Shown: positions 1 to 29,836 of the stretch, piece by piece
Numbering within the stretch: position 1 is the first letter of the stretch
Layout of the letters: each line of letters starts with the position of its first letter
NCBI RefSeq assembly: GCF_006345805.1
Contig: NW_021832664.1
Coordinates: forward strand, 1-29,836
From: Octopus sinensis
Taxonomy: Eukaryota
Length of the DNA stretch: 29,836 bases
Reading direction: 5' to 3'
Notes under the pieces: model-generated
Databases searched by the model: none
What the model saw: the letters and a program-made list of their open reading frames with translations, nothing else
What the model was told of the DNA's origin: nothing
Position numbers and translations under genes: made by a program

Positions 1-149
1 TGGTGTGTTTTATCTTACCTAGCGGTTCGGCAAAAGAGACCGATGGAATAAGTACTAGGCTTTCAGAGAATAAGTCCTGGGGGTCGAGTTGGTCGACTAA
101 AGGCGGTGCTCCAGCATGGCCACACTCAAATGACAAACAAGTAAAAGAG
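1..149 (+). mobile_element. SINE family A, 3' half (truncated by window start)
   Basis: Contains AGCGGTTCGGCAAAAGAGACCGAT...AAGGCGGTGCTCCAGCATGGCC...CAAGTAAAAGAG, matching the 3' half of the family seen at 521-880, 3797-4154 and 9409-9693. Confidence 0.85.
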
Positions 150-163
150 AATATATGTGAGCG

Positions 164-203
<40 letters not shown>

Positions 204-426
204 GTTATATCTGCGTTTGACAACCGGTGTTGGTGGGTGTCAGAGTGACGCAGCGGCTCGTCAAAATAGACTTGATTTAATAATAATAATAATAAAAATT
301 ATTCGATCCACTGAAATTCCTCAAGGCGGTGTCCCAGCATGGATACACAATCTAATACCTGAAGCAATTAAAAGGTGAAGGATATATATATATATGCGTG
401 TGTGTGTGTGTGTAAGTATATCTTAT

Positions 427-520
427 AGTGGTAAGTAGCTTGCTAACCAACCACATGGTTCCGGGTTCAGTCCCACTGCGTGGCATCTTGCGCAAGTGTC
501 TTCTGCTATAGCCCCGGACC
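427..520 (+). mobile_element. SINE family A, tRNA-like head only
   Basis: GTGGTAAGTAGCTTGC (box A-like) and GGTTCAGTCCC (box B-like). It is the reverse complement of ~775-870 and joins directly to the - strand copy. Confidence 0.85.
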
Positions 521-675
521 GCCTTTAATCGAGCAACTCGACCCCGGGACTTATTCTTTTGTAAGCCCAGTACTTATTCTATCGGTCTCCTTTGCCGAAC
601 CGCTAAGTAACGGGAACATAAACACACCAGCATCGGTTGTCAAGCAATGCTAGGGGGACAAACACAGGCACACAA

Positions 676-720
<45 letters not shown>

Positions 721-880
721 TACGACAGGCTTCTTTCAGTTTCCGTCTACCAAATCCACTCACAAGGCATTGGTCGGCCCGGGGCTATAGCAGAAAACAC
801 TTGCTCAAGATGCCACGCAGTGGGACCGAACCCGGCACCATGTGGTTGATAAGCAAGCTACTTACCACACAGCCACTCCT
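521..880 (-). mobile_element. SINE family A, near full length (3' tail missing)
   Basis: The - strand reads GGAGTGGCTGTGTGGTAAG (box A), GGTTCGGTCCC (box B), a central (TA)/(GT) microsatellite, then the family 3' body. Confidence 0.9.
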
Positions 881-908
881 GTGCCTATATATATATAATT
901 ATATATAT

Positions 909-939
<31 letters not shown>

Positions 940-1119
940 GAGGTAATCAGATCAGATGGTTCATTTTTGTAGATATTTATTTATATATTACATTTTTTAC
1001 ATATATATCATATCATTCGGATTAGCGCTTGCTCCCATTCTAGTGGGTTTTTCAAATCAAATCATTTTGGGTAGTTTGAACCTTTTTATAGTTTCATAGT
1101 AGTAGGTGAGGAGGAAGTG

Positions 1120-1406
1120 AGGCAGAGAGAAAATATGTGTGTATGTGGTGTGTGTTGTGTGTGTGTGTGTGCGTGTTGTGTGTGTGTGTGCGCATTTATA
1201 TCTGAGAGTGAAGAAGTGTTATTTCCGTTGGTCTGCTGGACCCCCTGTGGTTTTATAAGAACTTTGGCTGTCCATTTCAATGTCACTGAGTGTGTGTTGT
1301 GCATATGTTGGCCTGGCAAATGTCATTTGGGGTCACACTTTCTATGATCATTCTGTGTAGGTGTGTGGTGTGTGTGTGTGTCTCTGTGTGTCTGTGTGGT
1401 GTTTTT

Positions 1407-1439
<33 letters not shown>

Positions 1440-1655
1440 TGTATGTGTGTGTGTGTGTCTGTGTGTTTGGAGAAGGGGAGAGAGACAAAAAGAGAAAAGG
1501 GAAAATAAAATAATAATAATAAAAATAAAAATTAAAAAATAAAAAAAAATAAAATAAAAACAAAAAATTAAAAATAAAATAAAAAAATATAAAGAATAAA
1601 TAAAAATAAAGAATAAAAAATAAAAAAATAAAAATAAAATAAAATAAAAATAAGG
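1120..1655. repeat. (GT)n-rich and (AAAAT)n low-complexity repeats
   Basis: Direct inspection: GT dinucleotide arrays at 1135-1470 and A-rich pentamer-like repeats at 1500-1655. Confidence 0.9.
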
Positions 1656-1956
1656 GAGGAAGTGGAGAAGAAAAAATATTTTTGTGTGTTGATATTTTAC
1701 CAACACATATATATACACACACACAGACTTATACATAAAATATTTGAAAAAACCTTTTTATCGGTTCAAAATGAACAACCAAATTATACCATCTTGAAAG
1801 TTGTATGTCATAGGAAAGTTAAAATTAAAGTGACAATTAAAGGTAAAGATGGAAGTGAATTATAAAGATAATAATATAATATGATGTATATAACAGGCAA
1901 TACACACATCTACACACACACAGATTTTTTTCCTTCAATGTATGTTGAGTAAAGTT

Positions 1957-2151
1957 TCAGCCATTTAATTTGGGGGAGAACTTAGCTATGAAATGTTTTT
2001 CCATATTCCTCCTGAAGGGTGTCATTCTTCGGACACTTGTAGAAGGGAATATCTAAATTTTTCCTTCTCCACATGTAGCTAGGTGTGTGCTTAGTGGTAT
2101 TTTGCGTAGTTCTTCCTGCCGAATATGTTGTCGGTGGATCCTAGCTCGCTG
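1957..2151 (-). pseudogene. C-terminal remnant of a Penelope-like GIY-YIG endonuclease
   Basis: Manual translation of 2151->1957 gives QRARIHRQHIRQEELRKIPLSTHLATCGEGKI*IFP...RRNMEKHFIAKFSPKLNG*. The R..H...I......HL and R..E..FI..F.P.LN patterns match the end of PLE GIY-YIG domains. One internal stop and probable compensating frameshifts; not in the ORF track. Confidence 0.75.
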
Positions 2152-2164
2152 GCACGTATATATA

Positions 2165-2330
2165 TATACGACAGGCTTCGTTCAGTTTCCGTCTACCAAA
2201 TCCACTCACAAGGAATTGGTCGGCCTGGGGCTATAGCAGAAGACACTTGCCCAAGATGCCACGCAGTGGGACTGAACCCGGAACCATGTGGCTGGTTAGC
2301 AAGCTACTTACCACACAGCCACTCCTGCGC
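2165..2330 (-). mobile_element. SINE family A, 5' half
   Basis: The - strand starts GGCGCAGGAGTGGCTGTGTGGTAAG...GGTTCAGTCCC and continues to GAAGCCTGTCGTATA. Confidence 0.9.
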
Positions 2331-2334
2331 CTAT

Positions 2335-2545
2335 ATATACTTTATTTAAAAGCAGCAGAAATGTAACAAAAGCTGTTACTCGGAGTTTCGCGTTCCCGTT
2401 CGTCGGACAGTTTTGTTAAAATAGAACCGAGATAACAATTTGATCAAAACTAGCTTTTGTTACATTTCTGCTGCTTTTAAATAAAGTATATTACTCTACC
2501 TCTGGTATTTGAGTACTCTTTTTTCCACCTTGTTTCACATTTATA
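2335..2545 (-). mobile_element. Penelope-like pLTR fragment with ~40-bp inverted terminal duplication
   Basis: 2335-2374 (...ACTTTATTTAAAAGCAGCAGAAATGTAACAAAAGCT) is the reverse complement of 2452-2491. The fragment contains a hammerhead-like motif and AATAAA, and lies near a GIY-YIG remnant. Confidence 0.6.
2373..2410 (-). ncRNA. Minimal type I hammerhead ribozyme (U4C core variant)
   Basis: The - strand reads CUGU|CCGACGA|ACG-GGAA-CGC|GAAA|CUC-C-GAG|UA|ACAG: stem I 4 bp, GNRA-capped stem II, near-palindromic stem III ACUC(C)GAGU, GUA cleavage triplet (cut 2377/2376). Confidence 0.65.
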
Positions 2546-2555
2546 TGCTTACTCT

Positions 2556-2993
2556 GGGCGAGCTAGCAGAAACGTTAGCACGCCGGGCGAAATGCGTAGC
2601 CGTATTTCGTCTGTCGTTACGTTCCGAGTTCAAATTCCGCCGAGGTCGACTTTGCCTTTCATACTTTCGGGGTCGAGTTTGCCTTTCATCCTTTCGGGGT
2701 CGATAAATTAAGTACCAGTTACGCACTGGGGTCGATATAATAGACTTAATCCCTTTGTCTGTCCTTGTTTGTCCCCTCTATGTTTAGCCCCTTTTGGGTA
2801 GTAAAGAAATAGGTATTTCGTCTGTCGCTACGTTCCGAGTTCAAATTCCGCCGAGGTCGACTTTGCCTTTCATCCTTTCGGGGTCGATAAATTAAGTACC
2901 ATTTACGCACTGGGGTCGATATAATAGATTTAATCCCTTTGTCTGTCCTTGTTTGTCCTCTCTGTGTTTAGCCCCTTGTGGGTAGTAAAGAAA
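2556..2993 (+). mobile_element. SINE family B, dimeric copy
   Basis: Head GGCGAGCTAGCAGAAACG (box A) and GAGTTCAAATTCC (box B). The body ends AAAGAAATA at ~2811, then a second unit restarts at GGTATTTCGTCTG. There is a small internal ~26-bp duplication at ~2664-2690. Confidence 0.9.
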
Positions 2994-3280
2994 TATAAAT
3001 ATATATATATCTATTTGAACGCCCCCATGCTGGGATCACTGCCTTGAACGAATCCTTAGTTAAATGGTATAGACCCCTGTTCTTATAAATAGATAAGTAG
3101 ATAGATAAAAAAATAGACTATTGACAGACAGACAGACAAATATATATATTTTGTGGTGTCTCGGGAGAGTCACATTGTCATAATAAAAATGCCTTATCAA
3201 TCAAACTTCACAGGTTCGATTTCCAGACAGTTAAATACATGGTATGGCAGACAGATAAATATATAGATATATATATATAG

Positions 3281-3590
3281 ATGGTTCTGGGTTCAGTCCC
3301 ACTGCTTGGCACCTTAGACAAGTGTCTTCTGCTATGAGTGGATTTGGTACAAGGAAACTGAAAGAAGCCCAGCCGTCACACACACACACACATATATAAT
3401 GCATGTATTTGTCTGTGTTTATCCCCCCGTCCCTCGTTTGACCACCGATGTTGGTGTGTTTACGTCCCTGTATTCATAACGCTTCGGCAAAAGTGACCGA
3501 TAGTATAAGTACAAGGCTTACAAGGAATACATTCTGCGGTGTTACAGCATGGCCGCAGTCAAATCCCTGAAAGTAAAAGAAATGAAGAAT
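3281..3590 (+). mobile_element. SINE family A, diverged variant
   Basis: GGTTCTGGGTTCAGTCCC box B and family body with diagnostic deletions shared with the copy at 28213-28520. Confidence 0.8.
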
Positions 3591-3796
3591 ATGTATATAT
3601 GTATGCTTATAGCATATGTATATAAATGTACATATATATTTGTATATATACATATATATTTGTGTATATATATATACACAAATATATATGTATATATACA
3701 AATATATATGTACATTTATATATATATATATATATATATACATATATATACAAATATATACAAATATATACATATTTAAATACATATATATGTATA

Positions 3797-4154
3797 CTCT
3801 TTTACTTGTTTCAGTCATTTGACTGCGGCCATGCTGGAGCACCGCCTTTAGTCGAGCAAATCGACCCCGGGACTTATTCTTTGTAAGCCCAGTACTTATT
3901 CTATCGGTCTCTTTTGCCGTAAACACACCAGCATCGGTTGTCAGGCAATGCTAGGGGGACAAACACAGACACCAAAACACACACACGCATATACATATAT
4001 ACGACGGGCTCCTTTCAGTTTCCGTCTACCAATCCACTCACAAGGCTTTGGTCGGCCTGGGGCTATAGCAGAAGACACTTGCCCAAGGTGCCACGCAGTG
4101 GGACTGAACCCGGAACCATGTGGTTCGTTAGCAAGCTACTTACCACACAGCCAC
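3797..4154 (-). mobile_element. SINE family A, near full length
   Basis: The - strand has GGTGGCTGTGTGGTAAG head through the GACTGAAACAAGTAAAAGAG tail. Confidence 0.9.
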
Positions 4155-4186
4155 CATATATATATACATACATATATAATATATAC

Positions 4187-4230
<44 letters not shown>

Positions 4231-5046
4231 GTCTGTCTGAGTATGGGAGTGTGTGTAAACATACACACACATACATATATATATAGGGATCCGTCGTTCT
4301 TCGTCCGTATGTTTTATATAAGGAGTGTGTGTGTGTGTGCGTTCGCGCGTTACGTGTTCTAATTATCTTCGATGTGTTCATGTAACACATTGTCAGCAAT
4401 GTACCAATTTTACTTGGCACACTGCTCTGTTATTGAAAAATCACAGGTGACATGTTTTGCAGGCCTGTTCCACAAATTTAGTAATTTCTTTCTACATTAC
4501 AAACAAAGACACATTCACAAGTAGACAAACAAATGGTTTGATTAGGGTATAATCAATTTGGCGAGGAAACTAAAGAGAAAATATTACGACGATGACCACC
4601 ACAGATCTACAATGGAAGAATTCACCACGTATAGTTGAGGGTAAAAGAAATCGTTGAACGACAGTAAGTACGTCCAAAATTTATAAAGCAGTGACATACA
4701 TACATACATAGATACTTGTAGCACACATGTATATACGTGCAGAGTGAAAATAAATCACACTATTTAATGTGACGGACTACACTGCAAAAAAATCAAAAAT
4801 TTCATTTCTGTTTACAACTTTCTCCGTGTCTATACGCACAATACTTTTATGTATACACACGCAATATTTAGAAAAAAAGGAATATACACAAAAAAGAACG
4901 AAACATGTGTATATACACACACAATATTTAAGAACAAGGAATATACACAAAAAGAACGAATCAAAACAAATATTTTATATTTTACTTTTATCGTATTGTT
5001 GTTTACATTTTCTGTCTCTACGGATGACCAGAACAACAGAATCGCC

Positions 5047-5413
5047 ATGGTGAAATCCATAGCGGCGTGCGATAAGACTGGTTGCTGCTCTAAAATAGAA
5101 CACTGCCCAGAAAATCACACCTGCCCATCTGTACGGAACCCGAAAATACGTTCCGTAATCGCTGGGTCGAATGTGGGACATGTCTCATCTCTGTCTGCCT
5201 CCAATGTGCCACGGACTTTCAGAAGATCCCAGGCCAAAAAAAGAGCCATCATAATGCTATGATGGATAGACTCTGGAAGTGGTTCAGCTTAAATCTTGGA
5301 CTTTTCAGTGTCAGCCTGCGTGCCTCCACAACCGACGATTGTGTCTCCCCCTGCCACTCCCGTGGAGGAGGCGGAACAGCAACAGCAGCAACAACAAAAT
5401 CAACCACAACCAG

Positions 5414-5446
<33 letters not shown>

Positions 5447-6263
5447 TAGAGCAAGCAACAACAAAATCAACCACAACCAAGCAGCAGCACAACAAAAATC
5501 AACACAACCAGAGCAGCAGCAACAACAACATCAACAACAACAACAGCAACAACAAAAAAATCAACCACAACCAGAGCAACAGCAGCAACAACAGCAACAC
5601 CAATTGACCAGTGCGGTTCTTGCAGAACTGCAACAATCGATCTGTGCTTTAAATGGGAAGTAGCAGGAATAAAAGCAACCATTCAGGTTGGACTCCACAA
5701 TGAGGGGTCTTCGGAATGCTCTGCTAAAGAACCTCCCTGTACCTGTACCTCTTGTCGCATTTAAGACCGCGGATTCTGCCACCCATGAAGTCATTGCCAT
5801 TGGGGTGCCAGAAGACATGGCTGATCTTCAGGCTTTTGCTGCCAACTCAGCCAAAGACCTAGGCTGCGTTCCCCCAACGGGTGCTATCCGCCTTGGACGA
5901 CCTGGCCCAAAACCTAGGCTCATCAAGTTGTCTTTTACGGACCCCACTGAGGCAACCTCTTACCATCTGGCCTCAGTTAAAGCTGGGCGGGAAAATCGGA
6001 CCACCTTCCGAACACGCCCAGGCTTACCGTCCGATGTACGTCCGAAGCTACGTGTAGTGGCTTCCCTGAATAGGAACTCAGCTCTACAGGAAAGCTTCAG
6101 TCTTCGGGAAGATGGACAAATCTGGAGATTTGTCAAGACTGCTGAAACGTGGAAGAGAGATACCAGCTGGTCTGAGTGCTCTCTACCCACAATAACTAAA
6201 AAGACTACAGCAACTCAGGGAACTAAGCCAGAACAACCTGCCATCCTCTACACACCATCATAA
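5047..6263 (+). pseudogene. CR1 ORF1 (PHD finger, poly-Q repeats, coiled coil, RRM-like region), frameshifted
   Basis: GCCATGG start at 5047. Joining frames gives CP(I)C-TEPENTFRNRWVE-CGTC-LISV-C-LQ-C...FQC(x)AC, a Q-rich tract, then VIAIGVPED...AIRLGRPGPKPRLIKLSF, typical of CR1 ORF1. Several 1-bp shifts. Confidence 0.75.
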
Positions 6264-6269
6264 ACTGCG

Positions 6270-9047
6270 AGCAGGGTACAAATTGTTGTCCTTAAATGCT
6301 CGCAGTTTATGCAACAAAATACATTTGTTCAACGCCTACGTCAGAAGTGTTGACCCTGACTTCATCACTGTCACGGAAACATGGCGCATTCCTTACTCTG
6401 TGATGGGGTTTTCAACATTACGGGGTACAACCTCTTCCGTAAGGACCGCACTAACCGCCGTGGTGGTGGTGTGATGGTCTACGTTCGTTCAAATTTTTTG
6501 GTAATTCCTTGTGCCGATTTGAACGAATCACAAGAAGAAGTTTTTTTCTGTGACGTGCGTATGACCATGTCAACACTCCTGCTTGGCGTTGTTTATCGTC
6601 CCCCAAGTTACCATCGGGACACACAGCTTTGCAATGTCCTCCGAGCTGCTGCCAGGAAAACAGCCACTTATGTGTTTATTGCAGGCGATTTCAATCATCC
6701 TGAGATCGATTGGGAGACCTTCCATTGGCCACAGAGTGCAAACGATTTTGTTGAGCTTGTGCTGGACTCAAACTGGTCACAAGTAGTCACCTCTCCAACA
6801 AGAGGCGACAACACCTTGGACCTGCTCTTCACCACAACTCCTGAAGCGTTATCAATTGCACTACGGAGGAACCTCTAGGTGACTCTGATCATGCTATGAT
6901 CATCGCCAATCTGGCTCTTGCGGGCAACAAAAACCTGAACCATCTCCAATCTGCTTCCTTCGATTGGAAGAGAGCAGATTGGAACCTGTACCACACTGAA
7001 CTACAGCACCCAAACTGGCGTGAATTCTACAACTCTGGAGATGTGAATACTATACTCCAGAGTATCCTGGACTCAATATGGGCAGCATGTGCAGCATCAG
7101 TGCCACGTAAACAAAAAAAGAAGAACCGCCCCAAAAGGGCAATTTGGGAAACTTCAGCGGTCCGACTTGCCAGGAAGGAACGTCGGACTGCTGAACGGGA
7201 ATACAGGTTGCATAAATCAGACACCAACAGGAAGAAGCGGAATAAATCCTCCAACCATCTCAAGCAGGTGACAAAAAAGGCAGTGCTTGAATTTGAACAG
7301 TGCATAGCAGCCAATCCTGACAGCAAGGTTTTCTGGAAATATGTGCACTCAAAGCAGAGACCTCACTCTCCAGTGGGCCCTCTTCGCAACCCTCACACAA
7401 ACCAGATCACTGACGACCCCAAGGAATGCGCAGAACTCATTGCCGAGTGCTATGCAACATATTCACTGTTGAAAGTCAAAATGTACCATCTTCACCATCA
7501 CTAACAGCAAACTCCATAACAACTATGGAATTTACACCTGCAATGCTGCGACGTCACCTTCAAAATAAGCGCAACTATGCCTCCCCTGGTCTCGATGGAG
7601 TTACATACCTGCTTCTCAAACGTGGCAGGCACTTCCTTTTACACCAGCTTTCTATTTTCTTCCAGTACTGTCTCAACAATGGTGCTACTCCGCGGAGCAG
7701 TGGAAAACTGCCAGTGTCATTCCTCTGTTCAAAAAGGGCGACCGCACATCACCTGTCAACTATCGCCCAGTCAGTCTCACTAGCTGTATTGCAAAACTGA
7801 TGGAATCGTGTGTCAGAGAAACACTCTGGAACTTCTGGAGCTCTCACAGTCTCATCCGACCCTCACAATATGGATTTGTCCCTAACTCCAGCTGCAGTGA
7901 CCAGCTTGTCGAGTTCCTTGAGGACATTACTCAGATTACTGACAGTGGCTCATGGGTGGATGTTGTCTACCTTGACTTTGCTAAGGCTTTCAACTCTGTG
8001 CCACACAAAAGGCTTATGGTGAAACTCTCTGCAATGGGTGTGGGGGATGACCTTTTTAACTGGTTGAAATCCTTCATCCTCAGCCGAAAGGAGGTAGTCA
8101 CAGTTCTAGGACAGCACTCTACACCATATGAGATGTCATCGGGTGTACCACAGGGATCTGTCCTTGGTCCCCTCTTGTTTGTGGCATACATTAACGACAT
8201 AGATGCCAATTTAAAGAATGCCACAGTATTGAAATATGCAGACGACATCAAGCTGTACCTTGAAATCAAGAGGACAGATCCTGATGTCTACAACTCTTTC
8301 CTGCAATCAGACCTAGACACAATGCAGCAATGGATCACAGACTGGCAACTGAAACTGGCTGTGGACAAGTGTACCACCATGCATTTTGGGAGAAAAAACC
8401 CTGCGTTCACATACTCCCTCCACAACACTGATATCAAGAAATCCTCTTGCGAGCGTGACCTAGGCATCACTGTCAGCAGTGATTTGCGTTGGTCAAAGCA
8501 TATCTCTAAGATTGTCAGGAAGGCCGAGGGTGTCTTGGCATCACTCAGCAGGTCTTTTGTTAGCCGCTCTCCAGCCATCTATTTAAAACTGTATACAGCT
8601 ATGGTACGACCACACTTGGAATTCGCATCATCAGTTTGGAACCCCTATCTTGCACAGAACATTGACCTCCTGGAATCTGTCCAGAGACGTGCAACCAAAC
8701 GCATACCCTCCATCAGACACCTACCATATTCTGAGCGCCTTGTTTCCCTGGGCATGGATTCACTGAAGCTCCGGCGTTTGGCGACGGACTTGGTAAACCC
8801 CACAAAGTTATCAACCACCTCACCAACAACAACACTGAACACCTTTTTGATCTCCATGTGTCTAACACACGTGGACATGCCTACAAAGTCAGAAAACAAT
8901 ACAGCTCCCATGACTTTCGGAACACATTTTTTCACGCTCAGAGTTGCTGAAGCATGGAATAAACTGCCTGCGTCAGTTGTTGACTGCCATGACACTGCAT
9001 CTTTTAAGGCCCTCATGCTTTCCGAAATCCGCCGAAACTACACCTGA
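6270..9047 (+). pseudogene. CR1 ORF2: apurinic-like endonuclease + reverse transcriptase, frameshifted
   Basis: APE motifs SLNARSL, ITVTETW, RGGGVMVYV, VVYRPP, AGDFNHP, TLDLLF, SDH. RT motifs SPGLDG, NYRPVSLTS, QYGF, VYLDFAKAF, GVPQGSVLGPLLF, YADD. The C-terminus has LESVQRRATK. Confidence 0.95.
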
Positions 9048-9408
9048 TTATATATACACTTTAGATGAGTTGTAGTGCACCTGAGCACTGTACACAATTA
9101 TTATTATTATTATTATTATTATTAAACAACAGGATTTAATGAATTTTTTTCTCTCTCGTAATTACAACAAATTAGAAATAAGCAAGGGAGTTTACACAAA
9201 CCGTTTAATTAGTTGATAACGTATCGTTCGTAGGTGCGTGTGTGTATTTATATATATATATATCTATATATTTATATATATATATATCTAATATTTATAT
9301 ATATATATCATATATTTATATATATATATCTATATATTTATAATATATCTATATATTTATTATATATATCTATATATTTATATATGTATATCTATATATT
9401 TATATATA

Positions 9409-9472
9409 GGCGCAGGATGGATTTGGTAGACGGAAACTGAAAGAAGCCTGTCGTATATATGTATATATATAT

Positions 9473-9505
<33 letters not shown>

Positions 9506-9691
9506 GTGTGCTTGTGTGTCTGTGTTTGTCCCCCTAGCATAGCTTGACAACCGATGCTGGTGTGTTTACGTCCCCGTCACTTAGAGACCGATAGAATAAG
9601 CACTGGGCTTACAAAGAATAAGTCCCGGGGTCGATTTGCTCGACTGCATGGCCGCTGTCAAAATGACTGAAACAAGTAAAAGAGTAAAAGA

Positions 9692-9693
<2 letters not shown>
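9409..9693 (+). mobile_element. SINE family A with internal deletions
   Basis: GGCGCAGGA joins directly to TGGATTTGGTAGACGG (head deleted); central microsatellite; tail GACTGAAACAAGTAAAAGAGTAAAAGAG. Confidence 0.85.
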
Positions 9694-9731
<38 letters not shown>

Positions 9732-9791
9732 TACGTACGTACACACATGCATATATACATACTTACGTCTCTCTGTATGTATGTCAATATA

Positions 9792-9835
<44 letters not shown>

Positions 9836-10110
9836 GGTACTTTAACTTAAGTACCATATGTATGTATATTATATATATGTATATATATACATACAAAATA
9901 TATATACATATATGTGTGTATGTATATATATACATACATATACACACACAAATATCTATAAATAAATACATATGTATGTATATATATATATATATATGTG
10001 TTGTATGTATTATATATACATATATATATACATGCATATGTATTTATATATAGATATTTGTGTGTGTATATATCTGTATATATATACATATATATAATGT
10101 ATATATATAT
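9694..10110. repeat. (TA)n-rich compound microsatellite
   Basis: Direct inspection. Confidence 0.9.
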
Positions 10111-10340
10111 ATTGATTGAATTACAATAATCGTAATTTAACTTCTATCCAATTCTTTGGTGTCAAATTCCAGCAGCGGTTGTGCGGGTAGGAAAGAAATT
10201 TACCGCTCAACCACACAGCCCAGGGTTCGGTCCTTATAACTGTATGGGAATAGGCGTGGGCCCACTACAGATTTTTGAGTTGTTTTGGTGGAAAAGACCT
10301 GAAAGAAGCTCAACGCGCGTGTGTGTATGTATGTATATAT

Positions 10341-11050
10341 ATTTTCATTCTCTCTCTGGCTTTCATTCAGTCGTTTATCTAATTAATTATTTTTCCCCCT
10401 CAAATATAGTATTCAAACTAGTTGCTTCGATTCTCTCTCTCTCTCTCTCGTGTTTCCGTCCCCTTCCCTAATTCCCTTATAAAAGCCAGCGTGCGATCGT
10501 ATCTGATCCCTATTCACTCGCTACACCTTCAGAGAAAACACAGACTTCCAAAAATGGCCAGCTAAGTCAATTTCATCCTGCTCTTTTCATATTTTTAAGC
10601 GTTTTGTTTGGATAGCTTGATCTGTTCTCCCTTCGTTCCCCTATTCTCTAAACATGGCGACTTCATGCATTGCATTTTTAAAGTTTATTTTCCTTCAGGG
10701 CCATCTTCGATGTTTATCCCATTCTCCTCCGAAATATGCCCCCTCGTCTCTTACCGTATTTTTTTTTTTTTTTTTTTTTTTCATTATTTATCTATTCTCA
10801 TTCTCTACCGTATTTTTTTCATTATTTATCTATTTCCATTCTCTACCGTATTTTTTATTATTTATCTATTTTCATTCTCTCTCTGGCTTTCATTCAGTCA
10901 TTTATCTAATTAATTATTTTTCCCCCTCAAATATAGTATTCAAACTAGTTGCTTCGATTCTCTCTCTCTCTCTCTCGTGTTTCCGTCCCCTTCCCTAATT
11001 CCCTTATAAAAGCCAGCGTGCGATCGTATCTGATCCCTATTCACTCGCTA
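10341..11050 (+). repeat. ~527-bp tandem repeat, left part (partial + one full unit)
   Basis: CCCTATTCACTCGCTA occurs at 10508 and 11035 (period 527). Each unit has a (CT)n tract, a TATA box, a poly-T run and ~34-bp internal subrepeats. Confidence 0.95.
10959..11050 (+). promoter_or_regulatory. Putative Pol II core promoter of the tandem unit: (CT)n/GAGA tract, TATA box, initiator-like TATTCAC
   Basis: TATAAAA at 11005-11011, 30 nt before CCCTATTCAC. The same spacing recurs at 10478/10508 and 16813/16843. Promoter function is inferred. Confidence 0.5.
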
Positions 11051-11249
11051 GCCCTATTCACTCGCTACGACTGTTCATTTGCGTTGTGAGAAAATTGCTG
11101 CCTCCATTTAAGAGAGTTCGAATTTGTGATATTATTGTTTGTGCTAACTGTTTTGAACAGTGCCCGTTGTAAAACGGTAATTTTCGCCCTACGGGGCAGA
11201 AAATTTGTATTACCTGCATTTTTGTTACCTTCGAGGTAAATTTTTTGAA

Positions 11250-12674
11250 ATGGAGTTCGACTTGACGTCGAAGGAAGATTTTCCCGTGATGGGAAAAAGT
11301 GAAAACATGGAGAAACAAGTACCCAAACAGTCATTCTCGGCCGCGGTGGGCGGCGCCATGTTGGAGGTCGAATTTAAAATCGAACAGCTATACGAATACA
11401 GGAACCTAGTAAAAGTGGAAGGAGGCGAGATAAGGCTTGTACCGCCGCAAGCGAAAGTACAAGAAATCAAGGAAAGAATTGTGATCTATAAAGTGTACAG
11501 CTTTAAAGAAAAAAAGATTATGGACGTGAAAAATGAAATTGTCGAGAAGTGCCTGTCCCCGGTGTGGGACAGAATTCGTCATGTCGTGAGAGGTGCACGC
11601 AGTGCTACGGTCGAGGCGCATTTTGACACGGCAGAGGTGGCGAAAGAGGTGTCGTCGTTGACCCTAAAAAGCGACGACATCATGCTGCTACCCTCGTATA
11701 TGGGGAAGCGAACTGCAAAGTTAGTGGTAGAAGACATACCCAGAGGGTACGACATCATGTGGGTGGCAGCGGCGGTCTTGCACAACATGGAACGTGAAAT
11801 ATCAATACTGCAAATGAGAAGGAAGGAGGTGGTACGGTGGAAGGGTCAGACTCTGGAACTCCTCGTACAGGCAGAGAACAAGATCTTGGAGAGCCTGCCT
11901 GACAGAATCTTCAATGAGGACGGTACGTCCATGAGAGTTTCGGTAGAGGGACGTAGACCCAGATGCTTCAAGTGTGGAGAGAAGGGTCACGTCCGATCCA
12001 ACTGTATTAAGAAAAAAAGAACAGAAGAAACGCCTCCTCCAAGTGCACCTATCACTGAAGGGGAGGAAACAAGCAAAAACAACAAAATAACGAAGACAAG
12101 TACGGAAACAAAAACAGACCAAACAGAACTAATGGACTACACACAAGTCACTCATAAAAGAAAAAAAGAGAATACCCAGGACTCCCCTCCCCAAACAAGG
12201 AAAAAAACAACAAACACAGCAGACACACACATCAAGCAAATCCCCCAACCCTACCCCCATGGCACTGTTTTCATTGGAAAACAGTTTGCCAAGCCCCTCC
12301 CCATAAAACAAGACATAAAAAAGTGCTTACTGAAAAACGAAAGAATAATAGCTTTCGATGAGAAAAATGAGAAAGTTTACAAATGCTGCAAACTTTCGAG
12401 ATTTATGCTGTATAGTAGAACCTCAGATGGGAAAGCAACCGCTCGCTTCGCCAAGGTAGGGGAGAACGAGTGGAAGGAGGAGGTTCTTCAGGAACACCTG
12501 AGGAACCGTCTAATAAGAGATGTGACCAAGGAGGTAATGGAGGGCAAACTGACAATAACCCCGGCAACCACACCCACCCAGAGCCCAGTGGCAACGCCGG
12601 TCAAGAGCCCTGCAGCAGCGGAAGAAGGGGAAGCAGGCAGATGTAAACTGTCATGCTCCCTTTCCCAACCGTAA
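11250..12674 (+). CDS. Tx1 ORF1 (gag-like, CCHC zinc knuckle)
   Basis: Uninterrupted ORF; first ATG at 11250 (MEFDLTSKED). Contains RPRCFKCGEKGHVRSNC (CX2CX4HX4C) followed by a T/K/P-rich linker. Confidence 0.85.
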   Translation: MEFDLTSKEDFPVMGKSENMEKQVPKQSFSAAVGGAMLEVEFKIEQLYEYRNLVKVEGGEIRLVPPQAKVQEIKERIVIYKVYSFKEKKIMDVKNEIVEKCLSPVWDRIRHVVRGARSATVEAHFDTAEVAKEVSSLTLKSDDIMLLPSYMGKRTAKLVVEDIPRGYDIMWVAAAVLHNMEREISILQMRRKEVVRWKGQTLELLVQAENKILESLPDRIFNEDGTSMRVSVEGRRPRCFKCGEKGHVRSNCIKKKRTEETPPPSAPITEGEETSKNNKITKTSTETKTDQTELMDYTQVTHKRKKENTQDSPPQTRKKTTNTADTHIKQIPQPYPHGTVFIGKQFAKPLPIKQDIKKCLLKNERIIAFDEKNEKVYKCCKLSRFMLYSRTSDGKATARFAKVGENEWKEEVLQEHLRNRLIRDVTKEVMEGKLTITPATTPTQSPVATPVKSPAAAEEGEAGRCKLSCSLSQP

Positions 12675-12702
12675 GTACGTTTATTTTTCTCTCTCACTCA
12701 CA

Positions 12703-15700
12703 ATGGCTAAGCTGGGTTGTATAAATGTACGTGGAATGGGGTCGAAACGGAAACAAATTTGTTTCCTGAACGACCTCACGACACATGGTATAGATATTGC
12801 TATTGCAACCGAGTCCAAGATGAGCGAGACCCAAGCGTTCTCGCCTCTTCTAAATGGTTTCGAGAAATTTATTTCTCCTAGCCGAGGAAGAGGCAGAGGC
12901 GTGGCAGTCTTCATCAGGAAGAGCTTGGACTTGCAGGTAAGTACTGTCTTTCTGGACCCAGAAGGCAGGCTGGTTGTCCTGGATGTGACTCACGTAAGTA
13001 AACAGTCCTTCAGGTTGGTAGCTGTCTACGCCCCGAACGAGGGTAGACAGACGGGTTTTTTCCGGAACCTGGAGCCCTTTTTAGCGACGTCGAAAACAGT
13101 AATCCTAGTAGGGGACTTTAACACTGTCCTTGAAGCGCACATCGACAATGTTGGCTCAACCAATAGGAAGGGGAACCCTAGCCTCAAGGGTCTACTAGAG
13201 AGCTTTGATCTAGTGGACCGTTACCGACTGGATGAGCCGAGCGTTCCACAGTGGACGTGGAGTAACAACGACGGCTCACACAGATCGTATCTAGATAGGA
13301 TATTTATTAAGAAAAGAGATAAGGATACGTTTAGTTGTCCACAATTTCATATTGTACCTTACTCGGATCACAAATTTGTGACGTGTGAGGTGCAATTAGA
13401 CAAGTGTCATAGACAGGGACCGGGTACTGGAAGCTGAACAAGGCTATTTTGAATTGTGAAGACTTCCGTACCCGGATTAAGGTGTTAGTTCAGAGGGCAT
13501 TGTGTGGCACCATCATTAACAATAGATGGTGGCACGCCCTCAAAAGAGCCATTCGTTTAGAGTCCGTTAGATTTAGCAATCAGCTAAGGATAGATAGGGC
13601 TAGTCTAGAGGGCGATTTAGTTAAGAATCTAGACGAGGCAATGGAAGCTGGCTCTGCATCCGGAGTGTTGGCGGCAAGGACGGTATTGTACCGTCACTTT
13701 AACTCCAAACACGAAGGTTGCAGAGTCAGAGCTAAGCTGCGCGCTGGAAACGAGAAGGTATTAACGTGGCCGGATGGGCCCGTCGTGTGGGGAGAGTAAG
13801 AGAGGCAACAGAGCCTCAATCAAATCTTTGACTGACGAACAGGGACAAAAGATCTATGGACAGGAGGAGATGCAAAAGTTTCTTCACCAGCATTTCGCTC
13901 GCGTGTTCGGGGGGGTGGTGGTTCGCTGGATCGGGGGAGGGCCTTAAAGGACTTCCTAGCCGGCGGACCGCGGCTCGCGGGGCGTGAGGTGGAGTGCTGT
14001 GAAGGAGCGATCACTCCCGCGGAGATAAAGGAGATACTGGCCGGATGCGCCGGGGAGAAGTCGCCGGGGTTGGATGGTCTGCCCTACGAGTTTTACCAAA
14101 GTATGCCGGACTTGTTCGGGGGAATACTGGCAGGCGTCTACACGAACTGGCAGCAGAATGGGAGAATTCCCAGTTCTGTAAGCCGGGGAGTGGTGACGCT
14201 AATCCAGAAAGACCCGAGCAAGGGGGATAATATTAGTAACTACAGGCCCATAACTCTACTTAATGTAGAGTTAAAGATTTTGGCCAAGGTTAGCAAAAAG
14301 GTTGACGGTTGTCGTGGAGAAACTTGTAGGGAGAGCACAGACATGTGCAATTCCAGGCAGGTCGATCCAGGACAATCTTCACCTTATACGCTACACCTTA
14401 GATAGGGTGGGTAAATTAGCCGGCAAAGGCGGGGTAATGGTCCATTTAGACCAAAGTAAAGCCTTCGATAGGGTAGACCATGGGTACCTGGCGACGGTCC
14501 TCGAAGCGACTGGGCTGGGCCCTGAATTTCGCGGGTGGATCTCCGCTATGTATAGCGGCATCAAGTCCACCGTCCAGATAAACGGTTACCTAACGGAACC
14601 GTTTTCGATCGAGTGTTCAGTGCGTCAGGGGTGCCCCTTGTCACCACTTTTGTACGTATTGGCTCTTGAGCCACTGCTGCGAAAGTGGAGAGGGGAGAGG
14701 GGGAGTAACTCGGATGAAATCGGAGGTGGGAGGACGGTTACTGCTTATGCGGATGACGTCACCCTCATCGTGTCCAAAGAGGCCCAACTACCTTGTGTAG
14801 AGGAGGCTATCAGAGGATACGAGGCGGTGGCAGGAGCAAAGGTTAACAAGGACAAATCGGTTGGCTTGCGCCTCGGCACCTGGAGGAGCAAGTCGATATC
14901 ACAGTGTCGTGGGACACTGGACGGATGGCCCTGTTAAGTTGCTGGGAGTTGGTTGGGACCAGACTCCCAAACGGAGAAGAACTGGAGTGAGGTGACGAGC
15001 AAGGTGGAGGCCATAGTACGGACCTGGTCCGGAAGGTCTCTGTCCTTGAAAGGAAAGGCGGAGGTGGTACAGATGTTCATTGCATCTGTAATCACCTACC
15101 GCCTGACCGTTGTCCCTTGCCCCGATTCATGGCTTAACAAGTTGGAACGAATCCTTTTCCGCTTTTTGTGGAAAGGAGGAAAGCCACTTGTGAGGCGCTC
15201 CGTTTGCTGCCAAGAACCGTTAAGGGTGGTTAGGGATGCCTTGGTTGATGATGCGCAGACATGCGTTGAGGCTAAGGCATCTCTGGCACCACCTGGAGGT
15301 GATAAGGTGTGGAGTCCGCTGGCAGAGGGATTTTTCCCGAGACCGGCCTCCTTAGTGAATTTTAAACCCGGTTACATCAAAAGATGGAAACTGACTCCAT
15401 GGCAAAAGGAGTGCCGACAGGCACTCACGCTGATCCACAAGGCGGGCAAGGCCGGCTGCGGAAATACCACCTCGGTATTTTATAGAGGGCTGGTAGAGGC
15501 AAAAAATGACGACGTCCTAGGAGGGGCTCTGGGGTTTGATGAAGACCAGCTTGCCAACCTGTTTAAAAAAACTTTCAGGTCGGGTATTTGGATAATTTCC
15601 AAAGATCCCTGGCCTGGCAGTGCTATAGGAATGCTTTACCTGTTCGCGAGAAGTTATCGCGGCACGGAGTTTCAGTGCCACCGACGTGTCAAGGTGCGAG

Positions 15701-16100
15701 TTGGACGATGAAACCGTCCAGCACGCTTTTGTTCACTGTCGGAAGTTGTCCGACTTGATAAGTTACGCAGAACACGTGTTATCGCATCTGGGACGAGTAC
15801 AGCTGTCGGCTGAGTCTATGATTAAGATGATACCGCCAACTGGACTCTCGAAGGAAGGTGAGGCATGTTTTCACTGCACGGTTGCAGTAGTAAAGGAATG
15901 CATGTGGAGAACGAAATGGAAGGAGCCGCGATAGGATCCTTTGTCTCCGGCCCGCTTGCTCACTTACTTCAGATATCATCTGAAGAGCAAATGGGGCTGG
16001 AAAGAGGATCTTACCGCGGGGTGTGTATGAGAAAAGATGGAAGGAAGTGGAAAGAAAGGTGGGTGTGAGAAACCCAGCTTGACCATGGAGGAGAGAGAGA
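12703..16100 (+). pseudogene. Tx1 ORF2: APE endonuclease + reverse transcriptase + CCHC finger, frameshifted (3' end approximate)
   Basis: MAKLGCINVRG, IATESK, VYAPNE, VGDFN, WTW, SYLDRIF, SDH. RT motifs KSPGLDGLP, NYRPITLLN, HLDQSKAFDRVDH, VRQGCPLSPLLY, AYADD. C-terminal C(x)RC-ELDDETVQ-H-AFVH-C. Confidence 0.93.
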
Positions 16101-16314
16101 AGTGGAAGCTGCAGGGCCTCATAAATTGCCGGGGTGTAAAGGCTCCAGTGAGACTAAAGTTCATCTACTGTTGTTTTTTATACTGGTTATGCAAAGGATA
16201 TTATTTTATAATGAATCTAAACAAAATTTTTAATCGAATCTCTTAAATGTTTTTTGTTGTATGTCCTGTATTGGTCCTTCTGTTCTCGATTTTCATAATC
16301 TTAATAAAGAAATA

Positions 16315-17299
16315 CCCTATTCACGCTACACACACCTTCAGAGAAAACCAGACTTCCAAAAATGGCCAGCTAAGTCCAATTTCATCCTGCTCTTTTCATA
16401 TTTTTAAGCGTTTTGTTTGGATAGCTTGATCTGTTCTCCCTTCGTTCCCCTATTCTCTAAACATGGCGACTTCATGCATCTGCATTTTTAAAGTTTATTT
16501 TCCTTCAGGGCCATCTTCGATGTTTATCCCATTCTCCTCCGAAATTGCCCCCTCGTCTCTTACCGTATTTTTTTTTTTTTTTTTTTTTTTATCATATTTC
16601 TCTTTCTCTTCTCTACCGTATTTTTTTCATTATTTATCTATTCCATTCTCTACCGTATTTTTTATTATTTAATCTATTTTCATTCTCTCTCTGGCTTCAT
16701 TCAGTCATTTATCTAATTAATTATTTTTCCCCCTCAAATATAGTATTCAAACTAGTTGCTTCGATTCTCTCTCTCTCTCTCTCTCGTGTTCCGTCCCCTT
16801 CCCTAATTCCCTTATAAATGACAGCGTGCGATCGTATCTGATCCCTATTCACTCGCTACACCTTCAGAGAAAACACAGACTTCCAAAAATGGCCAGCTAA
16901 GTCAATTTCATCCTGCTCTTTTCATATTTTTAAGCGTTTTGTTTGGATAGCTTGATCTGTTCTCCCTTCGTTCCCCTATTCTCTAAACATGGCGACTTCA
17001 TGCATTGCATTTTTAAAGTTTATTTTCCTTCAGGGCCATCTTCGATGTTTATCCCATTCTCCTCCGAAATATGCCCCCTCGTCTCTTACCGTATTTTTTT
17101 TTTTTTTTTTTTTTTTTTCATTATTTATCTATTCTCATTCTCTACCGTATTTTTTTCATTATTTATCTATTTCCATTCTCTAACGTATTTTTTATTATTT
17201 ATCTATTTTCATTCTCTCTCTGGCTGGCTTTCATTCATTCATCATTTATTAATTATTATTTCCCCCTCAAATATAGTATTCAAACTAGTTGCTTCGATT
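16315..17299 (+). repeat. ~527-bp tandem repeat, right part (one full unit + one unit cut by the RTE element)
   Basis: The unit resumes at the TSD; the next CCCTATTCACTCGCTA is at 16843 (period 528). The sequence diverges after GCTTCGATT at 17299. Confidence 0.95.
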
Positions 17300-17496
17300 T
17301 TGTCGCCCGCCCTCCCACCCCCACCACCAATACCGGAAGTTTCTACCCTAATACCGGAAACTACCCCCTCCCCCACTAGCACCTATGTAGGGTTTATCTG
17401 AACATATAGTGCAAAAATTGTGAAAAGTATGCAGGTTGTAGTCTAGAGTTTCCATATGAAATCTGCCAAATGCAAGCTTTCTTTTCAGGTACATGA

Positions 17497-20400
17497 CACG
17501 CTGTCCCTCGTCCCAGGGTCTCTGATGCCCACACCTCCCAAACCCTCAGAGTTGGCACGCTCAACGTTGGCACATTGAAAGGTAGGTCTGGAGAGATTGT
17601 AGAGCTGCTTGAACGGAGACGTGTGGATGTATGCTGTATCCAGGAAGTAAGGTGGAGAGGAGGTTCTGCTAGGCTCCTCACGGGCAAGGAACACAGGTAC
17701 AAGATTTTCTGGGCAGGGAACATTGACGGTGTCGGGGGCGTGGGTATACTTCTTGCGGAGAAATGGATAGGTAAGGTAATCGAGGTAGTCAGAATAAGTG
17801 ACAGAGTAATTAAAATTAGATTAGTTCTTCACCATAGGACAGCTACCATCATCTCGGCATATGCCCCTCAACCAGGGCTACCGAAGGACAAAAAGACCAA
17901 TTCTATGACACCCTATTGCGGACTACCTCATTGACAAATGACAGTGACCTTCTCTTCGTGGCAGGTGATTTCAATGGACATGTTGGACGACATGTCAGGG
18001 GCTTCCATGGCATCCATGGAGGCCACGGTTTTGGCTCTCGAAATGAGGAGGGAACCAGGCTGCTGGAGTTCTGCGATGCAAATGACCTTATGGTCTGCAA
18101 TACCCACTTCAGGAACCCACCTCTCACCTAGTCACCTACCGTTCTGGCAGACACACCAGCCAGATTGACTACATCCTTGCCAGAAAAAGGGAAAGAGGGC
18201 TGATTATAAATGCCAAAACCTTCCCAGGCGAAGAATGTACTCCCCAACATAGATTAGTAGTTAGCGACTTCAGGATCAGAGCTAAATGGTCGCCCAGAAG
18301 AAGACCAGCTTGGAGGAGAAGGGTCTGGAAGCTTAAAGATCCTGCAAATGCACAGAGATTTAGAGACATACTACTCGAAGCCTCTGACGAAATAGAAGGG
18401 GATATAGCTTCACTTAATGTGGAAGACAACTGGAGATTCCTACGGGACAATCTGCTGACAGCCACTGACCAGATCTGTGGATGGAGCAAAGTACCATCTC
18501 GACCCAGAGTAACATGGTGGTGGAACACGGTGGTTGACGGGGCTATTAGACAAAAGAGACAGGCTTGGAAGGACTGGAAGAACGGTGGTAGCAGGGAATT
18601 GTATCAGACAGCCAAAAGGGAAGCTAGGAGACAGGTTTATATAGCCAGAGGGGAAGCGGATAAGAAAAAATTTGCCAATGTTCTGAGCCGTGAGGATGAA
18701 AGACTTGAGGTATTTCGTGTTGCAAGACAGTGTGTGAGAGAGAATCGTGATGTGGTAGGAGAGAAGTGTGTTCGCATGGATGATGGTTCACTTGCGCTAA
18801 ATGAGGATGCAAAGAGAGAGGTTTGGAGATGCCACTATGAAAGTTTGCTGAATAAAGAAAATGAATGGGATAAAGAGAGTCTGCCAAATGTTGACCCACA
18901 GAGGGACCAGCTATCCGAGTTGATAGTTCCGTGGTAGCTAAGGCAATTAGAAGCATGAAGACAGGAAAGCCCCAGGCCCATCAGGAATTACTGCAGAGAT
19001 GCTCAAAATATCTGGCAGTGTCGGCTATAACCTAGTCACCCGTATAGTCAACCAGGTGATACACGAAGGAGTCATACCCAATGACTGGTGTAGCAGCATA
19101 CTAGTCAACTGCTACAAAGGTAAAGGTGATGCCCTGGATACAAATAATTACAGAGGTATCAAGCTGTTGGATCAGGTAATGAAGGTTACGGAGAGGGTCT
19201 TAGCCCAACTAATTAGAGAGAGAGTTAGTTTAGATGAGATGCAGTTTGGGTTTGTCCCAGGGAAAAGCACCACTGATGCTATATTCCTGGTAAGGCAGCT
19301 GCAGGAGAAATACCTAGCCAAGGATAAGCCCCTGTACCTGGCTTTTGTTGACATGGAGAAAGCCTTTGATAGGGTCCCCCGATCCCTCATCTGGTGGTCA
19401 ATGAGGAACTAGGGATAGATGAATGGCTGGTGAGGGCTGTGCAAGCCATGTACAGAGATGCCGTAAGTAAGGTTAGAGTTGGCAACATGTACACAGAAGA
19501 ATTCAAAGTAGAGGTTGGGGTCCACCAGGGTTCAGTACTCAGCCCCCTCCTATTTATCATAGTCCTCCAGGCAATAACGGAGGAATTCAAGACAGGTTGC
19601 CCCTGGGAGCTCCTCTATGCTGACGACCTCGCTCTAATCGCTGAGTCACTATCAGAACTGGAGGAGAAGTTCCAGGTGTGGAAGGAGGGTTTAGAATCGA
19701 GGGGCCTTAGAGTCAACCTAGCTAAAACCAAAGTACTAATAAGTAGAAAGGTAGAAAACCACAAATATCATCAGGAAGATGGCCCTGCTCGATCTGTAGA
19801 AAAGGTGTAGGTAGAAACTCTATAAGATGTACCCAGTGTAAGCTATGGACACATAAGAGGTGCAGCAATGTCAAAGGTAGGCTAACTGGGAAGATAGTTT
19901 TTGTATGTGGCAGGTGCTCTGGAGCACTGACCTCCGAAAATCTGCAGAAAACAACTTCTGTCACTTTCCGGGGGAAAAACTAGAAGTAGTTGATAGTTTC
20001 CGCTATCTAGGTGACCAAGTCAGTAGTGGGGGTGGGTGCGCTGAAAGTGTAACTGCTAGAATAAGAATAGCCTGGGCAAAGTTTAGGGAGCTCTTACCTC
20101 TGCTGGTGACTAAAGGCCTCTCGCTCAGAGTAAAAGGCAGACTGTATGATGCATGTGTACGAACAGCTATGCTACATGGCAGTGAAACATGGGCCGTGAC
20201 TGCTGAGGACATGCGTAAGCTCGTGAGGAACGAAGCCAGTATGCTCCGATGGATGTGTAATGTCAGTGTACTTACTCGACAGAGCGTTAGTACCTTGAGA
20301 GAAATGTTGTACCTAAGAAGCATCAGTTGTTGTGTGCAAGAGAGACGATTGCGCTGGTATGGTCATGTGGCGAGAATGGATGAAGAGAGGTGTGTGAGAA

Positions 20401-20567
20401 AGTGCCAATCCCTAGCAGTTGAGGGAACCCGTGGAAGAGGTAGACCCAGGAAAACCTGGGACGAGGTGGTGAAGCACGACCTTCGGACGTTAGGTCTCAC
20501 CATGGAAATGACTAGAGACCGAGACCTATGGAAGTATGCTGTGCGTGAGAAGACCCGGCAAGACTAG
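17497..20567 (+). pseudogene. RTE ORF: APE + RT + PHD finger + C-terminal domain, frameshifted
   Basis: TLNVGTL, CCIQEVRW, SAYAPQ, AGDFNGHVG, QIDYIL; NYRGIKLL, QFGFVPGKSTTDAIF, AFVDMEKAFDRVPR, GVHQGSVLSPLLF, LYADDL; RRLRWYGHVARM, RGRGRPRKTW. Confidence 0.93.
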
Positions 20568-20765
20568 TGAAGCCATAATCCGTGGCCCCTACCTGGGACG
20601 TAGTCAGTCCACCTGTGCATACCTTCCTTCTTGTGACACTTGTGAAGACCTGTTGAGGCAAGTGAGAATCGAATCGTATCAAATCAAATCGAACCAAATC
20701 AAAATAGATGAACATCAATGGAATTTGTATCCTTGTGGTACCAGTGCCGGTGGCACATAAGAAAA

Positions 20766-21205
20766 CCATCCGAACGTGACCGTAGCCAGTACCGCAATGA
20801 CTGGCCTCCGTGCTGAGGGCACGTAACAAACACCATCCGAGCGTGGCCGTCCGCCAGCCTCGTCTAGCACCTGTGTCGGTGACACATAAGAAACCCATCC
20901 GAGCGTGGCCGTCTGCCAGCCTCGTCTGGCACCTGTGTCGGTGGCACATAAAAACACCATCCGAGCGTGGCGTCTGCCAGCCTCGTCTGGCACCTGTGTC
21001 GGTGGCACATAAAAAACAACACCATCCGAGCGTGGCCGTCTGCCAGCCTCGTCTGGCACCTGTGTCGGTGGCACATAAAAACACCATCCGAGCGTGGCCG
21101 TCTGCCAGCCTCGTCTGGCACCTGTGTCGGTGGCACTAAAAACACCATCCGAGCTTGGCCTTCTGCCAGCCTCGTCGGCACCTGTGTCGGTGGCACATAA
21201 AATCA
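20766..21205 (+). repeat. ~62-bp minisatellite in the RTE 3' UTR
   Basis: Six near-identical units of ACCATCCGAGCGTGGCCGTCTGCCAGCCTCGTCTGGCACCTGTGTCGGTGGCACATAAAAAC (20832-21205), plus a diverged unit from 20766. Confidence 0.95.
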
Positions 21206-21372
21206 CCCCACACAACTCTCGGAGTGGTTGGCGTTAGGAAGGGCATCCAGCTGTAGAAACACTGCCACATCTGACTGGCCTGGTGCAGCCTTCGGGCTTC
21301 CAGACCCCAGTTGAACCGTCCAACCATGCTAGCATGGAAAGCGGACGTTAAACGATGATGATGATGATGATA

Positions 21373-21539
21373 TGATATATATATGTGTTATAATATGTGA
21401 TATATATATGTGTATATATATATGTTATATATATATATGTGTATATATATATATGTGTATATATTATGTGTATATATATAATGTGTATATATATATGTGT
21501 ATATATATAATGTGTATATATATAATGTGTATATATATA

Positions 21540-21570
<31 letters not shown>

Positions 21571-22420
21571 ATGTGTATATATATAATGTGTATATATATA
21601 ATGTGTATATATATATGTGTATATATATGTGTATATATATAATGTGTGTATATATATATGTGTATATATATGTGTATATATATAATGTGTGTATATATAT
21701 ATGTGTATATATATATGTGTATATATATAATGTGTGTATATATATATATATGTGTATATATAATGTGTATATATATAATGTATATATATATAATGTATAT
21801 ATATATAATGTGTATATATATATAATGTATATATATATAATGTGTATATATATAATGTGTATATATATAATGTGTATATATATAATGTGTATATATATAA
21901 TGTATATATATATAATGTATATATATATAATGTATATATATAATGTGTATATATATAATGTGTATATATATAATGTGTGTATATATATAATGTGTGTATA
22001 TATATAATGTGTGTATATATATAATGAATATATATATAATGAATATATATATAATGTGAATATATATATAATGTGTATATATACAATGTGTGTATATATA
22101 ATGTATATATATAATGTATATATATAATGTGTATATATATAATGTGTATATATATAATGTGTATATATATAATGTATATATATATAATGTATATATATAT
22201 AATGTGTATATATATAATGTGTATATGTATAATGTATATATATATAATGTGTATATATATAATGTATATATATATAATGTGTATATATATAATGTATATA
22301 TGTATAATGTATATATGTATATAATGTGTATATATATATATGTATAATGTATATATGTATATAATGTGTAAATATATATATATATAACGTATATACGTAT
22401 ATAATGTATATATATATATA
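21373..22420. repeat. ~1-kb compound microsatellite of (TA)n-ATG(TG) units
   Basis: Repeated TATATATATAATGTG-like units. Confidence 0.95.
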
Positions 22421-22421
22421 A

Positions 22422-22697
22422 AATTATAATTAAGGGTTAATTGCAACAAGTTGCTCAAAACCACACACCGAAAATATTAGAAATAGCAGCCAAAATTGAC
22501 CACTATTTCCTCTACTAATAAGAAGGCTGGGATTTCGTTATATTCTTCCTTTTTTGCCATATACAGGTTACGAATTCTGTTTGTTTGTGGAGACTTTTTA
22601 TTAGTAGAGGACATAGCGGTCAATTTTGGCTGCTATTTCTAATATTTTCGGTATGTGGTTTTGAGCAACTTGTTGCAATTAACCCTTAATTATAATT
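22422..22697. mobile_element. Fold-back element with ~100-bp inverted arms (MITE-like or Penelope-type inverted end)
   Basis: 22422-22521 is the reverse complement of 22598-22697, with few mismatches and a ~76-bp spacer. Confidence 0.7.
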
Positions 22698-22799
22698 ATT
22701 ATAACCCTTACCAAATATGGTCTTTTCCATACCGATAAATCTACTAGGTGAAATTGATGAATTTTATTAAATTAATTATATTCCACCCTTTTTTGCATA

Positions 22800-22977
22800 G
22801 CGTATATATATATATATATATATATATATGTTTGTATAGATATATATATGTATAATATATGTTTGTATAGATATATATGTATGTTTGTATAGATATATAT
22901 AATATATATGTATATATAATATGTATATAATATATGTATATATGTATATGTATATTGTATATATATATATTATAATA

Positions 22978-23012
<35 letters not shown>

Positions 23013-23112
23013 ATATATATGTATATGTATATATATATGTATGTATATATATAAGTATGTATATATATAGTATGTATATATATATGTATGTATATATATA
23101 TGTATGTATATA

Positions 23113-23143
<31 letters not shown>

Positions 23144-23347
23144 GTATTATAATATATATATAATATATATTATATATATGTATATATATTATATATGTAT
23201 ATATATATGTATATATATTTGTATATATGTATATATGTATATATATATGTATATATATTGTATATATATATGTATATATATATGTATATATATATGTATA
23301 TATATATATATGTGTATATATATATATGTGTATATATGTATATATAT
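22800..23347. repeat. (TA)n/(TATG)n microsatellite
   Basis: Direct inspection. Confidence 0.9.
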
Positions 23348-23526
23348 ACGACGACGACGTCGTTGCTGGCTGAAACTTCGAAGTCACTGTCAACAGCAGC
23401 ATTCCTGATTTTAACTTATTTCATATCGCTTATATTATGACTGAACCTAAAAGGAGCATTTACATGTGTGTGTGTTTGCGTTTATCCCATACCACCGCTG
23501 TTGGTTTCTTTACGTTCCAGCAGCTG

Positions 23527-23597
23527 TGGTGGCTGTGTGGTAAGTAGCTTGCTTCCCAACCAAATAGTTCTGGGTTCAGTCCCACTGCGTAGGCACA
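23527..23597 (+). mobile_element. SINE family A head fragment
   Basis: GTGGCTGTGTGGTAAGTAGCTTGC...GGGTTCAGTCCCACTGCG. Confidence 0.8.
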
Positions 23598-23616
23598 TAC
23601 ATACATATATATATTA

Positions 23617-24031
23617 GGCGGTGAGCTGGCAGAAACGTTAGCACGCCCGGCGAAATGCGTAGCCGTATTTCGTCTGTCGATCCGTTCCGAGTTCAAATTC
23701 CGCCGAGGTCGACTTTGCCTTTCATCCTTTCGGGGTCGATAAATTAAGTACCAGTGATACACTGAGGTCGATATAATCGACTTAATCCGTTTGTCTGTCC
23801 TTGTTTGTCCCCTCTGTGTTTAGCCCCTTGTGGGTAATAAAGAAATAGGTATTTCGTCTGCCGTTACGTTCTGAGTTCAAATTCCGCCGAGGTCGACTTT
23901 GCCTTTCATCCTTTCGGGGTCGATTAAATAAGTACCAGTTATACACTGAGGTCGATATAATCGACTTAATCCCTTTGTCTGTCCTTGTTTGTCCCCTCTG
24001 TGTTTAGCCCCTTGTGGGTAGTAAAGAAATA
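23617..24031 (+). mobile_element. SINE family B, dimeric copy
   Basis: GGCGGTGAGCTGGCAGAAACG head and box B GAGTTCAAATTCC. The first unit ends TAATAAAGAAATA (23847) and the second restarts at GGTATTTCG. Confidence 0.9.
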
Positions 24032-24349
24032 TATATATATGGTATGTGTGTGTGGGTAAACACGCACGGCACACACACACACATGCATGCATACTATAAT
24101 ATACTTAGTATGCGAGGCTCCGATGAAGATATCAGTTGTTACTCAGGCACATTTGCATAGCAGAAACAGCTCTAAGCTAATGCAGTTCATAAGACAATCG
24201 TTTATTCCTCTGTCATATCAATTTCTTAATGTACAGCTCCGTTTCGTAACGCGTGTATATTTGAGTTTTAACACCAGCTTATTAAGTATCACTAATGCCC
24301 CAGGGAACAGTTTAAAACACATACATGCATCTATCCAGCCATCCATGCA

Positions 24350-24394
<45 letters not shown>

Positions 24395-24399
24395 TGTTA

Positions 24400-24578
24400 C
24401 TCTTTACTCTTTTACTTGTTTTAGTCATTTGACTGCGGCCTTGCTGAGGCACCGCCCTTAATCGAGCAACTCGACCTCGGGACTTATTCTTTTGTAAGCC
24501 CAGTACTTATTCTATCGGTCTCTTTTTGCAGAACCGCTAGATAACGGGGACATAAACACACCAGCATCGGTTGTCAAG
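24400..24578 (-). mobile_element. SINE family A, 3' half
   Basis: Reverse complement of the family 3' body and the AAGTAAAAGAGTAAAGAG tail. Confidence 0.85.
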
Positions 24579-25283
24579 CCGTGCCGCATTTCACTGACGC
24601 CTCACTTTTCACTACGCTTTTCTGTTTTATACACACACGCACACGCATATACACACACAAACACATTTGTATATAGTATATGTGCATATGTTTGTGTATA
24701 TAAAATATGTATATATAAATATATAGTATATGTATATATGTATATATAAATACCTAGTGTATATGCGTATATATATAGTATGTATGTGTATACATATATA
24801 TAGTATATATTATATAGTATATATGTGTATATATTTATATAATATATATATATATAGTATATATATATATATAATATATATATATATAGTATAAATGTGT
24901 ATATATATATAGTATAAATATGTATATATATATATAGTATAAATGTGTATATATATATAGTATAAATGTATATATATATATAGTATAAATGTGTATAAAT
25001 ATGTATATATATATATATAGTATAAATGTGTATATATATATATAGTATAAATATGTATATATATATAGTATAAATATGTATATCTTTATATAGTATAAAT
25101 GTGTATATATTTATATAGTATAAATATGTATATATTTATATAGTATATATGTGTATATATTTATATAATATATATATATATTATTTTTAAAGGTCCCCTA
25201 TATTAGACGGTCGCTCACGAATGGGGAATATATATATATACAGATATACATACATATATATATATATATATATGTATATTAAT

Positions 25284-25420
25284 ACTTAGCGGTTCGGCAA
25301 AAAGAGACCGATAGAATAAGTACTGGGCTTACAAAAAGAATAAGTCCCATTGTCGATTTGCTCGACTGAAGGCGGTGCTCCAGCCTGGCCGCAGTCAAAT
25401 GACTGAAACAAGTAAAAGAG
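25284..25420 (+). mobile_element. SINE family A, 3' part
   Basis: ACTTAGCGGTTCGGC...GACTGAAACAAGTAAAAGAG. Confidence 0.85.
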
Positions 25421-25720
25421 TATATATAGTATATATGTGTATATAGTTATATATAGTATATGTGTATATATTCATATATTATATATGTGTATATATTTAT
25501 ATGGTATAAATATATAATATATATATATAAATACGTATAATATATTGTGTAAGTATATAAATATATATTGTAGATGTAAGTACATATATGCATATATATC
25601 TATGTATGTGTATATATATATGTGGGTGTGTGTGTATATATGTATATACACATATATATATATATATATATTCATTTATATGTATGTATATCTGTGTATA
25701 AATATACATATATATATATA

Positions 25721-25912
25721 ACGTGGATAACTTTTAAAAATGCTTGATAGATTGCGGTTAATTCATTCTCTCTTACCTGTTTGTGTCAGCCTTCCAATTG
25801 CTGTTTACTGAGATCTCCCTTTTTAGTTAGAAGAAATAGCTAAAACCCTTTGACTGCTATTTCTAAATTCGGTATTTGGTAAGGCAATTCGTTGCTGAAC
25901 CCTTATTGCTTA
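25721..25912. mobile_element. Short repeat fragment related to the arms of the 22422-22697 element
   Basis: Aligns to that element over ~90 bp (TTTG[A/G]CTGCTATTTCTA...CGGTAT.TGGT...GCAA....TTGC...AACCCTTA). Confidence 0.55.
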
Positions 25913-25953
<41 letters not shown>

Positions 25954-26151
25954 TGTATATACATATGTGTGTATATATATATATATATATATTCATATGT
26001 ATGTATATATATATATATATTATTAACAATTAAGGAACGGCCATAATAGGCCATTCACCCACTAGAAATAACAGCCAAAGCTTCTACCGCAAATAAAGAT
26101 TAACCCCGTAAACAGGAGAAAATTAAAAAAAAAAAAAACATTTACCCTGTA

Positions 26152-26258
26152 ATTTCTTGTACGGTATACCGTTTCATCTGCTGTTTAATGGTAAACTAAC
26201 CTGATTAAATTAAATCAAGCCAATCTTCCATAAGCCCTCAGATTCTTCAGCAAGAAAT
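26152..26258 (-). ncRNA. Type I hammerhead ribozyme with extended stem II
   Basis: The - strand reads AUUUCUUG|CUGAAGA|AUCUG...~60 nt G:U-rich hairpin...CAGAU|GAAA|CGG-UAUA-CCG|UA|CAAGAAAU: perfect core, 8-bp stem I, GUA triplet, predicted cut 26160/26159. Confidence 0.85.
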
Positions 26259-26639
26259 AGCTCAAGTCGGAACAGATATTTACACGAGGCATACCCAATC
26301 CTGCCACGGCAATATCTGACCTAAAATTTTCAAATCGTCGCACTCGCGCCAAATTTATCGGCAGCAAATAAATATAAGCCGCGATTTCCAATTACGGAAT
26401 TAACCAAAAAATCAATTAATCAATATAGGGTGGCAAGGAAAATTTTGTAGAATTTTTTTGCCACCAGCGGCCCAGTGGGAAAAAAATAAATAGTCATAGA
26501 CCATTTTTAAGTTCAACATTAACAATTAAGGAACGGCCATAATAGGCCATTCCCCACTAGAAATAACAGCCAAAGCTTCTACCGCAAATAAAGATTAACC
26601 CCGTAAACAGGAGAAAATTAAAAAAACATTTACCCTATA

Positions 26640-26743
26640 ATTTCTTGTACGGTATACGTTTCATCTGCTGTTTAATGGTAACTAACCTGATTAAATTAAA
26701 TCAAGCCAATCTTCCATAAGCCTCAGATTCTTCAGCAAGAAAT
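26640..26743 (-). ncRNA. Second copy of the type I hammerhead
   Basis: Same fold in the second tandem unit, with a 1-nt deletion in stem III (real or sequencing error); predicted cut 26648/26647. Confidence 0.7.
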
Positions 26744-27042
26744 AGCTCAAGTCGGAACAGATATTTACATTTATCAGGTTAGTTTACCATTAAACAGCAG
26801 ATGAAACGGTATACCGTACAAGAATTACAGGGTAAATGTTTTTTTAATTTTCTCCTGTTTACGGGGTTAATCTTTATTTGCGGTAGAAGCTTTGGCTGTT
26901 ATTTCTAGTGGGTGAATGGCCTATTATGGCCGTTCCTTAATGTTAATGTTGAACTTAAAATGGTCTATGACTATTTAATTTTTTCCACTGGGCCGCTGGT
27001 GGCAAAAAAATTCTACAAAATTTTCCTTGCCACCCTATATTG

Positions 27043-27078
<36 letters not shown>

Positions 27079-27164
27079 TATGTATGTATATATATATATG
27101 TATATATGCATGTATATATGTGTATAAATATACATATATATATATATGTATACATGCATGTATA

Positions 27165-27245
<81 letters not shown>

Positions 27246-27363
27246 CCCACTCGTGAGAGACCGTCTAATATAGGGGACCTTTAAAAAATAATTCCTCGGA
27301 TTTCCCATTTAAACCCTTCTAGTGTGTGATATATATTTGTTCGTCTGTTGTTTTTTATATCTG

Positions 27364-27664
27364 ACTAGCGGTATCGCCCGGCGTTGCTCGGGTTTGTAAG
27401 GGAAATAACTATACAGCATTTTTAGAGAGTTATAGCCAAAAAATAGCAAAAAAATGCATTAAAAATGGAAAAAAATGATGGTAAATTGTTTTTAAAATCG
27501 TAGACTCATCGTAGACGCGCGCTAATACCCAGAAGGGCTCGATATGAATCACGACTATAAGATACCCGGTTTTGGTTAAACTGCACCGCAAAATGTGGGA
27601 GTAGTTAGGAATCTAAATCGAAGGGGACAGACACTCACACAACTACAGTTTTATATATAAAGAT
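27364..27664 (+). mobile_element. Non-autonomous Helitron/Helentron-associated (HINE/DINE-1-like) element
   Basis: Begins ACTAGCGGTATCGCCCGGCGTTGCTCGGG (terminal hairpin) and ends GACAGAC...TTTTATATATAAAGAT, the end pattern typical of HINE-like elements. Assignment is from pattern recognition. Confidence 0.55.
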
Positions 27665-27906
27665 ATCTTTCTATATTTTAACTGTTTGTCATTAGACTGT
27701 GGCCGAGCTGGGGCACCGTTTTATGGAATTTTAAATTGACTTTCATCGACTCCTGTACTTAATCATATTTCCCAAAGCTGGTCAATAGCGGAACCTCTCT
27801 AAATTGCGTGAATGCGAACACTACTACGGTTGTCAAGAGATGGTGTAGTCAAAGAAATACGCACACACTCGCACGTATATGTATATATAGGTATGTATAT
27901 ATGTAA

Positions 27907-28143
27907 GGCGGCGTGCTGGCAGACTCGTTAGCGCGCCGGGGGAAATGCTTAGCGGTATTTCGTCTGTCGTTACGTTCTGAGTTCAAATTCCGCCGAGGTC
28001 GACTTTACCTTTCATCCTTTCAGGGTCGATAAATAAAGTATCAGTTTCGCACTTGGTGGGGGGTCGATGTAATCGACTTAATCCCTTTGTCTGTCCTTGT
28101 TTGTCCCTTCTATGTTTAGCCCCTTGTGGGCAATAAAGAAATA
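27907..28143 (+). mobile_element. SINE family B, monomer
   Basis: GGCGGCGTGCTGGCAGACTCG head, GAGTTCAAATTCC box B, end CAATAAAGAAATA. Confidence 0.9.
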
Positions 28144-28212
28144 TATATTTATATATATGTGTGTCTATATATGTGTATATATATATATATACACACACAC
28201 ACATACTATATG

Positions 28213-28320
28213 TGTGGTAAGAAGTTTCTTTCACAACCACATGGTTCTGGGTTCAGTTTAGACAAGCGTCTTCTGCTATGAGTAAATTTGGTACAAGGAA
28301 ACTGAAAGAAGCCCAGCCGT

Positions 28321-28353
<33 letters not shown>

Positions 28354-28520
28354 GCATGTATTTGTCTGTGTTTATCCCCCGTCCCTCGTTTGACCACCGA
28401 TGTTGGTGTGTTTACGTCCCTGTATTCAAAAGTGACCGATAGTATAAGTACAAGGCTTAGAAAGAATAAATTCTGCGGTGTTACAGCATGGCCGCAGTCA
28501 AATCTCAGAAACGAAGAATA
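28213..28520 (+). mobile_element. SINE family A, diverged variant
   Basis: Shares diagnostic changes and the downstream microsatellite with 3281-3785. Confidence 0.8.
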
Positions 28521-28666
28521 TGTAGGCATATGTATATATGTATGCTTATAGCATATGTATATATATGTACATATATATTTGTATATATACATATATATTT
28601 GTATATATATAAAAATATACTCATATATAAATATATACAAATATATACATATTTAAATACACACAC

Positions 28667-28709
<43 letters not shown>

Positions 28710-29089
28710 TTAAATACATATATATATATATTAAATACATATATATATATTTTATAGATATATACCTTTAAATACATATATATATATATACATATTTAAT
28801 ACATATTATATATAGATAGATATATACATACTTAAATACATATATATATATATATATATACATATTTAAATACATATATAATATATATATATAATATATA
28901 GTATATTATATTATATCCAACTATATATATATATGTGTGTGTGTATATATACCCTAACCCGAAACGTAATAATCTCTATATACATATATTATGTCTATTA
29001 TGCATGTGTTACATTATATATACATATATATCATATACACATATATATGAATATATGTCAATGTATATTGCATATACGTATATATATAG

Positions 29090-29123
<34 letters not shown>

Positions 29124-29212
29124 GGCGAAAACTTTAAGTGCACAGAGCCAAATCAAACTGTCTAAATAGTAATAAAAGGGGTTTCAATAAGATATACTTT
29201 ATATATCGTCAT

Positions 29213-29363
29213 TCAGTCGTTAAACTGCAGCACAGCCCTGAGGAATTTTCAGTCGGATGGATTGACACTAGTACTTATATTTTGTTAAACCTGGTACTTA
29301 TTCGATAGGTTTCTTTGACTAAGAGGATAAGCTACGATAACGTAGACACACCAACACCGGTTT
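29213..29363 (-). mobile_element. Degenerate SINE family A fragment
   Basis: Residual motifs TCAGTC, AGTACTTAT, GGTACTTATTCGATAGG and ACACCAACACCGGTT. Confidence 0.45.
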
Positions 29364-29369
29364 CCAGTT

Positions 29370-29836
29370 GAGCTGGCAGAAACGTTAGCACGCCGGGCGA
29401 AATGCTTTGCGGTATTTCGTCTGTCGTTACGCTGTGAGTTCAAATTCCGCCGAGGTCGACTTTGCCTTTCATCCTTTCGGGGTCGATAAATTAAGTACTA
29501 GTTACGCACTGGGGTCGATGTAATCGACTTAATACCTATGTCTGTCCTTGTTTGTCCCCTCTGTGTTTAGCCCCTTGTGGGTAATAATGAAATAGGTATT
29601 TCGTCTGTCGTTACGCTGTGAGTTCTAATTCCGCCGAGGTCGACTTTGCCTTTCATCCTTTCGGGGTCGATAAATTAAGTACCAGGTACGGCACGGGGTT
29701 TTCGATGTAATCGACTTAATACCTATGTCTGTCCTTGTTGTCCCTCTAAGTTTAGCCCCTTTTGGGTAATAAAGAAATGGTATTTCGTCTGTGTTACGTT
29801 CTGAGTTCAAATTCCGCCGAGGTCGACTTTGCCTTT
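29370..29836 (+). mobile_element. SINE family B, trimer or longer (runs off the window)
   Basis: GAGCTGGCAGAAACG head; further units restart at GGTATTTCGTCTG at ~29595 and ~29779. Confidence 0.9.

What the first reader, a model, noticed from the sequence alone, without database searches (positions are those of the whole stretch)
10341..17299. Unidentified ~527-bp tandem unit built like a small Pol II transcription unit
Seen: about 3.2 near-identical units, each with a (CT)n tract, TATA box, Inr-like TATTCAC, a GACTT...AAGTC hairpin in the first ~65 nt, a strong acceptor-like TTTATTTTCCTTCAG, a poly-T run and three ~34-bp subrepeats. I could not match it to U1-U7, 7SK, 5S, tRNA, SL RNA or histone genes from memory. 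Two different LINEs (Tx1, RTE) interrupt it. Inference: it may be an undescribed multicopy ncRNA gene, a tandem LTR/TRIM-like unit or a transcribed satellite. Being a Tx1 target argues for a conserved multicopy locus.
Basis: partly seen in the sequence, partly recalled or inferred. Interest (0 to 1): 0.7.

Follow-up and report, generated by a model that had tools for sequence, protein, structure and literature searches.

The report
Octopus tandem repeat targeted by LINE
A 527-bp sequence repeated about 3.2 times head to tail is real, but it looks like an uncharacterised satellite-type repeat used as a landing site by an L1/Tx1-type retrotransposon, not like a recognisable RNA gene.

Summary
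A 527-bp unit is repeated 3.19 times on the + strand (10336-17299), and full-length copies are 97-99% identical. One unit is split by a 5.26-kb L1/Tx1-type LINE. An RTE-like LINE ends the array.

The "Pol II gene" reading has no positive support:
- Rfam gave no match, even at E<=10.
- The predicted transcript start folds no better than shuffled sequence (z +1.2 and +0.6; hairpin z -0.8).
- No unit ORF has a protein relative.
- The unit is 70% pyrimidine on the + strand, so TATA-, Inr- and acceptor-like strings are expected by chance.

The new information lies in the LINE junctions. There is a 16-17-bp target-site duplication (CCCTATTCACTCGCTAC). A third copy of it, preceded by an extra G, sits at the LINE 5' end. 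The target site starts exactly 30 bp downstream of the unit's only TATAAA, and the LINE is in sense orientation (chance of the spacing about 0.8%). This points to repeated use of one site, which implies a multicopy target, and possibly to transcription of the LINE from the unit.

Tx1-clade LINEs are known to target satellites and transposons as well as RNA genes. I therefore read the unit as a satellite-like Tx1 target. Copy number, conservation and transcription could not be tested with these tools.

The parts
10336..10862 (+). Unit 1 of the 527-bp tandem repeat (complete). It contains (TC)9 10432-10449, TATAAAAG 10478-10485, the LINE target sequence CCCTATTCACTCGCTAC 10508-10524, T23 10759-10781 and 38-bp subrepeats 10775-10880.
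10863..11050 (+). Unit 2, 5' part. TATAAAAG starts at 11005. The part ends with the left target-site duplication CCCTATTCACTCGCTA at 11035-11050.
11051..11068 (+). An extra G (11051) followed by a third copy of the 17-nt target sequence (11052-11068), joined to the LINE 5' end. Read either as a leader carried by the LINE RNA from an identical source site, or as the footprint of an earlier hit at the same site.
   Evidence: (TRF 17-bp x1.9, 100%)
11069..16314 (+). Body of the L1/Tx1-type LINE. 5'UTR 11069-11249, with a structured region at 11130-11240. ORF1 11250-12674 (474 aa, intact, zf-CCHC). ORF2 is broken into at least 5 frames: EN 12703-13437, 13449-13799, 13989-14405, RT 14302-14937, C-terminal piece 14953-15711. 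The 3' end reads ...TTAATAAAGAAATA.
16315..16671 (+). Unit 2, 3' part. It begins with the right target-site duplication (16315-16329, CCCTATTCAC--GCTAC, decayed). This is the most diverged of the long copies.
16672..17199 (+). Unit 3 (complete). Its TATA variant is TATAAATG.
17200..17299 (+). Unit 4, only the first 97 unit positions, 92-94% identical to the other copies. It ends exactly where the (TC)n tract would begin.
17300..20735 (+). RTE-like LINE that ends the array. EN starts at about 17540 and RT lies at about 18951-19810. There are many frame breaks, and the last ORF stops at 20567. A SINE-like block with 62-bp repeats and a (GAT)n tail follows, to about 21372.

Best explanation
The locus is a short array (3.2 copies) of an uncharacterised 527-bp tandem repeat. 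The repeat is satellite-like, 70% pyrimidine on the + strand, and carries its own (TC)9 tract, T-run and 38-bp minisatellite. It serves as the dedicated integration target of an L1/Tx1-type LINE.

Shown:
- The LINE endonuclease made staggered nicks 16-17 bp apart around CCCTATTCACTCGCTAC, which produced the target-site duplication.
- The LINE lies in the same orientation as the pyrimidine-rich strand.

Inferred:
- The same site in the same kind of unit has been used more than once, because a third copy of the target sequence sits at the LINE 5' end.
- The element is therefore site-specific, and the unit must exist in many copies in this genome.
- Like other Tx1-clade elements, the LINE parks in repeats where it does little harm.

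More speculative: the site begins 30 bp downstream of the unit's only TATAAA, and an untemplated G precedes the extra copy. The LINE may therefore be transcribed from the unit, with the RNA starting at C of CCCTATTCAC. In that case the unit would work as a promoter donor and not as a gene for a structured RNA.

A later RTE-like insertion, probably accompanied by a deletion, removed the right-hand continuation of the array.
For: - Tandem structure and identities.
- LINE identity: Exo_endo_phos, RVT_1 and an ORF1 zinc knuckle. Among solved structures its closest relatives are L1 endonuclease and L1 ORF2p.
- LINE boundaries: the 3' terminus ...AATAAAGAAA(TA) matches a related O. sinensis element (83% nt identity over ORF2).
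- Junctions read directly from the sequence. Left...GATCCCTATTCACTCGCTA-G-CCCTATTCACTCGCTAC-GACTG... Right...AAGAAATA-CCCTATTCAC(--)GCTAC...
- The related O. sinensis element has a clean 18-bp duplication and also sits in a short repeated unit of about 356 bp. Insertion into repeats therefore recurs in this LINE group.
- Literature: Tx1-clade elements are typically target-specific. Their targets include satellites, microsatellites, DNA transposons and small RNA genes (PMC4494074; PMC1950540). O. vulgaris carries 13 recently active L1-Tx1 families (PMC13282606).
- Against an RNA gene: no Rfam match; folding z-scores of +1.17 and +0.60; no protein relatives of any unit ORF.
- TATA-to-site spacing: a TATAWA lies 28-34 nt upstream of a fixed site in 0.8% of shuffles.
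Against: - Only one locus could be examined. No second copy of the unit or of this LINE subfamily was reachable, so multicopy status and site-specificity rest on one junction.
- The extra 17-nt copy coincides exactly with the extent of the duplication. This fits two successive hits at one site at least as well as it fits an RNA leader, so the transcription-start inference is weak.
- The array is very short for a satellite.
- The O. sinensis relative uses an unrelated target (Smith-Waterman score 20 against 22 +/- 2.6 for shuffles). Target choice is therefore not conserved across subfamilies.
- The absence of an Rfam match cannot exclude a lineage-specific unstructured RNA.
Confidence: 0.55

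Rival explanations
1. The unit is a genuine multicopy Pol II transcription unit: a lineage-specific capped ncRNA or lncRNA gene, or at the extreme a spliced-leader-like gene. It would have GAGA-type (CT)n elements, a TATA box at -30 and a start at CCCTATTCAC. A promoter-less Tx1-type LINE inserts at +17 to be transcribed from the gene's promoter. This would resemble the retrotransposons that sit in trypanosome and nematode spliced-leader genes.
For: - TATAAAAG lies exactly 30 bp upstream of the start of the duplicated target in every unit that retains this region (u1, u2; TATAAATG in u3). The chance of this spacing is about 0.8%.
- The LINE is in sense orientation.
- An untemplated G followed by a copy of the first 17 nt sits at the LINE 5' end. 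That is what reverse transcription of a capped read-through RNA would leave.
- CpGs cluster around the site (6 of 17 lie within 70 bp).
- Tx1-clade elements do target small RNA genes.
Against: - No Rfam family matches, even at E<=10.
- Positions +1 to +93 and +1 to +143 fold worse than shuffled sequence.
- There is no convincing Sm site, and no canonical GT donor at the AG|CTAAGT that resembles a 5' splice site, read from the sequence.
- The motifs are at chance level for a 70% pyrimidine strand.
- The extra copy equals the extent of the duplication, which a double hit explains without any transcription start.
- To my knowledge SL trans-splicing has not been reported in cephalopods. A literature search found nothing.
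Confidence: 0.15
2. The array is the internal tandem-repeat region of a non-autonomous DNA transposon or another composite element. It would be the octopus counterpart of Xenopus Tx1D, whose internal repeats are the specific target of Tx1L. Its termini would lie outside the array or have been destroyed.
For: - Short dispersed-type array (3.2 units) instead of a long satellite block.
- Tx1L/Tx1D precedent, and Tx1 families that target Mariner and Harbinger elements.
- The related O. sinensis LINE sits in a short unit bounded by a 61-nt palindrome and 114-bp repeats, which looks like a MITE or foldback element.
Against: - No terminal inverted repeats were found around the array.
- The left flank 10113-10335 is unique in the window.
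- The right end is lost to the RTE-like LINE.
Confidence: 0.15
3. The units belong to the downstream RTE-like LINE. They would be either promoter 'monomers' of its 5' end, like mouse L1 monomers, or a 5'-transduced or template-switched piece of array transcript carried along when that LINE retrotransposed into a TA/TG microsatellite.
For: - The array and the RTE-like LINE are on the same strand and abut directly at 17299/17300.
- The array does not resume after the LINE.
- Both outer flanks of the block 10336-21372 are TA/TG microsatellite.
Against: - TA microsatellites are everywhere in this window, so the flanks carry no information.
- The left end of the array (unit position 1) is not at the putative start site (position 173).
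- RTE elements are not known to me to carry monomer arrays.
- No second RTE copy was available to test this.
Confidence: 0.07
4. The array is a purely local tandem duplication with no family elsewhere, hit by chance by a LINE that is not site-specific. The doubled 17-mer arose by replication slippage.
For: No other copy was found in any searchable collection. These collections hold almost no cephalopod DNA.
Against: - A slippage duplication would have to coincide to the base with the boundaries of the duplication.
- The differing divergence among units and the decayed edge copy are typical of an older, homogenised repeat.
Confidence: 0.08

Closest known systems
Tx1L LINE in the internal tandem repeats of Tx1D (Xenopus laevis)
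   Same: An L1/Tx1-type LINE with an APE endonuclease is inserted at one defined sequence inside a repeat unit of a few hundred bp that is itself tandemly repeated, and it leaves a target-site duplication. Stringent targeting by the Tx1L endonuclease is documented (PMC1950540; PMC4494074). The details of the tandem repeats in Tx1D come from my own knowledge.
   Different: No transposon termini are seen around the octopus array. The unit sequence is unrelated. The duplication is 16-17 bp. Clade membership of the octopus LINE was not tested by phylogeny.
Tx1-clade families that target satellites, microsatellites or small RNA genes (Keno/U2, Mutsu/5S, Kibi/(TC)n, 'Sat' targets in Kojima 2015)
   Same: Target-specific parking in multicopy sequences. 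The possibility of transcription from the flanking target is discussed there (PMC4494074).
   Different: The target here matches no known RNA family and is not a microsatellite. Cephalopod examples with a defined target have not been described in the papers I could search.
Spliced-leader-gene retrotransposons (SLACS/CZAR/CRE1 in trypanosomatids, NeSL-1 in nematodes) and R2 in 28S rDNA
   Same: These LINEs sit a few nucleotides downstream of, or inside, a host transcription unit in sense orientation. They depend on host transcription, and upstream target sequence carried on the RNA shapes the 5' junction (own knowledge; R2 co-transcription is cited). Here the insertion lies at +17 from a TATA-predicted start, with a target-derived leader.
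   Different: Those elements use a restriction-like endonuclease, not an APE one. Their hosts are proven genes. Here, transcription of the unit is unproven, and no 5' ribozyme was detected.
Mouse L1 5' monomer arrays
   Same: Tandem units of a few hundred bp with promoter-like content lie directly upstream of a LINE on the same strand (the array abuts the RTE-like element).
   Different: The units are also the target of a different LINE. There is no evidence that other RTE copies carry them. The left end of the array is not at the putative start site.

Membership tests
Known small RNA gene families (snRNA, SL RNA, 5S, 7SK, tRNA, others in Rfam) | Match to a curated covariance model | tested here: not met
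   No match at gathering score in the whole window. No match at E<=10 in 10100-11100. No tRNA.
Known small RNA gene families (snRNA, SL RNA, 5S, 7SK, tRNA, others in Rfam) | Thermodynamically stable, non-random secondary structure of the transcript | tested here: not met
   10508-10600 gives z +1.17, 10508-10650 gives z +0.60, and the hairpin 10540-10572 gives z -0.8.
Known small RNA gene families (snRNA, SL RNA, 5S, 7SK, tRNA, others in Rfam) | Conservation of the transcribed part across species, and evidence of a transcript | not testable with these tools
   No cephalopod genome or transcriptome can be searched by DNA. All indirect routes were empty.
Spliced-leader RNA gene | Short 5' exon ending at a GU donor, followed by an Sm-binding site between stem-loops | tested here: not met
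   Read from the sequence. The splice-site-like string is AG|CTAAGT, which has C at +1. The only GT nearby is AA|GTCAAT. AUAUUUUUAAG lacks the G of an Sm site. No stable stem-loops were found.
Satellite / tandem repeat DNA | Head-to-tail copies of one unit with high identity and no coding capacity | tested here: met
   3.19 copies at 96-99% identity. No protein relatives of any ORF in six frames.
Satellite / tandem repeat DNA | Many copies or long arrays genome-wide | not testable with these tools
The window holds only this array.
Target of a site-specific Tx1-clade LINE | LINE with APE endonuclease, RT and a zinc-knuckle ORF1, bounded by a target-site duplication | tested here: met
   Pfam; PDB relatives L1 EN and L1 ORF2p; 16-17-bp duplication; 3' end confirmed against the O. 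sinensis relative.
Target of a site-specific Tx1-clade LINE | Independent copies of the LINE occupy the same sequence position in the target | tested here: inconclusive
   The only evidence is indirect: a third copy of the target 17-mer at the LINE 5' end. The one other related element found (O. sinensis) is a different subfamily in a different target.
Target of a site-specific Tx1-clade LINE | RT phylogeny places the LINE in the Tx1 clade | not tested
   No reference set of LINE clades was available. The only indications are nearest-L1 similarity and the ORF1 type.
LTR / TRIM-like unit | LTR pair flanking an internal region with PBS and PPT; poly(A) signal in R | tested here: not met
   Units abut directly. 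There is no AATAAA on the + strand.
LINE 5' promoter monomers (mouse L1 type) | Monomer array present at the 5' end of many copies of the same LINE family | not testable with these tools
   Only one RTE-like copy is available. There is none in the rest of the window or in the 60 kb of other octopus DNA that was fetched.

The most novel reading that the evidence does not exclude
The 527-bp unit is a promoter-bearing, multicopy Pol II transcription unit of octopods that encodes an undescribed, unstructured capped RNA. A promoter-less Tx1-type LINE has specialised in inserting at +17 of it to borrow its promoter. This would be an APE-endonuclease analogue of the spliced-leader-gene retrotransposons, and it would flag a new abundant RNA gene family in cephalopods.
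Probability: 0.12. Interest if true: 0.7.

Novelty: new member of a known kind. Interest (0 to 1): 0.33.

Why it matters
If the inference holds, this is a defined target sequence for a cephalopod Tx1-type LINE. L1-Tx1 families are recently active in octopus genomes, but their target preferences have not been described in the papers I could search.

A LINE that lands reproducibly 30 bp downstream of a TATA box, in sense orientation, would be a clean natural case of promoter borrowing by an APE-type LINE. It would also give a handle on a repeat family that may be transcribed.

If the unit is only a satellite with a chance TATA, the locus is ordinary repeat annotation.

Tried and rejected
1. Rfam at gathering score on the window, at E<=10 on the unit, on the LINE 5' junction and on the O. 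sinensis junction. Result: no RNA family and no HDV-like ribozyme.
2. tRNA scan: none.
3. Protein routes to other genomic copies:
   - ORF1 search gave one O. sinensis protein at 50% identity.
   - EN search gave five weak octopus hits.
   - A concatenated six-frame translation of the unit gave no hit at E<=10.
   - Exact look-up of ten window ORFs found none in the collection.
4. Exact-pattern scans of viral, metagenome and prokaryote contigs. The single hit, L004, is a chance 23-mer in a 60% GC bacterial contig.
5. O. bimaculoides locus L002: the related LINE there is truncated at both ends, so it has no junctions.
6. Homology between the window unit and the O. sinensis target: none. The shared TTCA(C)TCGCTAC inside the two duplications lies at different offsets from the nicks, so I do not treat it as a recognition motif.
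7. Alignment of the two 5'UTRs to fix the true LINE 5' end: only one hairpin is conserved, so this was not decisive.
8. A search for resumption of the array, or a duplication, after the RTE-like LINE: none.
9. Literature searches for an octopus satellite, cephalopod SL trans-splicing or a Tx1 target in cephalopods: nothing specific. The original Tx1D papers are not held.


Full report
**What is there**

The window looks like octopod DNA. The only protein relatives of its LINE ORFs are from Octopus sinensis and O. bimaculoides. It is full of (TA)n microsatellites and 184-bp SINE-like repeats.

Between 10336 and 17299 a 527-bp unit is repeated head to tail on the + strand:
- u1: 10336-10862.
- u2: 10863-11050 and 16315-16671, split by an insertion.
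- u3: 16672-17199.
- u4: the first 97 positions only, 17200-17299.

There is no further copy in the window. Substitution identity is 98.7% for u1/u3 and 98.9% for u1/u2-5'. It is 96.3-96.6% for the half-unit downstream of the insertion, with 7-8 indel events, and 92-94% for the edge copy u4. The subrepeats are 38 bp x 2.8.

**Are the 'gene-like' features more than chance?**

The + strand of the unit is 70% pyrimidine (T 44.6%, C 25.4%, A 19.9%, G 10.1%).
- A TATAWA occurs somewhere in 38% of shuffled units.
- Fourteen YYANWYY matches occur per unit.
- A polypyrimidine-AG string is therefore unremarkable.

The other tests were also negative:
- Rfam finds nothing at gathering score in the whole window, and nothing even at E<=10 over 10100-11100.
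- ARAGORN finds no tRNA.
- The predicted transcript start folds no better than shuffles: 10508-10600 gives z +1.17 and 10508-10650 gives z +0.60.
- The GACTT...AAGTC hairpin is -4.3 kcal/mol, and 40 of 200 shuffles fold as well.
- No ORF of the unit in any of six frames has a relative among 5.8 billion protein clusters. None is present as an exact sequence.
- There is no AATAAA on the + strand, and units abut without an internal region, which argues against an LTR/TRIM reading.

Taken on its own, the unit looks like an anonymous tandem repeat with an internal minisatellite.

**The insertion in unit 2**

Positions 11069-16314 are a LINE on the + strand.
- ORF1 is intact: 474 aa, 11250-12674, with a CCHC zinc knuckle.
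- ORF2 has Exo_endo_phos (12703-13437) and RVT_1 (14302-14937) and is broken into at least five frames.
- Among solved structures its endonuclease and RT are closest to L1 endonuclease and L1 ORF2p.
- The zinc-knuckle ORF1 fits the L1/Tx1 group (own knowledge).

A related element in O. sinensis (L001 9747-15272) is 83% identical in nucleotides over ORF2 and 50% in amino acids over ORF1. It ends in the same ...ATAATAAAGAAA motif, which fixes the 3' boundary of the window element at 16314.

**The junctions**

This is the informative part. All of it is read directly.
- An intact unit reads ...TATAAAAGCCAGCGTGCGATCGTATCTGAT CCCTATTCACTCGCTAC ACCTTCAG...
- The left junction reads ...GAT CCCTATTCACTCGCTA G CCCTATTCACTCGCTAC GACTGTTC(LINE).
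- The right junction reads (LINE)AAGAAATA CCCTATTCAC--GCTAC ACACACCTTCAG.

There is therefore a 16-17-bp target-site duplication. In addition, a third copy of the same 17-mer is fused to the LINE 5' end, preceded by a G that is not in the target. TRF independently reports the 17-bp x 1.9 perfect repeat.

Two readings are possible:
- (a) The LINE RNA carried 17 nt of upstream target sequence, because its source copy sat at the same site of an equivalent unit and was transcribed from within that unit. The extra G would then be the reverse-transcribed cap, as is known for full-length L1 insertions (own knowledge).
- (b) The site was hit twice, and the first event left only a duplication.

Reading (b) naturally explains why the extra copy has exactly the extent of the duplication. 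Reading (a) needs that as a coincidence. Either way the same site was used at least twice. That makes the LINE site-specific and implies that the unit is multicopy in this genome. A slippage duplication that coincides to the base with the boundaries of the duplication is unlikely.

**Position of the site**

The duplicated sequence starts at 10508 in u1 and 11035 in u2. This is exactly 30 bp downstream of the first T of the unit's only TATAAA (10478 and 11005). The LINE is in the sense orientation relative to it. A TATAWA falls 28-34 nt upstream of a fixed site in 0.8% of shuffles. CpGs are somewhat clustered there (6 of 17 lie within 10449-10519).

This is the only feature that speaks for promoter function. 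It is post hoc and rests on a single junction, so I treat promoter donation to the LINE as a minority-to-even possibility. I treat a bona fide RNA gene as a clear minority possibility.

No 5' ribozyme was detected in the LINE leader. The leader is, however, significantly structured (11130-11240, z -2.93), with one hairpin conserved in O. sinensis.

**Comparison with the O. sinensis relative**

That element has a simple 18-bp duplication (TTTCATCGCTACCTGGTG at L001 9729 and 15273). Once the LINE is removed, it also lies in a short repeated structure: 114-bp direct repeats about 356 bp apart, with a 61-nt palindrome.

Its target is not homologous to the 527-bp unit (local alignment score 20 against 22 +/- 2.6 for shuffles). 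The two duplications share TTCA(C)TCGCTAC, but at different offsets from the nicks, so I leave this unexplained.

The O. bimaculoides relative is truncated and uninformative.

**The right end of the array**

At 17299/17300, unit position 97 is joined to an RTE-like LINE on the + strand, exactly where (TC)n would begin. This LINE has EN from about 17540 and RT at about 18951-19810, with many frame breaks. It belongs to a different clade from the first LINE and from a third LINE at about 4849-9124 (RT identities 26-35%).

After its last ORF (stop at 20567) come:
- a short 3'UTR;
- a SINE-like block with 62-bp repeats;
- a (GAT)n tail at about 21372;
- TA/TG microsatellite.

The unit never resumes. 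The RTE-like element therefore ends the array and is not shown to interrupt it. Three explanations remain open and cannot be separated here: an insertion-associated deletion, a 5'-transduced or template-switched array transcript, or monomer-type promoter units belonging to that LINE.

**What is known**

Tx1-clade LINEs are typically target-specific. Documented targets are U2, U5 and 5S genes, satellites, (TC)n and (TTC)n microsatellites, and DNA transposons of the piggyBac (Tx1D), Mariner and Harbinger types. Transcription from the flanking target has been proposed for their dependants and is established for R2 (PMC4494074; PMC1950540).

O. vulgaris has 13 recently active L1-Tx1 families (421 insertions), but no targets are described (PMC13282606). 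I found no report of this repeat, of an octopus satellite of this size, or of SL trans-splicing in cephalopods.

**Verdict**

- The tandem unit is real.
- It is best read as a satellite-like repeat that is the landing site of a site-specific L1/Tx1-type LINE, which makes it a new member of a known kind. Confidence 0.55.
- The reading as an undescribed RNA gene is not excluded but has no positive support beyond the TATA-to-site spacing. Probability about 0.12-0.15.
- Copy number, cross-species conservation and transcription were not testable here, because no cephalopod genome or transcriptome can be searched by DNA with these tools. These are the decisive tests, and they are simple to run elsewhere.

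Noticed in passing
window 11130-11240; L001 9877-9903: The 5'UTR of the L1/Tx1-type LINE is significantly structured (z -2.93). One hairpin (AATTTTCGCCCTACGGGGCAGAAAATT, 11178-11204) is conserved with two changes in the O. sinensis relative, although the rest of the 5'UTR has diverged. No Rfam ribozyme or other family matches.
   Followed up: partly
L001 9491-9746 and 15291-15560 (O. sinensis chromosome CM016868.1): The related O. sinensis LINE also sits inside a short repeated structure: 114-bp direct repeats about 356 bp apart once the LINE is removed, and a 61-nt near-perfect palindrome. This suggests a MITE- or foldback-like target. Its 18-bp duplication shares TTCA(C)TCGCTAC with the window's duplication, at a different offset.
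   Followed up: partly
window 20736-21372: A SINE-like block lies directly after the RTE-like LINE. It has a 62-bp unit repeated 6.3 times (20818-21207), then a conserved-looking tail that ends in (GAT)n. It may be the LINE's own 3'UTR and tail, or a partner SINE.
   Followed up: no
window 4849-9124: A third LINE of another clade lies on the + strand. It has EN at 6381-6878, RT at 7800-9047, an (AAC)n tract at 5375-5603, and ends in (ATT)9 at 9097-9124. All three LINEs in the window have the same orientation.
   Followed up: partly
window 16315-16671: The half-unit downstream of the LINE is clearly more decayed than its neighbours (96.3-96.6% identity against 98.7-98.9%, with 7-8 indel events). 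The insertion may have excluded it from homogenisation with the other units.
   Followed up: partly
window 23665-24031, 29411-29836, 2644-2703: 184-bp SINE-like units occur as tandem dimers (92-95% identical). ARAGORN called no tRNA gene in them.
   Followed up: no
window 10113-10335: A 223-bp stretch between a long (TA)n microsatellite and the array is unique in the window and unclassified. It could be a terminal part of whatever element carries the array.
   Followed up: partly
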